IMG/VR virus record: IMGVR_UViG_3300024346_000010
Strand: one strand, 5' to 3'
Length of the DNA stretch: 64,000 nucleotides
Source: a virus
The position numbers and the translations under genes were made by a program. Each line of letters starts with the position of its first letter. Position 1 is the stretch's first letter. Of the stretch, positions 1 to 64,000 are shown in pieces. The notes under the pieces were generated by a model. The model made no database searches. It had not been told where the DNA came from and was given only the letters and a program-made list of their open reading frames with translations.

Positions 1-2
1 TT

Positions 3-539
3 TGGCTGTATGGCATTACTGATACTACTGGATCAGTAACAAATTTTACCAATAATTTTCTTGCATATAATGCCCTTTCTGAAGAAGAAAAGAATTTCTA
101 TGGCGGATTAAGGGTTTCCCATTATAATACACGATACCAACAAGATAGCGATAGGAGCACTCATGCATGGCGCATCGAAGAAAATCTTATCATAAAAAAT
201 ATGGGTATATGGGACAATATTATCGTAGAAAACGATTTTGGGGATAAATCATTTTTCTTTTCCCCATTGCAAGTCGGTTGCATTGAAGGTATGAGCGAAG
301 AAAAATCTTTAGAAATCGCTGATGAGCTTTTACAATATCTGACTCAACCACAATTCGTGTATTCTCACCAATGGGAAGATGGAGATGTGGTTATTAGTGA
401 ACAAACGTTTAGCATGCATTCTAGAGACGCTTTTAATGATATGGAAAAACGATATTTACACCATATACAATTTAACGTAGAAAAAATTCTGCCAGATTTA
501 AAATATCCTGGCTACAACGATAGAGGGCATTTAGTATGA
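3..539 (+). CDS. TauD/TfdA-family 2OG-Fe(II) dioxygenase (5'-truncated by window)
   Basis: Frame open from nt 3 (GSVTNFTNNFLAYNALSEEEK); C-terminal YSHQWEDGDVVISEQTFSMHSR resembles the TauD HxW..GD.....H.R motif. Confidence 0.75.
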   Translation, partial: WLYGITDTTGSVTNFTNNFLAYNALSEEEKNFYGGLRVSHYNTRYQQDSDRSTHAWRIEENLIIKNMGIWDNIIVENDFGDKSFFFSPLQVGCIEGMSEEKSLEIADELLQYLTQPQFVYSHQWEDGDVVISEQTFSMHSRDAFNDMEKRYLHHIQFNVEKILPDLKYPGYNDRGHLV

Positions 540-838
540 GCGCATTTGATTTAGAAGGTAAACCGTTGCTTAATGAAAACGTAGATTATGAACTTGTTCC
601 CTCAGAAGGTGAAAATTGGGATATTCGTATTCTATCTGGAGCTTTTACTGAAACGATTCTCAAGTTCACTAAACTTAAAGTGTCAGATGATGAAGAATAT
701 ATGACATTTAACTTTGACGTCGTATCATCCCCTGACGATGAATTGAGTGATTCAAATACTGATTTACAAGACCATGCAAGTATGATATTAGATTCAATAT
801 TAGAGAATGCAGCGCGCGCGCTTGAAAATAAAAAATAA
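536..838 (+). CDS. acidic phage protein, possibly gp40-like head assembly chaperone
   Basis: 100 aa acidic ORF shortly upstream of gp41; function inferred from T4-like synteny only. Confidence 0.4.
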   Translation: MSAFDLEGKPLLNENVDYELVPSEGENWDIRILSGAFTETILKFTKLKVSDDEEYMTFNFDVVSSPDDELSDSNTDLQDHASMILDSILENAARALENKK

Positions 839-1257
839 TGAAAATCTTGATCTGCGGTCTACCAGGCAGTGGTAAGACCTATCTAGCCCAGCGACTACAG
901 AAACAGCTAGAGTGTGCGTGGTACAACGCAGACAGTATTCGTAACATGGCGAACGACTGGGACTTCAGTGGTCCTGGTCGCCGCCGGCAGGCGGAACGTA
1001 TGAACACCTTCGCTAACTTCGAACACAAGCGGGGGCGAACAGTTATCTGTGACTTCGTGTGCCCTACGTGTGAAACCCGTAAAGAGTTTGACGCGGATAT
1101 TACTATTTGGATGGACACTATTACCACCGGGCGATTTGAAGACACAAACAAGATCTTCGAGAATCCCAAGGACTGGGATATTCGCGTGGATAAGTTTGAA
1201 ACAGAAGAAGCGATCGAAGAAATAGCAAGAGTGCTAAAGGAAGAATATAATGTTTGA
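838..1257 (+). CDS. adenylylsulfate (APS) kinase-like P-loop kinase
   Basis: GLPGSGKT P-loop; NADSIR..DWDFS..GRRRQ pattern like CysC. Confidence 0.7.
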   Translation: MKILICGLPGSGKTYLAQRLQKQLECAWYNADSIRNMANDWDFSGPGRRRQAERMNTFANFEHKRGRTVICDFVCPTCETRKEFDADITIWMDTITTGRFEDTNKIFENPKDWDIRVDKFETEEAIEEIARVLKEEYNV

Positions 1258-1660
1258 TTGGAAGAAGCCCACAGCAGAAATGCTTGGTCGTTGGCAGCCA
1301 TGGCATGACGGGCACACCGAGCTATTTAAGAAAGCGCATGCAGATGTAGGCCAAGTGGTTATTATGGTACGTGACGTCGAAGGCATTGTTGGTGAAGATG
1401 CCGGAGGTGGACGTACTGCAACCCAAGATGATAATCCATTTTATTACGATTATGTTTGTGATGCTATTGAAGATGGATTGCGAGAAGAGGGGTTTACACC
1501 GGGCTCTGAATATGTTATTATGAAAGTACCAAACATCGTAGACATTAGCTACGGTCGAGGTGTTGGTTACACATTCACGCAACACGATCTTGGAGAAGAG
1601 ACACATAGTATCTCAGCAACTAAGATCCGTGCTGCAATGCGAGAAAAGGGTGAACTTTGA
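1250..1660 (+). CDS. HxGH nucleotidyltransferase (cytidylyltransferase-like)
   Basis: GRWQPWHDGH motif and C-terminal ISATKIR. Confidence 0.75.
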   Translation: MFDWKKPTAEMLGRWQPWHDGHTELFKKAHADVGQVVIMVRDVEGIVGEDAGGGRTATQDDNPFYYDYVCDAIEDGLREEGFTPGSEYVIMKVPNIVDISYGRGVGYTFTQHDLGEETHSISATKIRAAMREKGEL

Positions 1661-3033
1661 TTAATGCAAACATAGAACAAACTGTTCTAAGAAACCTATT
1701 GGTGAATGATGAGTATATGAGGCGTGTACTCCCTTTCATCCAACCCGAATATTTTGAAGGAGTATATCAACAACTATTTCGTGAAGTAGCCAAGTTTGTT
1801 GCCAAGTATAATAAACTGCCTACAGCTGAAGCATTTAAGATTGAACTTGATGATAATCAAACTATGTCTGATGAGCACTATCGTCATGCAGTAGAAATCA
1901 TCCCAGAAATCTTTAAGATTGAAGATATTGATGATGAATGGCTTTATAATAAAACAGAGAAGTGGTGTCAAGATCGTGCACTATTCAATGCTGTTATGGA
2001 GTCTATTAGCATTATTGATGGTAAGCATAAGACCCTCACAAAAAATGCTTTGCCTGATATCCTACAAAAAGCTTTGGCGGTTACATTTGATACAAATATT
2101 GGTCATGACTATCTTGAGAATGTTAATGAACGATATGAATTTTATCATTCACAGGAAGAAAAGATCCCATTTGATATCGAATATTTCAATCTAATTACTA
2201 AAGGCGGCCTTGCTAATAAATCACTGAACATTGCTCTTGCTGGCACTGGCGTAGGTAAGTCTCTGTTTATGTGCCATGTTGCAGCTGCAGCCTTGAATGA
2301 AGGCAGAAATGTTCTATATATATCCATGGAGATGAGTGAAGAACGTGTAGCTGAACGTATCGACGCCAACTTGCTTGACATTCCTATCGAACAAATTGAT
2401 AGTATGGATGAGCAGATGTTTAAAGATCGTGTAAACAGTCTTAAGACTAAAACTAATGGTAAACTTATTGTTAAAGAGTATCCAACCGGTTCGGCTAATG
2501 CTAATCACTTCAGAGCATTGTTGAATGAATTGAAACTTAAAAAAGCCTTTGTTCCAGATATTATCTTTGTAGATTATCTTAATATCTGTGCATCAGCAAG
2601 AATGAAAATGGGAGGATCAGTAAACAGCTATGCATACATTAAAGCCATTGCTGAAGAACTACGTGGCCTTGCCGTCGAATTCGACTTACCGATCGTCTCT
2701 GCAACCCAAACGACTCGTACTGGTTATTCTAGTTCGGATCCTGGGCTTGAAGATACCTCCGAGTCTTTTGGACTACCCGCTACCGCAGACCTAATGTTCG
2801 CTTTGGTATCCAGCGAAGAGTTAGATGCACAAGGCCAGATTATGGTCAAACAATTGAAGAATAGATACAACGACCCAAATAAAAACAAACGCTTTGTTGT
2901 TGGTATTGATAGATCTAAGATGAGATTGTTTGATGCTGATGATACTAGCCAAAACTTAATGAAAGACACACCAATGTTTGATCGAACCAATCAGGGTGAA
3001 GATCAGAAAAAATTTGAAGACTTTAAATTCTAG
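1657..3033 (+). CDS. 41: T4 gp41-like replicative DNA helicase
   Basis: AGTGVGKS Walker A, SMEM, VDYLNI, SATQTTR, ESFGLPATAD, KNRY motifs. Confidence 0.97.
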   Translation: MINANIEQTVLRNLLVNDEYMRRVLPFIQPEYFEGVYQQLFREVAKFVAKYNKLPTAEAFKIELDDNQTMSDEHYRHAVEIIPEIFKIEDIDDEWLYNKTEKWCQDRALFNAVMESISIIDGKHKTLTKNALPDILQKALAVTFDTNIGHDYLENVNERYEFYHSQEEKIPFDIEYFNLITKGGLANKSLNIALAGTGVGKSLFMCHVAAAALNEGRNVLYISMEMSEERVAERIDANLLDIPIEQIDSMDEQMFKDRVNSLKTKTNGKLIVKEYPTGSANANHFRALLNELKLKKAFVPDIIFVDYLNICASARMKMGGSVNSYAYIKAIAEELRGLAVEFDLPIVSATQTTRTGYSSSDPGLEDTSESFGLPATADLMFALVSSEELDAQGQIMVKQLKNRYNDPNKNKRFVVGIDRSKMRLFDADDTSQNLMKDTPMFDRTNQGEDQKKFEDFKF

Positions 3034-3042
3034 GAGAATATT

Positions 3043-3327
3043 ATGGGAAAGAAAAGACAGAGCACTGGCAACGTATCAAAGGGTGAGCGTCGTTCATCCA
3101 TTGGATACGGCAGTCAAGGCGTAACAAACGCAGACAAAATGCTTCGGAAGCTCGATGCACTTGCAAAGGGTAAAGATATTACTATTACCCTCGAAAATCC
3201 TAACAAAGAGGAAACCAATCGTAGGTTTATTAAATATAAAGTTAGCGGTAAGGCCTATGTGAAATACATTCAAGGCGGGTCTGAAATGAAAGGCGCTCGT
3301 AATCCTCTTCTTTCGCTGGGAGAATAA
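3043..3327 (+). CDS. hypothetical basic protein
   Basis: SD aggag; fills gap between gp41 and thyX. Confidence 0.7.
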   Translation: MGKKRQSTGNVSKGERRSSIGYGSQGVTNADKMLRKLDALAKGKDITITLENPNKEETNRRFIKYKVSGKAYVKYIQGGSEMKGARNPLLSLGE

Positions 3328-3328
3328 T

Positions 3329-4021
3329 ATGAAATTTGCAAATGAGGCTATGAAAGCCTATTTGGTTGTGCAACCAGCACCAGCAGAAGAATTTAAGGAG
3401 CACTTCAATGACGCACTCGAGCTTATTGCCTACTGTGCCAGAGTATCTAACCCAGCTAACCAGTTCAACAAAGACACCGGAGAAAGACTTGTCCGATATC
3501 TCGTCAAGCACAAACACTGGTCACCACTCGAAATGTGCAACGCCACAATCGGGATCGACACAACGCGGGACATCGCGCGGCAAATCCTCCGACACAGAAG
3601 CTTCTACTTTCAGGAATTTAGCCAGCGCTACGCCGATCCTAACGACCTTGATGTTTCCTTTGTTCTAAGAGAAGCGCGTCTACAAGATCCGAAGAATCGT
3701 CAGAATAGTATTGAAAGTGACGATCTTGAATTGCAAAAAGCTTGGGTAATGAAACAAACCCAGATTATTCATGAAGCAAAACTAGCGTATCAATGGGCAA
3801 TTATGAATGGTATTGCAAAAGAACAGGCACGTTGTGTTCTTCCTGAAGGCAATACTGTAAGCAAGGTGTATATGAATGGAACACTTCGTTCTTGGGTTCA
3901 TTACATTGAACTACGCTCAGGTAACGGAACACAGAAAGAACACATTGAAGTTGCGCGTGAAGTTGCTAAGGCAATCGCTAAGATCTTCCCAATGGTAGAG
4001 GAATTTGTACATGATGAATAG
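3329..4021 (+). CDS. thyX: flavin-dependent thymidylate synthase ThyX
   Basis: HWSPLE, RHRSFYFQEFSQRY, ARCVLP, LR motifs. Confidence 0.97.
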   Translation: MKFANEAMKAYLVVQPAPAEEFKEHFNDALELIAYCARVSNPANQFNKDTGERLVRYLVKHKHWSPLEMCNATIGIDTTRDIARQILRHRSFYFQEFSQRYADPNDLDVSFVLREARLQDPKNRQNSIESDDLELQKAWVMKQTQIIHEAKLAYQWAIMNGIAKEQARCVLPEGNTVSKVYMNGTLRSWVHYIELRSGNGTQKEHIEVAREVAKAIAKIFPMVEEFVHDE

Positions 4022-4223
4022 AAAAATCTCAACGTATTATGCTGATCCTCCTGGCCGAGGTCATTGTGAAGTCCATATGGATTTAAAAGAAGAAATGACC
4101 TATATCAAGTACTTTGATGATAACGGTAGAATGTTTTTTACAGAGGATTTCCCTAACAAATCTTTGCGGTATGTCGAGGATGCTGCAGAGAACTGGGCCC
4201 TTGGCATAAAAAAACTAGATTAA
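4005..4223 (+). CDS. hypothetical protein
   Basis: ORF coupled to thyX end; start probably 4011 or 4014. Confidence 0.65.
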   Translation: MYMMNRKISTYYADPPGRGHCEVHMDLKEEMTYIKYFDDNGRMFFTEDFPNKSLRYVEDAAENWALGIKKLD

Positions 4224-4300
4224 GCGAAAATAGTTGTTTACACTCCTTTTCATATATGGTATAACAGTTGTAATAATGTAATAATTAATGAGGCAGAACA

Positions 4301-4768
4301 ATGAAAATCACTAACGCACTATCATTTATGATGACAGTAGCTATAGTAGTTGGTTTTATTATAGGCTGTACATCAGAAGAAGCAAAGGCCAAGGCAGTAA
4401 AGGATAAAACCTGCCTCGCGCTTAACATCTACCACGAAGCACGTGGTGAACCAATTGCTGGCCAAATCGCAGTTGCACAGGTTACGATGAACCGTGTAGC
4501 GCATAAAAGCTGGCCAAATAATGTATGTAAAGTAGTATATCAGCGTAAGCAATTTAGCTGGACCCATACGATTAAAGACCATACTCCAAAAGAAACCGAG
4601 CAGTGGGAAATTGCCAAAGATATTGCTGAAAGGGTATATAAAAATGAAGAAGATGACTTTGTACACGGTGCAGTGTTTTACCACGCTGACTACGTAAATC
4701 CTTCGTGGGCAAATGCTTATACTGAAGTAACTAAAATTGGCGCTCACATTTTTTATAAGAAAGACTAA
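4301..4768 (+). CDS. SleB/Hydrolase_2 cell wall hydrolase
   Basis: CLALNIYHEARGE..GQIAVAQVTMNRV, QFSW, FYHADYV.P.W, IGAHIFY; N-terminal signal/TM. Confidence 0.93.
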   Translation: MKITNALSFMMTVAIVVGFIIGCTSEEAKAKAVKDKTCLALNIYHEARGEPIAGQIAVAQVTMNRVAHKSWPNNVCKVVYQRKQFSWTHTIKDHTPKETEQWEIAKDIAERVYKNEEDDFVHGAVFYHADYVNPSWANAYTEVTKIGAHIFYKKD

Positions 4769-4770
4769 TA

Positions 4771-5304
4771 ATGAAACTATTGATTGTCGGACATGCTCGA
4801 CACGGTAAAGATACTGTAGCAGAATACTTTGAATCAAAATACGGATTGCAGTTTGCATCTTCAAGTATGCATAATGCAGAGCATACTGTATTTCCTGTAT
4901 TGGCACCACTATATGGTTATAAGACTGTACAAGAATGTTTTGAAGATCGTGGTAACCATAGATCAGAATGGTATGATCTTATTGCTGCACGCTGTAAAGA
5001 CGATCCTGCTACCATTGGCCGTGAGATCTTTGAGATTTCTGACATCTATGCAGGTCTTCGTAATAAACGTGAATTCCATGGTATCAAGAATGCTGGCTTG
5101 ATTGATTGTGCTATTTGGGTAGATCGCTCAGACCATCTTCCACCTGAAGATAAGTCGTCTATGAGTCTAGAACCATGGATGACTGATTATGTTATTGATA
5201 ATAATGGCACTCTAGAACAATTGTATCAAGCCATTGATGCTTTGTATTACACTCTAGCCTATCGTTTTGACGGCTTAGGTCATGAATATGAAATGTATCC
5301 TTAA
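4771..5304 (+). CDS. deoxynucleoside monophosphate kinase-like (T4 gp1-like)
   Basis: GHARHGKDT P-loop; C-terminal DYVIDNNGTLEQL. Confidence 0.75.
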   Translation: MKLLIVGHARHGKDTVAEYFESKYGLQFASSSMHNAEHTVFPVLAPLYGYKTVQECFEDRGNHRSEWYDLIAARCKDDPATIGREIFEISDIYAGLRNKREFHGIKNAGLIDCAIWVDRSDHLPPEDKSSMSLEPWMTDYVIDNNGTLEQLYQAIDALYYTLAYRFDGLGHEYEMYP

Positions 5305-5536
5305 AAAAGCTATTAATTGGTGGCGGATGACTGACCACAAGAATAAGATGGAACAGCGTCAAAAAGAGGTAGAATCTATCTATGAAAAAACCAATAATAT
5401 ACGGAAAAGAATCTCCGCTCTTAGAAGCAGCCATGGATGGGATAAGAAACCCACTGAAGCTGTACCGGTACCGGAATCCAAACCGTACGTCAAACCCGGA
5501 CTCGAGGATATCAAAGCAAAGCTTCGTAAAAAGTGA
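5282..5536 (+). CDS. hypothetical protein
   Basis: ORF track; sense orientation. Confidence 0.55.
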   Translation: MNMKCILKKAINWWRMTDHKNKMEQRQKEVESIYEKTNNIRKRISALRSSHGWDKKPTEAVPVPESKPYVKPGLEDIKAKLRKK

Positions 5537-5604
5537 TTTAAAAGTCACAGTATTAAAACTATAATATAGGGGTTTACTTAATCCATCCTTTATGTTAATA
5601 TATA

Positions 5605-5995
5605 ACCTGTAAACGTTGAAGCAACGTGGACACATTCTGGACCTGGGGGCGGTACCCAGCGACTCCACCATAAGGATACACAATGAAACAATATTCAAAA
5701 GAATATTTAGAGTTTGAACTGAAACACACTAAAGAGTTGGTAGAACTTCATCATAACACAAGAGATGAAGAATTGAGACTTCAAATTTTAGAAGTTAGAA
5801 AAACTCTTGAGCGTATCTTTTTGATGGGGTCGAAATTAGGATCGACAGGTGTGAAAGTGAAAGTGGAGTTTACCGGATGACTGCGTTATTGGTCAATTAA
5901 ACTAAATGCAAATGAAAATTTCGCACCTACAGGTTACGCCCTAGCGGCATAATGCTGGTGGGTATGAGCACCACCTAGAAACAGAACGGACTCGC
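5605..5995 (+). ncRNA. ssrA: circularly permuted (two-piece) tmRNA, alphaproteobacterial type
   Basis: Acceptor piece ends CTGGG-GGCGGTA-CCCAG-CGACTCC-A-CCA at 5670; coding piece starts GGGGTCG at 5826 (7-bp acceptor stem with G3:U70); tag ANENFAPTGYALAA* at 5908-5952. Outer ends approximate. Confidence 0.93.
5683..5880 (+). CDS. small ORF starting in the tmRNA intervening segment and running into the tmRNA 5' end
   Basis: SD AAGGA at 5672, ATG at 5683, 65 codons. Confidence 0.55.
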   Translation: MKQYSKEYLEFELKHTKELVELHHNTRDEELRLQILEVRKTLERIFLMGSKLGSTGVKVKVEFTG

Positions 5996-6022
5996 AACAA
6001 CTTTAATTTTATAGGACTAAAA

Positions 6023-6358
6023 ATGAAAAATATTCTCTTGGCAACAGCCGCAACATTCGCTCTTACAACTTCTGCATTTGCAGCTGATCTAGGCTATGCC
6101 GGTGACGTTGAATATGATATTGAAACAGAAACAGCTGCACTTGAATTTGGACCAGCACTTTCAATGGCCGGTTTCCTAGTTGAACCAAAAATGCACGCAG
6201 GTGCTACATTTACAGACGGCGCAACAGTAAACTTTACTGGTGTATCTGCAAAAGCAACATACGGCGTAACTGCTAATGTTTCTGTATATGGTACAGTATC
6301 AGCTGACAAAGACTTTAAATACGACACAGCAACAGTTGGTGTTGGCTTTAACTTCTAA
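6023..6358 (+). CDS. small outer-membrane beta-barrel/porin-like protein
   Basis: Signal peptide (AFA), alternating beta-strand pattern, C-terminal VGVGFNF resembling a BAM beta-signal. Confidence 0.7.
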   Translation: MKNILLATAATFALTTSAFAADLGYAGDVEYDIETETAALEFGPALSMAGFLVEPKMHAGATFTDGATVNFTGVSAKATYGVTANVSVYGTVSADKDFKYDTATVGVGFNF

Positions 6359-6401
6359 TAACTGCCTTTGGCACAGGGATAGGCTATACGCCATCCGAAT
6401 T

Positions 6402-6432
6402 AAAAGAGCGTCCTTGTGGCGCTCTTTTTTTA
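6402..6432 (+). terminator. intrinsic terminator
   Basis: AAAGAGCGTC-CTTGT-GGCGCTCTTT followed by T-run. Confidence 0.8.
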
Positions 6433-6469
6433 CATAAATATGAATGTTATTATATTATAGGACTATGCT

Positions 6470-7027
6470 ATGTTTAAAAAATTACTAATTGCAGTGCCAT
6501 TGATTCTTGCTTACTCTTTAGCAGTTGCTGAACCAATTGTTACTGAATCCACAACTGATAGTACTGTTACTTCGAATTCGAATTCAACTACAACTGTCAA
6601 AACTGCACCACCATCAGCAATTTCACCTTCGATCAATACATCGAATAGTGACACATGTACGATCGGTGTTTCAGGCGCGGTTCAAACACAAATTCTTGGT
6701 ATCTCTGCTGGTAAAACAGTTCGTGATATGAATTGTGAACGACTCAAAAATGCAAAAACTTTATATGACATGGGCATGAAAGTTGCTGCCGTGTCTGTTA
6801 TGTGTCAAGATTCTAGAATCTTTGATGCTATGATGGATGCTGGCACACCTTGCCCATATGATGGAATGATTGGCGATGCTGCTAAGGAAGCTTGGAAACT
6901 AGATGAGGGTAAACAACCATCAAATGTAAAACGAAGCACTATTCTGAAAGATATGGATGAAGATGATAAAAGCACTCTTAAAGGTGCCGCTGGTGTTGGT
7001 GGCCTCTTACTCTTATTGCTACTCTGA
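6470..7027 (+). CDS. secreted Cys-containing protein with C-terminal hydrophobic tail
   Basis: Signal peptide, Ser/Thr linker, 4 Cys, GGLLLLLLL C-terminus; preceded by late-like CATAAATA (6434). Confidence 0.75.
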   Translation: MFKKLLIAVPLILAYSLAVAEPIVTESTTDSTVTSNSNSTTTVKTAPPSAISPSINTSNSDTCTIGVSGAVQTQILGISAGKTVRDMNCERLKNAKTLYDMGMKVAAVSVMCQDSRIFDAMMDAGTPCPYDGMIGDAAKEAWKLDEGKQPSNVKRSTILKDMDEDDKSTLKGAAGVGGLLLLLLL

Positions 7028-7850
7028 AGTCATAACCGGACAAACCAATAACGCTACTAGCAATGGTTACAGTTGGAATATGGCTGATATATTACCGCCC
7101 GAGGCTGGTATAGAGGTTAGTGGTGTATTTCATCGTTATACTATAACGAAAGATCCATCTACTGATGCCACTGTTGTTATTCGTAATGAAGACGCAATAA
7201 ATGGTGGTTATGTATACGAGAGAAACGATAGCTGGGATCAGTTACCCGGAAATACTAAAGTTGGATTTGATCCGATGATTACTAACATTCCAGGTAATAG
7301 ATGGGGGCCTGGGGAAATATTTGTGAATGGTGATGGCACAATTAGTGATGCCAATATATCATACACATATCAGTTTGATACTTGTTACAATCCTTTATTA
7401 GATCCAAGCTGTGATGGATATTTTGATTCTATGTATCAATATTTGTTAGATAATGGGCTTTTAGGCACTATTGATTATGATGATCCATATTATGATGAAT
7501 TCGTACAAAGATATTTAGAAGAAAATGCAGAAACCGACCTTGAAGAAACTGAAATTCAAGAAGAAGTGATTACCGAAGAAGAAGAAACTGAAGAAAGATC
7601 GTTGGAAGAGGTGTTAGCTATTACAGGCGCTGCAGAATCGATCGGCGATGCAGCTCAGCAACAAGCTGCTATGGCACAATTAACTAATAGTATTCAATTT
7701 ACTCCTTATTATAGCGTCACTATTCAAGGAGGAAAATACGAAGATTCTTTATCATTTGAAGATAAAGATATTCCCGACAACAGAAAAGCATTGAGCAATT
7801 TGGCAAGTCAACAATTGCATAGGGATATGGTTCGTTTACAATATGATTAA
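6957..7850 (+). CDS. secreted acidic protein
   Basis: Signal-like N-terminus, beta-rich domain, Glu-rich linker. Confidence 0.7.
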   Translation: MKMIKALLKVPLVLVASYSYCYSEVITGQTNNATSNGYSWNMADILPPEAGIEVSGVFHRYTITKDPSTDATVVIRNEDAINGGYVYERNDSWDQLPGNTKVGFDPMITNIPGNRWGPGEIFVNGDGTISDANISYTYQFDTCYNPLLDPSCDGYFDSMYQYLLDNGLLGTIDYDDPYYDEFVQRYLEENAETDLEETEIQEEVITEEEETEERSLEEVLAITGAAESIGDAAQQQAAMAQLTNSIQFTPYYSVTIQGGKYEDSLSFEDKDIPDNRKALSNLASQQLHRDMVRLQYD

Positions 7851-7875
7851 TAAGATAAACAATCGGAGAACTAAA

Positions 7876-8373
7876 ATGTTCAATACAAAAACACTTACAG
7901 TGGCGTTTTCGCTATTAGCATCTGCAAGCTTTGCAAATGTTAATATTACGGGCACAGTTCAGTCTAAATGTTCTGTTCATACTGAAACTCAGGGCGTATA
8001 TGGTAACCCTACCGCCGACAAACTAAGCACTGCATCTGCAGATGGCGGCGTTGTTCCTCGTATTCGCTACGATGTTTCATTAGCTGATAGCTATATCGCA
8101 AAAATCTCGTACCCGACATCATTCTCATCATCACCAACTTTGAATGATGTTGTTAACTGGACTGGTACTGTTGCGGTAGATAAAGTTACAGATCCATTAA
8201 TGTCAGCATATGAAACAAATAAAGTCGTATACGATAGCACAACCGAATACGATATGACAATTGCCGGTAGCACATGGTTCACTATTGAATCCTCTGCCGA
8301 ATACGGATATAATCAGGCTCTTCCAGGCGGTAACTATACTGCTATCGTAGAAGCCGAATGTATCGCAAAGTAA
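7876..8373 (+). CDS. fimbrial/pilin-subunit-like secreted protein
   Basis: SD GGAG; signal peptide ASFA; VNITGTVQSKC N-terminal strand, LPGGNYTA.V...C C-terminal strand as in chaperone-usher pilins. Confidence 0.5.
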   Translation: MFNTKTLTVAFSLLASASFANVNITGTVQSKCSVHTETQGVYGNPTADKLSTASADGGVVPRIRYDVSLADSYIAKISYPTSFSSSPTLNDVVNWTGTVAVDKVTDPLMSAYETNKVVYDSTTEYDMTIAGSTWFTIESSAEYGYNQALPGGNYTAIVEAECIAK

Positions 8374-8374
8374 T

Positions 8375-8746
8375 ATGAAGTATGTGATAGGGATATTGTT
8401 GGGGCTGTCTGGTGCAGCAAATGCTCATGAGATGGTTCCAGCTTATCCTACTATGAAACCGTCTTATATATCAGGCGTGTCAGTAACAAGTATGAAATTA
8501 TTTAATAGAAGAGATGATGTTAGATATTATGAGATTGGTGTGTTTACGAGTGAATGGAAGCCAATTGCGTTTGCTTCAGAAGAAAAGATTATAAAGTTAG
8601 AGTATTTAGGAAAAAAGACCTTTGAGGTTTATATCCGCAATAGTGATTTAGATGATGCTACCTATATTTGCACCTTATCTAAATTAGAAAAGGACAATGT
8701 TCGAACTACAGGAGTATCCTCTAAAATATGTTCGAAAATAAAGTGA
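8375..8746 (+). CDS. secreted protein, fimbrial-chaperone-like Ig fold (tentative)
   Basis: Signal peptide ANA; MKLFN...Y.I pattern; 2 Cys. Confidence 0.4.
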   Translation: MKYVIGILLGLSGAANAHEMVPAYPTMKPSYISGVSVTSMKLFNRRDDVRYYEIGVFTSEWKPIAFASEEKIIKLEYLGKKTFEVYIRNSDLDDATYICTLSKLEKDNVRTTGVSSKICSKIK

Positions 8747-8755
8747 GGCAAAAAT

Positions 8756-9142
8756 GTGAGATATTTTATTATTTTTATGTTAATGGCAACATGCGCATAT
8801 GGTGATTCAAGTTCAATAAGTTTAGGCTTACCTTCAATGCCACAAAACTATCAATCTGATAAGTTTAGGGCCGGAGAACTTGATTGCTCAAATGCTATTG
8901 GGTCAGCAACTAATATGGAATTTGGCGTGACTGGTACTGTTGAACAAGGCGGAGCCTTTGGAAATGATACGCCCGGTGATGTTGGAGTCTATGCCAGAAT
9001 TGTCATACCTCTTGGCAAAAGAGTTAAGAGTAGAATTGATTGTAATAGACTATATGAATTAGAACTAAAAAAGAAACAACTCGAAGTTTTAAAACTCGAA
9101 GCAGAGTTAAAACAACTTAGAGAATTACAATTTGAAAATTAA
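8756..9142 (+). CDS. secreted protein with beta-hairpin and C-terminal coiled coil
   Basis: Signal peptide; GVYARIVIPLG; heptad C-terminus. Confidence 0.65.
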   Translation: MRYFIIFMLMATCAYGDSSSISLGLPSMPQNYQSDKFRAGELDCSNAIGSATNMEFGVTGTVEQGGAFGNDTPGDVGVYARIVIPLGKRVKSRIDCNRLYELELKKKQLEVLKLEAELKQLRELQFEN

Positions 9143-9190
9143 TTATTAAAATAGTGACATATATCATGGAAACCAAACAAAGGGTTAGAC

Positions 9191-9907
9191 ATGACTATAG
9201 ATCGCTCAGCACACTTTGCCCATATGGCAGAGCTTGCGTATAAAGATGGTAAAGAAGCCAAACCTAATTTTAAAAAGTTAGGCTACACCTATCATAAGTT
9301 CATCGACATTGACTGCGCACAGGTACATGTGTGCTGGAACAAAACTGAAATGGTTCTTGCTTTCCGTGGCACAGAACCGGGCGAGTTTTCTGATATTAAA
9401 GCAGATCTCAACGCATTCCCAGACCGAGCCCAAGTTGGTGGTTGGGTACACAACGGATTTCAAACTGAATTAGAAAAAGTATGGCAAGATGTTTTAAAAG
9501 TTATGGGTGACAAACTTGGTTCCCGTAAACTATACATCTGTGGACATTCGTTAGGCGGCGCAATGGCAACTATTGCGGCTTCTCGACTAAATCCACATGC
9601 GTTGTACACATATGGATCACCTAGAGTGGGAACTAAAAAGTTCGTTAAGAATATTACATGCAAGCATTACAGGCATGTTAATAATAATGATATTGTTCCA
9701 AAGGTTCCATTTGCTTTTCTTGGTTATAGACATCATGGAGAGCTTCAATATATTAATTTCTACGGTAACATCCGTAAAATGACATCATGGCAGAGATTCA
9801 AAGACGGTTTCAGAGGACGTCGCGCTGCTTGGAAAAATAAACAACCATTTGATGGCGCCCGTGATCACGGCATGTCCAATTATATAAAATACTTGGAGAA
9901 AGAATAA
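9191..9907 (+). CDS. class 3 lipase (alpha/beta hydrolase)
   Basis: AFRGTE, VHNGF, GHSLGGA nucleophile elbow, YGSPRVG, NDIVPKVP. Confidence 0.93.
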   Translation: MTIDRSAHFAHMAELAYKDGKEAKPNFKKLGYTYHKFIDIDCAQVHVCWNKTEMVLAFRGTEPGEFSDIKADLNAFPDRAQVGGWVHNGFQTELEKVWQDVLKVMGDKLGSRKLYICGHSLGGAMATIAASRLNPHALYTYGSPRVGTKKFVKNITCKHYRHVNNNDIVPKVPFAFLGYRHHGELQYINFYGNIRKMTSWQRFKDGFRGRRAAWKNKQPFDGARDHGMSNYIKYLEKE

Positions 9908-10359
9908 TGCCTAACGAGTATAAAGTAAAAGTTTTAAAGATCGTCGACGGCGACACTGTAGACGTGGATATTGATCTTGGGTTCGGTATCGTGCTCACGG
10001 ACGAGCGCGTACGAATAGTTGGCATCGACACCCCAGAATCACGTACGTCAAATAAAGTTGAGAAGATCTTTGGACTTGTATCAAAGAATAGATTGAAGCA
10101 GCTATTAGAAAAAGAAGCAATCCTAATCACATTCGATGATAAGAATGGTGAAGACATGAAGGGTAAGTTTGGTCGTGTGCTCGGTGACTTTAAATGCGGT
10201 GACACTACTGTATCTAAAGTGCTGATTGAAGAAGGACACGCTGTTCCATATCACGGTCAAAACAAAGCAGATGTTGAAATTGCTCACCTTGCAAACCGTA
10301 ACAGACTAATGCAAGAAGGTGTAGTTGATCCTGCGGAAGTACAGGCGGCTGACAAATGA
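9907..10359 (+). CDS. thermonuclease (SNase-like)
   Basis: IVDGDTVD, RIVGIDTPE, GKFGRVLG. Confidence 0.92.
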   Translation: MPNEYKVKVLKIVDGDTVDVDIDLGFGIVLTDERVRIVGIDTPESRTSNKVEKIFGLVSKNRLKQLLEKEAILITFDDKNGEDMKGKFGRVLGDFKCGDTTVSKVLIEEGHAVPYHGQNKADVEIAHLANRNRLMQEGVVDPAEVQAADK

Positions 10360-10637
10360 TTTGGGATATGGTAGAAAGGATGGCTAGTGACAGATTATGG
10401 ATCTATACAAGCATTGCTGGCAGTATTGCTGGTGCTATGGTATTGGCTTATCTTAGCACTACACGAATCGGGTTATGGGGATATGCTCAATTCGATAGAG
10501 CAGTGGATTATCTCGTGGATCGTTGGGGACTAACTTGGTTAGAACAACCTGAAGATGCATGGAGAAAGAAATACCCAAAGATAACAAAGAAAATAGATGA
10601 ATTGGAGGCAAGAATCAATGAACTGGATAAAAAGTAG
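10356..10637 (+). CDS. small membrane protein
   Basis: One TM segment; coupled ORF. Confidence 0.65.
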   Translation: MIWDMVERMASDRLWIYTSIAGSIAGAMVLAYLSTTRIGLWGYAQFDRAVDYLVDRWGLTWLEQPEDAWRKKYPKITKKIDELEARINELDKK

Positions 10638-10773
10638 ATTAGTAGAAAGAACGTCTCTGGATGGCGTAGTGTTGATCGGATGTGGTATCGCTATGATCCT
10701 AGCACCCCTTAATCTTATCGCGTATGGCATGATCGCATACGGCGCTTGGACACTGTTGAAAGGTGAGAAGTAA
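10618..10773 (+). CDS. 51-aa two-TM membrane protein (holin-like), absent from ORF track
   Basis: SD GGAGG; MNWIKSRLVERTSLDGVVLIGCGIAMILAPLNLIAYGMIAYGAWTLLKGEK. Confidence 0.65.
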   Translation: MNWIKSRLVERTSLDGVVLIGCGIAMILAPLNLIAYGMIAYGAWTLLKGEK

Positions 10774-11117
10774 TGACTGAGGAAACAAAGGTCGCAAAAG
10801 AATATCATCCGGCTGACACCAACGGAGACGGTCATGTGTCTGCTGAAGAAGAAGCAATGTATCTTGAGTTCAAACGAAAGGAACTTGAAGATGCTGATGC
10901 TATGCGTGATGCCCAAAGAAACATGACATGGTTTGCTCTAGGCGGACTATTACTATATCCATTTGCTGTTGTTCTTGCTTACATGGTGGGACTTGACTCG
11001 GCTGGTCAAATATTAGGCAATATGGCAGCAACATACTTTGTTTCGGTTGCTGGTATCGTGGCAGCATTCTTTGGCTCACAAGCATATGCTAAAAGCTCAG
11101 CTTCAAAACCTAAGTAA
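10773..11117 (+). CDS. two-TM membrane protein with EF-hand-like loop (holin-like)
   Basis: DTNGDGHVSAEE; two hydrophobic helices. Confidence 0.65.
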   Translation: MTEETKVAKEYHPADTNGDGHVSAEEEAMYLEFKRKELEDADAMRDAQRNMTWFALGGLLLYPFAVVLAYMVGLDSAGQILGNMAATYFVSVAGIVAAFFGSQAYAKSSASKPK

Positions 11118-11126
11118 GGAAAGAAC

Positions 11127-11681
11127 ATGGCAGAGTTTGAATTTGGCGGAATGACTTTTCGAGGTGGTAAGATGGCGGTTGTACTAACGGCGCTGTCTAC
11201 TGCAGGTGGAGCTTTGTGGGGTGGTTTTGAGTTCTATAAAGACTATGTTGATATGAAAGAAGTCGTACAGAATATCGACATAGATAAAATTAAAGCAGAG
11301 AATGCATTAGTGCAAACAAAACTTGACGGAGCAATTGACTATACTCGCGATATTAAAGATGGCTTGCGTGATGATTTACTTAAGCTTGAACAAGCAGTAG
11401 ATCGCATGGAAGATAAAGTAGACGAATCTGAAAATCGCGTTAAAGATGCCCAAGATAATATTGAACAAACGCTTGAAGGTATTCGCACTGAAATGAATCA
11501 GGTACAAAAAGATGTAACAGCATCTATACGAGAAGTAGAAAAGACTATTAGAGAGTCAGAAAAAGATGTTCGTGACACAATGCGTGAGACGGAAACTCGT
11601 ATAGATACTGATATGAGACAGCTTGATAAAGATATAAAAGAAGTCTTACAGGAAGCATTAGATAACCCATTGAACAATTAA
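11127..11681 (+). CDS. membrane-anchored coiled-coil (apolipoprotein-like) protein
   Basis: N-terminal TM, then roughly 11-mer amphipathic helical repeats. Confidence 0.65.
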   Translation: MAEFEFGGMTFRGGKMAVVLTALSTAGGALWGGFEFYKDYVDMKEVVQNIDIDKIKAENALVQTKLDGAIDYTRDIKDGLRDDLLKLEQAVDRMEDKVDESENRVKDAQDNIEQTLEGIRTEMNQVQKDVTASIREVEKTIRESEKDVRDTMRETETRIDTDMRQLDKDIKEVLQEALDNPLNN

Positions 11682-11745
11682 CTGTTTACAAATGGGTATA
11701 TAGTGGTATAATATAAAAGATTCTTTTATCAATGGGTAGTATACT

Positions 11746-13107
11746 ATGAGAATTTTGGGTGTTAGTGAAGGTTTCCATGATGCAGGTGTTGCATTAGTGG
11801 ATAAAGGTGAGATCTTATATGCTGGTCATTCTGAGCGGTATTCTAAGATTAAGAATGACCCTAGGATTCATCCTGATCAGTATTTTGATCATGATCTATA
11901 CGCATATTATGAAAAGAATTGGCTTAAGAATACTCGAAGAGTTCTATTCGGACAAGAAGCCATAAAATCATATAAATGTGATTGGTGCTTTGATATGTGT
12001 AAAAAGAAAACATTCTATCACCATCAGTCACATGCTGCAGCTGGATTCCATACATCTCCGTTTGATAAAGCTAATGTATTAGTTATTGATTCCATTGGAG
12101 AATGGGATACAATTTCTGTATGGGAAGCTTGGACGGATCATTATAATCACGCGCAGATGAGAAAGATCAAAAGCTGGAAGTATCCGTACTCTCTTGGTCT
12201 ATTTTATTCTGCGGTCACACAACGTGTCGGATTAAAACCTAATGAAGACGAATATATTCTTATGGGCATGGCTGCGTATGGCGAACCTATCTATGATATG
12301 TCTGAACTACTACATCGCAATAATCATAAAGGCATTGGCGACTATTTGCCGAATGCAAAGAACGAAGACCTAGCTGCATCAGCCCAAGCTACGTTTGAAA
12401 AAGAATTACTTAAGATCATTGATAAGTACTGTAAACATCCTAACTTAGTGTATATGGGTGGATGCGCGCTTAACTGTGCAGCTAACAGTAAGATTAAAGG
12501 TAAGAACATTTGGATTATGCCAAACCCAGGTGATGCTGGTTCATCACTCGGTGCTGCAGCATTAGCTCTTGGTAAGAAATTGAAATGGAAAAATCCGTAT
12601 CTTGGATACAATATCAAACGTAACATCAATTCTAAAGAGGTTGCTCAACATATTGTTGATAATTCTTATTGCGGGGTTGCTAATGGCCGTGCTGAGTTTG
12701 GCCCTCGCGCCCTTGGCAATCGTAGCTTGCTTGCTGACCCTCGAAGAGATATTAAAGACACTGTTAACCAGATTAAGCGCCGACAACTCTTTCGACCCTT
12801 TGCACCTGCAATCTTGGAAGAATTTGCTTCTGAATATTTCGAAGGACCGATGAACGAATATATGCAGTTTGTAGCACAAGCAAAGCATGACTATAGTTCA
12901 GTTACTCATGTTGATGGCAGCGCAAGGGTTCAGGTTGTAAAGAAAGATTGTGGATCTGTTATTCGTCCTATTATTGAAGAGTTTTATGAATTGACTGGTG
13001 TTCCTATGCTACTTAATACAAGTCTAAATATCAAAGGCAAACCTATGGTCAATGATGAAGCTGATGGCATAGAATTTCAAAGAAAATATAATGTAAAAGT
13101 ATTTTGA
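11746..13107 (+). CDS. NodU/CmcH-family carbamoyltransferase
   Basis: HDAGVAL, SERYS, HHQSHAA, GGCALNC, EFGPRALGNRS, RPFAP, LNTSLN. Confidence 0.95.
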   Translation: MRILGVSEGFHDAGVALVDKGEILYAGHSERYSKIKNDPRIHPDQYFDHDLYAYYEKNWLKNTRRVLFGQEAIKSYKCDWCFDMCKKKTFYHHQSHAAAGFHTSPFDKANVLVIDSIGEWDTISVWEAWTDHYNHAQMRKIKSWKYPYSLGLFYSAVTQRVGLKPNEDEYILMGMAAYGEPIYDMSELLHRNNHKGIGDYLPNAKNEDLAASAQATFEKELLKIIDKYCKHPNLVYMGGCALNCAANSKIKGKNIWIMPNPGDAGSSLGAAALALGKKLKWKNPYLGYNIKRNINSKEVAQHIVDNSYCGVANGRAEFGPRALGNRSLLADPRRDIKDTVNQIKRRQLFRPFAPAILEEFASEYFEGPMNEYMQFVAQAKHDYSSVTHVDGSARVQVVKKDCGSVIRPIIEEFYELTGVPMLLNTSLNIKGKPMVNDEADGIEFQRKYNVKVF

Positions 13108-13128
13108 TGAAAAGATACGAGAAAAATA

Positions 13129-13935
13129 ATGGCTAAAAAAATATTACTTGCGTCGGGTTGTTCATATACTGATACGCATTATAGATCAAACGACCCCACA
13201 ATCAAAAGAGATTGGGAAATGTGGCCAGAGCTTATGGCAAAAGAATTGGGTTTAGAATGCGTGAATAAAGGCCAGTCCGGCGCCGGCGCGGATCATATAT
13301 TCGATACAATTTTAGAAGGATTAAGTACATACGGCGATAGGGTCGATACTGTAGCTATTTTATGGTCTACTTCTGATAGACTTCCATTTTTTAATTTTAC
13401 GCTTAATCCTATTGTAGAGTGTAACACCATCAATGGAAACTACGATCCATTCCCGTGGATGGACGACATTGGGGTTGGTAAAATAAGCCAAAAATATTTT
13501 AAAAGTGATCATTTTTTAAGCACTAAGGCCTATAAATCTATGATTCTCAATCCAATTAGAAAAATGTTTGCTATTATGGAAATATGTGAAAAACGTAATA
13601 TCAAATTTGTTATGTTCGGAGGTTTAATATATTTTGATTATTTTTCAATTAATAAACAGGTTGAAAATCAACAGTTGCCTGAAAAGTGTGCAATATCACC
13701 AGCAGAAGTGGTTAAAATTTTAACTAACAATTCCATATTTTCCGAAGTCGACAAAAGGAAAAAACACTTTATCGGTTGGCCAATGATGAAAGAAATCGGT
13801 GGATATTCATTTGATGATATGAGATATAATAAAGAAGAATATTATATTTCTATTCGTGATAGACACCCTAATGCTGCTGGACAAATATTAATTTCAAAAG
13901 AATTTATTAAGAGATATAAGGATCTTTATTTATGA
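13129..13935 (+). CDS. SGNH-hydrolase-like protein
   Basis: GCSYT block and C-terminal DRHPN. Confidence 0.55.
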   Translation: MAKKILLASGCSYTDTHYRSNDPTIKRDWEMWPELMAKELGLECVNKGQSGAGADHIFDTILEGLSTYGDRVDTVAILWSTSDRLPFFNFTLNPIVECNTINGNYDPFPWMDDIGVGKISQKYFKSDHFLSTKAYKSMILNPIRKMFAIMEICEKRNIKFVMFGGLIYFDYFSINKQVENQQLPEKCAISPAEVVKILTNNSIFSEVDKRKKHFIGWPMMKEIGGYSFDDMRYNKEEYYISIRDRHPNAAGQILISKEFIKRYKDLYL

Positions 13936-14747
13936 AAAAAGATATACTGCTGGTATCAGGGTGTTCTTATACTGATCCAAACTTTGTTAGTTATGACAAA
14001 TCTTTGCCTGATGAAAAAGCTAAAGGTTGGAAGATGTGGCCCGAAATTATTGCAGATCGGCATAATTTATCCGTCATTAATAAAGCTATTAGTGGTATAG
14101 GTAATAAGCAAATATTCGATTCTATAGTAGACGAGCTTCATGTTAATAAAAATGTTAAAAAAGTTGTGGTAGTCTGGAGTGGTTGGGATAGATTTCAGAC
14201 AATGGCCCACATACAACATTTTCCCTTAGCTTCTGCTGTAGATCTTTTACGTGATGATCATTCCATGTATAAAGAAATTTATCAGTATGAAGTAGACTAT
14301 AGAGATTTTTTCTATAATCCAAAATATACTATAGATTTATGGGTAAAAAGCGTAGTTAATGATACATTTAGGTATATGTTTTTGCTGGCAAATATATTAA
14401 AAGATAAAAAAATACCATACGCGTTTTATCAAGGTGTTGCCGGATTTCCTATAGGACTTCTCACTAATTTGGATTTTTTACCTAATATAAAAAATCCGAT
14501 TAATTACAAACTAGATAGCTTTTTTTCAGATATTATGCTTAATCCATATTTCAAAGATATTAAAAATAATAAAAATATTATAGGATTCCCATTCCATAAG
14601 ATGATCGGTGGATTTAACTTGGATCATATATTAGGGGATGGCGACGATGTTAGGATATCAAAATCAGACCGCCATCCTAACGCACTTGGTCAAATTGGGT
14701 TTGCAAATTATATAGAAAGCAATTGCAATGGTTTATTTGATAAGTAG
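13932..14747 (+). CDS. SGNH-hydrolase-like protein (paralog of previous)
   Basis: GCSYTD, MWPE and DRHPNA shared with 13129 ORF. Confidence 0.55.
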   Translation: MKKDILLVSGCSYTDPNFVSYDKSLPDEKAKGWKMWPEIIADRHNLSVINKAISGIGNKQIFDSIVDELHVNKNVKKVVVVWSGWDRFQTMAHIQHFPLASAVDLLRDDHSMYKEIYQYEVDYRDFFYNPKYTIDLWVKSVVNDTFRYMFLLANILKDKKIPYAFYQGVAGFPIGLLTNLDFLPNIKNPINYKLDSFFSDIMLNPYFKDIKNNKNIIGFPFHKMIGGFNLDHILGDGDDVRISKSDRHPNALGQIGFANYIESNCNGLFDK

Positions 14748-15363
14748 TTTTATTTGGTGGTTCTTTTTATCTTCAGCGGTAATTTCAGCTGGATATCATA
14801 GATACTTTTCGCACAGATCGTTTAAAGCTCCTGTCTGGTATGAATATCTAGTTCTTTCTTTAGGGCCATTATCAGGCTCTGGCTCGGTACTTGGTTGGGT
14901 TGGTGTACATAGGCTGCATCATAATCACTCGGATACTGAAAAAGACCCTCACTCGCCCAAGTATCAACCCGTTTGGAGAGTATTGACTTCTACGTTTAAA
15001 GTTCCGGCTATTCGTCCAAGACACGTAACTGACTTACTCAAAAACAAACGAGTAATGTGGTTTCATAAAAATCATAGAGATATTCGTTTCTGCACATTCT
15101 TATTTGGCCTCACCTTTCTGCCATTTGAATGGTTTCTAGTGTTATTAATTGCACCTATGGTTTATGGTTATATAGGATTTGGATTGCTAAATACATTGTG
15201 CCACCGACATGAAAATGTTTCTAATTCTTGGATAGCTAACATTTTGACTGGCGGTGAAGGATGGCACGCTAATCATCATGCAAAGCCAATGGATTGGCAA
15301 ATTGGAAAGAGGTGGTACGAATGGGACCCAGCGGCTTGGTTTATTCGATTGATCCGAAAGTAA
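14728..15363 (+). CDS. delta-9 fatty acid (acyl-CoA/acyl-lipid) desaturase
   Basis: His boxes HRYFSH, HRLHH..SDT..DPHSP, GEGWHANHH. Confidence 0.93.
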   Translation: MVYLISSFIWWFFLSSAVISAGYHRYFSHRSFKAPVWYEYLVLSLGPLSGSGSVLGWVGVHRLHHNHSDTEKDPHSPKYQPVWRVLTSTFKVPAIRPRHVTDLLKNKRVMWFHKNHRDIRFCTFLFGLTFLPFEWFLVLLIAPMVYGYIGFGLLNTLCHRHENVSNSWIANILTGGEGWHANHHAKPMDWQIGKRWYEWDPAAWFIRLIRK

Positions 15364-15926
15364 TAACACTTAAGGAATACGGAGAAGATAACTTTATAAA
15401 AGAGTTAGCTCGTTTAAAGAACGAGTCTTACATATATGATAAGAAAAACTCTGATTGGTTCGATAACCTTCCAAATACTTATAAAGATAATAAGTTTTTA
15501 GATTGGTTTTTCTTATATGATGAAGATAGACCCGTTGCATTTGCTACTATTCAAAAATACTACGAAGGTTGCTATAGGATCTGCACTAGAACTTATATTT
15601 ACAGGGATTATCGCAGATTCACTCATCCTAAAAACGATATGGTATTTAGCCCATCACAGCACCTAGCACTTGCTCAAATGGATTATCTTAAACAATGGGA
15701 TACAGTTTTTGTCTCTATGCAAGGATTAAAGAGAAAAAACAGTATACAAAGGTTCAAAAACAAGATAGAATATAGGAGTGGCTTAAGATGGGTTGTGCCT
15801 GATGGTATGTTCCAAACATGTGAACCGGTTTGCGATCCGGATTGTTATCAAAATATAGTATATAATGGTAAGCAGCCAAAGCTGAGTAAAATGGAAATTG
15901 AAACGTATAGGATTTTACATGGATAA
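15294..15926 (+). CDS. hypothetical protein (possible GNAT-like fold)
   Basis: ORF track; start possibly 15321. Confidence 0.5.
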   Translation: MANWKEVVRMGPSGLVYSIDPKVITLKEYGEDNFIKELARLKNESYIYDKKNSDWFDNLPNTYKDNKFLDWFFLYDEDRPVAFATIQKYYEGCYRICTRTYIYRDYRRFTHPKNDMVFSPSQHLALAQMDYLKQWDTVFVSMQGLKRKNSIQRFKNKIEYRSGLRWVVPDGMFQTCEPVCDPDCYQNIVYNGKQPKLSKMEIETYRILHG

Positions 15927-16563
15927 GAAATACCTCATCGAAACTACCAAAAGAATGAGGGTAGGTGGAACTGGGCCAAAACGTCACCAACTCAAATTCT
16001 TTGAGAAGCTCGGTAAAGTTCCTCAGTTCATGGTCGATGAACTTAACGAAATTCTAGATGCAGAACCCCAAAACGATATCGGTGGGGATGTATATGGAAT
16101 TAGTCAAGCTATCGACTATAAGCAAGTTTTTGATACGAGCGGATATCGTCAGCTGTTAGTTCAAACAAAACCTCCTGAAGAGATTGGAGTCGATGTTGAT
16201 GAATATCGTTATACATATTGGACTAAAGAAGTAAAAGCTAAACAATTTCTAGAATCATATTTCACAAACATTTATCGTTTCAGAATGAGTGAAATGAGTA
16301 ATGCGCATCAACTAAATTGGCATATCGATAGCTGTACAAGCTATATGTGTAGAGCCCAAATTTGCTTGAATGAAAACGATTCAGTATTTGAGTTTAGAGG
16401 ACGAGATGGAACTATTCATAGTTTTCAAATGGAAATAGGCGATCTTTGGTTTATTAATACCGGTTGGAACCATCGCGTAGTGACCGGTGAAATTCCACGT
16501 AGAGTAGCTATTTTTGGTTATCATTTTGATAACGTAATCGATCAAAGCAAATTTTATATCTGA
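15919..16563 (+). CDS. Asp/Asn beta-hydroxylase-like 2OG-Fe(II) oxygenase
   Basis: WHID...GDLWFINTGWNHRV...R. Confidence 0.75.
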   Translation: MDKKYLIETTKRMRVGGTGPKRHQLKFFEKLGKVPQFMVDELNEILDAEPQNDIGGDVYGISQAIDYKQVFDTSGYRQLLVQTKPPEEIGVDVDEYRYTYWTKEVKAKQFLESYFTNIYRFRMSEMSNAHQLNWHIDSCTSYMCRAQICLNENDSVFEFRGRDGTIHSFQMEIGDLWFINTGWNHRVVTGEIPRRVAIFGYHFDNVIDQSKFYI

Positions 16564-16573
16564 GGAATATATT

Positions 16574-16708
16574 ATGACAACTAAAGACGCTATCGAATTG
16601 ATCTATGAATCTGTTTCTAAAAAATATGGAATTTCAGTTAATGAAGTAAAACGTCGAGCCGTGTCTGGTGATAGACTTGTAAGTAATTTTAGCGAAGGCA
16701 AACATTAA
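16574..16708 (+). CDS. 44-aa hypothetical protein, absent from ORF track
   Basis: SD GAGG; stop overlaps the next ATG. Confidence 0.5.
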   Translation: MTTKDAIELIYESVSKKYGISVNEVKRRAVSGDRLVSNFSEGKH

Positions 16709-17550
16709 TGAATAAGCTAACTAAGATTGCAATTATTGGTTATGGGTTTGTAGGTAAAGCTGTAGAGTTTGGGTTTAAAAACACATCTAACGATATTATG
16801 ATCGTGGATCCTTATAAAGGCTTTCACGATATGGATGATTTGGAAGCATATGTCCCAGATGTTACTTTTGTATGTGTGCCTACCCCAATGGGGAATGATT
16901 CCTCCGGGATTGATGCCAACATCATTAGGGAAGTAATTCTAAAGCTTGAACAATTTCCAAGTGGTATGGTAGTAATTAAATCGACTATTACGCCTGATCT
17001 GGCTGAAGAGTTTACCAGATATAAGCGTTTTGTATATAACCCAGAATTTTTGACTGAACGTAATTCCTATGATGAGTTTTTGAATCCTGAATTCCATATT
17101 CTGGGTGGAGATATTGAAGTATGTAAGAAAGTTGAAAACCTTTATAATTATAACTCAAATTGTAATCCCGCTAAAGCATATTTCATGACACCTGCAGAAG
17201 CAAGTCTCGTAAAATATGGCATTAACTCATTTCTAGCTTCTAAAGTTGTATGGTTCAATCAATGGAAAGATATGGTAGAATCAATCGGTGGAAGATACAA
17301 TGTAGTGGCTAGTGCTATAGCTAAAGACCCGCGGATTGGCCCTTCACATACTAAAGTACCTGGATTTGATGGGAAAAAAGGTTACGGTGGAAGTTGTTTC
17401 CCAAAAGACACATATGCAATCTGGGATTTTGGGTTTGATAACCTCAGCATTTTAGGTGAAGTCATCAGGGCAAACAACCAATATAGAAGTCATTATGAAC
17501 TGGATGATCGTGAAAAAGAACAAAATATTTTTTACAAAAAGCACATTTAA
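16708..17550 (+). CDS. ugd: UDP-glucose/GDP-mannose 6-dehydrogenase family
   Basis: GYGFVG, CVPTP, KSTI, NPEFL, GYGGSCFPKD. Confidence 0.92.
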   Translation: MNKLTKIAIIGYGFVGKAVEFGFKNTSNDIMIVDPYKGFHDMDDLEAYVPDVTFVCVPTPMGNDSSGIDANIIREVILKLEQFPSGMVVIKSTITPDLAEEFTRYKRFVYNPEFLTERNSYDEFLNPEFHILGGDIEVCKKVENLYNYNSNCNPAKAYFMTPAEASLVKYGINSFLASKVVWFNQWKDMVESIGGRYNVVASAIAKDPRIGPSHTKVPGFDGKKGYGGSCFPKDTYAIWDFGFDNLSILGEVIRANNQYRSHYELDDREKEQNIFYKKHI

Positions 17551-17608
17551 CTGTTTACAAATGATTTCATATGGCGTATTGTAATCATATGAAATGGAGA
17601 CAAACACT

Positions 17609-17767
17609 ATGAACATGTACACTCGTCAAATCGCAGAACTTCTTAAGATTGACCTTGAAACTGCTGCAAAAGTTCAGTACGAAATGGAATGCTGGGGTTT
17701 GGACTTTTCGGAATGCTCCAAGCGTGAATTCAATATGGTGGCACGTGAGTGCTTCGAACTGGTATAA
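17609..17767 (+). CDS. 52-aa early hypothetical protein, absent from ORF track
   Basis: Follows TTTACA promoter and GGAG SD; MNMYTRQIAELLKID... Confidence 0.65.
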   Translation: MNMYTRQIAELLKIDLETAAKVQYEMECWGLDFSECSKREFNMVARECFELV

Positions 17768-17779
17768 GGAGAATATATT

Positions 17780-18751
17780 ATGGCACATGAACTTGAATTT
17801 GTTGACGGTAAAGCTCAAATGGCTTATGTTGGTGATGTACCTTGGCACGGTCTTGGTACTTTGGTTTCGAATGATCTGACTCCAGGTCAGATGATGAAAG
17901 CTGCCGGTGTTGACTGGCGCGTTCAGGAAGTTGAGTCTTTCATCGAGTATAATGGTGAAAAGCGTAAAACTGGTCAGAAGTCGCTTGTGCGTGAAACTGA
18001 CGGTAAAATCCTGACCAACGTCGGTGAAAACTGGAACCCTGTTCAAAATGAACAAGCTTTTGAATTTTTCAATGAGTACGTTCTTGCGGGTGATATGGAA
18101 ATGCATACCGCAGGATCGCTTAAAGGCGGTAACTATGTTTGGGCTCTTGCTAAAGTAAAAGAATCATTTGACCTCTTTGGTGGAGATCAAGTTGACTCAT
18201 ATATGCTTTTTAGCAATCCACATGTTTATGGCAAGTCAATCGATATCCGTTTTACGCCAATTCGAGTAGTATGCAACAATACTCTGACATTTGCTCTTAA
18301 CTCACAAGCACAACGTGCCGTAAAAGTTGGTCACCGCACTGCGTTTGATGCTGATACTGTCAAGGCTACTATGGGTATTGCTCATGAGAAATTTGCTAAG
18401 TACAAAGAACTGGCTCAGTTCCTCGGACAAAAGCGATTTTCTGTTGACTCTCTGATGCAGTATTACAATGAAGTGTTCCCACTTACATCTGGTCAAACAA
18501 AGCAAGAGGAAGTAAACGCTGATACTATCTCTCGCATGGCAAAGCAGGCATATAGCGTTCTCGAAACACAGCCAGGTGCAGAGTTTGCCGAAGGTTCATG
18601 GTGGCAAGCATTTAACTCGGTTACATATGTAACTGATCACCTTCAAGGTCGTAATGCTGATAACCGCCTCCATAGCCAGTGGTTTGGGTCTAACCAACTC
18701 CGCAAAATCAAAGCTGCAGAAAAGGCTGTAGAATACGCTCTAGCGGCTTAA
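17780..18751 (+). CDS. DUF932-family protein
   Basis: PWHGLG, VQNEQAF.F, TPIRVVCNNTL. Confidence 0.9.
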   Translation: MAHELEFVDGKAQMAYVGDVPWHGLGTLVSNDLTPGQMMKAAGVDWRVQEVESFIEYNGEKRKTGQKSLVRETDGKILTNVGENWNPVQNEQAFEFFNEYVLAGDMEMHTAGSLKGGNYVWALAKVKESFDLFGGDQVDSYMLFSNPHVYGKSIDIRFTPIRVVCNNTLTFALNSQAQRAVKVGHRTAFDADTVKATMGIAHEKFAKYKELAQFLGQKRFSVDSLMQYYNEVFPLTSGQTKQEEVNADTISRMAKQAYSVLETQPGAEFAEGSWWQAFNSVTYVTDHLQGRNADNRLHSQWFGSNQLRKIKAAEKAVEYALAA

Positions 18752-18757
18752 AACTTA

Positions 18758-18794
18758 GAGGGGAGTTTACAGCTCCCCTCCTTTATGATACTAT
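18758..18794 (+). promoter_or_regulatory. early sigma70-type promoter with -35 in a hairpin loop
   Basis: GAGGGGAG-TTTACA-G-CTCCCCTC; TTTACA-N17-TACTAT with TGn. Confidence 0.8.
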
Positions 18795-18803
18795 GGATAT
18801 ATT

Positions 18804-18989
18804 ATGAAATATACACACCCAAATCAAGATCATGTCTACTATGTATCGAAACATATGTACGGCGGCCGAGTTCAGGAATATTCAAATGGAACTATTCCTG
18901 GTAAGAAACTAGAGCTTAACGAAGATCAATTCGAAAGCTTTTTGAATATGCTAGAAAGGAATGGTTGGAATGAATCAGCGTACAGGTAA
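18804..18989 (+). CDS. hypothetical protein
   Basis: Directly downstream of promoter. Confidence 0.6.
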   Translation: MKYTHPNQDHVYYVSKHMYGGRVQEYSNGTIPGKKLELNEDQFESFLNMLERNGWNESAYR

Positions 18990-19188
18990 ATCTCACCGAG
19001 CAGCTCTTGGTGATGGCATGGCAGATATGAAGCTCAAGCTGTTCTTTAGAGATTGTGCCGCTGTCTTGGATGAAAATGGCCATGGAGATGCTGCATTTTA
19101 CTTTGAACAAATTGTAGAGCATATTATGTCAGGCAAATCACTTCCAAATGATAACAAACATGAAGTAGCAAGAATTCTAGGTGTATAA
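18970..19188 (+). CDS. hypothetical protein
   Basis: Coupled ORF. Confidence 0.6.
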   Translation: MNQRTGKSHRAALGDGMADMKLKLFFRDCAAVLDENGHGDAAFYFEQIVEHIMSGKSLPNDNKHEVARILGV

Positions 19189-19205
19189 TTCTTTTAATAA
19201 AGATG

Positions 19206-19345
19206 AAAAAGGGGAGTTTACAGCTCCTCTTTTTTAGTATATGAGGTTGTGTTGATAAGGAGATACATCCGCTACCAATATCTCCAAAAAATTTAAATAA
19301 AATGAAAAAGGGGGTTTACAACCCCTTTTTTTAGCGTATAAAGGT
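19206..19345 (+). promoter_or_regulatory. two tandem hairpin/-35 early promoter units
   Basis: AAAAAGGGGAG-TTTACA-GCTCCTCTTTTT and AAAAAGGGGG-TTTACA-ACCCCTTTTT. Confidence 0.7.
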
Positions 19346-19368
19346 TAAGTAACAAAGGAGACTACATC

Positions 19369-19545
19369 ATGACTTACACCTTCGATTGCGCTTGGGACTG
19401 CCCTATTCAAGACTTCTTCAAACTTCTCGACGAACACAATCTGAAACTTGAATCTTACATTACCTTTGGACCCGGCGGCGGAAATCCAGAAATCACCGTC
19501 TCCGGATCTCCCGAATCCATCGAAAAAATTCAAGAATTCCTCTAA
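19369..19545 (+). CDS. 58-aa early protein with GPGGGNP motif, absent from ORF track
   Basis: SD AAAGGAG; MTYTFDCAWDCPIQDFF...GPGGGNPEITVSG. Confidence 0.7.
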   Translation: MTYTFDCAWDCPIQDFFKLLDEHNLKLESYITFGPGGGNPEITVSGSPESIEKIQEFL

Positions 19546-19552
19546 AAAAATC

Positions 19553-19592
19553 ATCCGAGGGGGTTTACATTCCTCCTCGGATACATTATATT
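19553..19592 (+). promoter_or_regulatory. early promoter with -35 in a hairpin loop
   Basis: ATCCGAGG..TTTACA..CCTCGGAT; TTTACA-N17-TATATT. Confidence 0.75.
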
Positions 19593-19617
19593 AGATATAT
19601 CAAACGGAGGACACCAC

Positions 19618-19890
19618 ATGATCATCAACGAAAACCGCACCGATTCGTACATCGCTACTGTTAACCTGAAAGATCCTGGCGACCAAGAGTGGATCAAAGC
19701 TATCCGCAAAGCCGTTCGTGAAGCTAACGCTTTCTATAAAGAGCGTGGTCAGACTACTCGTAAGTACGTCAAGCTTCAAGGGCGTGGGCATCGCATGGGT
19801 GTCTACCGTTACCATCAATCTCTTCCTCTTAAGTTTTCCGAAACAGCAGACGTATATGTCTATAACCGGAACGCATCCTTAGACTATTAA
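19618..19890 (+). CDS. early hypothetical protein
   Basis: SD GGAGG. Confidence 0.7.
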   Translation: MIINENRTDSYIATVNLKDPGDQEWIKAIRKAVREANAFYKERGQTTRKYVKLQGRGHRMGVYRYHQSLPLKFSETADVYVYNRNASLDY

Positions 19891-19914
19891 AAAATTCATT
19901 AGTTGTCTCCAACT

Positions 19915-19943
19915 GGGCCGGGCAAAAGCTCGGCCATTTTTTT
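19915..19943 (+). terminator. intrinsic terminator ending the early block
   Basis: GGCCGGGC-AAAA-GCTCGGCC followed by T-run. Confidence 0.8.
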
Positions 19944-19944
19944 A

Positions 19945-19952
19945 TATAAATA
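19945..19952 (+). promoter_or_regulatory. T4-type late promoter
   Basis: TATAAATA immediately after the terminator. Confidence 0.75.
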
Positions 19953-19973
19953 GAAGAAACGAACGAGAGACTT

Positions 19974-21251
19974 ATGCTAAAAACTGTACGTGATATTAAT
20001 ACAAAAAACCAAAGGGAATTTAAATCCTATCTTAAGAGAACCTTAAGTGGTGTTAAGATGGGGGAATCTTCCCGTAAGGGTTATCATATTCGGTTTGCTC
20101 TAGATCCATCACAGTTCGATACATATTTTAAGAAATATAATTTAGAAATTGTAGACTATCCAGGGCCTTCTATTTCCGATAAGTTTGAGACTTATGTGTT
20201 GATCGCCACTGCTGATCTAGGCTCTAACGTACCATATGGAACTATGATACCATACGTAAATAATTACATTGGTGCAGCAAAAGGCGGACCTTTACTTTTT
20301 AATAATAAAGATCTCAGCCCTGACAATTTAGGATTTGCCGGTAAGACATTGGCTGAAGGCGAAATGATCCGTCAGCTCAAGGAGGTTTTATATAAGAGAT
20401 ATGATGCAGAAATTGCTGATCAACTAATGGATCTTGCATATGCAGCTATGAAAGGTGATGACAATCCTTCTGTAAAAGTCACATTTTCTGCGAAAGATCT
20501 TGCTAAAGTATCTGCAGACTATGGCGAACTTCTAAGTGCTCTTTGGGCTATGAAGAAGTTAAACTTTAAAAAGTCCTTTTTTCCGACTGCTAGTAATGAG
20601 CCTCTGATCGACATATACGGGATTCGCTTTGGCGTACACTACCCAATTTCTGTTAAGTCTGGCGGCGGCGGTAAGGTAACTATTCAGAATATTATTAACG
20701 CTATTGAAAATAGGGCCAAAAAAGCTAATACGGTAGACTTAGATAAAGAACCATCCTTACAGATCTTTAAGATGGTCAATGAGCTACCGATGAAAGAGCA
20801 GATGATCCAGCTGCATAAGTACCGTGAAACAGATGCTATACAAAAACTTAGTGAGATTACCGGTATCAAAGTTAAGGATATGGATCTAGCTTCTCTTAAA
20901 AAGTTTACGGATGATAAAACTAACGATGAGCTGATCCAACTACTGGGTCCTTTCTGGAAGGTCCTAAATATGAATCTAACAGAAGGTGTGAAGCAGGGTC
21001 AAGATAAGCTCCGCTTGATTATATCACCGCTGGGAGAATCAATCTGGAAAATTTTAAATAGTGATAAAGAAATAAAAGAATCGTTAATCCGTATTGCCAG
21101 ACAAGTTACTTTGATCCAGGTAAATGTTGATGTTCGTAAAACAGGCATCACATTTCAAAGTAATTACTTTAGAGACGCAGAGTTTGAGTTTGCCTGGGCA
21201 GGATATACCGCTGGTAACAAACTAGGATTCAAGATGAAGGTAAAACAATAA
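19974..21251 (+). CDS. late hypothetical protein, possible PD-(D/E)xK nuclease fold
   Basis: YGEL...EPLID...ISVKSG pattern. Confidence 0.5.
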   Translation: MLKTVRDINTKNQREFKSYLKRTLSGVKMGESSRKGYHIRFALDPSQFDTYFKKYNLEIVDYPGPSISDKFETYVLIATADLGSNVPYGTMIPYVNNYIGAAKGGPLLFNNKDLSPDNLGFAGKTLAEGEMIRQLKEVLYKRYDAEIADQLMDLAYAAMKGDDNPSVKVTFSAKDLAKVSADYGELLSALWAMKKLNFKKSFFPTASNEPLIDIYGIRFGVHYPISVKSGGGGKVTIQNIINAIENRAKKANTVDLDKEPSLQIFKMVNELPMKEQMIQLHKYRETDAIQKLSEITGIKVKDMDLASLKKFTDDKTNDELIQLLGPFWKVLNMNLTEGVKQGQDKLRLIISPLGESIWKILNSDKEIKESLIRIARQVTLIQVNVDVRKTGITFQSNYFRDAEFEFAWAGYTAGNKLGFKMKVKQ

Positions 21252-22585
21252 TGGCACAGTATAGCAAAAGTCGAGACAGTAAACAAAGGCCCCAGAAAAA
21301 CGATGACATTTATGAGGTTAATCTTCTGGCTCATAGTGATGGGGAGTTTGTTACAACAGTAAATCCATGGGGTAAGCAGGTTGTTACTGTAGATGATGAT
21401 ACTGTCCAGCACACTTCTAAAAACCGCCGTAAAGTTTCCACGTTTGAAGTTACAGACTATGGCACATTTAAAACAGGCAAAGATACTCGTATTTGGGATG
21501 AAAAGGTAACTGGAACTGCATCATCAACTCATGAACCATATCTTGGTATGGTTAGATTAGAAGTCGGTTCTGATGCGGGTGATGAAGTTATTCGCCAAAC
21601 CAAACGTGTTCAGAGATACATACCTGGTCGCCAAAGCGAAGTTTCGATAACAGCTATTTTTGGGACACCAACTACGGGTGTTCGTCGTCGTTTTGGTCTC
21701 TTTGATGAAAATGATGGAGCATATTTCGAAGATGGTGGTGATGGTACATATTATGTTGTGTGCCGTAGAAATACTGCTGGCGGTGTGGTTGAAGCCCGCG
21801 TGGCTCGTGAAAACTGGAACGTAGATAAACTGGACGGAACAGGACCAACTGGTATCGTAGCTGACCCTAACAACATTCAACTGATGGTTATTGAATATGA
21901 ATGGTATGGTGCAGGTCAGGTTGAATTTAACTTTGTGATTGGAAACAATAAGATTCCAGTTCATCAATTTAATCATGCAAACGTTATTGGTACTACATGG
22001 GCTTCAACAGCCACACTTCCTATAAGAATTGAGTTGACAAATGTAACAGGGGCAGCTGGAACCCACACCTTCTACCAAGGGTCACACTCATTTTCGACAG
22101 AAGGAACTACAACTCTTTTAGGACGTCAAAGAAGTATTTCTAGTGCTATAACAGGTAAGACTCTTATTAACTCTAATACATTCTATCCTATTGTTGCTAT
22201 TCGTTTAAAGTCAGACAGTCTAAATTCAGTTATCATTCCAGACGTTTTTTCAGGCGCTACGTTAGATAACACCAGCGTATTCATTAGAGTTTTAGAAGAT
22301 GTAACTTTAACAGGTGGGACATGGGTAAGTTATTCCGCAGAATCCCCAATAGAATACAACATTACAGCAACAAGTTTTACGGGCGGCGAAATCGTAGACA
22401 CTAAATTTATTAGTTCTGGTAATATGGGAGAATCTACACTTTTTCCTGAAAGAAGTATTACACAGATTCAACGAAAAACTACTACAACTCTTGGTGATAC
22501 TTCAACAGTATTTCTTATTGCCATTGCATCAACCGGTTCAAATAAATCTGGATGGGCATCACTTGGCTGGATCGAGGTAAGATAA
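21251..22585 (+). CDS. probable virion structural protein (beta-rich)
   Basis: Thr/Gly-rich, late promoter upstream. Confidence 0.55.
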   Translation: MAQYSKSRDSKQRPQKNDDIYEVNLLAHSDGEFVTTVNPWGKQVVTVDDDTVQHTSKNRRKVSTFEVTDYGTFKTGKDTRIWDEKVTGTASSTHEPYLGMVRLEVGSDAGDEVIRQTKRVQRYIPGRQSEVSITAIFGTPTTGVRRRFGLFDENDGAYFEDGGDGTYYVVCRRNTAGGVVEARVARENWNVDKLDGTGPTGIVADPNNIQLMVIEYEWYGAGQVEFNFVIGNNKIPVHQFNHANVIGTTWASTATLPIRIELTNVTGAAGTHTFYQGSHSFSTEGTTTLLGRQRSISSAITGKTLINSNTFYPIVAIRLKSDSLNSVIIPDVFSGATLDNTSVFIRVLEDVTLTGGTWVSYSAESPIEYNITATSFTGGEIVDTKFISSGNMGESTLFPERSITQIQRKTTTTLGDTSTVFLIAIASTGSNKSGWASLGWIEVR

Positions 22586-23808
22586 TGGAAAATTTTAGCT
22601 CATATATAACCGAACAAAAGAATACACATATGACTCACATCGAGGACAAAGTCCTGTACGGTGGGGTTAAAGGAACTAGAGAGGCAATCTTAGCATTACG
22701 TTCTCTCAGAGATATGCTGAAAGGAACTCATGCTGGAAACGTCAGTGTTAAATGGGACGGCGCTCCTGCTATTTTTGCTGGTATTGATCCGAGTGACGAT
22801 AAATTTTTCGTTGCCAAAAAAGGCATTTTCAACAAAAACCCTAAAGTCTATAAATCTGCAGCTGATGTTGATGCTGATACTTCTGGTGATCTTGCAGATA
22901 AGCTCAAACTGGCATTACGCTACTTGCCAGAGCTGGGAATCAGGGGTGTGGTTCAAGGAGACTTTCTTTTTGGTCCCGGAGATCTGTCCACAAACACCAT
23001 AGAAGGAGACAAATATGTTACCTTTCACCCCAATACAATTGTATATGCTATCCCTGCCGATTCACCTAGCGCTCGTGACGTTCTATCTGCAAAAATCGGT
23101 ATTGTCTGGCACACCACTTACACTGGCTCAAGCTTCGAATCTATGCGCGCCTCGTATGGGGTAGATATAAGTAGATTTAAAAAATCCAAAGCCGTATGGT
23201 CGCAAGATGCGATGTTACGCGATATGACTAATTTAACAATGACTTCACAAGAAACGGAGGAAGTAAATGAATATCTTTCAACAGCTGGCAGTATATTTAA
23301 CCAAATTGCTGGGAACACATTACGAGCACTCGAAGCCAACCGAGACCTCGCCCAAACCATCGAAACCTACAACAACAGTTTTGTCAGAGCCGGAACCATC
23401 CCCGATCCCAGAACCCACACCGATGGGCTTATCCGTTGGATCAGAGGAAGATACCAAAAAGAAATCGACGCCCTCAAAACCGAGAAAGGCAAGATCGGCA
23501 AAGCCAAAAAGCGTGACGACTTCCTTGCCTTCTTCAGCGCCGAAAACAAAAAGTCGCTCGAAAAAGTCTTTGAACTCCAAAGAGTAATAGTTTTAGCGAA
23601 ATTAAAACTCATAAATATACTTAATAGATTATCAAAAACTAAACATTTTGTTAAGACTCGTAATGGTTATAAGACAACTGGCCCTGAGGGTTATGTAGCG
23701 ATTGATAAACTTGGTGGTGACGCGGTAAAGATTGTTGATAGAATGGAATTTTCATACAACAACTTTTCGCCTGAAATTTTAAAAGGTTGGGATAAGCCCA
23801 GCCGTTAA
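22585..23808 (+). CDS. conserved T4-like protein with KxDG nucleotidyltransferase/ligase-like motif
   Basis: NTHMTHIED, VKWDGAPA, QGDFLF, EGYVA, KIVDR; capsid-targeting-like N-terminus MENFSSYITE. Confidence 0.65.
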   Translation: MENFSSYITEQKNTHMTHIEDKVLYGGVKGTREAILALRSLRDMLKGTHAGNVSVKWDGAPAIFAGIDPSDDKFFVAKKGIFNKNPKVYKSAADVDADTSGDLADKLKLALRYLPELGIRGVVQGDFLFGPGDLSTNTIEGDKYVTFHPNTIVYAIPADSPSARDVLSAKIGIVWHTTYTGSSFESMRASYGVDISRFKKSKAVWSQDAMLRDMTNLTMTSQETEEVNEYLSTAGSIFNQIAGNTLRALEANRDLAQTIETYNNSFVRAGTIPDPRTHTDGLIRWIRGRYQKEIDALKTEKGKIGKAKKRDDFLAFFSAENKKSLEKVFELQRVIVLAKLKLINILNRLSKTKHFVKTRNGYKTTGPEGYVAIDKLGGDAVKIVDRMEFSYNNFSPEILKGWDKPSR

Positions 23809-23820
23809 TGGGATAAACCG

Positions 23821-24441
23821 ATGCTAAGATTTAAAGACATGTTCCCTATGGGAATAGAATACCGTCCAGGAGAGGACGAACTTACAAACTATAGAGCCCT
23901 TCGCCGTAAACGCACAATTGGTGTTGGTGAAGGTGGTCCAATTGGTGAGGCAAATGATCCCTCACATGAAAATCCGGTCAGTGATTATATTGACAAAGGT
24001 AAACATTCTAAGAATGTTGGCCCGGGTTATAAAACTAAAAATGTTAAAATAAAAAATCAAGATGGAACGCACACCATCATGGTACATCAGCTTGCTTCTG
24101 AATCAACTGAAGTTGATGAAGCTCTATCAGTTCAGTCGCGTCTTAAAAAAGGCCGTGATATGCGCCGCAATAAGGCGAAGATTGCTCTTGGAAGAAGCCG
24201 CGCAGCTCGTAGATTTGCGAGTAACGACACGCTCAAGAAGCGTGCAAGACGTTCGGCATATCTGGCGACATACAAAAGATTAATTAAAAATATTTCAAAA
24301 GATGACTTGACTCCGCAACGAAAAGCTGAGATCGAGAAGCGCTTAAATAGTCCAGCTTTTAAGACTCGAATTGATCGTATGTCTAAGAAAATGATTAAAG
24401 ACGTTCGTAAAAAAGAAATGGAAAGAAAGCGCGCAAAATGA
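23821..24441 (+). CDS. basic protein, probable head-internal protein
   Basis: Arg/Lys-rich C-terminal half after VDE site. Confidence 0.6.
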   Translation: MLRFKDMFPMGIEYRPGEDELTNYRALRRKRTIGVGEGGPIGEANDPSHENPVSDYIDKGKHSKNVGPGYKTKNVKIKNQDGTHTIMVHQLASESTEVDEALSVQSRLKKGRDMRRNKAKIALGRSRAARRFASNDTLKKRARRSAYLATYKRLIKNISKDDLTPQRKAEIEKRLNSPAFKTRIDRMSKKMIKDVRKKEMERKRAK

Positions 24442-25574
24442 TTGGATCATTTAAGCAGTACTTAGTTGAAGAAGAAAAAACGGTTTTCTTCTCCTTCGGG
24501 AGAATGAATCCACCTACTATTGGTCATGAAAAACTGCTAGACAAATTGGCTTCATCTGCAGGCAAAAATCCATATAGAATGTATTTGTCTCAATCGATCG
24601 ATTCTAAAAAGAACCCACTGACATACAAAGAAAAAGTTAAAGCAGCGCGTAAGATGTTTCCACGTCATGCGCGTAATATCCTTATGAACAACAAAATTAA
24701 AAACATAATGGATATTACAACTTCACTTTACGATGAAGGATTTAGAAAAGTTGTTATGGTTGTTGGATCAGATCGAGTCAATGAATTTGATGCTCTTCTG
24801 AACACGTATAACGGCAAAAAGGGTCGTCATGGTCTATATAACTTTATGGATATTAAAGTTATTTCGGCTGGCGAGCGTGATCCAGATGCTGACGGCGCAG
24901 AAGGTATGAGTGCTTCTAAAATGCGCAGCGCAGCATCCGATAATGATTTTACATCATTTTCTCAAGGTCTACCTAAAGCGTTTTCGAACTCAGATTCGAA
25001 GGCGCTTTTTAATTCTGTCCGTAAGGGCTTGGGACTTAAAGAAGAAAAAAGTTTTAAACGACATGTTGAATTAGCCCCAGTATCTGACCTAAGAGAATCA
25101 TACATTGATGGAAAGCTTTTCGATATTGGTGATCAAGTTGTTATTAAAGAAAACGGTGAACTTGGAATCGTAAAACAGCTAGGATCTAACTACGTTATTA
25201 TTGAATCAAAGGCTAATAAGTATCGCAAATGGCTTGATGCTGTTGAAAAGGTAGATCAGCCTGCTGTAGAATACCAGGTCGCTCCATTCTCTGTAAATTT
25301 GAGCGAGGCCGTCGATAATACAAAAAGCATGTATGCTGATAAGCCTGATTGGGGTACGCCTGAATCTTCTGAAAAGGCTAAGGAAAAAACGCCTGGTGAA
25401 AAGAAAAAGAAAATTAGCTTCAAAGAGTTTGACGAAAGCGCTGCTATTGACCTAGCTAAAAAAAGAATAAATAGGGAAAAGAAGGCAGATGCAGTTCGCC
25501 ATGATAGAATGATGGATGCGGCCAGACTTAAAAGCGTTAAAATTAAAAATAAAGAGACCAAGCCAAATGAATGA
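24438..25574 (+). CDS. cytidylyltransferase-like nucleotidyltransferase
   Basis: FGRMNPPTIGH, KNPL, VVGSDR, MSASKMR. Confidence 0.85.
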   Translation: MIGSFKQYLVEEEKTVFFSFGRMNPPTIGHEKLLDKLASSAGKNPYRMYLSQSIDSKKNPLTYKEKVKAARKMFPRHARNILMNNKIKNIMDITTSLYDEGFRKVVMVVGSDRVNEFDALLNTYNGKKGRHGLYNFMDIKVISAGERDPDADGAEGMSASKMRSAASDNDFTSFSQGLPKAFSNSDSKALFNSVRKGLGLKEEKSFKRHVELAPVSDLRESYIDGKLFDIGDQVVIKENGELGIVKQLGSNYVIIESKANKYRKWLDAVEKVDQPAVEYQVAPFSVNLSEAVDNTKSMYADKPDWGTPESSEKAKEKTPGEKKKKISFKEFDESAAIDLAKKRINREKKADAVRHDRMMDAARLKSVKIKNKETKPNE

Positions 25575-27018
25575 TTTTAAAAACTTTAAAGCAAAACTAG
25601 ATGAGAAAAAAGGCTTGTGGGATAATATCCACGCCAAGCGCAAGCGCGGGGAAAAGCCTAATCCTCCTGGACACCCTGATCGACCAACAGCCCAAGACTT
25701 TAAAGATGCACAAAAGACATCTAAGAAAGAATCTGTTGAAGAAAAGAAACTTACTCCGGCTGAAATAAAAAAACGTGAAGAGATTGCTAAGGCAATGGAA
25801 CGCGATAATCCAGGCATGGACATGGGTAAGAAGATGGCGATCGCTACTGCTACTGCTAAGAAGGTTGCTGAAGAAGTTAGACAGATCGACGAGCTTTCAC
25901 CAAATACTTTGAGTAGATATGTTAAAAAGGCTGATAAGCAAGCAGATAAAGCTTCTGATAGTTATTCTAGAGCAGCAGCAAGGCGTTCTGACTTTGCAAG
26001 TGATACACCTGCTATGGCTAAAAATGCTAAAAAGTTTGCAAAACGCGATGCAGGAGCAGCTTTGGCTAGAAAAAAACTAGCAAATCAAAATGAAGCAGTC
26101 GATCTTGACAAAGCATCTAAGAGCGATATGCTATGCAAAGAGTGTGGTGATCAGTTCGGTAAGCCTACTAATGAGAAATGCATGTACGATGCATACGATA
26201 AGTTGGGTGAGAACTGGGTTACAAAGGAAATGTACGAGGGTCTAGATATTACTGAAATCTCTCTTGATATGCTTACTAAAAAGATTTCTAATTCTGGTAT
26301 GGCTACTACTAAAAAGGCCAATAAGATGGATAAAACAAAAAATGATCTTGCTGCACTGAAAGCAAGACTTGCTGGAAAGCCAGCTCTTGCGAAAGAAGCT
26401 AAAGAAGACGACGAACCAGCTTCACCTGATGAAGCGAGCATGGCACTTAAACAACTCGAGTTTATTGAATATGCTGCAGAAGAAATGATGGATCATATTA
26501 AATCTGGTAAAGAATTTCCAGAGTGGTTCCAGAATAAACTTTCAAAAGCACACGGCGAGATTGAAGGCTTACATTCTTCTATGGGCGAGCACGGTGAAGA
26601 TGAAGAAGATATGAAAGAAGCCGTTCGCCGTAAAGGTGCACCTAAAATGAAAGGTGACTTTTTTGCAATGCAACGCGCAAAAGACGCAGAACTTAACAAA
26701 GCCCTTGGTCGCACAAAGACTGGTCGTAAAAAACCAGTTCGCCAAATGACTTCTACTCAGCGTTCACTTGCTCAACTTCGTCGTGAAGAAACTGAACTCG
26801 ATGAAGGTATTTCTAACAACATGCGCTTGATTAGTAAAATCAAAAACTCAGGTGTTGTTAAATCTGGTTCTATGTCCAAAGATACTAAACCGGCTCCTAA
26901 AAAAGAAGGTATAGATACTGCTGCTGATAAAAAACCAGAAAAGTTTATTAAGCCTGATGGTAAGATTGGCGTTCGTATGGTTCCAATGGACAAAAATATT
27001 GTAGATAAAGATAAGTAA
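25567..27018 (+). CDS. Lys/Glu-rich modular protein, probable head-internal polyprotein
   Basis: Repeated (I/L/V)xE junctions: LDEKK, VEEKK, IDELS, ITEIS, LDEGI. Confidence 0.6.
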   Translation: MNDFKNFKAKLDEKKGLWDNIHAKRKRGEKPNPPGHPDRPTAQDFKDAQKTSKKESVEEKKLTPAEIKKREEIAKAMERDNPGMDMGKKMAIATATAKKVAEEVRQIDELSPNTLSRYVKKADKQADKASDSYSRAAARRSDFASDTPAMAKNAKKFAKRDAGAALARKKLANQNEAVDLDKASKSDMLCKECGDQFGKPTNEKCMYDAYDKLGENWVTKEMYEGLDITEISLDMLTKKISNSGMATTKKANKMDKTKNDLAALKARLAGKPALAKEAKEDDEPASPDEASMALKQLEFIEYAAEEMMDHIKSGKEFPEWFQNKLSKAHGEIEGLHSSMGEHGEDEEDMKEAVRRKGAPKMKGDFFAMQRAKDAELNKALGRTKTGRKKPVRQMTSTQRSLAQLRREETELDEGISNNMRLISKIKNSGVVKSGSMSKDTKPAPKKEGIDTAADKKPEKFIKPDGKIGVRMVPMDKNIVDKDK

Positions 27019-27019
27019 T

Positions 27020-27310
27020 ATGGAATCTTTCAAGCGATATATGGCAGAAAGAGGCGAAGACTCTAAAGGCCATTTTATCAGCACCGAAAAAGGTGCTGGT
27101 ATGACAGCCAAGGGAGTTAAAGCTTTTAGGAGTAAAAACCCCGGAAGCAAACTTCAAACTGCTGTTACTGGAAAAGTAAAACCTGGTAGTAAAGACGCAA
27201 AACGACGTAAGAGCTTTTGTGCAAGGATGAGCGGGATGCCTGGGCCGATGAAGGACGAAAAGGGTAGACCGACACGTAAAGCAATGTCGTTAAAAAGATG
27301 GAAGTGTTAA
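27020..27310 (+). CDS. small basic conserved phage protein
   Basis: MESFKRYMAE N-terminus; RRKSFCARM...SLKRWKC. Confidence 0.7.
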   Translation: MESFKRYMAERGEDSKGHFISTEKGAGMTAKGVKAFRSKNPGSKLQTAVTGKVKPGSKDAKRRKSFCARMSGMPGPMKDEKGRPTRKAMSLKRWKC

Positions 27311-27582
27311 TGTCTGACTACAGTAGATTGGATCGGATTGAAGAAAAGATCGACAAGTTGACTGATGCCATGGTTACTATTGCCAGAGCAGAGGAAAAAC
27401 TTGTGAATATGGAGCAAAAATATTCTGCTCAATATGATCGTATGAACAAGTTTTCTGAAAAACTTGATGCTCTTGAAAAGATTACATCTGAAAATTCTCA
27501 GACGGTATATACTATTAATAAACTCTTTTGGGTTGCACTAATTGCAGTGGTTGGTGCCATTGCCGCTAACCTCTTAATGTAA
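27310..27582 (+). CDS. coiled-coil protein with C-terminal TM (XhlA/holin-like)
   Basis: Heptad repeats followed by hydrophobic tail. Confidence 0.55.
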   Translation: MSDYSRLDRIEEKIDKLTDAMVTIARAEEKLVNMEQKYSAQYDRMNKFSEKLDALEKITSENSQTVYTINKLFWVALIAVVGAIAANLLM

Positions 27583-27592
27583 GGAAAAAAAA

Positions 27593-28573
27593 ATGAACTA
27601 CAAAGATATCTTAGCAATGGGCGAGGCATATAAGAAAGTTGCTGAAGCCGGTTGCAAAACTCCTAAAAACGAAGCAATGGATCCAGTGGATGCCAAAGAA
27701 CTTAAAGGTAAGCACAAAGACCGTAAAGACAAAGACATTGACAATGATGGTGATGTTGATAAGTCTGATGAGTATCTTCACAAGCGCCGCAAAGCTGTTT
27801 CTAAAGCCATGAAAGGTAAAGAAACCGAGACTGAAGTTCAAACTCAAGAATCAAAACTAATGACAAAAGCGCAGAAACGCGCTTTGCAGAATATTAAAGT
27901 GCAGCCAAAGGACAAAGTTTCTTTGAAGAAAGCTCCTTGGGATATGAAGAAAGAAGAAGCTGAAGAACTTGATGAGCTTTCACAAGATACTTTACGTAAT
28001 TATCATGGTGCTGCAGCTCTTGATCTTAGAAAGAAAAGAGAGAAACTTAATAAAGGTACTCTGACCTCTAAAGATTATAAGCAGGGGCAAAACCGCGTAA
28101 CTGGTTTGAATAGAGCTGCTAATAAAATGGAAGAGGTAGAGATTGACGAAGCAACTGCCACAGTAAAACAACAAAAGACCCTCAAAGCTCTTATGACTAA
28201 AGCTCTTGATGGCAAACGCGCAAAGCCAGGAACAACATCTGCAATTGCCACTAATGGTGATTTTGTTGTTAAAGATAGCGGCAGCCGTATTATTGGTAGA
28301 CTCAAAGCTGGTACTTACACTGATCCTTTGAAAGAAACAGTCGAAGAAGCTAAAGATCACGGTAATACAAACAACGGTTCTCCTGCAGGTGAAGGTCTTT
28401 CTCCTTCTGCAAAAAAAGAGCTTGAGCGTAAAACTCCTATGAATCCAGCAACAGATGCAGAAGCGGTAAACAATCTTAACTTTAAAACTTTTAAAGCTAT
28501 GATTAAAAAAGCGACGATGCGCTCAAAAGACAATGCGCAAGGTGACAAAACTCCACCAAAAACAGGAAAATAA
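27593..28573 (+). CDS. Lys-rich modular protein with EF-hand-like DIDNDGDVDKSDEYL
   Basis: LDELS, IDEAT, VEEAK junctions. Confidence 0.6.
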   Translation: MNYKDILAMGEAYKKVAEAGCKTPKNEAMDPVDAKELKGKHKDRKDKDIDNDGDVDKSDEYLHKRRKAVSKAMKGKETETEVQTQESKLMTKAQKRALQNIKVQPKDKVSLKKAPWDMKKEEAEELDELSQDTLRNYHGAAALDLRKKREKLNKGTLTSKDYKQGQNRVTGLNRAANKMEEVEIDEATATVKQQKTLKALMTKALDGKRAKPGTTSAIATNGDFVVKDSGSRIIGRLKAGTYTDPLKETVEEAKDHGNTNNGSPAGEGLSPSAKKELERKTPMNPATDAEAVNNLNFKTFKAMIKKATMRSKDNAQGDKTPPKTGK

Positions 28574-28575
28574 TA

Positions 28576-28956
28576 ATGGCTATTACTCCTCCAGCATTTC
28601 AAAAAGACGCTGTCCCTTCATTGAAGGGATGGCATCATCCTAAGACGAATGAGCTTCTCAAGTCAACTCGTCACACCCAAGCTCAGATTGATGAGTTTAA
28701 TGGTATTACAGCTGTCGAATCTCCAATTGCTATCGAAATTGCCGAAGTAGTTGAAGATGTAGTTACATTGCGCTGGGAGCAGCCTGTTGTTATTGCAGAA
28801 GGCATCATAGATAGTACTAATGACATTCCTGATGATCTTGAAGCTATGACTAAAAGGCAACTTGAAGAATATGCCCGCGGCTTTGGCGTAGAACTTGACC
28901 TCAGTTTATCGAGAAAGGCACTATTAGACGAAGTACTCTCATTAGTAAAAAGATAA
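28576..28956 (+). CDS. hypothetical protein with C-terminal small helical (Rho-N/SAP-like) motif
   Basis: LEAMTKRQLEEYARGFGVELD. Confidence 0.55.
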   Translation: MAITPPAFQKDAVPSLKGWHHPKTNELLKSTRHTQAQIDEFNGITAVESPIAIEIAEVVEDVVTLRWEQPVVIAEGIIDSTNDIPDDLEAMTKRQLEEYARGFGVELDLSLSRKALLDEVLSLVKR

Positions 28957-28960
28957 TTAA

Positions 28961-29329
28961 ATGAATAATGATGATTTACTGGAAGAAGATCTAGTAATAT
29001 TTGCAGCAAAACACTACTACTCACCTTTAGGTAAAATAGACCCTGAAGAGTTTTATGCAGATTTGAAAAGATTTAAATATATCAAGCGCCTTGTTAATAG
29101 GCATTTGGAAACTGGTGCATTAGCAGAGCGCTTGATATTAAACCATCTTATAGTCATTTTCAATGTATTTGGAAACTATGGCGCTATTAGGATTTTAGGT
29201 TTAAAACTTACCGATGAGCAATGGACTGTAGTTAAGCCGTTTCTCCAGTTTTTGAAATATGTTCGTGATAACCAACTATCTGACATTGAATCAGATCAGA
29301 TAGTAGTAGATAAACTTAAGAGGATATAA
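28961..29329 (+). CDS. conserved T4-like hypothetical protein
   Basis: EEFYADLKRFKYIKRL..ERLILNHLIVIFNVFG. Confidence 0.7.
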   Translation: MNNDDLLEEDLVIFAAKHYYSPLGKIDPEEFYADLKRFKYIKRLVNRHLETGALAERLILNHLIVIFNVFGNYGAIRILGLKLTDEQWTVVKPFLQFLKYVRDNQLSDIESDQIVVDKLKRI

Positions 29330-29925
29330 TGGGTATTATCAAACGCGCCGGTGATTTAGTCTATACATTTAGATTTCTCACATTGCTTACTACACCATTC
29401 GATAAAACGAAAGCGTTTGAAGCTGGTATTATTGATGCTGATGGTAAACGCAACAAGCAATTTAATACAAATACTATTGAAGACCGCGACGCATATAAGA
29501 ACTTTTATACTCCTTTCCATAGACTTGTATTTAATGTAAAACGTCTTATGGCCAAAGCGCCTGGTGGAAGCAGCAGTATTGCTTCATATGCTGCCGGCTT
29601 ATATCTTATTAAAGAAAACTATAGCGTATCAGAGAAGAAGATCCTTAAAGGTCTTGCCGATATTGGTATTGATTCAACAGATTTACTTGCAGAAGAAAAT
29701 CAGTGGTTTGTATTAGAAAATAATCAGTTATCACCTGGCGTCTATATTTTAAAAAATGAAAAAATCATTGATAACGTTGATATAATGGTTGCCAAAGGAT
29801 CTAAAGTTAAAGTCGCTGAAGATTCTTTCCCAGTTGGCGATATTTTTGGAATGAATATTTATGAAGCGACTCATATTAGGACAAATAAAAAAGTGTACAT
29901 TACTTCATCGGAGATTGTTAGATGA
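29329..29925 (+). CDS. conserved T4-like hypothetical protein
   Basis: GIIDADGK, YTPFHRLVFNVKRL. Confidence 0.65.
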   Translation: MGIIKRAGDLVYTFRFLTLLTTPFDKTKAFEAGIIDADGKRNKQFNTNTIEDRDAYKNFYTPFHRLVFNVKRLMAKAPGGSSSIASYAAGLYLIKENYSVSEKKILKGLADIGIDSTDLLAEENQWFVLENNQLSPGVYILKNEKIIDNVDIMVAKGSKVKVAEDSFPVGDIFGMNIYEATHIRTNKKVYITSSEIVR

Positions 29926-31253
29926 AACCAGAATGTGAAAAATGCGCAGAATATGGCTCTGAGTTCTGTAAAGATTGCCTTAATGAAAAAGAAATAGAAA
30001 ACGAGCATCCTAACTGCGGTACTCCTGATTGCTGCGGCGAATGTGAAACTGCTTTTTGTAATGATTGTTTAACTGAAAGCAAAATGACACAAGCGCAGCT
30101 AAGTTCACTAGAAAAAATTCTAGACAAAGCATTTGCCCGTCTTGGTATTGATATTAACTTCACTAAACACTTCTTTGATCGTGTAAACGATGTGCGTAAC
30201 AAAGAGCAAATCACACCAAAAGAAATCGCTCTTTTGTTTAAAAAAGAATATGTGAAATACGGAAAGCCGATTTCAAAGTTGCCTCCTGGCTCGGAAGCTG
30301 TTATGAAAGACCTTGAATCAGACATTAACATTCCATTCGTAATCAAATACGATGCAAAGAACAAAGAAATAGATTTGGTCGCAAAGACTATTATGCGTAA
30401 GAAAAACTTCACATCACCAGACAAAACATATCCCGTTGAGCAAGTCACACTTGATGAGGGTGTTAATGATCCAGCAATCTTTAAAGCAGTATTTCTTGCT
30501 GGTGGTCCAGGTTCTGGTAAGTCTTTTGTCGTGGGCAAAACAGCGCTCACTGCGCTTGGATTTAAAGTAGTTAACTCTGATGACGCATTTGAGCGTGGTC
30601 TTAAAAACGCAAATATGGATATGACTCCAGAGAATATCTACTCTCCAAAAGGTCAAGAGATTCGTAACAAAGCAAAAGCTCTTACAAAGAATAGACAGCA
30701 AGGTTATTTGAATGGTCGTCTCGGTCTTATCATTGATGGCACGGGCAAAGACTACGGAAAAATCACAAATCAAGCAGACGAACTCAAACGTCTAGGTTAT
30801 GAAGTCGCTATGATTTTCGTTAACACAGATGAAGATACTGCACTCAAGCGCAATCAAACGCGCGGGCGTTCACTTCCAGACGCTACTGTATCAAAGATGT
30901 GGAAAGACGTTCAAAAGAACTTGGGTAAGTTTCAGAACTACTTTAGACAGAAAATATTTATTGTTGACAACTCAGAAGACTCGAATTTTGAGGGAGCTGT
31001 TATGTCAACATACAAAGCTATATCTGCGTGGTCAAAAACAAAGCCAGCATCAAAAGCAGCGACTGGATGGATCAAAAGTCAACGTCCGGTAAAAGAAGAG
31101 CTTGGTATGACTACGGCATCTGCAGGCATTCCACAGGATACAAAAGACATGGGACCTCGTTTCAAAGCACACAATGTCACTGACAGACGCCGCAGAAAAG
31201 ACAAGTCGCCAGTTGTTCTAAAAAGATTTAGGAAGTATATGGAAGAAAAATAA
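29922..31253 (+). CDS. multidomain protein: Cys-rich N-terminus plus zeta-toxin/AAA_33-like P-loop kinase
   Basis: LAGGPGSGKS, NSDD, IIDGTG, ALKRNQTRGR. Confidence 0.75.
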   Translation: MKPECEKCAEYGSEFCKDCLNEKEIENEHPNCGTPDCCGECETAFCNDCLTESKMTQAQLSSLEKILDKAFARLGIDINFTKHFFDRVNDVRNKEQITPKEIALLFKKEYVKYGKPISKLPPGSEAVMKDLESDINIPFVIKYDAKNKEIDLVAKTIMRKKNFTSPDKTYPVEQVTLDEGVNDPAIFKAVFLAGGPGSGKSFVVGKTALTALGFKVVNSDDAFERGLKNANMDMTPENIYSPKGQEIRNKAKALTKNRQQGYLNGRLGLIIDGTGKDYGKITNQADELKRLGYEVAMIFVNTDEDTALKRNQTRGRSLPDATVSKMWKDVQKNLGKFQNYFRQKIFIVDNSEDSNFEGAVMSTYKAISAWSKTKPASKAATGWIKSQRPVKEELGMTTASAGIPQDTKDMGPRFKAHNVTDRRRRKDKSPVVLKRFRKYMEEK

Positions 31254-31660
31254 TGCTTAAGATTTATATTTTTCTAGCAGTATTGGCAGTATTTGGTGGT
31301 ATAGGTTACGGTGCATACGCATACTATACTAGCACTCAGGCAACTATTGCATTATTAAGAGAAAACAACACAAAGCTTGTTATTGCTGCAGAAACACTAC
31401 AAGATACTATTGATCAAATGGAAGCGAACCAAGCTCGAAATGAAGAACTTAATAAAGAGTTATCTTCTGCTCTTCAGAAAGCTGAAGGTAAACTTGACGG
31501 ACTTCGTAAACGTTTTAGTCAAATTGATATTGTTCGTGAAGCTCAAGCTGAACCAGACAAAATGGCAGAGAGAATCAATCGTGCCGTTGATAGACTTAGA
31601 GAGGAATTGATGAATGAAACATCTACTGTGGATAGTTCCAGCAACACTGATTCTGAGTAG
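31253..31660 (+). CDS. i-spanin (Rz-like)
   Basis: N-terminal TM plus coiled coil; overlaps a lipoprotein gene. Confidence 0.7.
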   Translation: MLKIYIFLAVLAVFGGIGYGAYAYYTSTQATIALLRENNTKLVIAAETLQDTIDQMEANQARNEELNKELSSALQKAEGKLDGLRKRFSQIDIVREAQAEPDKMAERINRAVDRLREELMNETSTVDSSSNTDSE

Positions 31661-31976
31661 TTGCGGTGCGGGGTCTATTGACGAAAAGATCGTAACGCAA
31701 ACAAAATACACAAAGCAAAATATTCAGATTCAAGAGAGACCTAAACCTGTTGACTTTCCTGATACTGAATGGTTTGTGGTATCAGAAGAAAACTTTGATG
31801 AAGCCATAAAGAAAATTGAAGAACATGGTGGATCAGTTACCTTTATGGCTATTACGCCTAAGGGTTATGAAAACCTATCTATCGGTGTGGCCGAACTCCG
31901 TAGATATATCCTTCAACAGAAGGAAATTATTGCTTACTATGAAAAAGCAATAGAAGGCCCTACCCCTAAAAAATAA
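31614..31976 (+). CDS. o-spanin (Rz1-like lipoprotein)
   Basis: Lipobox LSSC; follows the Rz-like gene. Confidence 0.7.
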   Translation: MKHLLWIVPATLILSSCGAGSIDEKIVTQTKYTKQNIQIQERPKPVDFPDTEWFVVSEENFDEAIKKIEEHGGSVTFMAITPKGYENLSIGVAELRRYILQQKEIIAYYEKAIEGPTPKK

Positions 31977-32052
31977 TACAATATGTAGTAACATTTTATC
32001 TGGTTTCTGTAATAAACGCGGTTTACGGAAACCATAAAGCAATATATAATAC
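31976..32052 (+). promoter_or_regulatory. nrd promoter with NrdR-box-like sites
   Basis: TTTACG-N17-TATAAT; ATACAATATGTAGTAA and AAGCAATATATAATAC resemble the NrdR consensus. Confidence 0.45.
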
Positions 32053-32133
32053 TACCATAGACAATTTAAAATGTTTCAGAATAGCAATATTCTGAGGGGC
32101 CGCCTTATTCGCTTTTTGCTGCAGGAGAAATAG

Positions 32134-33102
32134 ATGCTATTCGAAGAACAAATTTCCAGAAAACCAAATCACTATCCATGGACTAATGACTTTATTGAGG
32201 CCATTTGGAGTGGCTTTTGGACGCCTGAAGAGTTTAATTTTACGTCAGACTATTCTAATTTTAAGACAGATATGAATGCTCAAGAGAGACAAATTCTAAT
32301 CCGTACACTTTCTGCCATTGGCCAAATTGAAGTAGCTGTTAAGACTTTTTGGTCTAACCTAGGCGATAACTTGCCACATCCCGCGTTGCGCGATCTCGGT
32401 TATGCGATGGGCAACTCAGAAGTTATTCACAATATGGCATATGAGAAACTCCTAGAAGTTCTACAGCTAAATGATATCTTTGAAGAAAATCTAAAAGATC
32501 CGGTTGTATCTGGACGTGTGGATTATTTGCGTAAGTACCTATCAAAGGTTTACAAAGATGATAAAAAGCAGTATATTTACGCTATCACACTATTCACTTT
32601 GTTTGTTGAAAATGTATCACTATTCTCACAGTTCTATATCATTCTTCATATGAATAAGAATAAAGGTATTCTCAAAGATACAGCACAGCAAGTAAAGTAT
32701 ACGCGTAACGAAGAAATGTTGCATGCTCAAGTTGGTATTAAACTGATCAATACAATGCGTCAAGAATACCCAGAGCTTTTTGACGCTGAAATGGAAGAGC
32801 GTATTGCTCATGAGTGTGAAGAGTCTATTCGTTGCGAATCAGAAGTAATCCGTTGGATTATGGGCGATTACGAAGAAAAGGGTTTGAACTCAGATATTCT
32901 TGTCGAGTTCATTAAAAAACGTATGGTTGAGTCACTAGAGCAAATTGGCTTTAACCACAATATTACATATGACGAACATCTGATTAAGGAAACCAAGTGG
33001 TTTGACGAGGGTTTATACGGAACCAACATGGTTGACTTTTTCAATGGCAGACCAGTAGACTATGCCCGTGGTCAAGGCATCTCAGCAGACGATTTATTTT
33101 AA
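32134..33102 (+). CDS. nrdB: ribonucleotide reductase class I beta subunit
   Basis: FWTPEEF, EVIHNMAY, ENVSLFSQF, EEMLH, DFF. Confidence 0.95.
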   Translation: MLFEEQISRKPNHYPWTNDFIEAIWSGFWTPEEFNFTSDYSNFKTDMNAQERQILIRTLSAIGQIEVAVKTFWSNLGDNLPHPALRDLGYAMGNSEVIHNMAYEKLLEVLQLNDIFEENLKDPVVSGRVDYLRKYLSKVYKDDKKQYIYAITLFTLFVENVSLFSQFYIILHMNKNKGILKDTAQQVKYTRNEEMLHAQVGIKLINTMRQEYPELFDAEMEERIAHECEESIRCESEVIRWIMGDYEEKGLNSDILVEFIKKRMVESLEQIGFNHNITYDEHLIKETKWFDEGLYGTNMVDFFNGRPVDYARGQGISADDLF

Positions 33103-33112
33103 GGAAACATAA

Positions 33113-34756
33113 ATGGCATTTAAATGGCTAAACAATGACTCACGGACATTCCTCAGCCGTGGGTATCTACAACCAGGCGTGACTCCTGAAAACCGCATCC
33201 GTAAAATTGCTGAAGCGGCTGAAGAAATTCTAGATCAACCTGGCTTTGCCAAAAAGTTCTATGACTATATGAGTATGGGGTTTTATAGCCTATCCTCTCC
33301 AGTATGGTCAAACTTCGGGGAAGAAACAGGACTTCCGATTTCGTGTAATGGCGTTTTGGTTGAAGACTCTATTGAAGAGATCCTACAAAAAACAGCAGAA
33401 GTAGGTGTACAGACAAAGCTTGGAGCTGGAACATCTGGGTTCTTTGGCAACATTCGACCTCGTGGAAGTCACATTAAAGGAGGAGGAAAAGCTGATGGAC
33501 CTGTTCATTACCTACGCATGTTTGACGTTGGCACTGACGTTATTTCTCAAGGTACCACTCGCCGTGGGGCTTTTGCTGGTTATCTTAACATTGATCACCC
33601 TGATATCATGGAATTCCTAGAGATCCGTGAACCTGGTGCAGAAATTCAAAATATCAGTCTAGGCATAACCATTCCCGATGAGTGGATGCAATCTATGATT
33701 GATGGAGATACAGACAAGCGTAATATTTGGGCAGCAGTGCTTCGTAAACGTAAAGAAACTGGCTACCCATATCTGTTCTTCTCTGATACGGTTAATGATA
33801 ACAAACCTCAGGTTCTTAAAGACAAAAACCTTCCCATTTGGGCATCAAACCTTTGTTCAGAAATTGCACTTCCATCAAGTGTAGAATGGACATTTGTATG
33901 TAACCTATCATCTATGAACCTTGCTACATGGGATAAGTGGAAGTATACTGATGCGGTTGAAACGCTGACTTATTTCCTTGATGCTGTTATGGAAGAATAT
34001 ATCCGTAAGACAGATGGGCTACGTTTCATGGAATCAGCTAACTTGTTTGCAAAGACTTGGCGAGCACTCGGTATTGGTCAGCTTGGTTGGCATACACTTC
34101 TACAAAAGAAACGTATCCCGTTTGAGTCATTCCGTGCCCTTGAACTTACTGAAGAAATTAGTAAGTTTATTGACGAGAAATCTCTTGAAGCTTCTAAAGA
34201 GATGGCAGAGGAATATGGCGTTCCTTCAGGCCTTATGGGATATGGTATTCGTAACCTTACACGTTGTGCTATTGCTCCTACAACATCTTCTAGCTTTATT
34301 CTTGGACAAGTATCACCATCAATTGAACCACTTGCATCAAACTATTTTGTAAAAGATCTTGCTAAAGGTTCATTCACTTATAAGAACCCGCATCTTATGG
34401 CAGTTCTAGAAGGATATTCTAAGAACAATGATGAAACGTGGGATAGCATTTTGATGAAGAAAGGTTCTGTACAACACTTGGACTTCTTGACGCAGAACGA
34501 ACGTGATGTGTTTAAAACTTTCTCTGAGATTAGTCCTATTAACGTAGTACAACAAGCCGCTGCAAGACAGACATATATAGATCAGAGCCAGTCTTTGAAC
34601 TTGATGATTCCGCCTTCAGCTTCTGCTAAAGATGTTAACGCGTTGATTATTGAGGGATGGCGGCTTGGCATTAAAACATTTTATTACCAGCGGTCGTCAA
34701 ATCCTGCACAGGAACTTGTTAGGGATATTTTGACATGCGTCAGTTGCGAGGCATAA
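33113..34756 (+). CDS. nrdA: ribonucleotide reductase class I alpha subunit
   Basis: SNLCSEI, CNLSS, APTTSSS, DQSQSLN, KTFYY, C-terminal CVSC. Confidence 0.96.
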   Translation: MAFKWLNNDSRTFLSRGYLQPGVTPENRIRKIAEAAEEILDQPGFAKKFYDYMSMGFYSLSSPVWSNFGEETGLPISCNGVLVEDSIEEILQKTAEVGVQTKLGAGTSGFFGNIRPRGSHIKGGGKADGPVHYLRMFDVGTDVISQGTTRRGAFAGYLNIDHPDIMEFLEIREPGAEIQNISLGITIPDEWMQSMIDGDTDKRNIWAAVLRKRKETGYPYLFFSDTVNDNKPQVLKDKNLPIWASNLCSEIALPSSVEWTFVCNLSSMNLATWDKWKYTDAVETLTYFLDAVMEEYIRKTDGLRFMESANLFAKTWRALGIGQLGWHTLLQKKRIPFESFRALELTEEISKFIDEKSLEASKEMAEEYGVPSGLMGYGIRNLTRCAIAPTTSSSFILGQVSPSIEPLASNYFVKDLAKGSFTYKNPHLMAVLEGYSKNNDETWDSILMKKGSVQHLDFLTQNERDVFKTFSEISPINVVQQAAARQTYIDQSQSLNLMIPPSASAKDVNALIIEGWRLGIKTFYYQRSSNPAQELVRDILTCVSCEA

Positions 34757-34757
34757 A

Positions 34758-34913
34758 TTGAAAATAGCAGAATATATTTGCGAATGTGATTACTGCGGCT
34801 CGGAAACCCGAGTCGTGGTAATTAACGAAAGAGAAGAACCATTGTTTTGTTCTATGTGTGGCCAAGAATCTGGCCATGCTTTCCTTGATGGAGAAGAAGA
34901 TAGCGATGACTAA
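34758..34913 (+). CDS. 51-aa zinc-ribbon protein, absent from ORF track
   Basis: TTG start; CDYC...CSMC. Confidence 0.55.
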   Translation: MKIAEYICECDYCGSETRVVVINEREEPLFCSMCGQESGHAFLDGEEDSDD

Positions 34914-35475
34914 CTATCACATACTGAAAAACTTACCTCAAGAATTTTTAGATTTAATAAAAGAAGAATGGCTAATTGCCAAACCAAATCTTAAAAATTC
35001 TGCTGATTTTCGCTATGTAGTTGCTGATAAAAATCAGGATTATGTGCTTATTAATAAATCTCATAAAATTTATGACATTGTAAATAAATTTATTAGTGTT
35101 CCACATGAAGGTTTGTCATTCCTCATTAATAATCCAAATACCGGGTTGGGTCCAGTCCATATTGATGCTTCAAGAATGTGTGCAATTAATATTCCGCTTG
35201 AAGTAGACTTTATTAACTCGTGTTTTTTTATTGAAAATCAGGAATGCACTGAAAGACCATTCCATAACCAAGATGGACAATTGCATCCCGGAACTAAGCG
35301 ATTTTTATATGAACCTCAAAAATATGATTATTATAACTCTAGAGAACCAGTGTTAATGAATACTAAAAAGACTCATGGTTTTTTTAATTATTCAAATAAT
35401 TCGCGTGTACTGTTTAGTATCTCATTTACACGACCATACGAGGAAGTATTATCGGAGATAATTAGCAATGACTGA
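34906..35475 (+). CDS. 2OG-Fe(II)/cupin-like oxygenase
   Basis: PVHID...INIP...H...R. Confidence 0.55.
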   Translation: MTNYHILKNLPQEFLDLIKEEWLIAKPNLKNSADFRYVVADKNQDYVLINKSHKIYDIVNKFISVPHEGLSFLINNPNTGLGPVHIDASRMCAINIPLEVDFINSCFFIENQECTERPFHNQDGQLHPGTKRFLYEPQKYDYYNSREPVLMNTKKTHGFFNYSNNSRVLFSISFTRPYEEVLSEIISND

Positions 35476-36067
35476 ATATAACAAATATCCAAATATGAAA
35501 ATCCTACATAATATGCCGCAAGATTTTATTGATCTTTGCGTCAATTTATGGGAAACAACTAAAGATGACGCTGTAAATGGACTTAATGGCAACAGAATTT
35601 ACGTCGACGATCACGTGGAAAAGTTTATTGAGTTTAATTCTGAAGAATTAAACAGCCGCTTTGAAGAAATATTTGGTCTTAAAGTTTGGGGAACTATGTG
35701 GCTTATAAGTCATGCTAATATAGGAATGGTGCCTATTCATATTGATAGCAATAGGCCTGTTGGAATTAATATCCCCATATCAGTAGATTTAAATAATAGC
35801 TGCTTTTTTATTGCAAATCAGGAATGCACGCGACGAGCCCTATATCCCGGAGAAGTTCCAGAAGATAGAGTTGAACATGCTGTAAGATACGAATATGAGC
35901 CTGAGAAATACGATTGGTATAATGTAGAAAAACCTTTAATACTTAATGCATGGGCCGCGCATGGATATTTTAATCGAGCGAAAGAACGGCGAGTAATGCT
36001 AAGTATTTCCGTTGAAGGATTGTATGAGGAAATTTTACCTAAGATCCCGCTTGAGTTATACACCTAG
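35468..36067 (+). CDS. 2OG-Fe(II)/cupin-like oxygenase (paralog)
   Basis: PIHID, NSCFFI.NQECT and YEP.KYD shared with previous ORF. Confidence 0.55.
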   Translation: MTEYNKYPNMKILHNMPQDFIDLCVNLWETTKDDAVNGLNGNRIYVDDHVEKFIEFNSEELNSRFEEIFGLKVWGTMWLISHANIGMVPIHIDSNRPVGINIPISVDLNNSCFFIANQECTRRALYPGEVPEDRVEHAVRYEYEPEKYDWYNVEKPLILNAWAAHGYFNRAKERRVMLSISVEGLYEEILPKIPLELYT

Positions 36068-36121
36068 TTTAGCGTTCCATATATAGTACGTAATGACACT
36101 TAATGGATTGTTGACGAACAT

Positions 36122-36538
36122 ATGTGGTACTATAATAATGAGGCCTACGAGCCGTCTGAAGGAGACCTAAAAGAGTGGGTGGGATTTGTTTATGTTATTA
36201 CCGATAAATCCAATAATAAGATGTATGTTGGAAAGAAGACGTTTTGGTCTAAACGAACATTACCGCCGCTCAAAGGCAAAACCCGTAAAAGAAGAAGCGT
36301 TGTTGAATCAGATTGGAAATCCTATTATGGATCCTCCGATCTGGTTAAGCAATTGTTACTTGAGGCCGGGGAACAGAACTTCCATCGTGAAATATTATAC
36401 TTTTGTAAATCGAAGGGAGAGATGGGATATCTCGAAGCCAAAGAGCAGTTTGATAGAAATGTATTGTTAGATGATAACTATTACAATGGCATCATTAACT
36501 GCAAAATACACAGAAGCCATGTAAAAAGTTTAAAATAA
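36122..36538 (+). CDS. GIY-YIG-family nuclease
   Basis: GFVYVIT...MYVGKK, YYGSS, YYN. Confidence 0.8.
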   Translation: MWYYNNEAYEPSEGDLKEWVGFVYVITDKSNNKMYVGKKTFWSKRTLPPLKGKTRKRRSVVESDWKSYYGSSDLVKQLLLEAGEQNFHREILYFCKSKGEMGYLEAKEQFDRNVLLDDNYYNGIINCKIHRSHVKSLK

Positions 36539-36607
36539 AAATTATATTTAGGTGTTTACAACTAAATATTCCTATGGTATAACAGTTATATCAAAAGGAG
36601 ACATACA

Positions 36608-36955
36608 ATGATCACCATCCACCAAATCAAACTTACCGAAGATCAAATTGCGGCAGTAAATCACGGAACAGTAGTTCCTGCCTTTGAAGCAAAAATGAGT
36701 GTTCAACTTGACGCCAAGAAATTTAAGACTGAAAATTTTAAATTCTATACAGAAACAGTCTCGGTGGATACTGATGATCTTGAAGTTGCCTTTGAAGCTA
36801 CAAACTTGTGGAATATGCCACAGATTACAAAAAAATTCAGTGATGCTGTCTACTCATCTTCAGTAGGTGATATTTTCCAGAAAGGTGATAGATACTTTAT
36901 GGTTGATACCTTTGGATTTAAAGAGCTTTACTTCTTCGCAGATGAGCTTATCTAA
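36608..36955 (+). CDS. early protein with YodL-like C-terminal motif
   Basis: SSSVGDI...YFMVDTFGFKEL; promoter TTTACA..TATAAC and AAGGAG SD. Confidence 0.55.
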   Translation: MITIHQIKLTEDQIAAVNHGTVVPAFEAKMSVQLDAKKFKTENFKFYTETVSVDTDDLEVAFEATNLWNMPQITKKFSDAVYSSSVGDIFQKGDRYFMVDTFGFKELYFFADELI

Positions 36956-36958
36956 ATT

Positions 36959-36997
36959 ATAGGCAGGGTTTACATTCCCTGCCTATTTTAGTATAAT
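36959..36997 (+). promoter_or_regulatory. early promoter with -35 in a 10-bp hairpin loop
   Basis: ATAGGCAGGG-TTTACATT-CCCTGCCTAT; TTTACA-N17-TATAAT. Confidence 0.85.
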
Positions 36998-37024
36998 GTA
37001 TAGATTAAACAAAGGAAGTATATA

Positions 37025-37876
37025 ATGATCTTGATTGACTATTCAGGTATCTCTATTGCCCCTATTGCTATGGGTGCAGTAAAGTGGGATGATGAAAACC
37101 TTATTCGCCACATGATTTTGAACAGTATTCGCTTATATCGCAAGAAGTTTAAATCATATGGCGATGTAATTATCGTGGGAGATAACGGCGGCAACTGGCG
37201 CAAAGATGTTTATCCTGAGTATAAAGGTAAACGGAATAAAACCCGTGATGAGTCTAAAATCGACTGGGACGTTGCATTTAAAAGCATTAATCTAGTCTTA
37301 GATGAAATTCGTGATAACTTCCCATATAAAGTTATTAAACAATATGGTTGCGAAGCGGATGACACTATTGCCGAAATCGTAAAATGGACTCAAGAGTTTG
37401 GTAACTATGAGGAAGTTATGATCGTATCTGCTGATAAAGACTTCAAGCAGCTTCATAAATATGGAAACGTGTCGCAGTATTCGACTATTACTAAAAAGCT
37501 GGTAAAGGTTGAAAACCCACAACTAGAACTTATGGAGCATATCCTTAAGGGCGATCAAGGTGACGGTGTGCCTAACGTTCTTTCTGATGATAGAGTATTT
37601 GTTGAAGAACGACGTCAAAACGTCCTATCAGCCAAGAAAAAAGCAGCTCTTATGGAAGACCCTAAATCTTTGGGTGAAGAAGTCTATCGCAATTATCTTA
37701 GAAATAAAAAGATGATTGATTTAACAGAAGACTCGGCATGTCCTGAGTCTGTAAAACAAGAAATCATAAATAGTTTTGTAAGCCAAGATCCGTCTGGCAA
37801 TAGTAAAAAAGTTATGAATTATTTAATTATGAAGCGTTGTAGGCTTCTATTGGAATGTGTGGGAGACTTTATTTAA
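37025..37876 (+). CDS. rnh: T4 RNase H (5'-3' exonuclease)
   Basis: LIDYS, YKGKR, EADD, SADKDFKQL, GDQGDGVPN. Confidence 0.93.
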   Translation: MILIDYSGISIAPIAMGAVKWDDENLIRHMILNSIRLYRKKFKSYGDVIIVGDNGGNWRKDVYPEYKGKRNKTRDESKIDWDVAFKSINLVLDEIRDNFPYKVIKQYGCEADDTIAEIVKWTQEFGNYEEVMIVSADKDFKQLHKYGNVSQYSTITKKLVKVENPQLELMEHILKGDQGDGVPNVLSDDRVFVEERRQNVLSAKKKAALMEDPKSLGEEVYRNYLRNKKMIDLTEDSACPESVKQEIINSFVSQDPSGNSKKVMNYLIMKRCRLLLECVGDFI

Positions 37877-38289
37877 TGGCACTAATGGTATATGAAGTTT
37901 TGGAAAAATTTGCCAAAGCTGAAACACGTAATGAAAAGATTAAAATTCTACAGGATAATAATAGTCAAGCTCTGCGTGACATTATTCAAGGTTCGTTGGA
38001 TCCTCGTATCGTATGGTTGTTGCCTAAGGGCGATGTTCCATATACTGCGTGTGACCCACATAACGCGCCGACGACCCTACTAAAAAAACATAAAGACTTC
38101 TTATATTGTGCTAAAGGTGGCAAGGGCGATAATATGCCTTCCGTCAAGCGTGAAAAGATTTTCCTTGGGATTGTTGAGTCCATCCATCCTAAGGACGCAG
38201 AATTGGTGTGCAAAATGATTAACAAAAAGCCGCCAGTAAAAGGTCTAACTGTAAAACTAGCACAGGAGGCATTCCCTGGCTTGTTATAG
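37876..38289 (+). CDS. conserved T4-like hypothetical protein
   Basis: LPKGDVPY, KREKIF...ESIHPKDAEL, EAFP. Confidence 0.7.
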   Translation: MALMVYEVLEKFAKAETRNEKIKILQDNNSQALRDIIQGSLDPRIVWLLPKGDVPYTACDPHNAPTTLLKKHKDFLYCAKGGKGDNMPSVKREKIFLGIVESIHPKDAELVCKMINKKPPVKGLTVKLAQEAFPGLL

Positions 38290-38367
38290 TTTAGACGTTA
38301 ATTTTAAACCTTAATCAGAAGTGTGTTCGTTTATGCGATCACACTTTTTTTATTTGGAGACAAACTT

Positions 38368-38547
38368 ATGGTTTCAGCAACAATCGACCGCTTAAAGAAA
38401 GATTCACGAAATCTCGGATGGGCCGCGGCAAGATATAGAAAACAAGGAAGAACAGATAGAATGTATAAAGTATTAAACAAAAAAGCTTATCTAGACGACC
38501 AAATTGCTGAAATAGAAGAAACGCTCCTAGTACTAGTATCTGCATAG
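38368..38547 (+). CDS. hypothetical protein
   Basis: SD GGAG; flanked by terminator-like hairpins. Confidence 0.6.
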   Translation: MVSATIDRLKKDSRNLGWAAARYRKQGRTDRMYKVLNKKAYLDDQIAEIEETLLVLVSA

Positions 38548-38554
38548 TTATACA

Positions 38555-38598
38555 ATAGCCTCGGTTGCAAAAATAAATGCAATCGGGGCTATTTTTTT
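38555..38598 (+). terminator. intrinsic terminator
   Basis: AATAGCCTCGGTTGCA...TGCAATCGGGGCTATT followed by T-run. Confidence 0.75.
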
Positions 38599-38652
38599 AT
38601 GTACAGCACCGATATTGTAGTGTAGAAATTATATAACATAAGGAGATACACA

Positions 38653-38838
38653 ATGACAAACATCACATTCACTCAAACAATCGCCAACCAAATTCCTCAA
38701 GGCCTTGACCGCTACGATCAAATCTTCGCAGCTAAGGAACTGATCCTTAAAACCGATTCTCATATCCTAGCTACATGCAGAGAGACTCTAGAAGAAATTG
38801 AAGAAATTATCTTACAAAGGGATGTATTACAAAAATAA
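38653..38838 (+). CDS. early hypothetical protein
   Basis: SD AAGGAG. Confidence 0.65.
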   Translation: MTNITFTQTIANQIPQGLDRYDQIFAAKELILKTDSHILATCRETLEEIEEIILQRDVLQK

Positions 38839-38902
38839 GGGTGTACAAACCCTTCAAACTCTGTATAATAAAGTTAACAACTTTAAGGTGGGACAGTATA
38901 CC

Positions 38903-39460
38903 ATGAATATTTTCATACTTGACAAAAATCCAGTTAAAGCAGCACAGCTTCAGTGCGATAAACATGTGGTTAAAATGGTATTAGAGTCAGCACAAATGCT
39001 CTCTACAGTACATCGTGTGTTAGATGGTAAGCTTACTAAGATTCCCTCTAAGTCTGGTAAGACTATGGTTAAGCATTGGAAATTGGACCATCACGATGAT
39101 ATTATCTATAAGGCTGTACACGTAGGCCATCCGTGCACTGTTTGGTCTATGGAATCCAATAACAACTACAATTGGCACTACGTACACTTTGTAGCTCTGC
39201 ATGACGAGTTTATGTATCGTTATGGTAAGACGCACAAATCGTTCGACGATCTTGGCGAAATCCTTAAGTCACCTCCTCGTAACATCCCAGTCGGTCCGCT
39301 TACACCATTTAAGCTTGCAATGGGTGCAGCACCAGAGTGCATCAATCCCCATGATCCAGTTGGTTCCTATCGTGCATTCTATCAAACCAAGCAAGATCGC
39401 TTCTCTATGGATTGGACTAAGCGGGATATTCCAGAATGGTTTGAAAAAAAGTGTGCATAG
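38903..39460 (+). CDS. pyrimidine-dimer DNA glycosylase/DenV-like protein
   Basis: MNIFILD...DKHVVKM.LESAQMLST, HPCTVW, RYGKTH. Confidence 0.8.
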   Translation: MNIFILDKNPVKAAQLQCDKHVVKMVLESAQMLSTVHRVLDGKLTKIPSKSGKTMVKHWKLDHHDDIIYKAVHVGHPCTVWSMESNNNYNWHYVHFVALHDEFMYRYGKTHKSFDDLGEILKSPPRNIPVGPLTPFKLAMGAAPECINPHDPVGSYRAFYQTKQDRFSMDWTKRDIPEWFEKKCA

Positions 39461-39517
39461 GGGTTTACATTTAATTTGAAATAGTGTAGTATAGTTATAT
39501 CAACAAGGAGATATCTT

Positions 39518-39907
39518 ATGCATACCTACTCTGAAGAACTCTTCTCGGACTTCCACAAAGACACCTACGGTTTCCGTCCTCGTGCACATGAATTCTACGA
39601 TGCCACCCCCGAGCGTAAGCAGGAAATCTGGGATGCTATGGGTGTGGATTTCGACATCGAGCAAGAGCGTGAGCGTTTTCAGAAGACGGAAGACCTTGCT
39701 GCTTTCTACCGTGAGATTGAAATGCACATTGCCTTTGGCGCAAAGGATCGGGTTGATGCTCTTCGCTGGATGACTCAGGGTGAAAAGTTCTACCATCAAC
39801 AGGATGTTGAGCATTGGGTTTGGAATCAAGGGATCCTTTTCACCGATGAAGGTCGTGCTCTTGTGAAAGAGCTTATGGGAATCGTTAAATTTGAGGAGTG
39901 GAACTAA
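39518..39907 (+). CDS. early hypothetical protein
   Basis: SDFHKDTYGFRPR; promoter and SD upstream. Confidence 0.7.
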   Translation: MHTYSEELFSDFHKDTYGFRPRAHEFYDATPERKQEIWDAMGVDFDIEQERERFQKTEDLAAFYREIEMHIAFGAKDRVDALRWMTQGEKFYHQQDVEHWVWNQGILFTDEGRALVKELMGIVKFEEWN

Positions 39908-40113
39908 TGTGGGCAATTGAAGCACGTAACTTTGGTCCTGATGCAGACTATTTCTATCTTTCTGGTTTGGCCGAAGCAGAGTCTAAGAAAATGCACAAAA
40001 ACTTTGCTAACTCTGGTGAATGGGCTATGGTTCGTTCATGGGATAAACGAGCAGAGTGGGAGCAGGAAAAAGCCAACGAACGTATTCGCAACTGGAAGAA
40101 AAATGTTTCTTGA
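39907..40113 (+). CDS. hypothetical protein
   Basis: Coupled ORF. Confidence 0.55.
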   Translation: MWAIEARNFGPDADYFYLSGLAEAESKKMHKNFANSGEWAMVRSWDKRAEWEQEKANERIRNWKKNVS

Positions 40114-40630
40114 CTTTTGTGGATACAAACTCTCTAAGCTACAAGAGGATATGATCCAAAGCGCTGCTAGTCACGCTCTGAATTTACTTGTATCGAAGCG
40201 TATGAAAAATACACTTGAGATTACCATTACAATCGAAAAGAATCTGCTACATGAGCGTAACATTTGGGGTGACATGGATGTTGATGATGATGATCGTTCT
40301 CCTAAACTCTTCGAGATCCGTCTCAACTATTCCGGTGTACGCTCGTTCAAACAACTGATAAGAACACTTGGTCATGAACTTGTTCACGTTAGCCAGTTTG
40401 CTACTCGTCGTTTGCGCAACTTATCCGGCCCATGTAGAGTGGGATTTCTTACTGAACACTACAACACTATAGAAACAGAATATTATTCCAGACCATGGGA
40501 AATAGAAGCACATGAACTCGAAGAAGAAATCTACAACTACATCCTCGAAAAAGACCCGAAAATCGAAGACTACATCAAATCTAAGAATTGCCGGGGATGG
40601 GCAATCTCTGTTCGCAGCGGTAACATATGA
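40103..40630 (+). CDS. zinc metallopeptidase-like protein
   Basis: HELVHVSQ...PWEIEA. Confidence 0.75.
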   Translation: MFLDFCGYKLSKLQEDMIQSAASHALNLLVSKRMKNTLEITITIEKNLLHERNIWGDMDVDDDDRSPKLFEIRLNYSGVRSFKQLIRTLGHELVHVSQFATRRLRNLSGPCRVGFLTEHYNTIETEYYSRPWEIEAHELEEEIYNYILEKDPKIEDYIKSKNCRGWAISVRSGNI

Positions 40631-40797
40631 CATATTAGAAGAAATACAGTTTGGGAAAGAGGGTACACATTTACGATTAGTGGAGTCCCATATCGGTAAA
40701 AAAAGATATATACAATGTTGGTCCACTTTATCCAACCAATGGAACAATATGTATTTGTATAACGTGAATGAACAATGGGCGAAATGGAAACATACAC

Positions 40798-41037
40798 ATG
40801 CCAGTATACACTCTCGAAGATCTAAAAACGAAACAGAGACACGATGTAACGTGCAGCTGGGACGAACTACAGACAATGCTAAACGAACAACCAGATGTAA
40901 AGCAAGTGCTGTCAGCCCCAAAGATAGTAAGCAGCCGAATGGGAAACAACGATCTAAAAGTACCGGACGGATTCAAGGATCTGCTAAAAAATAAAGTTAA
41001 AAAAGGCTCAGGAAAGGGCAACACCATTAATGTCTAG
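40798..41037 (+). CDS. small conserved protein upstream of phoH
   Basis: MPVYTL...DGFKDLL. Confidence 0.6.
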   Translation: MPVYTLEDLKTKQRHDVTCSWDELQTMLNEQPDVKQVLSAPKIVSSRMGNNDLKVPDGFKDLLKNKVKKGSGKGNTINV

Positions 41038-41719
41038 ATCATATTCTTCTAATGCTATTCGCATAGAGCATCTTCCATCATTTAACCCTTTAACTGAAAA
41101 TCAGAAAAAAGCATATGATGATTGGAAAGATAATAAAAGCCATCTAGTACTTTCTGGTTCTGCCGGTACTGGTAAAACATACATGGGCATTCGCTTTGCT
41201 ATGGAAGCCGTTCTCGATAAAGAAAGCCCATATGAGCAACTTGTAATCGTACGCTCAATTGTGCCATCACGTAATATCGGTTTCTTGCCTGGAATGGAAG
41301 AAAAACTTGATCCATACAAGAAGCCATACCAACAACTCCTGACTGAGATTTTTAATAACAAAGAAGCGTGGTCTAAGCTTGAAGCAACTGGTCGTGTTGT
41401 ATTTGAACCTACATCATTCTTACGTGGTACATCATATCATAATGCAATTATCCTTGTTGATGAGATGCAGAACCTAAACTTCCATGAACTTGACACTGTA
41501 GCCACTCGTGTGGGTTATAATTGCCGTATGATTATGTCTGGGGATTACTATCAGTCAGACTTTGATAAAGAAGATGAGAAGAATGGTATTCTTACATTTA
41601 TGCGTATTGTAGAAGACATGGCTAAATTTGAGATTACCGAATTTACATGGAAAGATATTGTCCGTTCAGACTTTGTTCGTGATTATATTATGACAAAGGA
41701 AATGTTAGGTATTAAATGA
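41030..41719 (+). CDS. phoH: PhoH-like ATPase
   Basis: GSAGTGKT, GFLPG, FLRG, VDEMQN, GDYYQSD, DIVRS. Confidence 0.95.
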   Translation: MSRSYSSNAIRIEHLPSFNPLTENQKKAYDDWKDNKSHLVLSGSAGTGKTYMGIRFAMEAVLDKESPYEQLVIVRSIVPSRNIGFLPGMEEKLDPYKKPYQQLLTEIFNNKEAWSKLEATGRVVFEPTSFLRGTSYHNAIILVDEMQNLNFHELDTVATRVGYNCRMIMSGDYYQSDFDKEDEKNGILTFMRIVEDMAKFEITEFTWKDIVRSDFVRDYIMTKEMLGIK

Positions 41720-42360
41720 GCCAGTTTGATCCAACTCGTCCTGGTTACTTGACCACTATTGATAAAGGTGTTGCTGACAAAATTTATCAATACTATTTGT
41801 CTAAAAAAGATGATGAAGAATTTGTCCATCAGTGTGCTTCTCATAGTCTAATAGATACGGCAATAAATCCTAAGTGGCAATCCGACTTATCTAATGAAAT
41901 GGAATATCTTAAAAATTATACGTATCCATTCGGCGGAGATGTGTATTGCCATTGGTTAAAGGTATATAATGAAAATCAACATCATCTAGGAGGTTTTCTA
42001 GGATTGCATCAAGATTATGGCGAATTTCCCGAGTTAAAAAATCAGGGAAAAATGATGATAACAAATTCCATATTATTACATCAAAGTGATGATTTAGAAG
42101 GTGGTGAGCTGATCTTTGCTGGTGATTCATTTGATAACACTAAAGACAAAATTAAAGCGCCAGATAGACCTTATAATACTCAACACATAATGCACCGAAT
42201 GGAAATTGATAAACAAAAAAATGTTGGAGACGTTATGTGGTGGCATGGTTATACCGTTCATGGGGTATCCAGAATAAAAAAGGGTAATAGAGTTACCTTT
42301 ATGATTATTAAAACAACCGATATCAATGATAGATATTTTAAGAAAGAAAGAAATGGCTAA
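41716..42360 (+). CDS. 2OG-Fe(II) oxygenase
   Basis: HQD...EGGEL...HGV..I..G.R. Confidence 0.8.
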   Translation: MSQFDPTRPGYLTTIDKGVADKIYQYYLSKKDDEEFVHQCASHSLIDTAINPKWQSDLSNEMEYLKNYTYPFGGDVYCHWLKVYNENQHHLGGFLGLHQDYGEFPELKNQGKMMITNSILLHQSDDLEGGELIFAGDSFDNTKDKIKAPDRPYNTQHIMHRMEIDKQKNVGDVMWWHGYTVHGVSRIKKGNRVTFMIIKTTDINDRYFKKERNG

Positions 42361-42526
42361 GTATACGCGTTTTGACCCTCGTAATAGAAAATATGGTCGT
42401 AACAAAGATCGATCTTTGAAAAAAGATTTTAGGATTCGCGAAGCTGAAGATAATAAAGCTAACAAATATTACGGTAAGAAAATAGAATGGGTGAATGTTG
42501 ATGAGACCGAAGATCAGAGTACTTAG
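42353..42526 (+). CDS. small basic hypothetical protein
   Basis: MAKYTRFDPRN. Confidence 0.55.
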   Translation: MAKYTRFDPRNRKYGRNKDRSLKKDFRIREAEDNKANKYYGKKIEWVNVDETEDQST

Positions 42527-42782
42527 ATATATCCGAAGAGTCTTGATTGCTACATCAATTTTAGTTAATGTTGTTTTAGGAGGTCATTCTAACCAAACGT
42601 TCTCGGCACGTAACCACGACCGGAAGAAAAATAACAAATATAATTTAGTGTGGTTAATTGATTTCTTGATATTCTGGGACGCCGATCATTGCATGATGAG
42701 TTGGCTATACTGGAAAACTCGAAAAGATATCCGAAAAGGCGGGGCAAGGTATTTACAAAACAAAGCTAACGTGATAAAATAA
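42495..42782 (+). CDS. hypothetical protein
   Basis: NV.LGG..NQTFSAR...DHC. Confidence 0.6.
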   Translation: MLMRPKIRVLRYIRRVLIATSILVNVVLGGHSNQTFSARNHDRKKNNKYNLVWLIDFLIFWDADHCMMSWLYWKTRKDIRKGGARYLQNKANVIK

Positions 42783-42805
42783 CTTCATAATTGATAGGAT
42801 ATAAT

Positions 42806-43381
42806 ATGCGAATTTTGACTGATGTAGATGGCGTGCTCTTGAACTGGGAATACGCCTTTAATGTATGGATGAAAAGCCACGGCTATGAAGAAGATCTTTC
42901 TTTGGTCTCCAGTGAATATGATATGGGCATTCGCTATGGAATTTCATCCAAAAAGAAACGTAAGCTAATTAAAATGTTTAACGAGTCTGCTGCAATTGGT
43001 TTTCTTCCTCCATTGCGCGATGCTATTCATTATGTTCGTAAGCTACACGAAGAACATGGCTATGTGTTTCACGTGATCACTTCCCTTTCACTTGATCGTA
43101 ATGCACAAATGCTTCGTGAGCAAAATCTAAAGAAATTGTTTGGGGAAACCGTATTTGAAAAGTTTGTTTATTGTGATACAGGAGCGGATAAAGATGAAGC
43201 TCTTGTGCCATATATTAACTCATTCGATGTTTGGATCGAAGACAAAATTGAGAATGCCGAACTCGGGCTTGATTATAATTTAGATTCTATCCTTATTGAA
43301 CATGGGCATAATATGCACTATGATGGTGTTCCACTCATGAGGAACTGGAAAGAAGTTTATGAATATGTCACAGGAGAATAA
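42806..43381 (+). CDS. HAD 5'(3')-deoxyribonucleotidase-like
   Basis: DVDGVLLNW, ITS, WIED. Confidence 0.8.
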   Translation: MRILTDVDGVLLNWEYAFNVWMKSHGYEEDLSLVSSEYDMGIRYGISSKKKRKLIKMFNESAAIGFLPPLRDAIHYVRKLHEEHGYVFHVITSLSLDRNAQMLREQNLKKLFGETVFEKFVYCDTGADKDEALVPYINSFDVWIEDKIENAELGLDYNLDSILIEHGHNMHYDGVPLMRNWKEVYEYVTGE

Positions 43382-43383
43382 CT

Positions 43384-43578
43384 ATGAGTGTATTTGAAAT
43401 TCTAAATCTTCGTAGTCAATGGGAAGAATTGGCACGGAATCTAAATACTGATATAGATAGTTCTATCTCGGGCCTTAAAACATTTGTTGAGCATAGCTAT
43501 AAGAGTAACCGATTTAAAGAAGGTTGGGCTGAAGCTATGGAAATTGCTGAAACTATTATAAAGGAATGCGCGAAGTGA
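43384..43578 (+). CDS. hypothetical protein
   Basis: SD GGAG. Confidence 0.6.
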   Translation: MSVFEILNLRSQWEELARNLNTDIDSSISGLKTFVEHSYKSNRFKEGWAEAMEIAETIIKECAK

Positions 43579-44222
43579 AGCCATTTAAATATGAATACGA
43601 AAATAGACTATATGAAGTAAATTATGATCACTCTGCTGAGAAGCAAAGGTTGAACGATTTCTTTGATGAGAGAATTGATAATGATTATTACTCAGACGTC
43701 AATGGTGGAACTGTTGAGCTTAGAACATATCATGTCGATTATGGTATCCCTAAGCAATACCAAGATTGGATGTTTTTAGCAAATTATACTTCTGACCTAT
43801 TGAAATCTATGGGGTCTAAAGTGGACATAATGGAATTTAAACATACACTTAAATTTGATTTTATTAGAATGCCTGCGCATGATATCCTTCCTCCGCATAC
43901 AGCATCATTTGTTAGAGCATGTTGCTCTATTAATGTGCCAATGAGGGGTCGCTGTAAAATTGATATTTACGAAGATAATAAAGAAAACCCCCATACATAT
44001 GGAGATAAGCTGGATCGCCATGAGTATACAAGTCCAATCCTATTAAACGTAAATCAATTTCATGGTGTTCATAACGATGAACCTGAGGAACGTATGGTTC
44101 TTAAAATTCATATGATGACTTTGCCTTACGACCGCATGGTAAAAAGCTTTTATGAACCAGTCAAATGCTTTGATTGGGAAGTTCCTTGGAGCTATAATCG
44201 CGGAACAAAACAAAGAATTTAA
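43566..44222 (+). CDS. cupin/2OG-oxygenase-like protein
   Basis: LPPHT..SINVP..NVNQFHGV.N...R. Confidence 0.5.
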   Translation: MREVKPFKYEYENRLYEVNYDHSAEKQRLNDFFDERIDNDYYSDVNGGTVELRTYHVDYGIPKQYQDWMFLANYTSDLLKSMGSKVDIMEFKHTLKFDFIRMPAHDILPPHTASFVRACCSINVPMRGRCKIDIYEDNKENPHTYGDKLDRHEYTSPILLNVNQFHGVHNDEPEERMVLKIHMMTLPYDRMVKSFYEPVKCFDWEVPWSYNRGTKQRI

Positions 44223-44223
44223 T

Positions 44224-45006
44224 ATGAAAAGGTTAATTTATCAAGTATATCTTGGAAAGAAATCTAAACTATACGATCACTGTGTTGAAAGTGTAGCAAA
44301 GTACGCAAAAAGAATCGGCGCTGAACATGTTGTTCAGCGCACGCCGCTTCTTATGATCGCTCCGGATCCATTTACATCAAACCGTAGTAAAGAGTCATAT
44401 CAAAAGCACGGTGGGTTTCTTCCAATTTATGAGAAAGAGAATGCGTTTGCGTATTTTAAGTCTTATGATCAAATCGCTATTATTGACGCTGATATTTACA
44501 TTCGGGATACTGCTCCTGATATCTTTGACGATGTTGATCAAAAGTATGATTTTGGTGCTGTGCTTGAGCGCGATATGCCTATGACCAATCAATATGAAGC
44601 AAAGATTAAAAACTATTCTAAGATGCAATATGGAATGAATCCAATCCGACAGTTGTTTGATTGGAACGGTAATTCTGGAGCTAACTTCTATAATATGGGT
44701 ATGATGGTTATGAACAAATCATTTGCTACTCATTTAAAGGGTCAGACTCCTATGCAATTCCTACGTAGACCTGAGTTTAAGGCGTTTATCGATGGCGTTG
44801 GAGCATGGAAGTGGTCTACTGACCAAACTTTGCTTAATGTGTTTGTTAAAGAAAATAAAGTCAAATGTAAAGATATGGATTGGAAGTGGAATGGACTTTA
44901 TACCGCAAATCCATTTATTAACGAGTGCCATTTTGTACACTTCTTCTTGAAAGATAAGCTTCCAAACCGCGGTGAAATTGTAGAAGATCTTATGAAGAAT
45001 GTCTAG
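44224..45006 (+). CDS. glycosyltransferase (GT-A, GT8-like)
   Basis: IIDADI, NMGMMV, DQTLLN, WN, HF. Confidence 0.8.
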   Translation: MKRLIYQVYLGKKSKLYDHCVESVAKYAKRIGAEHVVQRTPLLMIAPDPFTSNRSKESYQKHGGFLPIYEKENAFAYFKSYDQIAIIDADIYIRDTAPDIFDDVDQKYDFGAVLERDMPMTNQYEAKIKNYSKMQYGMNPIRQLFDWNGNSGANFYNMGMMVMNKSFATHLKGQTPMQFLRRPEFKAFIDGVGAWKWSTDQTLLNVFVKENKVKCKDMDWKWNGLYTANPFINECHFVHFFLKDKLPNRGEIVEDLMKNV

Positions 45007-45658
45007 AACACTTTTTATACATATTCCAAAGAATGCCGGAACAAGCATATCTGCTTCTATGGTATGCTTTCCAGTATCTAAAAAATATATGACAAATAAA
45101 ATGGCATCGGCTGAAGATATGTCTCCGATGAAGCCGATGCCTATAATGCACAAGCATATCCCATATAATTACTTAGATATTACTAAAATTAATCGATTCG
45201 ATAATACATTTGCCGTTGTTAGGAATCCTTGGGCTAGAATGGTTTCTTTATACCATTATGCAGATAAAATATCTGATGCAGTAGCCGGAACTCCTTATTA
45301 TCAACCACAAATAAGTTTTAATGAATTTATCGATAGGATGGACTCTTTTAGAATGAGCTCAACCTATTATTGGAATCATCCTTATGACCAATGGGGTGCT
45401 CAGCTCGACTGGGTTACAAAACAGGGTAAGGTTAAAGCTGATATACTGAGATACGAAAATATACAAACAGATTTAAACCACTATTTTGATAAAGATGTTG
45501 AACTTAAAAAGAAAAATATAGGTTCATATAAAAAACATTATACGGAATATTATAATGATGAACAAAAGCAAAGGGTAGCGGATTGGTTTAGGTTGGATAT
45601 AGAATATTGGGGATTTACATTTGATTCAGGGGCAAAAAGAAACTATTGGACGAAATAA
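44999..45658 (+). CDS. sulfotransferase family 2
   Basis: FIHIPKNAGTS (5'-PSB) and VRNPWARMVS (3'-PB). Confidence 0.9.
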   Translation: MSRTLFIHIPKNAGTSISASMVCFPVSKKYMTNKMASAEDMSPMKPMPIMHKHIPYNYLDITKINRFDNTFAVVRNPWARMVSLYHYADKISDAVAGTPYYQPQISFNEFIDRMDSFRMSSTYYWNHPYDQWGAQLDWVTKQGKVKADILRYENIQTDLNHYFDKDVELKKKNIGSYKKHYTEYYNDEQKQRVADWFRLDIEYWGFTFDSGAKRNYWTK

Positions 45659-46371
45659 CACAAAAGAAAATCTTTATTCATATTCCAAAAAATGCTGGAT
45701 CAACTATACAATCCGCTGAAGCTTTGCAGGGCAAGATTGTTAATATATCTCCAGAAATTCAAAGAGATGATAATTATGCAAAAGAAGTTTTAGACCATGT
45801 TGCATTTTTTCCGATTTCAGATAATGAACAAGAGTCTATCCCAGCTGACGAAATACTCCAGCAACACTGTAGATGGTTGGATCTAAATCCCGCTATAACT
45901 AAAAAGTATAATTCATTTGCTGTAATAAGAAACCCCTGGGCTAGAGTAGCATCACGATATTTTTATGCATTAAAGGAATCTATGTCTGGCCTTAAAGTAG
46001 CCGTTGATGTATCTTCATTTGAGTCTTTTATAGGGGAAAGGCATTATTGGGGAAATAAGCCTTATATGTGGCACAGCGCTATTAGAGGATGGTATTGCGC
46101 AGCAGATTATGTAACAGATTTAAATGGTAATTTAGTATGCGACATGCTTTCATTTGAGAATTTAGATACAGAATTGTGCGAATATTTCTCATTAGAATCA
46201 CCTCCTCCTCGTCAAAATATTACTGGAGTAGGCGCCGGAAAATATGCTAATATATACACTAAAGATACTATTCAAATTATAGCTGATTGGTATAAAAAAG
46301 ATATTGAAATGTTTGGTTATGACTTTGACACTGGCCCAACTAAAAACACCTGGAAGGAAATTGTGATATGA
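45646..46371 (+). CDS. sulfotransferase family 2
   Basis: FIHIPKNAGST, IRNPWARVAS. Confidence 0.88.
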   Translation: MDEITQKKIFIHIPKNAGSTIQSAEALQGKIVNISPEIQRDDNYAKEVLDHVAFFPISDNEQESIPADEILQQHCRWLDLNPAITKKYNSFAVIRNPWARVASRYFYALKESMSGLKVAVDVSSFESFIGERHYWGNKPYMWHSAIRGWYCAADYVTDLNGNLVCDMLSFENLDTELCEYFSLESPPPRQNITGVGAGKYANIYTKDTIQIIADWYKKDIEMFGYDFDTGPTKNTWKEIVI

Positions 46372-46976
46372 TGCACGGTGTAGGTGGAACTGATTCAGTT
46401 CACATTTTAGAATTTATTAAAGCTGGTAGTATCGGCGCGGAGATTGGCGTTTGGCAAGGGTTTACTTCTGAAAAATTCCTGAAAAGAAATCCAGAAAAAT
46501 TATACTTAATTGACCCTTGGGGCGTTGAGGCTTATAAACCTTCGCTTAATGTGGACGATGATACGTTTAATTATAATAAATATATTAATCGATATAAGAG
46601 TATTGTCGGTTCAAGTGATCCGGCTATGTTTCAAAAACATTATGATAAAGTTCATGATAATGTAGTTAAAAAGTTTAAAAATAATGAAAACGTAGAAGTT
46701 TGCCGTATGCTATCGACTGAATGGTTTGCGGCATATGATGGTCCAAAATTAGACTGGATTTATATTGATGGAGACCATTCTTATACTGGAGTTATTAATG
46801 ATTTGAATGCCTCATTAGCTGTCGTTAAACCTGGAGGGGTTATTATTGGCGACGATTATAAATGGCATAACGATGGCGATAAAGGTGGTGTTAAAAAGGC
46901 CGTCAAAGAATTCATTGAAACCAATAATTTAACAGTTAAGCAATATGGCAAGATTCAATTTGTAATTCAACTATGA
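46368..46976 (+). CDS. class I SAM methyltransferase (Methyltransf_24-like)
   Basis: EIGVWQG, YIDGDHSY, GGVIIGDDY. Confidence 0.9.
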   Translation: MMHGVGGTDSVHILEFIKAGSIGAEIGVWQGFTSEKFLKRNPEKLYLIDPWGVEAYKPSLNVDDDTFNYNKYINRYKSIVGSSDPAMFQKHYDKVHDNVVKKFKNNENVEVCRMLSTEWFAAYDGPKLDWIYIDGDHSYTGVINDLNASLAVVKPGGVIIGDDYKWHNDGDKGGVKKAVKEFIETNNLTVKQYGKIQFVIQL

Positions 46977-47656
46977 AAGTAAATATTACATACGTATCAG
47001 AATTTGATAAGTCGGTTTATCAGGCAAAACAATGCAAAGTTTCTTGTGAAAAGGTTGGTTATGAAATTATCATGAACGAAGGTATCGTTCCTGCGACATT
47101 AGATGCTGACAATCTTAAACCAATGCCGAATAGTAGAGCTTGGGATTATGAAACCGAAAATCAGCCATATCTTGCATCAAAAAAATCCTGCTTTTCAAAT
47201 CATATTCGTTTTTGGAAACAAGTCGTAGAATCAAATGAAACTCAGATTTTTTTAGAGCATGATGCCAGAGCTATTCGTACATGGGATAATCCAGACTTCG
47301 ACGAATATTTGATATTGAATATGGATGCTGCATTTCGTAATAATAGAGATTTATGGAAATGGCATGCGGAGTCATATGAGTATAACGGTAAAGGTAAAAC
47401 TGTTATTAAAGAGAATGTTTCGTCCCTAAAATATCACAAAGAAAATGAATGGAAAGATTCATACTTAGTTCCAGGAACAGCCGCATATGCAATAAAACCA
47501 TGCGCTGCTCAAAAACTTCTTGATATCGCATATAATAAAGGTTGGGATCAAAGCGATTTCTTTATTAATAGTGCTAATATTCATATTCAATATTCTGATC
47601 CACAACATTTTGAATTCTCTGGCGTAAATCTAAAAACTAGCATGGGATTTAGATAA
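46973..47656 (+). CDS. GT25-like glycosyltransferase
   Basis: CFSNH..W, LEHDA, GTAAYAI.P. Confidence 0.75.
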   Translation: MKVNITYVSEFDKSVYQAKQCKVSCEKVGYEIIMNEGIVPATLDADNLKPMPNSRAWDYETENQPYLASKKSCFSNHIRFWKQVVESNETQIFLEHDARAIRTWDNPDFDEYLILNMDAAFRNNRDLWKWHAESYEYNGKGKTVIKENVSSLKYHKENEWKDSYLVPGTAAYAIKPCAAQKLLDIAYNKGWDQSDFFINSANIHIQYSDPQHFEFSGVNLKTSMGFR

Positions 47657-47716
47657 TGACAAAAAAGTATCTGTTGTAAAAAAGATTGAATTGCGTAATA
47701 AACGCGAAGGTGAGAA

Positions 47717-48418
47717 ATGATGAGAGCATTTGCTATTACAATGTGGCGACACGAAGGTTCTGAAATGGGCTTCAAACGACTACAACAAAGTTGGGAGTCT
47801 TCGAAGCAATCATTTCCTCTCAAAAGATTTACCGCGGTTACATACGATGACGACACTGATGCCATCATGAAATCGCATAAAATCAAATGGAATTATCCAT
47901 GGAAAGAAGCAGAGCTTGACTGGGCTTCTGGATTACTTAAAAGCCCATATCCTACAAGAAATCCTAAAGCGCGAATTGCCTGCGCATTAAGCCATTACGC
48001 GCTTTGGAAAAAATGCTATAATGAGAGTGAATCAATTCTAATATTAGAGCATGACACAGTTTTTACTAAAACCTTAAATTATAAGTTTATTCTTGATTCA
48101 AAGTATGATATAATTGGTATCAATGATCCAAGAGGAGCGACGAGGCTTTCTCAACTATTTCATAATACAGTAGAAGAAAATATACATCCTGTCCAAAGAC
48201 CCCCATTAATTGACCATTTACATATTCCCCAAGGTATTGCTGGAAATAGCGCGTATATAATGAAACCAAGTGGAGCTAAGAAGATGTTAGATCTGGTCGA
48301 TGAATATGGACTATGGCCAAATGATGCTATTATGTGCAGACAACTTGTTCCTACTCTTGGCATCACGAAAGAATATTATACAAAGGTATTAGGCTTCGGC
48401 TCAACAACATCGCTATGA
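47717..48418 (+). CDS. GT25-like glycosyltransferase
   Basis: CALSHYALW, ILEHD, GNSAYIMKP. Confidence 0.8.
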   Translation: MMRAFAITMWRHEGSEMGFKRLQQSWESSKQSFPLKRFTAVTYDDDTDAIMKSHKIKWNYPWKEAELDWASGLLKSPYPTRNPKARIACALSHYALWKKCYNESESILILEHDTVFTKTLNYKFILDSKYDIIGINDPRGATRLSQLFHNTVEENIHPVQRPPLIDHLHIPQGIAGNSAYIMKPSGAKKMLDLVDEYGLWPNDAIMCRQLVPTLGITKEYYTKVLGFGSTTSL

Positions 48419-49062
48419 AATCATATGTAATAACAATTCTAGACAATCCTCGGTCGGTTCAAGTAGCTGACCGTTGTGTTGCATCAGGTAAGAAGTTCGG
48501 CATTGATATTGGAAAGTTTAGCGCAGTAACGCCAAAAACTCATGATCCCGTGCAATTTGCCGAGTCGTTAGATATTCCTACTGATGGCTTTAAAGAGATT
48601 TATTCTCGTTATGAGAATTGTTTGTCAGCATTTCTTTCTCATTATCTTCTATGGGAAAAGTGTGTAAACCTAAATGAACCCATGTTAATTCTTGAGCATG
48701 ATGCAATTATTGTCAATAACATTCCAGTATTTGCTGGATATAAACATTTACTGAATCTCGGCGAACCTAGTTATGGAAAAGCAAGACAACCTATGATGCT
48801 TGGTGTTGGACCTCTTACATCTAAGCAATACTTGCCCGGTGCTCATGGATATATGATTAAACCTTCGGGCGCGAAGATGCTAATGGACAGAGCACAACTA
48901 ACAGCGATGCCAACTGATGTGTTTATTAATAAAACTAATTTTCCTTGGCTAGAAGAATATTATCCATGGCCTGTAAAGGCAGTTGATTCATTTACTACAA
49001 TTCAAAATAAGCACGGCTGTGCTGCTAAACATAATTATGGTGCGACTTATGAAATCATCTAG
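48415..49062 (+). CDS. GT25-like glycosyltransferase
   Basis: FLSHYLLW, ILEHDA, GAHGYMIKP. Confidence 0.8.
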   Translation: MKSYVITILDNPRSVQVADRCVASGKKFGIDIGKFSAVTPKTHDPVQFAESLDIPTDGFKEIYSRYENCLSAFLSHYLLWEKCVNLNEPMLILEHDAIIVNNIPVFAGYKHLLNLGEPSYGKARQPMMLGVGPLTSKQYLPGAHGYMIKPSGAKMLMDRAQLTAMPTDVFINKTNFPWLEEYYPWPVKAVDSFTTIQNKHGCAAKHNYGATYEII

Positions 49063-49681
49063 ATTATTCATTACTGGCTGTGATTCTAAGACAGAATGGA
49101 TGCTCCCGTGGTTTGTTGAAAACTTTAAGAAACATATGCCAAATGAGCAATTGATGATTTTCGATTTTGGTATGGAAAGTGATCTATATCCAGAACTTAG
49201 AAAGTCCCATAGAACGACCGATGTCGGCTGGTTTAAAAAACCTAGTGCTATGATGAAAGCCTCTAACCATGCATATCAAGTTTGTTGGTTAGATACTGAT
49301 TGCCATATTCAAGCAGATATTAGTGATATATTTGACCATGTAGAAACAAATAAAATCGCTATGGCTGTTGATAATCCTTGGACAAATAGGCGCCGAGAAA
49401 AATGGCACAATAGTGGCGTTGTTGCCTTCGAAGGTTGCCCATCTATTCTTGGCTTCTGGGCAACAGAGGTAAGTAGATTTCCTAAGGTCGGCGATCAAGA
49501 AGTTTTGCATGAAATGGTAAAAGATGATATGAAAAGAATGATACATATCACTGATCTACCGCATGAATATAATACATTACGTCTTGATGTATTGGATGGA
49601 ACTACTCCTAAGAATATCAAGGTTATGCATTGGACTGGTGCTAAAGGCAAAATGAAAATTAAGGAATTGATGAATGAGTAG
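49049..49681 (+). CDS. GT-A glycosyltransferase-like
   Basis: WLDTD, NSGVV, GDQEVL, YN, HWTG. Confidence 0.75.
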   Translation: MKSSRLFITGCDSKTEWMLPWFVENFKKHMPNEQLMIFDFGMESDLYPELRKSHRTTDVGWFKKPSAMMKASNHAYQVCWLDTDCHIQADISDIFDHVETNKIAMAVDNPWTNRRREKWHNSGVVAFEGCPSILGFWATEVSRFPKVGDQEVLHEMVKDDMKRMIHITDLPHEYNTLRLDVLDGTTPKNIKVMHWTGAKGKMKIKELMNE

Positions 49682-50267
49682 AATTGTTCACGTTATTGGA
49701 AATGGTGATAATTCGGCCTTATATAAACCCGCGAAGGGTATTAAGATCACATGTAACCTTCCACCATTTTCCGTAGAAAATGTATATGGATCTTGTATGG
49801 TTGATTTTAAAATGATGCGCGCGATGCATGAAGGCAGTGTGCAAGTTCCAGGTGAATGGATTCTAGGATTCAGGCCTCACAAATATCTTGAGATGTATCC
49901 CAGCATGAGACTACAATGGGCTAATCAAATTAAGGAGTTTTACCTTGACAAACCGCCTTATGTTGCAAATTATACCGACTTTAACTGTGGTCACATGGCT
50001 GTTCATTACTCGGCCAATAAACTTAAAGGCACCGAGATTCACATGTATGGATTTGATTCCATATTTGATTTCTCATTAAGAAGTTGTACTGATTTCTATT
50101 TACAATCAGATCGTGGTGATACAAACAACATGAGATTGATTAATAACTGGCGACCAATTTGGAATGGTATTTTTAATCAGTTTAGTGAGACTCAATTTGT
50201 ATTGCATCATAAACATGCTGATGTTAAGATCAATAAACCTAAAAACGTTGAAATAGTAACAAAATAA
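49674..50267 (+). CDS. hypothetical protein (sialyltransferase/MAF-like fold possible)
   Basis: VIGNG...CN...IHMYGFD. Confidence 0.5.
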   Translation: MSRIVHVIGNGDNSALYKPAKGIKITCNLPPFSVENVYGSCMVDFKMMRAMHEGSVQVPGEWILGFRPHKYLEMYPSMRLQWANQIKEFYLDKPPYVANYTDFNCGHMAVHYSANKLKGTEIHMYGFDSIFDFSLRSCTDFYLQSDRGDTNNMRLINNWRPIWNGIFNQFSETQFVLHHKHADVKINKPKNVEIVTK

Positions 50268-50391
50268 CTGTGTACATCCATAGTGCTTCGATATAGTATA
50301 AATATAACGAACATAAGGAAAATACAATGCCACAATACGACGATCCATGTGATTGTGTCGAACATTGGATTATGCATCTTAAGGAAATGAA

Positions 50392-50856
50392 ATGAAACTA
50401 TTGACGACGACAGTTATTGCCACGATGATGGCTCCTATGGCCTTTGCTGGAGAAACAGTAAACGCTCGGGTTAAAGATCATTACGCAACAGTATATGAAC
50501 ATATTCCAGTGACAAAGCGCTACTGTGAAAACGTTGAAGTTCCTGTATATGGTACACGACAAAAGAACGGTAATGCTGCTGAAGGTGCCATTCTTGGAAT
50601 GATCATCGGTGGACTTGCAGGTAAAGCAGTCACTGGTAAAGATAATGGTGCTGCAGCTGGTGCTATTATGGGTGGTGTAATTGGTGCTGACAAAGGCGCC
50701 AAACCTAAAAATGAAACTGTTGTTACTGGTTATCGTACAGAGCATCAATGCACTGACGTTACCGAATATGTAAACAATCCAAAAAATGTTTACGATTATT
50801 CAACTTTAGTGTTTACATTGGACGGCAAACAGTATAGAATAGATTTTAATAAATGA
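50392..50856 (+). CDS. secreted glycine-zipper 2TM protein (YcfJ-like)
   Basis: Signal peptide; GAILGMIIGGLAG..GAAAGAIMGGVIG. Confidence 0.85.
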   Translation: MKLLTTTVIATMMAPMAFAGETVNARVKDHYATVYEHIPVTKRYCENVEVPVYGTRQKNGNAAEGAILGMIIGGLAGKAVTGKDNGAAAGAIMGGVIGADKGAKPKNETVVTGYRTEHQCTDVTEYVNNPKNVYDYSTLVFTLDGKQYRIDFNK

Positions 50857-50864
50857 AGTTAAAT

Positions 50865-50940
50865 GACTCCTTAGCTCAGTGGATAGAGCAAGTGCCTTCT
50901 AAGCACTAGGTCGAGGGTTCGAATCCTTCAGGGGTCGCCA
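50865..50940 (+). tRNA. tRNA-Arg(UCU)
   Basis: Canonical cloverleaf, loop CTTCTAA, encoded CCA. Confidence 0.95.
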
Positions 50941-50945
50941 TATTC

Positions 50946-51030
50946 GTCAGTGCAGGTTTGCTCTTATCAATAGGTATCAAGGCGTCATACCATCAGATAA
51001 GTATGTGGTTCGATTCCACAACTGGTACCA
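50946..51030 (+). ncRNA. tRNA-like RNA with non-canonical middle arm
   Basis: T-arm TGTGG-TTCGATT-CCACA, 3' ACCA, weak acceptor stem, extended internal stem. Confidence 0.5.
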
Positions 51031-51047
51031 ATTAAAAGGAACGATTG

Positions 51048-51224
51048 ATGACAGTGTATGCAATTGAACGTAACGGTAATCTGGTTAAACATTATGTTTT
51101 TGAAGGTGATATTACTAAAATGCACACAAGACAACATTCGGTTGTTGATTTGACTTTTGATAATGAGAAATCAGCATTGGAAGTTGCAAATAAATTAAAC
51201 GCTACTGTCGTTAAAGTAGCATAA
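51048..51224 (+). CDS. 58-aa hypothetical protein, absent from ORF track
   Basis: SD AAGGA; open frame. Confidence 0.55.
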   Translation: MTVYAIERNGNLVKHYVFEGDITKMHTRQHSVVDLTFDNEKSALEVANKLNATVVKVA

Positions 51225-51238
51225 CAAGGAATTATATT

Positions 51239-51532
51239 ATGAAAAATTACTTTGATTTTAAAGGTACAGCAAAACGTCAAGAATATTGGGCAGTACTTAT
51301 TGCTTCAATCGTTGCAGGTATTATCGGGATTGTTATTACTGAGACTATTCCACTTGTAGCACTTGTTGTTTTTGTTGCAACTCTTTGGGTATATCTTGCA
51401 ACAACTGTTCGGCGTCTACGTGATGCTGACTTGCACCTTGCATGGATTATCACAGTATTTCTCCCTTACATCGCAACTGTTGCTGCCATTGTATTTGGCA
51501 TTGTAGGCAGCGCAGAGCAGAAAGAAGACTAA
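51239..51532 (+). CDS. DUF805-family membrane protein
   Basis: YFDFKG.AKRQEYW, VRRLRDA. Confidence 0.85.
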   Translation: MKNYFDFKGTAKRQEYWAVLIASIVAGIIGIVITETIPLVALVVFVATLWVYLATTVRRLRDADLHLAWIITVFLPYIATVAAIVFGIVGSAEQKED

Positions 51533-51533
51533 T

Positions 51534-51812
51534 ATGGAACCGATTACAGCAGCATTTTTCTTTGTTATGGCGTTTGCTATTGGTGAAGAAAACCGAAAAC
51601 AAGATGAATTTATTTTAAATCAACAAACAGAAATTAAAGATCTAGAAGATGATCTATATGCGACAGACGAATCTTTATATAGCCTTGTGGGATCGCACGC
51701 GTCCGCTGTCGCAGCTCTGAAAATGGAAAATGAACATTTGCGTATGCGAGTGAAATCTCTTGAAAGCGCATACGGCTACTTGGAAGGAAAAGTAGAGCTT
51801 TTTCATCCGTAA
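51534..51812 (+). CDS. hypothetical coiled-coil protein
   Basis: ORF track. Confidence 0.55.
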   Translation: MEPITAAFFFVMAFAIGEENRKQDEFILNQQTEIKDLEDDLYATDESLYSLVGSHASAVAALKMENEHLRMRVKSLESAYGYLEGKVELFHP

Positions 51813-51819
51813 GTTTAAT

Positions 51820-51896
51820 GCGGGTATAGCCCAACAGGCAGAGGCAGTTGACTTAAAATCAATACAGTGTGGGTTCGAATCCCACTACCCGTACCA
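51820..51896 (+). tRNA. tRNA-Leu(UAA), short variable loop
   Basis: Loop CTTAAAA, A73, CCA, 77 nt. Confidence 0.88.
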
Positions 51897-51904
51897 AAAA
51901 TTTT

Positions 51905-51998
51905 GGTCCCTTAGTTTAGTGGTAAAACACCCGGCTTATACTCGGCATCGTCTCCAGATTAGAGAGCGTCACAGGTTCGAATCCTGTAGGGACTACCA
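51905..51998 (+). tRNA. tRNA-Ile(UAU) with long variable arm
   Basis: Loop CTTATAC; about 24-nt variable region; CCA. Confidence 0.75.
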
Positions 51999-52008
51999 AT
52001 ATTAACTT

Positions 52009-52044
52009 TGATGTGAGGTGGTTCGAATCCACCCACTTCTACCA
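52009..52044 (+). pseudogene. tRNA remnant/minihelix (T-arm plus acceptor end)
   Basis: GGTGG-TTCGAAT-CCACC-CACTTCT-ACCA with no D or anticodon arm. Confidence 0.55.
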
Positions 52045-52067
52045 AAATTATATAACGGAGAAATTAC

Positions 52068-52376
52068 GTGTTTACAAAACGAAAGACTCATCGGGTCATA
52101 TTTGAATCAAGCGATACTAATACAAGAATCCTTGATATCTACAAGAATAAAAAAGGCACATTCAAACTTTTCTGTGATGTAAAAAGATCATCTGCAACCA
52201 TTGGTATTAATACTAACTACTGTATCTCCTATTTGAGCTCGACTGGGTGGACAGTTATTGCGGACCAGAATGATCTTGGTCTACCCAAACTATCAATTGA
52301 TGACGGATCTAACGACGTTGTTGAGAAAATTGAAGCAGGTTTCGCTAAGTTTATTGAACTAGCTGATTTGATCTGA
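52068..52376 (+). CDS. hypothetical protein
   Basis: SD GGAG, GTG start. Confidence 0.6.
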   Translation: MFTKRKTHRVIFESSDTNTRILDIYKNKKGTFKLFCDVKRSSATIGINTNYCISYLSSTGWTVIADQNDLGLPKLSIDDGSNDVVEKIEAGFAKFIELADLI

Positions 52377-52452
52377 TGTCAATGAATAATTGTCCGGAAT
52401 GTAAAATTGAATTGGGCCATGATAATTTTTGTCCCATTTGTAGAGTGAGAAG

Positions 52453-52590
52453 ATGAAATACTTACTTATTTTCGCGCTGCTAGCTGGTTGTGCTAATGTT
52501 CAGGACAATACAACTACTATGGACAAAGTAATAATCGCAACAGGCCTTGCTTTTCTAGCCTTTGGGGCTGTAGAAATAACACAACAATAA
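52453..52590 (+). CDS. 45-aa lipoprotein, absent from ORF track
   Basis: MKYLLIFALLAGC lipobox. Confidence 0.6.
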   Translation: MKYLLIFALLAGCANVQDNTTTMDKVIIATGLAFLAFGAVEITQQ

Positions 52591-52603
52591 TTGGAATTAT
52601 ATT

Positions 52604-52753
52604 ATGACACTATCCTTTAACCCAAATCAATCATTTGTTGATATGGTAATGAGTCTCCCTGATCAAGTTATTACTGACTTCTTTGAATCAATGGGAATTG
52701 AAATTAATCTCCAAGATGAAGACGAAGGTCTTCTTTATGATTGTGAAGCTTAA
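52604..52753 (+). CDS. 49-aa acidic hypothetical protein, absent from ORF track
   Basis: Open frame ending at the tRNA 5' end. Confidence 0.45.
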   Translation: MTLSFNPNQSFVDMVMSLPDQVITDFFESMGIEINLQDEDEGLLYDCEA

Positions 52754-52829
52754 GGTTCTTTGGTGTAATGGTTAGCACAAAGCGCTCATAACGCTTCAGG
52801 TCAGAGTTCGAATCTCTGGGGAACTACCA
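52754..52829 (+). tRNA. tRNA with CAU anticodon (elongator Met or Ile2)
   Basis: Loop CTCATAA, CCA. Confidence 0.9.
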
Positions 52830-52916
52830 AAACTTTTTATATTTATTTTCACTTTTTGTGAAAACACTCTAAAAAATGTATATATAATACTATATAAAAC
52901 AAGGAACATCTTTTCA

Positions 52917-53021
52917 ATGACTATCAATTCCACATATCAACTCCCGACAAAGAACGTGCAAACGCGCGGATGCTTTGCCATGGGTGGATGGAATATTGAT
53001 ATTCACGAGAGGGTATTTTAA
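52917..53021 (+). CDS. putative attenuator leader peptide (34 aa, all 20 amino acids)
   Basis: SD AAGGA at 52901; MTINSTYQLPTKNVQTRGCFAMGGWNIDIHERVF*; 3' codons overlap the antiterminator strand. Confidence 0.65.
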   Translation: MTINSTYQLPTKNVQTRGCFAMGGWNIDIHERVF

Positions 53022-53085
53022 AGAAGACATTTTTAACAAGTCTGATTTTAACAACCCTCCAAGTGAAAACTTCGGAGGGTTTTTT
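53009..53085 (+). terminator. intrinsic terminator with competing antiterminator
   Basis: Terminator AACCCTCC-AAGT-GAAA-ACTT-C-GGAGGGTT plus T-run (53053-53085); GAGGGT at 53009 can alternatively pair ACCCTC. Confidence 0.8.
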
Positions 53086-53090
53086 ATTAT

Positions 53091-53161
53091 GGTGTCACTG
53101 ATGGTTCAGACGGTTCTCTCATAAGGAACTAGGGAAGATTCGATTTTTTCTGACACTACCA
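53091..53161 (+). tRNA. compact atypical tRNA(CAU)
   Basis: Acceptor GGTGTCA/TGACACT, loop CTCATAA, weak T stem, reduced D arm, 71 nt. Confidence 0.6.
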
Positions 53162-53369
53162 AGAAAAATTTCAATTTAGGTGTTTACAACCAAATTTGAA
53201 TAATGTAAGATACTAATATGAGAACGAAGAGATAATATCAATCTTCTCAAAAGTGGATAAGCGGAACGAGACTGCGAGTAACCACTATAAACAAACTCAA
53301 ATGGGCGTCCTGGAGGATGGAAGCGTAAGCGGAAAAATCCCAGAAGAAACAGTTAATTCTGTTTTCACA

Positions 53370-53467
53370 TGCACTATGAATAATGGGAGGTAGACGGTTC
53401 GATTCCGTTCGTGAGGTGGTCCTCATTTGCCGACGGGCAACCGTGGTTCGAGTCCACAAGTAGTGCA
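53370..53467 (+). ncRNA. unknown structured RNA with two T-loop hairpins
   Basis: Closing stem TGCACTA/TAGTGCA encloses four hairpins, two with TTCGA loops. Confidence 0.55.
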
Positions 53468-53482
53468 GTTGAAAATAGAATT

Positions 53483-53566
53483 GGTCGGTGGCCCGGATGG
53501 TAAGGGGTTGGATTGCAAATCCATAGCACTGAAAAGTAGCGTGTTCGATTCACGCACCGACCTCCA
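53483..53566 (+). tRNA. tRNA-Cys(GCA) with extended variable arm
   Basis: Loop TTGCAAA, U73, variable ACT-GAAA-AGT hairpin. Confidence 0.85.
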
Positions 53567-53571
53567 AAATA

Positions 53572-53673
53572 GATCAAGCCGAACGGATCTCGAAAGTCCT
53601 TAGGCCCGCTCCTGAGGATCAAGCCACTGGAAGGTTCGAGACTTCCTTTGCAGGGTCGTCACCTGCCAGGAGT
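53572..53673 (+). ncRNA. unknown structured RNA
   Basis: CTCCTG/CAGGAG closing stem; GGAAG-GTTCGAGA-CTTCC and GCAGG-GTCGTCA-CCTGC hairpins; GATCAAGCC occurs twice. Confidence 0.45.
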
Positions 53674-53682
53674 AAAATATAA

Positions 53683-53767
53683 GGGGAAGTAAAGCGGATA
53701 GTTTCCGCAGCGAGTCTGTAAAACTCGTCTTTAACCGGGAGTGGAGCGTAACCACACTTCCCCACCA
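53683..53767 (+). tRNA. tRNA-Tyr(GUA) with atypical T-loop
   Basis: Acceptor GGGGAAG/CTTCCCC, loop CTGTAAA, T-loop AGCGTAA. Confidence 0.7.
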
Positions 53768-53773
53768 TTTTGT

Positions 53774-53849
53774 TGGAAGGTAGCTCAATTGGTAGAGCCC
53801 CTGATTTTGATTCAGGTGGTTGCAGGTTCGAGTCCTGCCCTTCCAGCCA
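53774..53849 (+). tRNA. tRNA-Gln(UUG)
   Basis: U1-A72, loop TTTTGAT, CCA. Confidence 0.93.
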
Positions 53850-53853
53850 ATAT

Positions 53854-53927
53854 GTCGGTATAGTGTAATGGTAACACGGCGGCTTCCAACTCCGCAAATC
53901 TGGGTTCGATTCCTAGTACCCTCGCCA
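53854..53927 (+). tRNA. tRNA-Trp(CCA) with acceptor-stem mismatches
   Basis: Loop TTCCAAC, G73; T:T and C:C mismatches in acceptor stem. Confidence 0.7.
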
Positions 53928-53933
53928 AATAAC

Positions 53934-54019
53934 GGGTGTGTCGCCTCAAGGTGAGGCAGTGGACTGTAACTCCATCGAGGGTTTCCTCATGCTAGGTTCG
54001 ATTCCTAGGACACCCACCA
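53934..54019 (+). tRNA. tRNA-Tyr(GUA)
   Basis: Loop CTGTAAC, long V-arm, CCA. Confidence 0.9.
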
Positions 54020-54021
54020 AA

Positions 54022-54522
54022 ATGAAAGATAATGAAATGCTTACGGAATCGCAAATCACTGAAATGATTGATCTTCTTATCAGCTGTGATGAAAATACAA
54101 AGGTGTATCTTGGTTGTGATTCAGTTCGCTATGTCAAGAAAGATAGATTCTGGGGACGTTTTGCAACTGTTGCTATTGTTCATAAGAATGGTAATAAAGG
54201 TTGCAAAATCTTTTCAAATGTATCCCATGAGCCAGACTATGATCTAAAGTCTAACAGACCTAAAATGCGTATGTTGACTGAAGTTAGAAAAGTCTGTGAT
54301 CTGTATACGCAGATAGCACCGTTCATTGATGAATTTGAAATTGAAATTCATTTGGATATCAATACCAACCCTATGCATGGATCAAACTGTGCTGCTGGTG
54401 AAGCAGCTGGATATGTTCTAGGCATGACTGGTATTCATCCAAAGTTGAAGCCTGATAGTTGGGCAGCAAGCTTTGGTGCTGACGGTGTTGCTCACGGAAG
54501 AACAGAAAAAAGTGCAAATTAA
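54022..54522 (+). CDS. RNase H-like YkuK (DUF458) protein
   Basis: VYLGCDS, EIHLDIN, KPDSWAASFGAD; the ORF-track start overlaps tRNA-Tyr so the start was moved. Confidence 0.85.
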   Translation: MKDNEMLTESQITEMIDLLISCDENTKVYLGCDSVRYVKKDRFWGRFATVAIVHKNGNKGCKIFSNVSHEPDYDLKSNRPKMRMLTEVRKVCDLYTQIAPFIDEFEIEIHLDINTNPMHGSNCAAGEAAGYVLGMTGIHPKLKPDSWAASFGADGVAHGRTEKSAN

Positions 54523-54582
54523 TTACATTAAGGGGTTTACAAACACTTATACATAGTGTAAGATACATATAACAAAGTTTAT

Positions 54583-54658
54583 TCCCAAGTAGCTCAGTTG
54601 GTAGAGCATCTGACTGTTAATCAGGTTGTCGGCGGTTCGAGCCCGTCCTTGGGAGCCA
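54583..54658 (+). tRNA. tRNA-Asn(GUU)
   Basis: Canonical cloverleaf, loop CTGTTAA. Confidence 0.96.
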
Positions 54659-54663
54659 ATAAT

Positions 54664-54753
54664 GGAAGTGTGGCCGAGTGGTTTAAGGCTCTAGTCTTGA
54701 AAACTAGCGTAGGGGAGACTCTACCCAGGGTTCGAATCCCTGCGCTTCCGCCA
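54664..54753 (+). tRNA. tRNA-Ser(UGA)
   Basis: Loop CTTGAAA, long V-arm, G73. Confidence 0.96.
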
Positions 54754-54766
54754 TGTTTATAGTTTA

Positions 54767-54842
54767 GGGGGATTAGCTCATCTGGGAGAGCGCTTGATTT
54801 GCATTCAAGAGGTGATCGGTTCGAGTCCGATATTCTCCACCA
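54767..54842 (+). tRNA. tRNA-Ala(UGC)
   Basis: G3:U70, loop TTTGCAT. Confidence 0.95.
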
Positions 54843-54846
54843 TATT

Positions 54847-54922
54847 GCCCCTATAGCTCAGCTGGTAGAGCAACTGATTTGTAATCAGTAGGTCCGCGGT
54901 TCGAATCCGTGTGGGGGCACCA
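54847..54922 (+). tRNA. tRNA-Thr(UGU)
   Basis: Loop TTTGTAA. Confidence 0.96.
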
Positions 54923-54927
54923 TAATT

Positions 54928-55010
54928 GCCCAATTGGTGGAATTGGTAGACACGCTGCACTTAGGATGCAGTGCTTCGGCGTGGGGGTTCGAGTCCCTCA
55001 TTGGGCACCA
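54928..55010 (+). tRNA. tRNA-Leu(UAG)
   Basis: Loop CTTAGGA, V-arm GC-TTCG-GC. Confidence 0.95.
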
Positions 55011-55040
55011 TATCATCTAGCAGAAAAGGAAAAAGATTAG

Positions 55041-55403
55041 ATGGCATACTGGGGTTATCATGCAATGTTTGATTGCGCAGCATGTGATATTGATAGTATC
55101 ACAAGCAAAGAGAATGTATATAATTTTATTAAAGAATTGGTTCCGGCAATTGATATGGTTGCATTTGGCGAACCAATGATTGAGCATTTTGCTACTCACG
55201 CCCCTGATAAGGCTGGTATTAGTTTTGTTCAAATGATTGAGACTAGCAATATAAGTGGACACCTAGTAGATGCAAACGGTGACGCTTATATTGATATTTT
55301 CTCGTGTAAGCCAGTTGATATTGGTGTAGCACAAGATACAATTGAAAAGTTTTTTAAGCCTACAAAAACTCGTGTAAACTTTATTACACGTAGCGCAGGC
55401 TAA
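55041..55403 (+). CDS. speD: S-adenosylmethionine decarboxylase proenzyme
   Basis: GYH...D, IETSNISGH self-cleavage region, YIDIFSCK. Confidence 0.85.
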   Translation: MAYWGYHAMFDCAACDIDSITSKENVYNFIKELVPAIDMVAFGEPMIEHFATHAPDKAGISFVQMIETSNISGHLVDANGDAYIDIFSCKPVDIGVAQDTIEKFFKPTKTRVNFITRSAG

Positions 55404-55410
55404 GATTTGA

Positions 55411-55489
55411 CGCAGAGTAGTAGCAGTCCGGTCAGCTCGCCAGTCTCATAAACTGGAGGTCGGTGGTTCGAATCCACCCTCTGCAACCA
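55411..55489 (+). tRNA. tRNA-Met(CAU), initiator-like
   Basis: C1:A72 mismatch, loop CTCATAA; anticodon stem CCAGT/ACTGG. Confidence 0.85.
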
Positions 55490-55493
55490 ATTA

Positions 55494-55583
55494 GGAAGTG
55501 TGGCCGAGTCCGGCTTAAGGCACTAGTCTTGAAAACTAGCGAACCGCAAGGTTCCGTGGGTTCGAATCCCACCGCTTCCGCCA
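55494..55583 (+). tRNA. tRNA-Ser(UGA), second copy
   Basis: Loop CTTGAAA; different V-arm. Confidence 0.95.
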
Positions 55584-55595
55584 TATAAAGTTTAA

Positions 55596-55671
55596 GCCGC
55601 TATAGCTCAGATGGTAGAGCGCCTGATTTGTAATCAGGATGTCCGGGGTTCGATCCCTCGTGGCGGCACCA
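55596..55671 (+). tRNA. tRNA-Thr(UGU), second copy
   Basis: Loop TTTGTAA. Confidence 0.95.
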
Positions 55672-55675
55672 TAAT

Positions 55676-55712
55676 AAAGGCACCTTGACTTCGGTCTTGG
55701 TGCCTTTTTTTT
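55676..55712 (+). terminator. terminator closing the tRNA cluster
   Basis: AAAGGCACC..GAC-TTCG-GTC..GGTGCCTTT followed by T-run. Confidence 0.85.
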
Positions 55713-55759
55713 ATTATAGATACTTTATATGATATAATATATAATGATAGGAATATATT

Positions 55760-56887
55760 ATGAATGAACTTAAATCTTTTTATTGGTCTAATGATTCTAA
55801 AAAAATATTAAAAACAGAAGGTTGGAAAATACACTTTGCCGATGGAACATCTGAATTTGATGTGCTTGCAGGAGGATTGTCCTTTATATGTGGTCAAGGA
55901 AATAGAGATATTTTAGAAGGCTTAGAGGATGCTATTTGTCAAGTTTCCCGTAGCCAGTCTAATAAAGGGCATTATACTGACTCTATTGTGAAAGCCGGAG
56001 AAATTTTAACACAAGGAATGTGGCATTCGCATTCGTGGGCGCTTTCTGGCACCAACGCAGTAGAAGCAGCAATTTCAATGAGTGACGAATATTGGGCTGA
56101 ATTGGGAGAATATAAGCCACATATTGTATCTTTTCCTTTCGCTTGGCATGGATCCAGTTATCTTGCAAAGTCTTTAGGAACTCCTGAGATTCTTTCACAC
56201 GTATCTAGTAGAGTTAAACACGCGACTGAAGAATCTCTTGAAGATATTTTAGATCAAAATCATGTGGGTTGTATTATTTTTGAAACTTCCACTTTTATGA
56301 ATGGTATCAGACCTAGACCTAGGTCTTTCTGGAAGAGAATAAGAGATATCTGTGATGAAAGAGATATTCTTATGATCACTGATGATGTAGCTTCTTGTTG
56401 GGGAAGATGTAAAGATTATCACACTTATAATGTTAGCGGATATGGAATTCAGCCTGATATATCAGCCGTCGGTAAAGCTTTAACTGGCGGTTATTCGCCT
56501 CTTGGGGCGGCATTGTGTAATGATAAAGTTGGTGAAGTTATATCTAAACCAGGCGTATGGAAATATCCAGGTACATGGCAACCATCAATGGTGGGTATTC
56601 ATTTAATGATCAATACTTATAATTATATGACTACTAATAACCTTATCGCTAATACATATAATATTGAAAATCATTTGGATATTTTAGGAAAACGTCTAAT
56701 TGATAAAGAAGTAATTGATGACTATAGACTGCACGGCGCTTTCTTTGCATTTGATTTAAAAGATCAAGTAAATGCGAGTGGATATAGCTCTACTAAGACT
56801 GAAGCCAATACTATTAAAGGTTGTGCTCCATTAATAGCAAACGAAGAGTACTTTAAGGAACTCGAAACATATGTCTATCAAAGTTAA
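55760..56887 (+). CDS. class III PLP aminotransferase
   Basis: SGTNAVEAA, WHG, DDVASCWGR, PDISAVGKALTGG. Confidence 0.9.
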   Translation: MNELKSFYWSNDSKKILKTEGWKIHFADGTSEFDVLAGGLSFICGQGNRDILEGLEDAICQVSRSQSNKGHYTDSIVKAGEILTQGMWHSHSWALSGTNAVEAAISMSDEYWAELGEYKPHIVSFPFAWHGSSYLAKSLGTPEILSHVSSRVKHATEESLEDILDQNHVGCIIFETSTFMNGIRPRPRSFWKRIRDICDERDILMITDDVASCWGRCKDYHTYNVSGYGIQPDISAVGKALTGGYSPLGAALCNDKVGEVISKPGVWKYPGTWQPSMVGIHLMINTYNYMTTNNLIANTYNIENHLDILGKRLIDKEVIDDYRLHGAFFAFDLKDQVNASGYSSTKTEANTIKGCAPLIANEEYFKELETYVYQS

Positions 56888-58487
56888 GTTTCTAGCATTT
56901 AGCTATACTAAACCATATTCGTTCAATCCTGTTGCATTTTGGCTCCGTTCTTTTTATAAGAAAAACGGCAAGCATTATGACAAATTTGAATGGCTTCCTA
57001 CAGAATATTTCTATGATGAATCCGTTGTAGATAAAATCATAGATGAAGAGACAAATATTCTCTGCCTGTCAGTTTATATTTGGAACTTCGAAAGTATGAT
57101 GAAAGTCGCCGAAGAAGCTAAAGCTAGAAACCCAGGTCTTATCATATATGTCGGCGGGCCAGAATGTCATGCTCATACCGAAGACGATTGGTTTGAAAAA
57201 TACCCATTTGTAGATTTTGCAATATATGGTGATGGCGAAAAGGCCTTCGCTGATCTTCTTGATTGGGAAATTGAATCACCGACATTTTTATCAGATATTC
57301 CAAACATAGTGTATAGAGATCATAAATCAAAGCATCAAATTTTTAGGTTTAGGGAATACGAAGAATACAGTCCATATTTGGATTTAAAAGAAGATTTTCT
57401 TTCTGATTATAAATCATTTAAATCTAAAGTCGATGATGCGTTTGTGTATCTTCCATACGAGCGTACCCGTGGATGCATGTATTCATGCGCGTTTTGTGAT
57501 TGGCAAGGTGGTTTACATTACAAGGTCAATAGACGCATAAACGATTATAAGCCTGAGATTGATTTCTTTGTTGATAATAATATTAGAACAATGCACATTG
57601 ATGCTAATGTTGGAATGGATAAAGAAGATATTCCATTATACGAATATGTTTATGATAAGATGCAAGAAAATCAGTTAGAGTTTATCCCGACTGAACCAAG
57701 AAATATGGCAAAGCTCAATAAGGATAAAGTTGCTAAGATATATGATATCCTGTGCAAAGCTTCTCCAAACTATAATGTGAAAGTATCTCTACAATCCATC
57801 TATGAAGATGTTTTGTCTTATATTGAAAGACCTGATATTCCATGGGATCAACATAAGCAAATCATTATGAAAACAAAAGCTGATCACCCTGGAATTAAGG
57901 TTGTGCCTGAACTTATCATGGGTTTGCCTGGAATGACTTATGACAGGATTAATGAGACTCATCTTGAATTTACTGATATTCCTATGACTCACATATATGC
58001 ATATGAATGGATCTTGTTAAAGAAAGCTCCGGCGTACTCTAAAGAATATAGAGATAAAAATAGCCTTACTGTAACTAAAACTTTCTATCCTGCTATTTTT
58101 ACTGGTTTGGATTCTGAAAGTATATCATATGATGATTTTATAGAAGATCCTAATATTCCTATCAATAAAAATCAGGCATATTTTATTGATATGGTATATG
58201 ATAAAACTCTAGGGATTAAAGGAGTAATTTATAATAAAATCATAACAAGGCTTTACAATAGAATGGCATATCATCCTGACTTTAGTCGTAAGTGGCTTAC
58301 TGAATATTTAAAAATGCATTCAGATTATTTTATTGATGTTGCTGAAAAAGAAGCCAAAATCCAAGATGAGTTTTTTTCAAATCATGGGTTTTATATTTGG
58401 GGAAAATGTGATATAATTGAAAACAAGATTAGAAATTATGAAGCTGTCATTGATCAGTATATAAACACAACTTTGGAAGGAATTTAA
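56871..58487 (+). CDS. B12-binding radical SAM enzyme
   Basis: SVYIWN, GGPE, GDGE, RGCMYSCAFCDW, ELIMGLPG. Confidence 0.9.
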   Translation: MSIKVKFLAFSYTKPYSFNPVAFWLRSFYKKNGKHYDKFEWLPTEYFYDESVVDKIIDEETNILCLSVYIWNFESMMKVAEEAKARNPGLIIYVGGPECHAHTEDDWFEKYPFVDFAIYGDGEKAFADLLDWEIESPTFLSDIPNIVYRDHKSKHQIFRFREYEEYSPYLDLKEDFLSDYKSFKSKVDDAFVYLPYERTRGCMYSCAFCDWQGGLHYKVNRRINDYKPEIDFFVDNNIRTMHIDANVGMDKEDIPLYEYVYDKMQENQLEFIPTEPRNMAKLNKDKVAKIYDILCKASPNYNVKVSLQSIYEDVLSYIERPDIPWDQHKQIIMKTKADHPGIKVVPELIMGLPGMTYDRINETHLEFTDIPMTHIYAYEWILLKKAPAYSKEYRDKNSLTVTKTFYPAIFTGLDSESISYDDFIEDPNIPINKNQAYFIDMVYDKTLGIKGVIYNKIITRLYNRMAYHPDFSRKWLTEYLKMHSDYFIDVAEKEAKIQDEFFSNHGFYIWGKCDIIENKIRNYEAVIDQYINTTLEGI

Positions 58488-58488
58488 T

Positions 58489-58701
58489 ATGTGGACTCCA
58501 TTTTTACTTGTATGTTACCTTCAGGGTATCGATGAGCCTGAAAAAATTTGTCGAACATACGTCCCAGAATATATCACAGCAACTGAGGATGATTGTAATT
58601 ATAGCTTAGGTATAGGCTATGCATTTGCCCAGACTCAGGGGTATGATATTGAAGGATATTACTGTCATGAATGGAATCCCGTTAAAGGAGAGAAACTCTA
58701 A
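58489..58701 (+). CDS. small Cys-rich protein
   Basis: MWT..LL.C..C..C..EGYYCHEW. Confidence 0.6.
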   Translation: MWTPFLLVCYLQGIDEPEKICRTYVPEYITATEDDCNYSLGIGYAFAQTQGYDIEGYYCHEWNPVKGEKL

Positions 58702-58937
58702 TGTCTGATTTTGACTTTGGCTTTACTGCCGTTGATGAAGACCAAATAGATTTTGTGGCGAATAGCCAACAAGTAGCGGAAGATGCTCAGAAAAGACTTG
58801 ATGCACTTTACAATGCAATTATGCCACTACTTACCAATCTACAAAAGAATCCTGAAAAAGAATATATTCTCTGGCCTGATCGCCTACAGAAGGTAGAGCA
58901 GTTCCGAGATCATCTAACAAAAATTTACGGAGGATAA
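58701..58937 (+). CDS. conserved T4-like hypothetical protein
   Basis: FDFGFTAVDE...NPEKEYILWPDR. Confidence 0.7.
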   Translation: MSDFDFGFTAVDEDQIDFVANSQQVAEDAQKRLDALYNAIMPLLTNLQKNPEKEYILWPDRLQKVEQFRDHLTKIYGG

Positions 58938-58941
58938 AATT

Positions 58942-59148
58942 ATGTGGACTGGAATACTATTACTCTGTGTAACTATAGATACAGGAACAAAATGCTCGGC
59001 ACATACATCAGGGCTATTTGCAGAAGATGAGCCGGAATGTTACGAGATGTTGGGAAATGGTATCCAGTACGTAGAGCGCCTCGGTTGGACAGTAGAAGGT
59101 TATTTGTGCCATAATTGGTATCCACAAAAAGAGGGTGAGGAATCATAA
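58942..59148 (+). CDS. small Cys-rich protein (paralog of 58489)
   Basis: MWT..LL.C..C..C..EGYLCHNW. Confidence 0.6.
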   Translation: MWTGILLLCVTIDTGTKCSAHTSGLFAEDEPECYEMLGNGIQYVERLGWTVEGYLCHNWYPQKEGEES

Positions 59149-59378
59149 TGAGCACAAAGGTTATAACAGAATATGCTGACTTTGAAGTTGATTTGGATGA
59201 GTGGACTGACGAAGAGCTTATTGATGAAATAGAAGACAGGGGCTATCAAGTAATACAAGAAGACCTTATTGAAAAAGAACTTACTCCAGAAGAACTTGAA
59301 GCTTTGCGTGAATATATTAGGGGTTATGAACCTGGAACCATTTTGTATTCAGTTTATGAGAAAATAAGGAAACGCTGA
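59148..59378 (+). CDS. hypothetical protein
   Basis: Coupled ORF. Confidence 0.6.
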   Translation: MSTKVITEYADFEVDLDEWTDEELIDEIEDRGYQVIQEDLIEKELTPEELEALREYIRGYEPGTILYSVYEKIRKR

Positions 59379-59587
59379 TGAGTATGTGTGGTGAACTAGA
59401 AAATTTAGATCGCGAAATTGACCAAGCAAAAATCAAACTAGAGTCTCTGCAGAGACGAAGAGACGATTTGCAGCGGCTGATTGATGAAGACAGAACTCCT
59501 AAACTGGATATGCATCTAGATCCCGCATTGCGCAATTGGGAATATGATGGATATGGGAATAAGGTTCCAAAAAATCATGGCGAATAA
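59378..59587 (+). CDS. hypothetical protein
   Basis: Coupled ORF. Confidence 0.6.
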   Translation: MSMCGELENLDREIDQAKIKLESLQRRRDDLQRLIDEDRTPKLDMHLDPALRNWEYDGYGNKVPKNHGE

Positions 59588-59753
59588 AATTAATGTGAAC
59601 GATCTCGGAAAAATGTTTGACATGGCATTTCCCGATGTTGATCGTGTAGAGATTATTGACTCTCATGGAAGATCATATGTCAATATGGATGTGAAAGAGT
59701 GTGGTCTTATGCTCCAAGATAACAATAAAACTCTAAAACTTTTTTTGAAATAA
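59577..59753 (+). CDS. hypothetical protein
   Basis: RVEIID..GRSYV...LQD...TLKLF. Confidence 0.6.
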   Translation: MANKINVNDLGKMFDMAFPDVDRVEIIDSHGRSYVNMDVKECGLMLQDNNKTLKLFLK

Positions 59754-59827
59754 TTCAAAATAAATGTTTACATTGGTGCTCTAATATAGTACTAATAGTG
59801 TGTAATCAAGATAAAGTGAGACACACA

Positions 59828-60112
59828 ATGAGCATCGCAAAAACAATTCACTCGCAAATCAAAACAATTGACTATTGGGCTTTGGGCGCTTGGGGCGCAA
59901 AAGACCTTGTTGCTATGAATGATGGTCTCAAGTTCAAATCTAGCGGTATGGTTGGCTGGAAAGGTCAAGTATACGTCAAATATAATGAAGGTACTGATCT
60001 TTATGATATTGAATTCTTTCGAATCCGCGGCGCAAAAGTTTTTGTTGATGATATCGTTGAGGGTGTTTTTGTTGAAGACCTCGTTAACGTAATTGATGCT
60101 CAGATTAAATAA
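59828..60112 (+). CDS. early hypothetical protein
   Basis: Downstream of TTTACA promoter. Confidence 0.65.
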   Translation: MSIAKTIHSQIKTIDYWALGAWGAKDLVAMNDGLKFKSSGMVGWKGQVYVKYNEGTDLYDIEFFRIRGAKVFVDDIVEGVFVEDLVNVIDAQIK

Positions 60113-60123
60113 GGAGATACATA

Positions 60124-60309
60124 ATGTCAGATCAATCTATATCACTTGCCGATGGCGTTAAATGGGCCAACTACATTTTGGAACACAGTGATGGACCAGA
60201 AGGTATGGTTCGAACCTGGGGTGACCAAGCCGCAAGAGGAACCGCAACTTGGGCTATGCTCAACAATCTAAAACAGCGTTATGAAGAAATGACTGGCAAA
60301 ACATCATGA
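60124..60309 (+). CDS. hypothetical protein
   Basis: SD AAGGAG. Confidence 0.6.
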   Translation: MSDQSISLADGVKWANYILEHSDGPEGMVRTWGDQAARGTATWAMLNNLKQRYEEMTGKTS

Positions 60310-60716
60310 ACATCAAACACTCACCAAAATTCGACATTCACGCAATTGAACAATTTTATACTGAAAAAGATGGTGTTGAGGTAAAATATGTCTGCACTTC
60401 CGCTATCGGATCAGAATCATCTGCGGGAGATATTTTCTACCGAGCAACGCCACATCCTGAGTTTGGCAATCGTTATTTTAGTCTGACGCATAATGGTAAA
60501 AATCTTATGGTTGGCAATGCCGATAAGATTGAAGAAGCCGAGTTTGGTATGGTTGAAGGTCCTGCTGGTTGGGAATACTCTCAACACCGTCACGACTACC
60601 GACAAGTTGGCAACTGTGCTGTTGATGGTGGCCGTTCATACTTTCGTCGTGTTGGAGACTTGAGTGCTCCTGCGAAATACATGAAACTTGTAGATGGCAA
60701 ATTTGTGGAGAAATAG
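60306..60716 (+). CDS. hypothetical protein
   Basis: YSQHRHDY...AVDGGRSY.R. Confidence 0.65.
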   Translation: MNIKHSPKFDIHAIEQFYTEKDGVEVKYVCTSAIGSESSAGDIFYRATPHPEFGNRYFSLTHNGKNLMVGNADKIEEAEFGMVEGPAGWEYSQHRHDYRQVGNCAVDGGRSYFRRVGDLSAPAKYMKLVDGKFVEK

Positions 60717-60717
60717 A

Positions 60718-61485
60718 ATGATTAATCTAATGCAAGGCGACTGCTTAGAGCGGATGAAAGACATCCCTGAAGGATCGGTTGACATGGTGTTGACTGATCC
60801 CCCTTATGGCACGACGTCCTGCAGGTGGGATATTGTTATCCCGTTTGAGCCTATGTGGGAGCAGTTGAAGCGTATCACTAAGCCATCTGGGGCTATTGTG
60901 TTGTTTGGTAGTGAACCCTTTAGTAGCACCTTGCGGCTGAGTAATGTAAAGCATTATAAACATGATATTTACTGGAAGAAGGAAAAGGCAACTAACTTCT
61001 TTCAATTAAAGAAGAGGGTTGGTAAGGTGACGGAGAATATATGTGTATTCTATGAATCTCAGCCCACATATAACCCACAAATGGTTAAGCACGAAGGGAA
61101 GTTAGTAACTAATAAAGCAAGAGGAACACACGACTCGGTTGTTTCGGGTAAGTCAAGTAAGGCAATAACGCCATATAAAGACACAGGTTATAGGTATCCT
61201 ATTGATATATTAGAGGTAAATAGAGTTCCATTAGGTAAAACTCAACACAACACTCAAAAGCCCGTCCCTCTCATGGAATGGCTTATCAAGACCTACACCA
61301 ACGAGGGTGAAACGGTGCTGGACTTCACAATGGGCAGCGGCTCAACGGGCGTAGCAGCTAAAAACCTTGGCCGTAGTTTCATCGGCATTGAGATGGATGA
61401 GAACTATTTCAATATTGCCAAGGAGCGGATTGATGGGGCAGAAAAACTTCGCCCGCAACCGCGACCGGAGGGAGAGACAGAATGA
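60718..61485 (+). CDS. DNA N6-adenine/N4-cytosine methyltransferase (beta class)
   Basis: GDCLE, TDPPY, H.TQKP, VLDFTMGSGSTG. Confidence 0.93.
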   Translation: MINLMQGDCLERMKDIPEGSVDMVLTDPPYGTTSCRWDIVIPFEPMWEQLKRITKPSGAIVLFGSEPFSSTLRLSNVKHYKHDIYWKKEKATNFFQLKKRVGKVTENICVFYESQPTYNPQMVKHEGKLVTNKARGTHDSVVSGKSSKAITPYKDTGYRYPIDILEVNRVPLGKTQHNTQKPVPLMEWLIKTYTNEGETVLDFTMGSGSTGVAAKNLGRSFIGIEMDENYFNIAKERIDGAEKLRPQPRPEGETE

Positions 61486-61763
61486 CTGCCTTGATCGGAA
61501 CAGACGAACTGCTAGACCGCATTAAAATGCTTGAGGCGGAAAACGAAAAACTACGCAAAGCGCTCGATATCTATCAACGTGAACGTGATCGCTATAAACA
61601 TGCAACCCCAGAAATGAGTGGGTTGTATTTCTTGACTGGTGGCCATGGACCTAAGGATGATAATCAAATGCCCCAGTTTGTGGAAATCTGTCCTGCATAT
61701 GGAGCGGGTTGGGTAATGATTTATGAAGATACTGGTCGCACTATTAGCTATGAGGGATCGTGA
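61482..61763 (+). CDS. hypothetical protein
   Basis: Coupled ORF. Confidence 0.6.
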   Translation: MTALIGTDELLDRIKMLEAENEKLRKALDIYQRERDRYKHATPEMSGLYFLTGGHGPKDDNQMPQFVEICPAYGAGWVMIYEDTGRTISYEGS

Positions 61764-61957
61764 TGAGCATGACAAGTAAAGCACAAGCCTATGATGTTCT
61801 GGTAAGAGAACTGTTTAGATTGCTTGATATCACAGAACAGACTGATGAAGGCAGATACTTTAGACCTAATGTAATCCATTCTCGTCGTGCAATGGATGCA
61901 GAAAAGCTAGAACAGGTTTTGAAAGACCTGAAAAACGTATTGGAGGATTGGGGATAA
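61760..61957 (+). CDS. hypothetical protein
   Basis: Coupled ORF. Confidence 0.55.
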   Translation: MMSMTSKAQAYDVLVRELFRLLDITEQTDEGRYFRPNVIHSRRAMDAEKLEQVLKDLKNVLEDWG

Positions 61958-62280
61958 TGTACAAGCCGGATAATTGGGTAATCATCAAACTCAAAGGAGA
62001 TGACCCGCATTATCGTGTTCTTGCGGGCTGGTCTGGAGGATACACGACTGGCGACTCTTGGCGTATGAACAGTGGTATTACAAAGGTAGAAGAAGATGAC
62101 AGCGCTTATTATTTCTCTGGTTCTAGTGGCTCTACATATCGTTGTGGTAAAGAGTCTTACACGCTAAGAATGAATAACGCTCATGTATGGGCTGCTCTTG
62201 AGCACCGTTATGGCGATAAAGTTGAACTGATGCCAGAAGATACTGATTTTATGAATATGGATTGGATTATTAAACAATAA
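61957..62280 (+). CDS. conserved phage hypothetical protein
   Basis: PDNWV, GWSGGY..GDSWRMNSGI, GSSGS.Y.C. Confidence 0.75.
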   Translation: MYKPDNWVIIKLKGDDPHYRVLAGWSGGYTTGDSWRMNSGITKVEEDDSAYYFSGSSGSTYRCGKESYTLRMNNAHVWAALEHRYGDKVELMPEDTDFMNMDWIIKQ

Positions 62281-62318
62281 TATGAAAGGTGAATTTAGGG
62301 GTTTACATCTCTGTTTGA

Positions 62319-62579
62319 TTGTGGTATAACGTCATGACAACAGCAATACTTAATACCGACGGCGGTGATGATAGTATGCTATTTCATATGCGAGTAGATG
62401 GCGTAACATTTACGGTCACATACTGGGACTATGATGAAATTTACACAAATGCCACATACGAAGATGTAGCCTTTGCCTTTGATATGACAATTAAAAGAAA
62501 TGATATAGAGCTTTCAGCAGAAAGCCTTGATCTTGCTATTAATCTTGTATTAGACTTCCTTACAACTGGAGAATTTTAA
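62319..62579 (+). CDS. hypothetical protein
   Basis: Downstream of TTTACA..TATAAC promoter; start uncertain. Confidence 0.5.
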   Translation: MWYNVMTTAILNTDGGDDSMLFHMRVDGVTFTVTYWDYDEIYTNATYEDVAFAFDMTIKRNDIELSAESLDLAINLVLDFLTTGEF

Positions 62580-63194
62580 ATGAAAGCTTATATCGGACCG
62601 TATAGACATCGCTGGGTGAGCTACGTCCATGACAAATACATGGATAAAAAATACGGAGTGCAGTGGAAAGAAAGCAGCACTAAGTTTGAGCATCTCCTAG
62701 AAAAGCTTGAAGATGGTTTGCAGTGGCTTTATAATATTACTATTAATCAAATCATAGACAGACGTAGTGATCAAAAAATCAAGGTTCGCGTTGACAAGCA
62801 TGACACTTGGGGAATGGATCACACTCTTTCTCATATCATTCTACCTATGCTTAAACAACTGAATGACACTAAACACGGTGCACCATTCGTAGGTGATGAA
62901 GATGTTCCAGAAGAACTTCGTAGCACATCTGCGCTGCCCAAAAAAGATCAATACGATTTGGACGACAATCACTTTAAGCGTTGGGACTGGGTCATGGATG
63001 AGATGATCTGGGCCTTTGAGCAGAAGCAAGATGATGATTGGGAAAGCTCTTATTACGAATACGAGGAAGATCCTTCTAGCATGTTTGGTCTAAAACTTGT
63101 TTGGTCAGACGATGAAGGTCGCAAAGCACACCAAGCACGTATGACCAACGGTTTCAAACTGTTTGGGAAATATTTTGAATCATTGTGGACGTAG
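62580..63194 (+). CDS. conserved phage hypothetical protein
   Basis: DTWGMDHTL..II.PMLKQL...KHGAP; GFKLFGKYF. Confidence 0.75.
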   Translation: MKAYIGPYRHRWVSYVHDKYMDKKYGVQWKESSTKFEHLLEKLEDGLQWLYNITINQIIDRRSDQKIKVRVDKHDTWGMDHTLSHIILPMLKQLNDTKHGAPFVGDEDVPEELRSTSALPKKDQYDLDDNHFKRWDWVMDEMIWAFEQKQDDDWESSYYEYEEDPSSMFGLKLVWSDDEGRKAHQARMTNGFKLFGKYFESLWT

Positions 63195-63833
63195 CTTACA
63201 ATTATCAAAGTGCCAACGCTTCATGTTGGCATATTGACCTTCTTTATCGCAATACGGACAAGTCAATTTCTTTTTGTTTTGGACACTTAATCTTTTTCTG
63301 ACGTTAGCTAGATGCGCATCATCAAATGGCTTTGGCTTGCCCTTATTTGCTTTTGATATTTTATTTTTTGTGTCTTCTGAATGGCTTAGTGTGCCATTTC
63401 TTCTCTTACCTTCAATGGTTTTTCTAATCGACTCTTCAGATTTCTTCTTCCCAGTATGGGAACGTGATCTTTTCAAGTTGGACTCTTCTGTTTGTGTCCA
63501 AGTTTTACCATTCTTCTTTTTGGTTTCAACTAGTTTTTTGTAATTTATATTTTGCGAGCTATCGCCGCCAGTACCAGTTTCGACCATAAGATTAGCCCAC
63601 TCTTTGCTCTCCACAACATTCCAAATATTGCTAAAAAACACCCCGGTTTCTTTTATTTCTTCTTTCAATTCGGTGACTAGCAAAATTTGAGTTGTTATAT
63701 CATCTCCATGTTTTTTGATATGTCGTAACCAATACTTGCCCGACCCTTTGTAAATCTCAGGATCCTTGGTTGTCTTTCCCAGATATTTCAATCCAGTTTT
63801 GTTATGCGTCTTAACGTATAAATAAATATTCAT
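63180..63833 (-). mobile_element. free-standing GIY-YIG (Seg-like) homing endonuclease with NUMOD3-type repeats
   Basis: IYLYVK..TGLKYLGKT..YKGSG; HSEDTKNKIS repeat; C-terminal CPYC..WHFDNC; minus-strand GGAG SD and TATAAATA promoter. Confidence 0.85.
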
Positions 63834-63899
63834 GCTGTTACTCCAAAGTTGTAATAGAGTAGATGGGAATTCTTGGCGGTCTTCCGCGATCTACATTAC

Positions 63900-63907
63900 T
63901 ATTTATA
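63900..63907 (-). promoter_or_regulatory. T4-type late promoter for the endonuclease
   Basis: TATTTATA on + strand = TATAAATA on - strand. Confidence 0.65.
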
Positions 63908-64000
63908 TAAAAAGTAGTTACCACTTCTATAAATAACACCATAATATTACGAAAATTTGTGGGATTAACCGCATTTTTTTTGTTTACAGTCTCCTTATGA

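What the first reader, a model, noticed from the sequence alone, without database searches (positions are those of the whole stretch)
5671..5880. ORF in the tmRNA intervening segment becomes a non-stop mRNA when the tmRNA matures
Seen: the 155-nt spacer between CCA (5670) and the 5' G (5826) starts with AAGGATACACAATG, the SD/start style used by this phage's early genes. The 65-codon ORF has no stop until 5878, inside the tmRNA. The SD-containing AAGGATAC (5672-79) can pair with GTATCTTT (5813-20), closing the spacer as a stem. Inference: RNase P cleavage at 5826 would leave a 47-codon stop-less mRNA, itself a tmRNA substrate, while translation of the precursor would unfold the acceptor stem. 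This suggests feedback between translation, tmRNA maturation and tagging.
Basis: partly seen in the sequence, partly recalled or inferred. Interest (0 to 1): 0.78.

Follow-up and report, generated by a model that had tools for sequence, protein, structure and literature searches.

The report
Small protein gene inside phage tmRNA spacer
The stretch of RNA that is cut out when this marine phage's two-piece ribosome-rescue RNA (tmRNA) matures carries a real, selected gene for a 46-residue two-helix protein that borrows its stop codon from the mature tmRNA, so one transcript has to serve as both messenger and stable-RNA precursor.

Summary
The window holds a permuted two-piece tmRNA: CCA ends at 5670, the 5' G is at 5826, and the spacer is 155 nt. 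An AAGGA-N6-ATG ORF (5683-5880, 65 codons) has its stop inside the mature tmRNA, and the SD lies in an 8-bp stem that closes the spacer.

The ORF is a real gene.
- Homologues at 41-100% identity keep a 46-47-residue core.
- dN/dS is about 0.13 in this frame only, and 15 of 24 variable sites are third codon positions.
- AlphaFold gives a confident helical hairpin (pLDDT 93).

Every copy I examined lies inside or within about 190 nt of a phage tmRNA gene. The spacer behaves as an exchangeable cassette: it is 99% identical between tmRNA genes whose flanks are only 62-68% identical.

ORFs in phage tmRNA spacers are common. 15 of 33 long spacers carry one, against 2.5 expected from shuffles.

Most family members share this layout. 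Some do not. One carries its own stop inside the spacer, two lie outside the spacer, and one sits in a unit with no RNase P site. The non-stop state is therefore not required, and the proposed feedback remains untested.

I found no paper that describes this. This scan has already reported the same phenomenon on other DNA (132 findings in at least 108 genomes).

The parts
5537..5565 (+). promoter-like site TTTAAA-17-TATAAT, about 45 nt upstream of the tmRNA acceptor piece
   Evidence: Consensus scan only. Relatives carry TTGACA-N17-TATAAAT at the equivalent place.
5609..5670 (+). tmRNA acceptor (tRNA-like 3') piece. It holds the T arm, the acceptor 3' strand CGACTCC (5660-5666), the discriminator A and the encoded CCA (5668-5670).
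   Evidence: Rfam RF04321 and RF01849 alignments; ARAGORN
5671..5825 (+). intervening segment (IVS), 155 nt, 29% G+C. It is absent from mature tmRNA and is an exchangeable cassette.
   Evidence: It is 99% identical to the IVS of L137/L139, while the flanks are 62-68% identical.
5672..5679 (+). 5' arm of the closing stem (AAGGATAC). It contains the SD AAGGA, 6 nt before the ATG.
5683..5823 (+). conserved 47-codon core of the small protein (MKQYSKEY...LERIFL). The predicted fold is a helical hairpin with helices 6-26 and 29-46.
   Evidence: dN/dS about 0.13; homologues; AlphaFold pLDDT 93.1
5813..5820 (+). 3' arm of the closing stem (GTATCTTT). It also encodes residues R44-I45-F46.
5824..5880 (+). 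non-conserved 18-codon tail of the ORF plus the TGA stop. It is read from the mature tmRNA 5' region. The predicted RNase P cut lies between 5825 and 5826.
   Evidence: The tail differs in every backbone.
5826..5996 (+). tmRNA coding piece. The acceptor 5' strand GGGGTCG is 5826-5832. The tag reading frame is 5908-5952 (ANENFAPTGYALAA*).
6023..6358 (+). downstream 111-aa gene with a signal peptide and a C-terminal Phe. It may be co-transcribed, and a hairpin followed by a T run comes after it at about 6398-6428.
   Evidence: ORF list and sequence. Co-transcription is inferred only.

Best explanation
The spacer of this phage's two-piece tmRNA gene holds a genuine small-protein gene. The selected product is a helical hairpin of about 46 residues. 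The residues after position 47 are simply whatever the neighbouring tmRNA sequence happens to encode.

Proposed course of events:
1. The gene is transcribed from the tmRNA promoter as part of the pre-tmRNA.
2. Ribosomes load at AAGGA-N6-AUG while the 3' arm of the closing stem, 130 nt downstream, has not yet been made (inferred).
3. They translate across the RNase P site and stop at UGA 5878 inside the tmRNA body. Complete translation is therefore possible only on uncleaved precursor.
4. When no ribosome is on the RNA, the acceptor stem and closing stem form.
5. RNase P and 3' trimming release the two tmRNA pieces. The spacer is freed as a hairpin with its SD paired and no stop codon (inferred).
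6. Any ribosome caught on the freed spacer would need rescue.

The spacer is an exchangeable cassette. It moves between tmRNA genes by recombination in the conserved flanks.

This protein family is always found in or beside phage tmRNA genes. I take that as a hint, not proof, that it either acts on trans-translation or depends on the tmRNA promoter for early, strong expression. Its biochemical function is unknown.
For: Coding selection:
- Across four diverged copies (window, L124, L135, L136), pairwise dN/dS is 0.03-0.30, mostly 0.13, in the ORF frame. In the other two frames it is 0.4-4.5.
- 24 variable sites split 5/4/15 by codon position, binomial p = 0.003.

Family:
- Close homologues: P0001-P0014.
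- An exhaustive phmmer search adds 9 more cluster representatives at 41-65% identity.
- The alignment has 14 invariant core columns and unrelated tails.

Fold: AlphaFold2 on 14 sequences gives pLDDT 93.1 and two helices.

Linkage to tmRNA. Every context I examined is in or next to a tmRNA gene:
- inside the IVS of intact tmRNAs with five different alpha-type backbones (window, L124/L150, L135, L136, L137/L139);
- inside the IVS of a different tmRNA type with tags ANDQVYALAA, ANDELYAVAA and ANDELFALAA (L142-L144, L153/L154);
- inside the IVS of L147;
- immediately 3' of a tmRNA (L145);
- 190 nt 3' of a tmRNA (L146);
- in tmRNA-derived pseudo-units just upstream of a tmRNA (L123, L129, L132).
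Sources.

Cassette behaviour:
- Window versus L137: IVS 99% identical, acceptor piece 68%, coding piece 62%.
- L123 versus L137: acceptor piece 100%, coding piece 98%, IVS unrelated.
- L123 matches the window only over 5660-5851, at 98.4%, within 6 kb.

Generality:
- 15 of 33 unique viral IVSs of at least 90 nt carry an ATG ORF that starts within 30 nt of CCA and spans the IVS.
- The antisense control gives 1. Dinucleotide shuffles give 2.45 +/- 1.35, with a maximum of 6 in 300.
- A second, unrelated IVS ORF (L072/L082) also shows third-position bias, 1/3/10.
- A third (L101) is 49% identical, E 3e-20, to a free-standing phage ORF.

The SD matches this phage's usual style. The window's exact 65-aa form is on 95 contigs of up to 147.6 kb.
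Against: - There is no expression, ribosome-occupancy or RNA-end data.
- The SD is sequestered in the closing stem of the folded RNA, so translation needs a kinetic window that I only infer.
- Function is unknown. Pfam, PHROGs, the ESM Atlas and Foldseek against the PDB give nothing significant.
- The cultured relatives DSS3P8, DSS3_MAL1 and MD18 have shorter spacers without this ORF. No cultured phage in the collection encodes the family.
- Part of the DNA conservation, especially the near-invariant last 16 codons, could reflect RNA structure as well as coding.
Confidence: 0.8

Rival explanations
1. This is the first reader's model: a regulatory circuit in which translation of the spacer ORF competes with RNase P maturation. 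The cleaved spacer is a built-in non-stop mRNA. Its rescue by tmRNA tags the peptide, so peptide level, tmRNA maturation and tagging feed back on one another.
For: - The geometry is right. The predicted cut at 5825/5826 removes the stop, and the ORF reads through the acceptor 5' strand.
- In all family members that sit in an intact tmRNA except L147, the stop lies inside the mature tmRNA. This holds in two different reading frames at the junction, ATG GGG and GAT GGG, across 41-100% identity.
- In L146 the stop TAG shares its G with base 1 of a tRNA-Met, which is another RNase P site.
- The SD lies inside the closing stem in the window's subfamily.
Against: - Family members exist with their own stops or without any RNase P junction: L147, L145 and L129, the last of these on 50 contigs.
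- The tail after residue 47 is not conserved. The window's +52 stop follows from a backbone variant (AAATTAGG) that is also present in ORF-less relatives L125-L127.
- About half of the unrelated IVS ORF families stop before the cleavage site, at -4, -12, -15, -17 or -18.
- A simpler cause exists for the missing stop. The conserved C-terminal helix is encoded by the closing-stem 3' arm, which lies 5 nt from the junction, so the first available stops are those of the tmRNA itself.
Confidence: 0.17
2. The ORF is selfish or neutral cargo. In this model the spacer is merely a safe, highly transcribed slot from which any insert is cleanly removed. Small genes of no relation to trans-translation accumulate and are swapped there, as small ORFs do between phage tRNA genes. 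The protein's function would then have nothing to do with tmRNA.
For: - Spacer ORFs from different phages are unrelated to each other. They include membrane peptides (L008, L048, L074), a weak NUMOD1-like peptide (L072, E 0.02) and a homologue of a free-standing gene (L101).
- Spacers are swapped between backbones.
- Other spacers hold a tRNA-like gene instead.
Against: This particular family stays with tmRNA genes across 41-100% identity, two tmRNA types and four different placements (inside, after, before, in pseudo-units). That is more persistent than expected for random cargo. The cargo model is compatible with my best explanation for everything except the protein's role.
Confidence: 0.35
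3. The ORF is a chance open frame in an AT-rich structured spacer, and what is conserved is RNA structure only.
For: - The spacer folds better than shuffles (z = -3.05).
- A spanning ORF arises in 1.4% of shuffles.
- The last 16 codons are nearly invariant at the DNA level.
Against: - dN/dS of about 0.13 is seen in this frame only, together with third-position bias.
- The protein core is conserved down to 41% identity where the DNA is no longer alignable.
- The gene is kept in contexts where the closing stem and junction are lost (L129, L145, L146).
- The predicted fold is confident.
- ORFs are enriched about 6-fold over shuffles across spacers.
Confidence: 0.03

Closest known systems
Circularly permuted two-piece tmRNA genes: Caulobacter and other Alphaproteobacteria (Keiler, Shapiro and Williams 2000, cited in PMC9004378; Rfam RF01849, RF04321), and phage-encoded two-piece tmRNAs such as OM43 phage Melnitz (PMC9004378)
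   Same: The gene order is the same: acceptor piece, CCA, intervening segment, coding piece. The acceptor stem has G3-U70, and there is a T arm and a tag ending in ALAA. Both Rfam scores are well above gathering.
   Different: In the papers I could read, the intervening segment is treated as discarded, non-coding RNA. Here it holds a selected protein gene whose stop codon lies in the mature RNA.
Unusual contents of tmRNA intervening sequences listed in the 2025 tmRNA database paper (PMC11915505): one intact tRNA-Ala gene and one repetitive element
   Same: Extra functional or mobile sequence is lodged in the IVS of a permuted tmRNA. I also see a tRNA-like gene in IVS-type cassettes of L123, L129 and L132.
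   Different: That paper reports no protein-coding IVS. Here the content is an ORF, and such ORFs are frequent in phage IVSs (15 of 33).
Group I introns with homing-endonuclease ORFs in the T loop of tmRNA genes (PMC11915505)
   Same: A protein gene sits inside a part of the tmRNA gene that is removed from the mature RNA. The insert is mobile between tmRNA genes.
   Different: Removal here is by tRNA-type end processing, not self-splicing. The product is a 46-residue helical hairpin with no nuclease domain. The reading frame runs out of the removed segment into the mature RNA.
Dual-function RNAs that are both regulatory or stable RNA and mRNA (SgrS/SgrT, RNAIII/hld), and the tRNA-punctuation layout of animal mitochondrial transcripts in which RNase P/Z cleavage leaves mRNAs without a complete stop (my own knowledge, not checked here)
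   Same: One transcript has both a coding and a non-coding job. Processing at a tRNA-like structure defines the mRNA 3' end and removes or truncates the stop codon. L146 even has TA|G at a tRNA 5' end.
   Different: There is no evidence here that a stop is rebuilt by polyadenylation. After cleavage the window's RNA would end ...UUGAU. The non-coding partner is itself the rescue RNA for non-stop messages.

Membership tests
Permuted (two-piece) tmRNA, Rfam RF04321 / RF01849 | Covariance-model score above the curated gathering threshold over the full model | tested here: met
   RF04321 scores 97.8 bits against a gathering score of 47, over model positions 1-213. RF01849 scores 93.4 bits against 50, over positions 1-355.
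Permuted (two-piece) tmRNA, Rfam RF04321 / RF01849 | Permuted order with an encoded CCA before the 5' acceptor strand, and a 7-bp acceptor stem with the G3-U70 alanine identity pair | tested here: met
   CGACTCC-A-CCA is at 5660-5670 and GGGGTCG at 5826-5832. G3 pairs with U.
Permuted (two-piece) tmRNA, Rfam RF04321 / RF01849 | Tag reading frame with a GCA resume codon and a hydrophobic ...ALAA end | tested here: met
   ANENFAPTGYALAA* at 5908-5952
Permuted (two-piece) tmRNA, Rfam RF04321 / RF01849 | Precursor actually cleaved into two base-paired pieces, with the spacer lost | not testable with these tools
Cleavage is inferred from the family.
Bona fide protein-coding gene | Purifying selection at the protein level in this frame only | tested here: met
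   dN/dS is 0.03-0.30 in this frame and 0.4-4.5 in the other frames. Variable sites split 5/4/15 by codon position.
Bona fide protein-coding gene | Homologues beyond alignable DNA, with a conserved core | tested here: met
   9 representatives at 41-65% identity and 14 invariant columns
Bona fide protein-coding gene | Ribosome-binding site and start codon typical of the genome | tested here: met
   AAGGA-N6-ATG, the commonest SD form in the window. Distant homologues lack a clear SD, and one uses TTG.
Bona fide protein-coding gene | Detected translation product | not testable with these tools
   no proteomic or Ribo-seq data
Non-stop mRNA / natural tmRNA substrate | An mRNA 3' end upstream of any in-frame stop is produced in vivo, and the product is tagged | not testable with these tools
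   Only the geometry is shown: the predicted cut at 5825/5826 lies before the stop at 5878.
Non-stop mRNA / natural tmRNA substrate | The stop-less layout is conserved in all homologues, if it is the selected function | tested here: not met
   L147, L145 and L129 have stops that do not depend on an RNase P site.
Homing-endonuclease or intron-type mobile insert | Nuclease domain or self-splicing intron structure | tested here: not met
   No Pfam or PHROG nuclease hit. The product is a 47-residue helical hairpin. There is no intron family hit in Rfam.

The most novel reading that the evidence does not exclude
The helical-hairpin protein is a dedicated phage accessory factor of trans-translation, and it is made only from unprocessed pre-tmRNA. 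Its stop codon sits behind the RNase P site, so the ratio of full-length protein to mature tmRNA is set by a race between ribosomes and RNase P on each transcript. Spacers that are cleaved first become stop-less messages. Their product is tagged by the very tmRNA they were cut from. The result would be a self-contained timing or dosage circuit built into a stable-RNA gene.
Probability: 0.12. Interest if true: 0.9.

Novelty: new variant of a known kind. Interest (0 to 1): 0.7.

Why it matters
In the papers I could read, the intervening segment of two-piece tmRNA genes is treated as throw-away RNA. This case matters for four reasons.

1. In phages the segment is often a slot for small protein genes. 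One such family has stayed with tmRNA genes through deep divergence. This changes how these loci should be annotated, because gene callers and tmRNA finders each see only half of the locus.

2. It adds a clear natural example of a transcript that is both a stable-RNA precursor and an mRNA.

3. It offers a compact test system of about 480 bp for the competition between translation and RNase P processing.

4. A protein gene that is always beside a phage tmRNA is a reasonable lead to an unknown viral modulator of ribosome rescue.

The cassette exchange also shows a way for phages to shuffle small genes by using conserved RNA-gene flanks as recombination handles.

Tried and rejected
- The whole genome is not held for this window.
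- Pfam and PHROGs on the window ORF gave nothing below E 0.08.
- ESM Atlas feature search: best score 0.77, not informative.
- Foldseek against the PDB with the pLDDT-93 model: no match with E <= 0.001, only generic helical hairpins.
- Complex prediction of the 47-residue core with Ruegeria pomeroyi SmpB (SSRP_RUEPO, a stand-in host): verdict 'no answer', score 0.00. This is not evidence either way.
- tblastn of the core, and of the L142 form, against 50,697 cultured phage genomes: no match at E <= 1. No cultured phage is therefore available as a system.
- blastn of the tmRNA region against cultured phages found only short matches to the tmRNAs of DSS3P8, MD18 and DSS3_MAL1. Their spacers (98-106 nt) lack the ORF. 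The 39-codon frame in DSS3P8 starts at the A of CCA, has no SD and is Arg-rich, so I treat it as chance.
- The metagenome-contig scan with the family alignment added only two new loci (L153, L154). Both are the same arrangement as L142.
- P0007, P0009 and P0015, listed as cluster members, are unrelated long proteins. I treat them as clustering artefacts and ignored them.
- L075's spacer gives a weak hit to the family (36% over 53 residues) in an open frame without an ATG. It may be a degenerate relative. I did not pursue it.
- I considered that the tandem pseudo-units of L123, L129 and L132 are assembly chimeras. I rejected this because the L129-type protein form is on 50 contigs from many samples and the L132 type on 39.

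Full report
**What is in the window.**
ARAGORN and Rfam agree on a circularly permuted, alphaproteobacterial-type tmRNA. RF04321 scores 97.8 bits and RF01849 scores 93.4 bits. The acceptor piece ends with CGACTCC-A-CCA at 5660-5670. The coding piece begins with GGGGTCG at 5826, and G3 pairs with U. The tag frame at 5908-5952 reads ANENFAPTGYALAA*. The 155 nt between them (5671-5825) is the intervening segment (IVS).

The window is a 38-40% G+C phage with 16 tRNA genes. Its ribonucleotide reductase is 57-60% identical to those of the roughly 147-kb Rhodobacterales siphophages DSS3P8, DSS3_MAL1, MD18 and RcXuper. No whole genome is held for it. The exact 65-residue ORF product is on 95 metagenomic contigs, the longest 147,597 nt.

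**The observation.**
- AAGGATACACAATG starts at 5672, and the ATG is at 5683.
- The frame stays open for 65 codons to TGA at 5878-5880.
- AAGGATAC (5672-5679) pairs with GTATCTTT (5813-5820). This stem is in the MFE and centroid folds of the spacer (z = -3.05) and of the precursor.
- AAGGA placed 6-9 nt before the ATG is the commonest ribosome-binding form in this phage.
- Codon 48 straddles the predicted RNase P site.
- A spanning ORF of this kind arises in 1.4% of dinucleotide shuffles of the spacer.

**The ORF is a gene.**
A word-indexed search and an exhaustive phmmer search found the same 46-47-residue core in many metagenomic proteins. Identity runs from 100% down to 41%. There are 14 invariant columns, and the C-terminal tails are unrelated.

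Among four diverged DNA copies, pairwise dN/dS is 0.03-0.30 in the ORF frame and 0.4-4.5 in the other two frames. Variable sites split 5/4/15 by codon position, p = 0.003.

AlphaFold2 on the 14-sequence alignment gives a helical hairpin with pLDDT 93. It has no significant structural or family match.

**Where the family lives.**
Every copy I could place lies in or beside a phage tmRNA gene.
- It fills the IVS of intact two-piece tmRNAs with five different alpha-type backbones. These are the window, L124/L150 (tag ANTNAAPKALALAA), L135, L136 and L137/L139 (tag ANANKAPEMALAA).
- It fills the IVS of a quite different tmRNA type in L142-L144 and L153/L154 (tags ANDQVYALAA, ANDELYAVAA, ANDELFALAA).
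- In L147 it sits in a 226-nt IVS with its own stop. A second, Cys-rich ORF follows it and reads through the junction.
- In L145 it starts right after the 3' end of a tmRNA.
- In L146 it lies 190 nt after a tmRNA, and its TAG stop overlaps base 1 of a tRNA-Met.
- In L123, L129 and L132 it lies in tmRNA-derived pseudo-units just upstream of the real tmRNA.

The pseudo-units consist of a promoter, a leader and CGACTCCACCA without a T arm. Cassettes inside them are separated by GGGGTCG-N-CGACTCCACCA.
Sources.

**The spacer is a cassette.**
- Window versus L137: the IVS is 99% identical, but the acceptor piece is 68% and the coding piece 62% identical.
- L123 versus L137: the acceptor piece (100%) and coding piece (98%) are the same, but the IVSs are unrelated.
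- Within 6 kb, L123 matches the window only over 5660-5851, at 98.4%.

Spacers are therefore exchanged between tmRNA genes. I infer that this happens by recombination in the conserved acceptor-stem and D-loop-like flanks.

**The stop codon.**
The C-terminal helix (LERIF) is encoded by the 3' arm of the closing stem, 5 nt from the junction. In most family members the frame runs on as ATG GGG NNN AAA TAG and ends at the conserved TAG at +10, giving 51 residues. Alternatively it runs on as GAT GGG and ends further inside the tmRNA.

The window's tmRNA lineage has AAATTAGG instead of AAATAGG. ORF-less relatives L125-L127 share this variant. The TAG is therefore missing and the frame continues to +52. 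The 18-residue tail is thus an accident of this combination of cassette and backbone.

However, L147, L145 and L129 show that the protein is also kept with ordinary stops. Unrelated IVS ORFs in other phages often stop before the cleavage site, at -4 (the TGA of TTGAT), -12, -15, -17 or -18. The non-stop state is therefore a frequent consequence of squeezing a gene into the spacer. It is not demonstrably the selected function.

**Generality.**
A pattern for the acceptor T arm plus CCA retrieved 119 viral stretches. Among 33 unique IVSs of at least 90 nt, 15 have an ATG within 30 nt of CCA that opens a frame of at least 20 codons spanning the IVS. The antisense strand gives 1, and dinucleotide shuffles give 2.45 +/- 1.35, with a maximum of 6 in 300.

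The peptides are mutually unrelated. They include membrane peptides, a weak NUMOD1-like peptide and others.

Two further cases carry independent coding evidence.
- L072/L082 differ at 14 sites, split 1/3/10 by codon position.
- The L101 product is 49% identical (E 3e-20) to a free-standing ORF in L123.

**How it most likely works.**
Shown:
- a selected small-protein gene nested in the IVS;
- its stop codon inside the mature RNA;
- the SD inside the closing stem;
- cassette exchange between tmRNA genes;
- strict linkage of the family to tmRNA genes.

Inferred:
- transcription from the tmRNA promoter;
- ribosome loading before the closing stem can form;
- full translation only on uncleaved precursor;
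- release of a closed, stop-less spacer hairpin after RNase P and 3' processing;
- rescue and tagging of any product made from the cleaved spacer.

Unknown: what the protein does. An SmpB-binding test by complex prediction gave no answer.

**Literature and earlier scan notes.**
The 2025 tmRNA database paper mentions only a tRNA-Ala gene and a repetitive element inside IVSs, plus homing-endonuclease ORFs inside group I introns of tmRNA (PMC11915505). The Melnitz paper surveys phage two-piece tmRNAs without mentioning IVS ORFs (PMC9004378). Searches for permuted tmRNA together with open reading frame found nothing else.

This scan's own notes already report the same phenomenon on other DNA, with 132 findings in at least 108 genomes and several follow-ups. 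My enrichment test and the cassette comparison reproduce that conclusion independently on a different phage group.

**Verdict.**
This is a new variant of a known kind of gene, a two-piece tmRNA with a protein-coding, exchangeable spacer. The specific additions here are a spacer-gene family that is always tmRNA-linked and that borrows its stop codon from the mature tmRNA.

Noticed in passing
L001 903-1366; L002 713-1146; L003 746-1213: GOLLD RNA (RF02032, 150-170 bits) lies directly upstream of the two-piece tmRNA in the cultured relatives DSS3_MAL1, DSS3P8 and MD18. In DSS3_MAL1 (L001) and MD18 (L003) a tRNA-Arg is embedded in it; none is called in DSS3P8 (L002). The window has no GOLLD hit at gathering score.
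   Followed up: no
L123 2881-2963; L129 2381-2463; L132 2105-2187; L149 216-298: A tRNA-like gene occupies an IVS-type cassette flanked by CGACTCCACCA and GGGGTCG. Rfam tRNA scores 44 bits. ARAGORN calls it 'tRNA-???', with an oversized anticodon loop and a long variable arm. It may be an unusual or frameshift-type tRNA.
   Followed up: no
L123 2800-3240; L129 2300-2700; L132 2330-2700: Tandem tmRNA-derived pseudo-units lie upstream of the real tmRNA. Each has a promoter, a leader and CGACTCCACCA without a T arm. Cassettes are separated by GGGGTCG-N-CGACTCCACCA. The arrangement recurs on dozens of contigs, so it is an array-like store of spacer cassettes.
   Followed up: partly
L147 1114-1440: A 226-nt IVS holds two ORFs. 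The first is the helical-hairpin family member with its own stop. The second is a Cys-rich (CCGKC) ORF that reads through the RNase P junction into the tmRNA.
   Followed up: no
L146 723-911 and 911-986: A family member sits between a tmRNA and a tRNA-Met. The G of its TAG stop is base 1 of the tRNA, so RNase P cleavage would leave ...UA, as in mitochondrial tRNA punctuation.
   Followed up: no
L147 1114; L018 7118; L101 13718; L121 IVS: Several IVS ORFs start only 3-7 nt after the CCA and have no SD. If 3' trimming of the acceptor piece creates the mRNA 5' end, these would be near-leaderless messages.
   Followed up: no
window 6023-6358; L123 1981-2760: A gene for a protein with a signal peptide and a C-terminal Phe (outer-membrane-protein-like) directly follows the tmRNA in the window (111 aa). 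An analogous 259-aa gene directly precedes the tmRNA in L123, L129 and L137.
   Followed up: no
L139 858-880: In L139 the imported cassette is followed by GGGGCCG, while the acceptor 3' strand is CAGCTCC. This gives a C-A mismatch in the acceptor stem and may be a scar of spacer exchange.
   Followed up: no

Follow-up and report, generated by a model that had tools for sequence, protein, structure and literature searches.

What is the role of a 34-codon open reading frame (ORF) that lies inside the tRNA cluster of a phage, contains every one of the 20 amino acids and is followed by a strong terminator? The tRNA genes of phages are commonly regarded as constitutive cargo, with a role in tuning codon usage or in making good the tRNAs that host defences cut. 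The window, meaning the whole stretch of 64,000 nucleotides analysed here, belongs to a large uncultured phage; all its long ORFs lie on the + strand, its tRNA cluster occupies 50.8–55.7 kb, and its ribonucleotide reductase is ~60% identical to the enzymes of Rhodobacter and Ruegeria phages. A preliminary description of this DNA had read the ORF as a leader peptide coupled to an attenuator and as a candidate sensor of general tRNA depletion. The sequence anatomy of the locus, its conservation among relatives, its two competing RNA folds and its conserved amino-acid composition point to a ribosome-mediated attenuator in, or at the head of, the phage tRNA cluster, in which fast translation would lead to termination, and a stalled or missing ribosome to read-through. 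We consider this reading probable. The broader claim, that the leader senses the supply of all amino acids, is more tentative.

Anatomy of the leader locus

The locus comprises the following elements:
52883–52888, + strand: putative −10 box (TATAAT) of the leader promoter P1; relatives carry TTGACA-17-TATAAA(TA) in the same place.
52901–52906, + strand: Shine-Dalgarno sequence AAGGAA, 10 nt upstream of the ATG.
52917–53021, + strand: leader ORF, ATG, 34 codons and TAA, all 20 amino acids; codons 1–28 form the predicted stall-sensitive part.
53009–53028, + strand: antiterminator 5′ strand (GAGGGT, TTTTAAAG, AGAC), covering codons 31–34, the stop codon and 7 nt beyond.
53040–53059, + strand: antiterminator 3′ strand (GTCT, TTTTAA, ACCCTC), whose last 6 nt are shared with the terminator 5′ arm.
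53053–53085, + strand: intrinsic terminator, with a hairpin at 53053–53081, a GAAA loop and a T-run to 53085.
53091–53161, + strand: tRNA(CAU) gene whose D arm is short and whose CCA end is encoded; the sole gene between the terminator and the next promoter.
53183–53211, + strand: promoter P2, sigma-70-like, TTTACA-17-TAAGAT, which can drive downstream RNAs independently; relatives carry TTGACA in the same place.

The leader ORF is present as originally described, preceded by a Shine-Dalgarno sequence and complete in its amino acids. Its Shine-Dalgarno spacing of 10 nt exceeds the 6–7 nt of other genes in the window; AAGGAA is found likewise at 9–10 nt in the relatives L001, L017, L003 and L036. 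A consensus promoter scan of the window did not list P1, which has no clear −35 element. The strong terminator placed ~30 nt past the stop codon is also real: its hairpin begins 31 nt past the stop and consists of 8 bp followed by 4 bp with one bulged C, at −16.7 kcal/mol.

The preliminary description had a tRNA gene starting right after the terminator, and a gene indeed begins six nucleotides beyond the T-run. The window copy is called by neither ARAGORN nor Rfam; its homologs are called by ARAGORN as tRNA-Met(CAT) with a short D arm. The cloverleaf holds for the anticodon loop, the T arm and the acceptor stem: among 8 homologs, 17 of the 21 predicted pairs show compensatory changes and the CTCATAA loop is invariant. 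The early caveat that another promoter near 53184 might act independently was well placed, as P2 lies there. Because this promoter follows the tRNA(CAU) gene, that gene is the only cargo that the terminator could gate exclusively in the window.

How unusual is a leader with all 20 amino acids? The probability of finding 20 of 20 in 34 residues is 0.0013 with the amino-acid frequencies of the window and 0.0018 in real 34-residue protein windows. Among the 245 ATG-initiated ORFs of 25–45 codons in the window, one is complete and ~0.3–0.5 would be expected by chance, so that the 20/20 content is not compelling from the window alone. The variation of synonymous codons, singled out at first as a further peculiarity, is real but does not exceed chance (27 distinct codons against 26.5 expected); the relatives show only a weak trend, and we reject codon variety as a design feature. 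Both results would suit a chance ORF beside an ordinary terminator, and it is the comparison with relatives that bears on this reading.

A family of leader modules in front of phage tRNA genes

IMG/VR was scanned for the terminator pattern, strictly and then in relaxed form, and relatives were also fetched through a neighbouring RNase H-like protein. The strict terminator occurs in 11 distinct IMG/VR contexts, and all 11 are laid out alike. A promoter is followed by a small ORF whose last codons include GAGGG or GGAGG; the terminator comes next, and behind it lie either tRNA genes or a further promoter. In the relaxed scan, 32 distinct sites have tRNA genes behind them on the same strand, and every one carries a promoter and an ATG-initiated ORF of 19–42 codons, although such family counts overstate independence, since the members are homologous (L022 and L025, both cut by contig ends, are included). 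Homologous leaders upstream of tRNA arrays, which had been suggested as the first thing to look for, are thus found at 32 distinct sites. In all of them the stop codon of the leader lies 24–33 nt upstream of the terminator, and the ATG is either led by a Shine-Dalgarno sequence or placed 6 nt past the −10 box, as in leaderless-type members. The relatives' promoters are of the sigma-70 type, and in many relatives, as in the window, a consensus promoter follows 3′ of the terminator. Each tRNA cluster has only one module, which in one subfamily stands at the head of the entire tRNA array.

The terminator arms are not identical throughout. In L003 and L004–L008, found via the neighbouring protein, the layout is the same and the terminator arms are different: AACCTCC / GGAGGTT in L003, and GGCCCTCTG / CAGAGGGCT in L004–L008, where tRNA-Trp and tRNA-Gly follow. 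The end of the ORF is in each case complementary to the arm and spacer of its own lineage. A further 71 matches of the relaxed scan without tRNAs are ordinary gene-end terminators and served as controls, and the 12 bacterial copies of the strict pattern lack both the motif upstream and tRNA genes downstream. Some 17 peptide clusters have kept the module together with its composition, and the control terminators are without these features, which argues against a chance ORF; the comparative data already contradict that reading, and we regard it as extremely improbable.

A DNA search of GenBank phages with the leader locus of the window and the modules of two relatives found no match, and the leader module therefore has no known cultured model.

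Some members differ in detail around this common plan. In L124, L044, L069, L077, L082, L048, L059, L063, L065 and L071, the leader ATG lies 6 nt past the −10 hexamer; with no Shine-Dalgarno sequence, these leaders would be leaderless mRNAs. A conserved motif of ~29 nt, starting with GTTCTTTAAAAATTT and ending with CAAATGTT, is found between the terminator and tRNA-Gln, the first gene of the array, in L124, L044, L069, L082, L048, L063 and L065, whether or not a consensus promoter has been inserted. The motif may act in processing or regulation.

Two mutually exclusive folds share the terminator arm

The alternative pairing proposed for the window is present. GAGGGT at 53009–53014 pairs with ACCCTC at 53054–53059, and the helix is extended by TTTTAA and by the AGAC/GTCT pairs; the resulting long antiterminator hairpin is the minimum-energy fold of the partial transcript, before the 3′ arm of the terminator is transcribed. 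Folding of both conformers gives two competing structures that differ by +2.1 kcal/mol in the window (terminator versus antiterminator), whose antiterminator is the weakest of the family, with a duplex of −10.7 kcal/mol. Pairing of the 1:2 type (anti-antiterminator or pause hairpin) in the terminator conformer is only weak, at 7 bp.

The family shows the same exclusive arrangement as the window, an antiterminator that shares a strand with the terminator, and the controls differ sharply from it. When the end of the ORF is paired with the 5′ arm of the terminator, the median energy of the best duplex is −18 kcal/mol for family members and −7 for the 71 controls (Mann-Whitney p = 2e-14). In its minimum-energy fold, the partial transcript of 31 of the 32 family members pairs the CCCTC core with upstream sequence; 22% of controls do so. 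The mean difference between the two conformers of the full leader is +4 kcal/mol in the family versus +11 in controls; near-equal predicted energies of this kind are the expected signature of a bistable element.

Outside an invariant core, the sequence of the helix varies by lineage and complementarity is kept, so that the alternative pairing tracks the terminator in relatives, the covariation for which the preliminary description had called. Owing to the unequal length of the spacers, RNAalifold predicted no structure from a plain MAFFT alignment; instead, the sequences were folded one by one and compared with controls, and a model-fitted alignment was made. With fixed columns, 68% of positions are paired versus 64.5% after shuffling, a modest covariation that is due to the invariant helix core. 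In the model-fitted alignment, 82% of cells pair versus 78% in shuffled data (a value attained by 0 of 500 shuffles), and sliding the partner strand reduces pairing to 39–66%. The stop codon lies inside the helix in all 32 members. Members differ in the codon phase of the purine motif that pairs with CCCTC, and all three phases occur (E-G, R-V, R-G-G, G-G), which argues for a constraint on the RNA and not on the peptide.

Could the RNA structure be the whole story, and the ORF incidental? The module would then be an RNA processing or stability signal, such as an RNase III-type site, or a terminated small RNA of ~190 nt acting in trans like rnTrpL. The antiterminator formed by the partial transcript is a long, nearly perfect hairpin of −17 to −34 kcal/mol, as a processing signal might be, the terminated RNA would end in a stable hairpin and a U-tail, and attenuator-derived small RNAs are known (PMC6614838). 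Such a signal leaves unexplained why the ORF stays open over 19–42 codons in all 32 members, why its ATG is fixed relative to the Shine-Dalgarno sequence or the −10 box and its stop always falls inside the helix, and why its amino acids are complete. We think this account quite unlikely, although a trans-acting role of the terminated RNA could coexist with attenuation.

Leader composition is held while the peptide drifts

The amino-acid composition of the leaders separates them from other small ORFs. Thirteen family members contain all 20 amino acids and the remaining long leaders 18–19 types; ~10 lineages of long leaders keep 18–20 types. In a comparison set of 1631 other ORFs of 33–42 codons from the same DNA, only 4 have 20 types and 17 have 19. 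The complete leaders fall into four groups with only 16–33% identity between groups, and in a neutral-drift simulation 0.3–1.4% of descendants are still complete at this divergence. Completeness is therefore seen to persist as the peptide drifts, as had been asked of the family at the outset, and it is its conservation in relatives that makes the 20/20 content significant. In L001 and L025, all 20 types occur within the first 28 codons (P = 7e-5).

The peptide sequence behaves differently from its composition. The ratios of non-synonymous to synonymous changes in three close pairs of leaders are 4:0, 6:3 and 10:2, and the position of Val moves within the peptide between L048 and L071. Neither these pairs nor the divergent groups gave any sign of purifying selection on the peptide sequence. 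With non-synonymous changes at or above the neutral level and a relocated Val, the sequence is free to drift as the composition is held. This drift weighs against an independent micro-gene, in which the ORF, with a promoter and a terminator to itself, would encode a functional small peptide, the hairpin at the stop codon would serve mRNA stability or translation control, and the tRNAs would be transcribed from neighbouring promoters. Consensus promoters do lie 3′ of the terminator in the window and in many relatives, and motifs do recur in the peptides, namely G-F/Y-G-N/K-G at the C-terminus and L-P-L-L-S-G-W in one subfamily. The recurring C-terminal motif, however, falls on the RNA helix, and its reading frame differs between members; two exclusive, near-isoenergetic helices that share the terminator arm would have no explanation in a micro-gene, nor would the 20/20 composition or the match to the tRNA array. 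A search of a peptide database with a 41-residue relative returned two matches only, the query itself and one other protein. We judge a micro-gene unlikely.

Below ~32 codons, the amino-acid diversity of leaders is not unusual. Not counting Met, however, the contiguous tRNA arrays behind these short leaders stand for 43 amino-acid types, of which the leaders hold 42, against 30.6 expected (Fisher P = 0.003). Of the amino acids missing from leaders with 18–19 types, only about half correspond to a tRNA that is missing too, and we rest no claim on this relation. In several complete leaders, 1–3 amino-acid types occur only in the last codons, where stalls should go unsensed, so that completeness of the whole ORF is not fully explained by the geometry of the switch.

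A proposed attenuation mechanism and its sensing range

The probable attenuator would work as follows. The promoter would start a short mRNA, and the end of its 34-codon ORF would fall within the antiterminator 5′ strand; the spacer and the 5′ arm of the intrinsic terminator would together form the 3′ strand. A ribosome that keeps pace with RNA polymerase as far as the final codons or the stop would cover the antiterminator 5′ strand; once this strand is covered, the terminator would form and transcription would stop before the tRNA(CAU) gene. A ribosome delayed in codons 1–28, or a leader left untranslated, would allow the antiterminator to form first, and the polymerase would continue into the tRNA gene and the units behind it. 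We infer that the ORF is translated, that its translation is coupled to the polymerase and that the switch responds to stalling. The leader would be kept rich in amino acids, with all 20 in long forms and the set of the downstream tRNAs in short forms. Lack of any one of many charged tRNAs would then produce the same signal.

The geometry of the window leader was analyzed by masking the ribosome footprint at each A-site codon and refolding the transcript. The antiterminator is predicted to form fully for stalls at codons 1–27, to be partly lost at codon 28 and to be largely lost from codon 29 to the stop, and it also forms without any ribosome; the switch point at codon 28/29 is where it would be expected. 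The sensed codons comprise 18 amino-acid types, with Glu and His present only in the tail. Because stalls from codon 29 on mask the antiterminator, Glu and His would not be sensed in the window, just as the preliminary description had cautioned for the last codons. Its reading as ribosome-mediated attenuation is supported by the three comparisons for which it had asked, on homologs, on completeness and on the alternative pairing. For the untranslated leader, mask folding predicts read-through rather than termination.

The idea that the leader samples nearly all tRNAs in order to gate the phage tRNAs stands in part: 18 types would be sensed, but only tRNA(CAU) would be gated exclusively. With a promoter after the terminator, read-through would only add to independent tRNA transcription, which lowers the leverage of the switch. 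A link to starvation or to anticodon nucleases is speculative. It is in this sense that we propose, tentatively and as one possibility, a pan-amino-acid translation sensor in large uncultured phages, in which slow decoding of any codon, through starvation, codon-usage mismatch or host anticodon nucleases, would raise phage tRNA transcription and in which the leader would hold every amino acid or exactly the set of the array.

Other features of the window and its tRNA cluster

Several further elements of the window were seen in the course of the analysis. A phage-encoded permuted tmRNA gene (two-piece type) lies at 5576–6043, and L010 and L011 have a related tmRNA with a similar tag. Within the tRNA cluster, the tRNA-Ile gene at 51905–51998 (94 nt) has a UAU anticodon and a long variable arm, with homologs in L003 and L020. 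Two tRNA-like fragments, at 50941–51030 and 52000–52045, were seen by eye directly 3′ of called tRNAs; both have a T arm of the form GTGG-TTCGAxT-CCAC and an ACCA end, and ARAGORN and Rfam call neither. Beyond the promoter at 53183, ~250 nt (53225–53470) hold no credible ORF and contain two hairpins that resemble T arms (ACGG-TTCGATT-CCGT and GTGG-TTCGAGT-CCAC), closed by TGCACTA/TAGTGCA; parts of this region are kept in L018, L020, L015 and L029, and it has no Rfam match.

Two protein genes interrupt the cluster. The gene of the RNase H-like protein (PF04308, E = 4e-13) lies mid-cluster at 54022–54522, and the protein is 58–86% identical across 14 viral contigs; a gene similar to that of S-adenosylmethionine decarboxylase is found at 55041–55403, between tRNA blocks. 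A strong terminator at 55677–55706 (−17.5 kcal/mol), without a small ORF, closes the cluster after the last tRNA-Thr.

Comparison with known attenuators and tRNA-responsive elements

The small ORFs in the tRNA region of phage T5 are similar in setting, being short ORFs that lie with promoters among phage tRNA genes. Those examined run straight into tRNA genes, lack an intrinsic terminator and the alternative pairing, and have an ordinary composition apart from length effects; as no terminators follow them, we reject them as the same device. T-box riboswitches likewise couple tRNA charging to a choice between terminator and antiterminator for translation-related genes. They bind uncharged tRNA directly without a leader ORF, and the phage element is much shorter; the T-box covariance model of Rfam has no match at E ≤ 1 in 50000–57000.

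The leader attenuators of enterobacterial amino-acid operons (trpL, hisL, leuL, pheL, thrL and ilvL) share with the phage element a promoter-proximal short ORF, a terminator before the regulated genes, and an antiterminator strand in common with the terminator, with the position of the ribosome picking the helix. The two show no sequence homology, and they differ in several respects. The phage element would regulate tRNA genes rather than biosynthetic enzymes. Its leader has no run of a single codon and holds instead all 20 amino acids or the set of the downstream array; this absence of the regulatory-codon cluster of classical attenuators is the main departure. Its stop codon lies inside the antiterminator 5′ strand, not between regions 1 and 2. 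The untranslated phage leader is also predicted to read through, because the 1:2-type hairpin of the window is so weak.

Precedents exist for parts of this arrangement. The leaders thrL and ilvL are multivalent, each sensing more than a single amino acid, and pheST, which encodes the phenylalanyl-tRNA synthetase of E. coli, is a translation component under leader-peptide attenuation (pheM leader) that responds to charged-tRNA supply. The pheST system differs from the phage element in sensing a single amino acid through Phe codons, in having a protein-coding target and in being bacterial and chromosomal. A search of the literature on attenuation of tRNA genes or on all-amino-acid leaders found no relevant description, and a feedback loop on tRNA supply would be, if the pan-amino-acid reading is true, one not previously described for tRNA genes. 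A conserved switch that ties tRNA transcription to the speed of translation would mean that phage tRNA supply is regulated by demand, and the module, compact at ~190 nt, could act as a natural sensor for translation stress in general. It would also widen leader-peptide attenuation, known for single amino acids, to the entire decoding repertoire.
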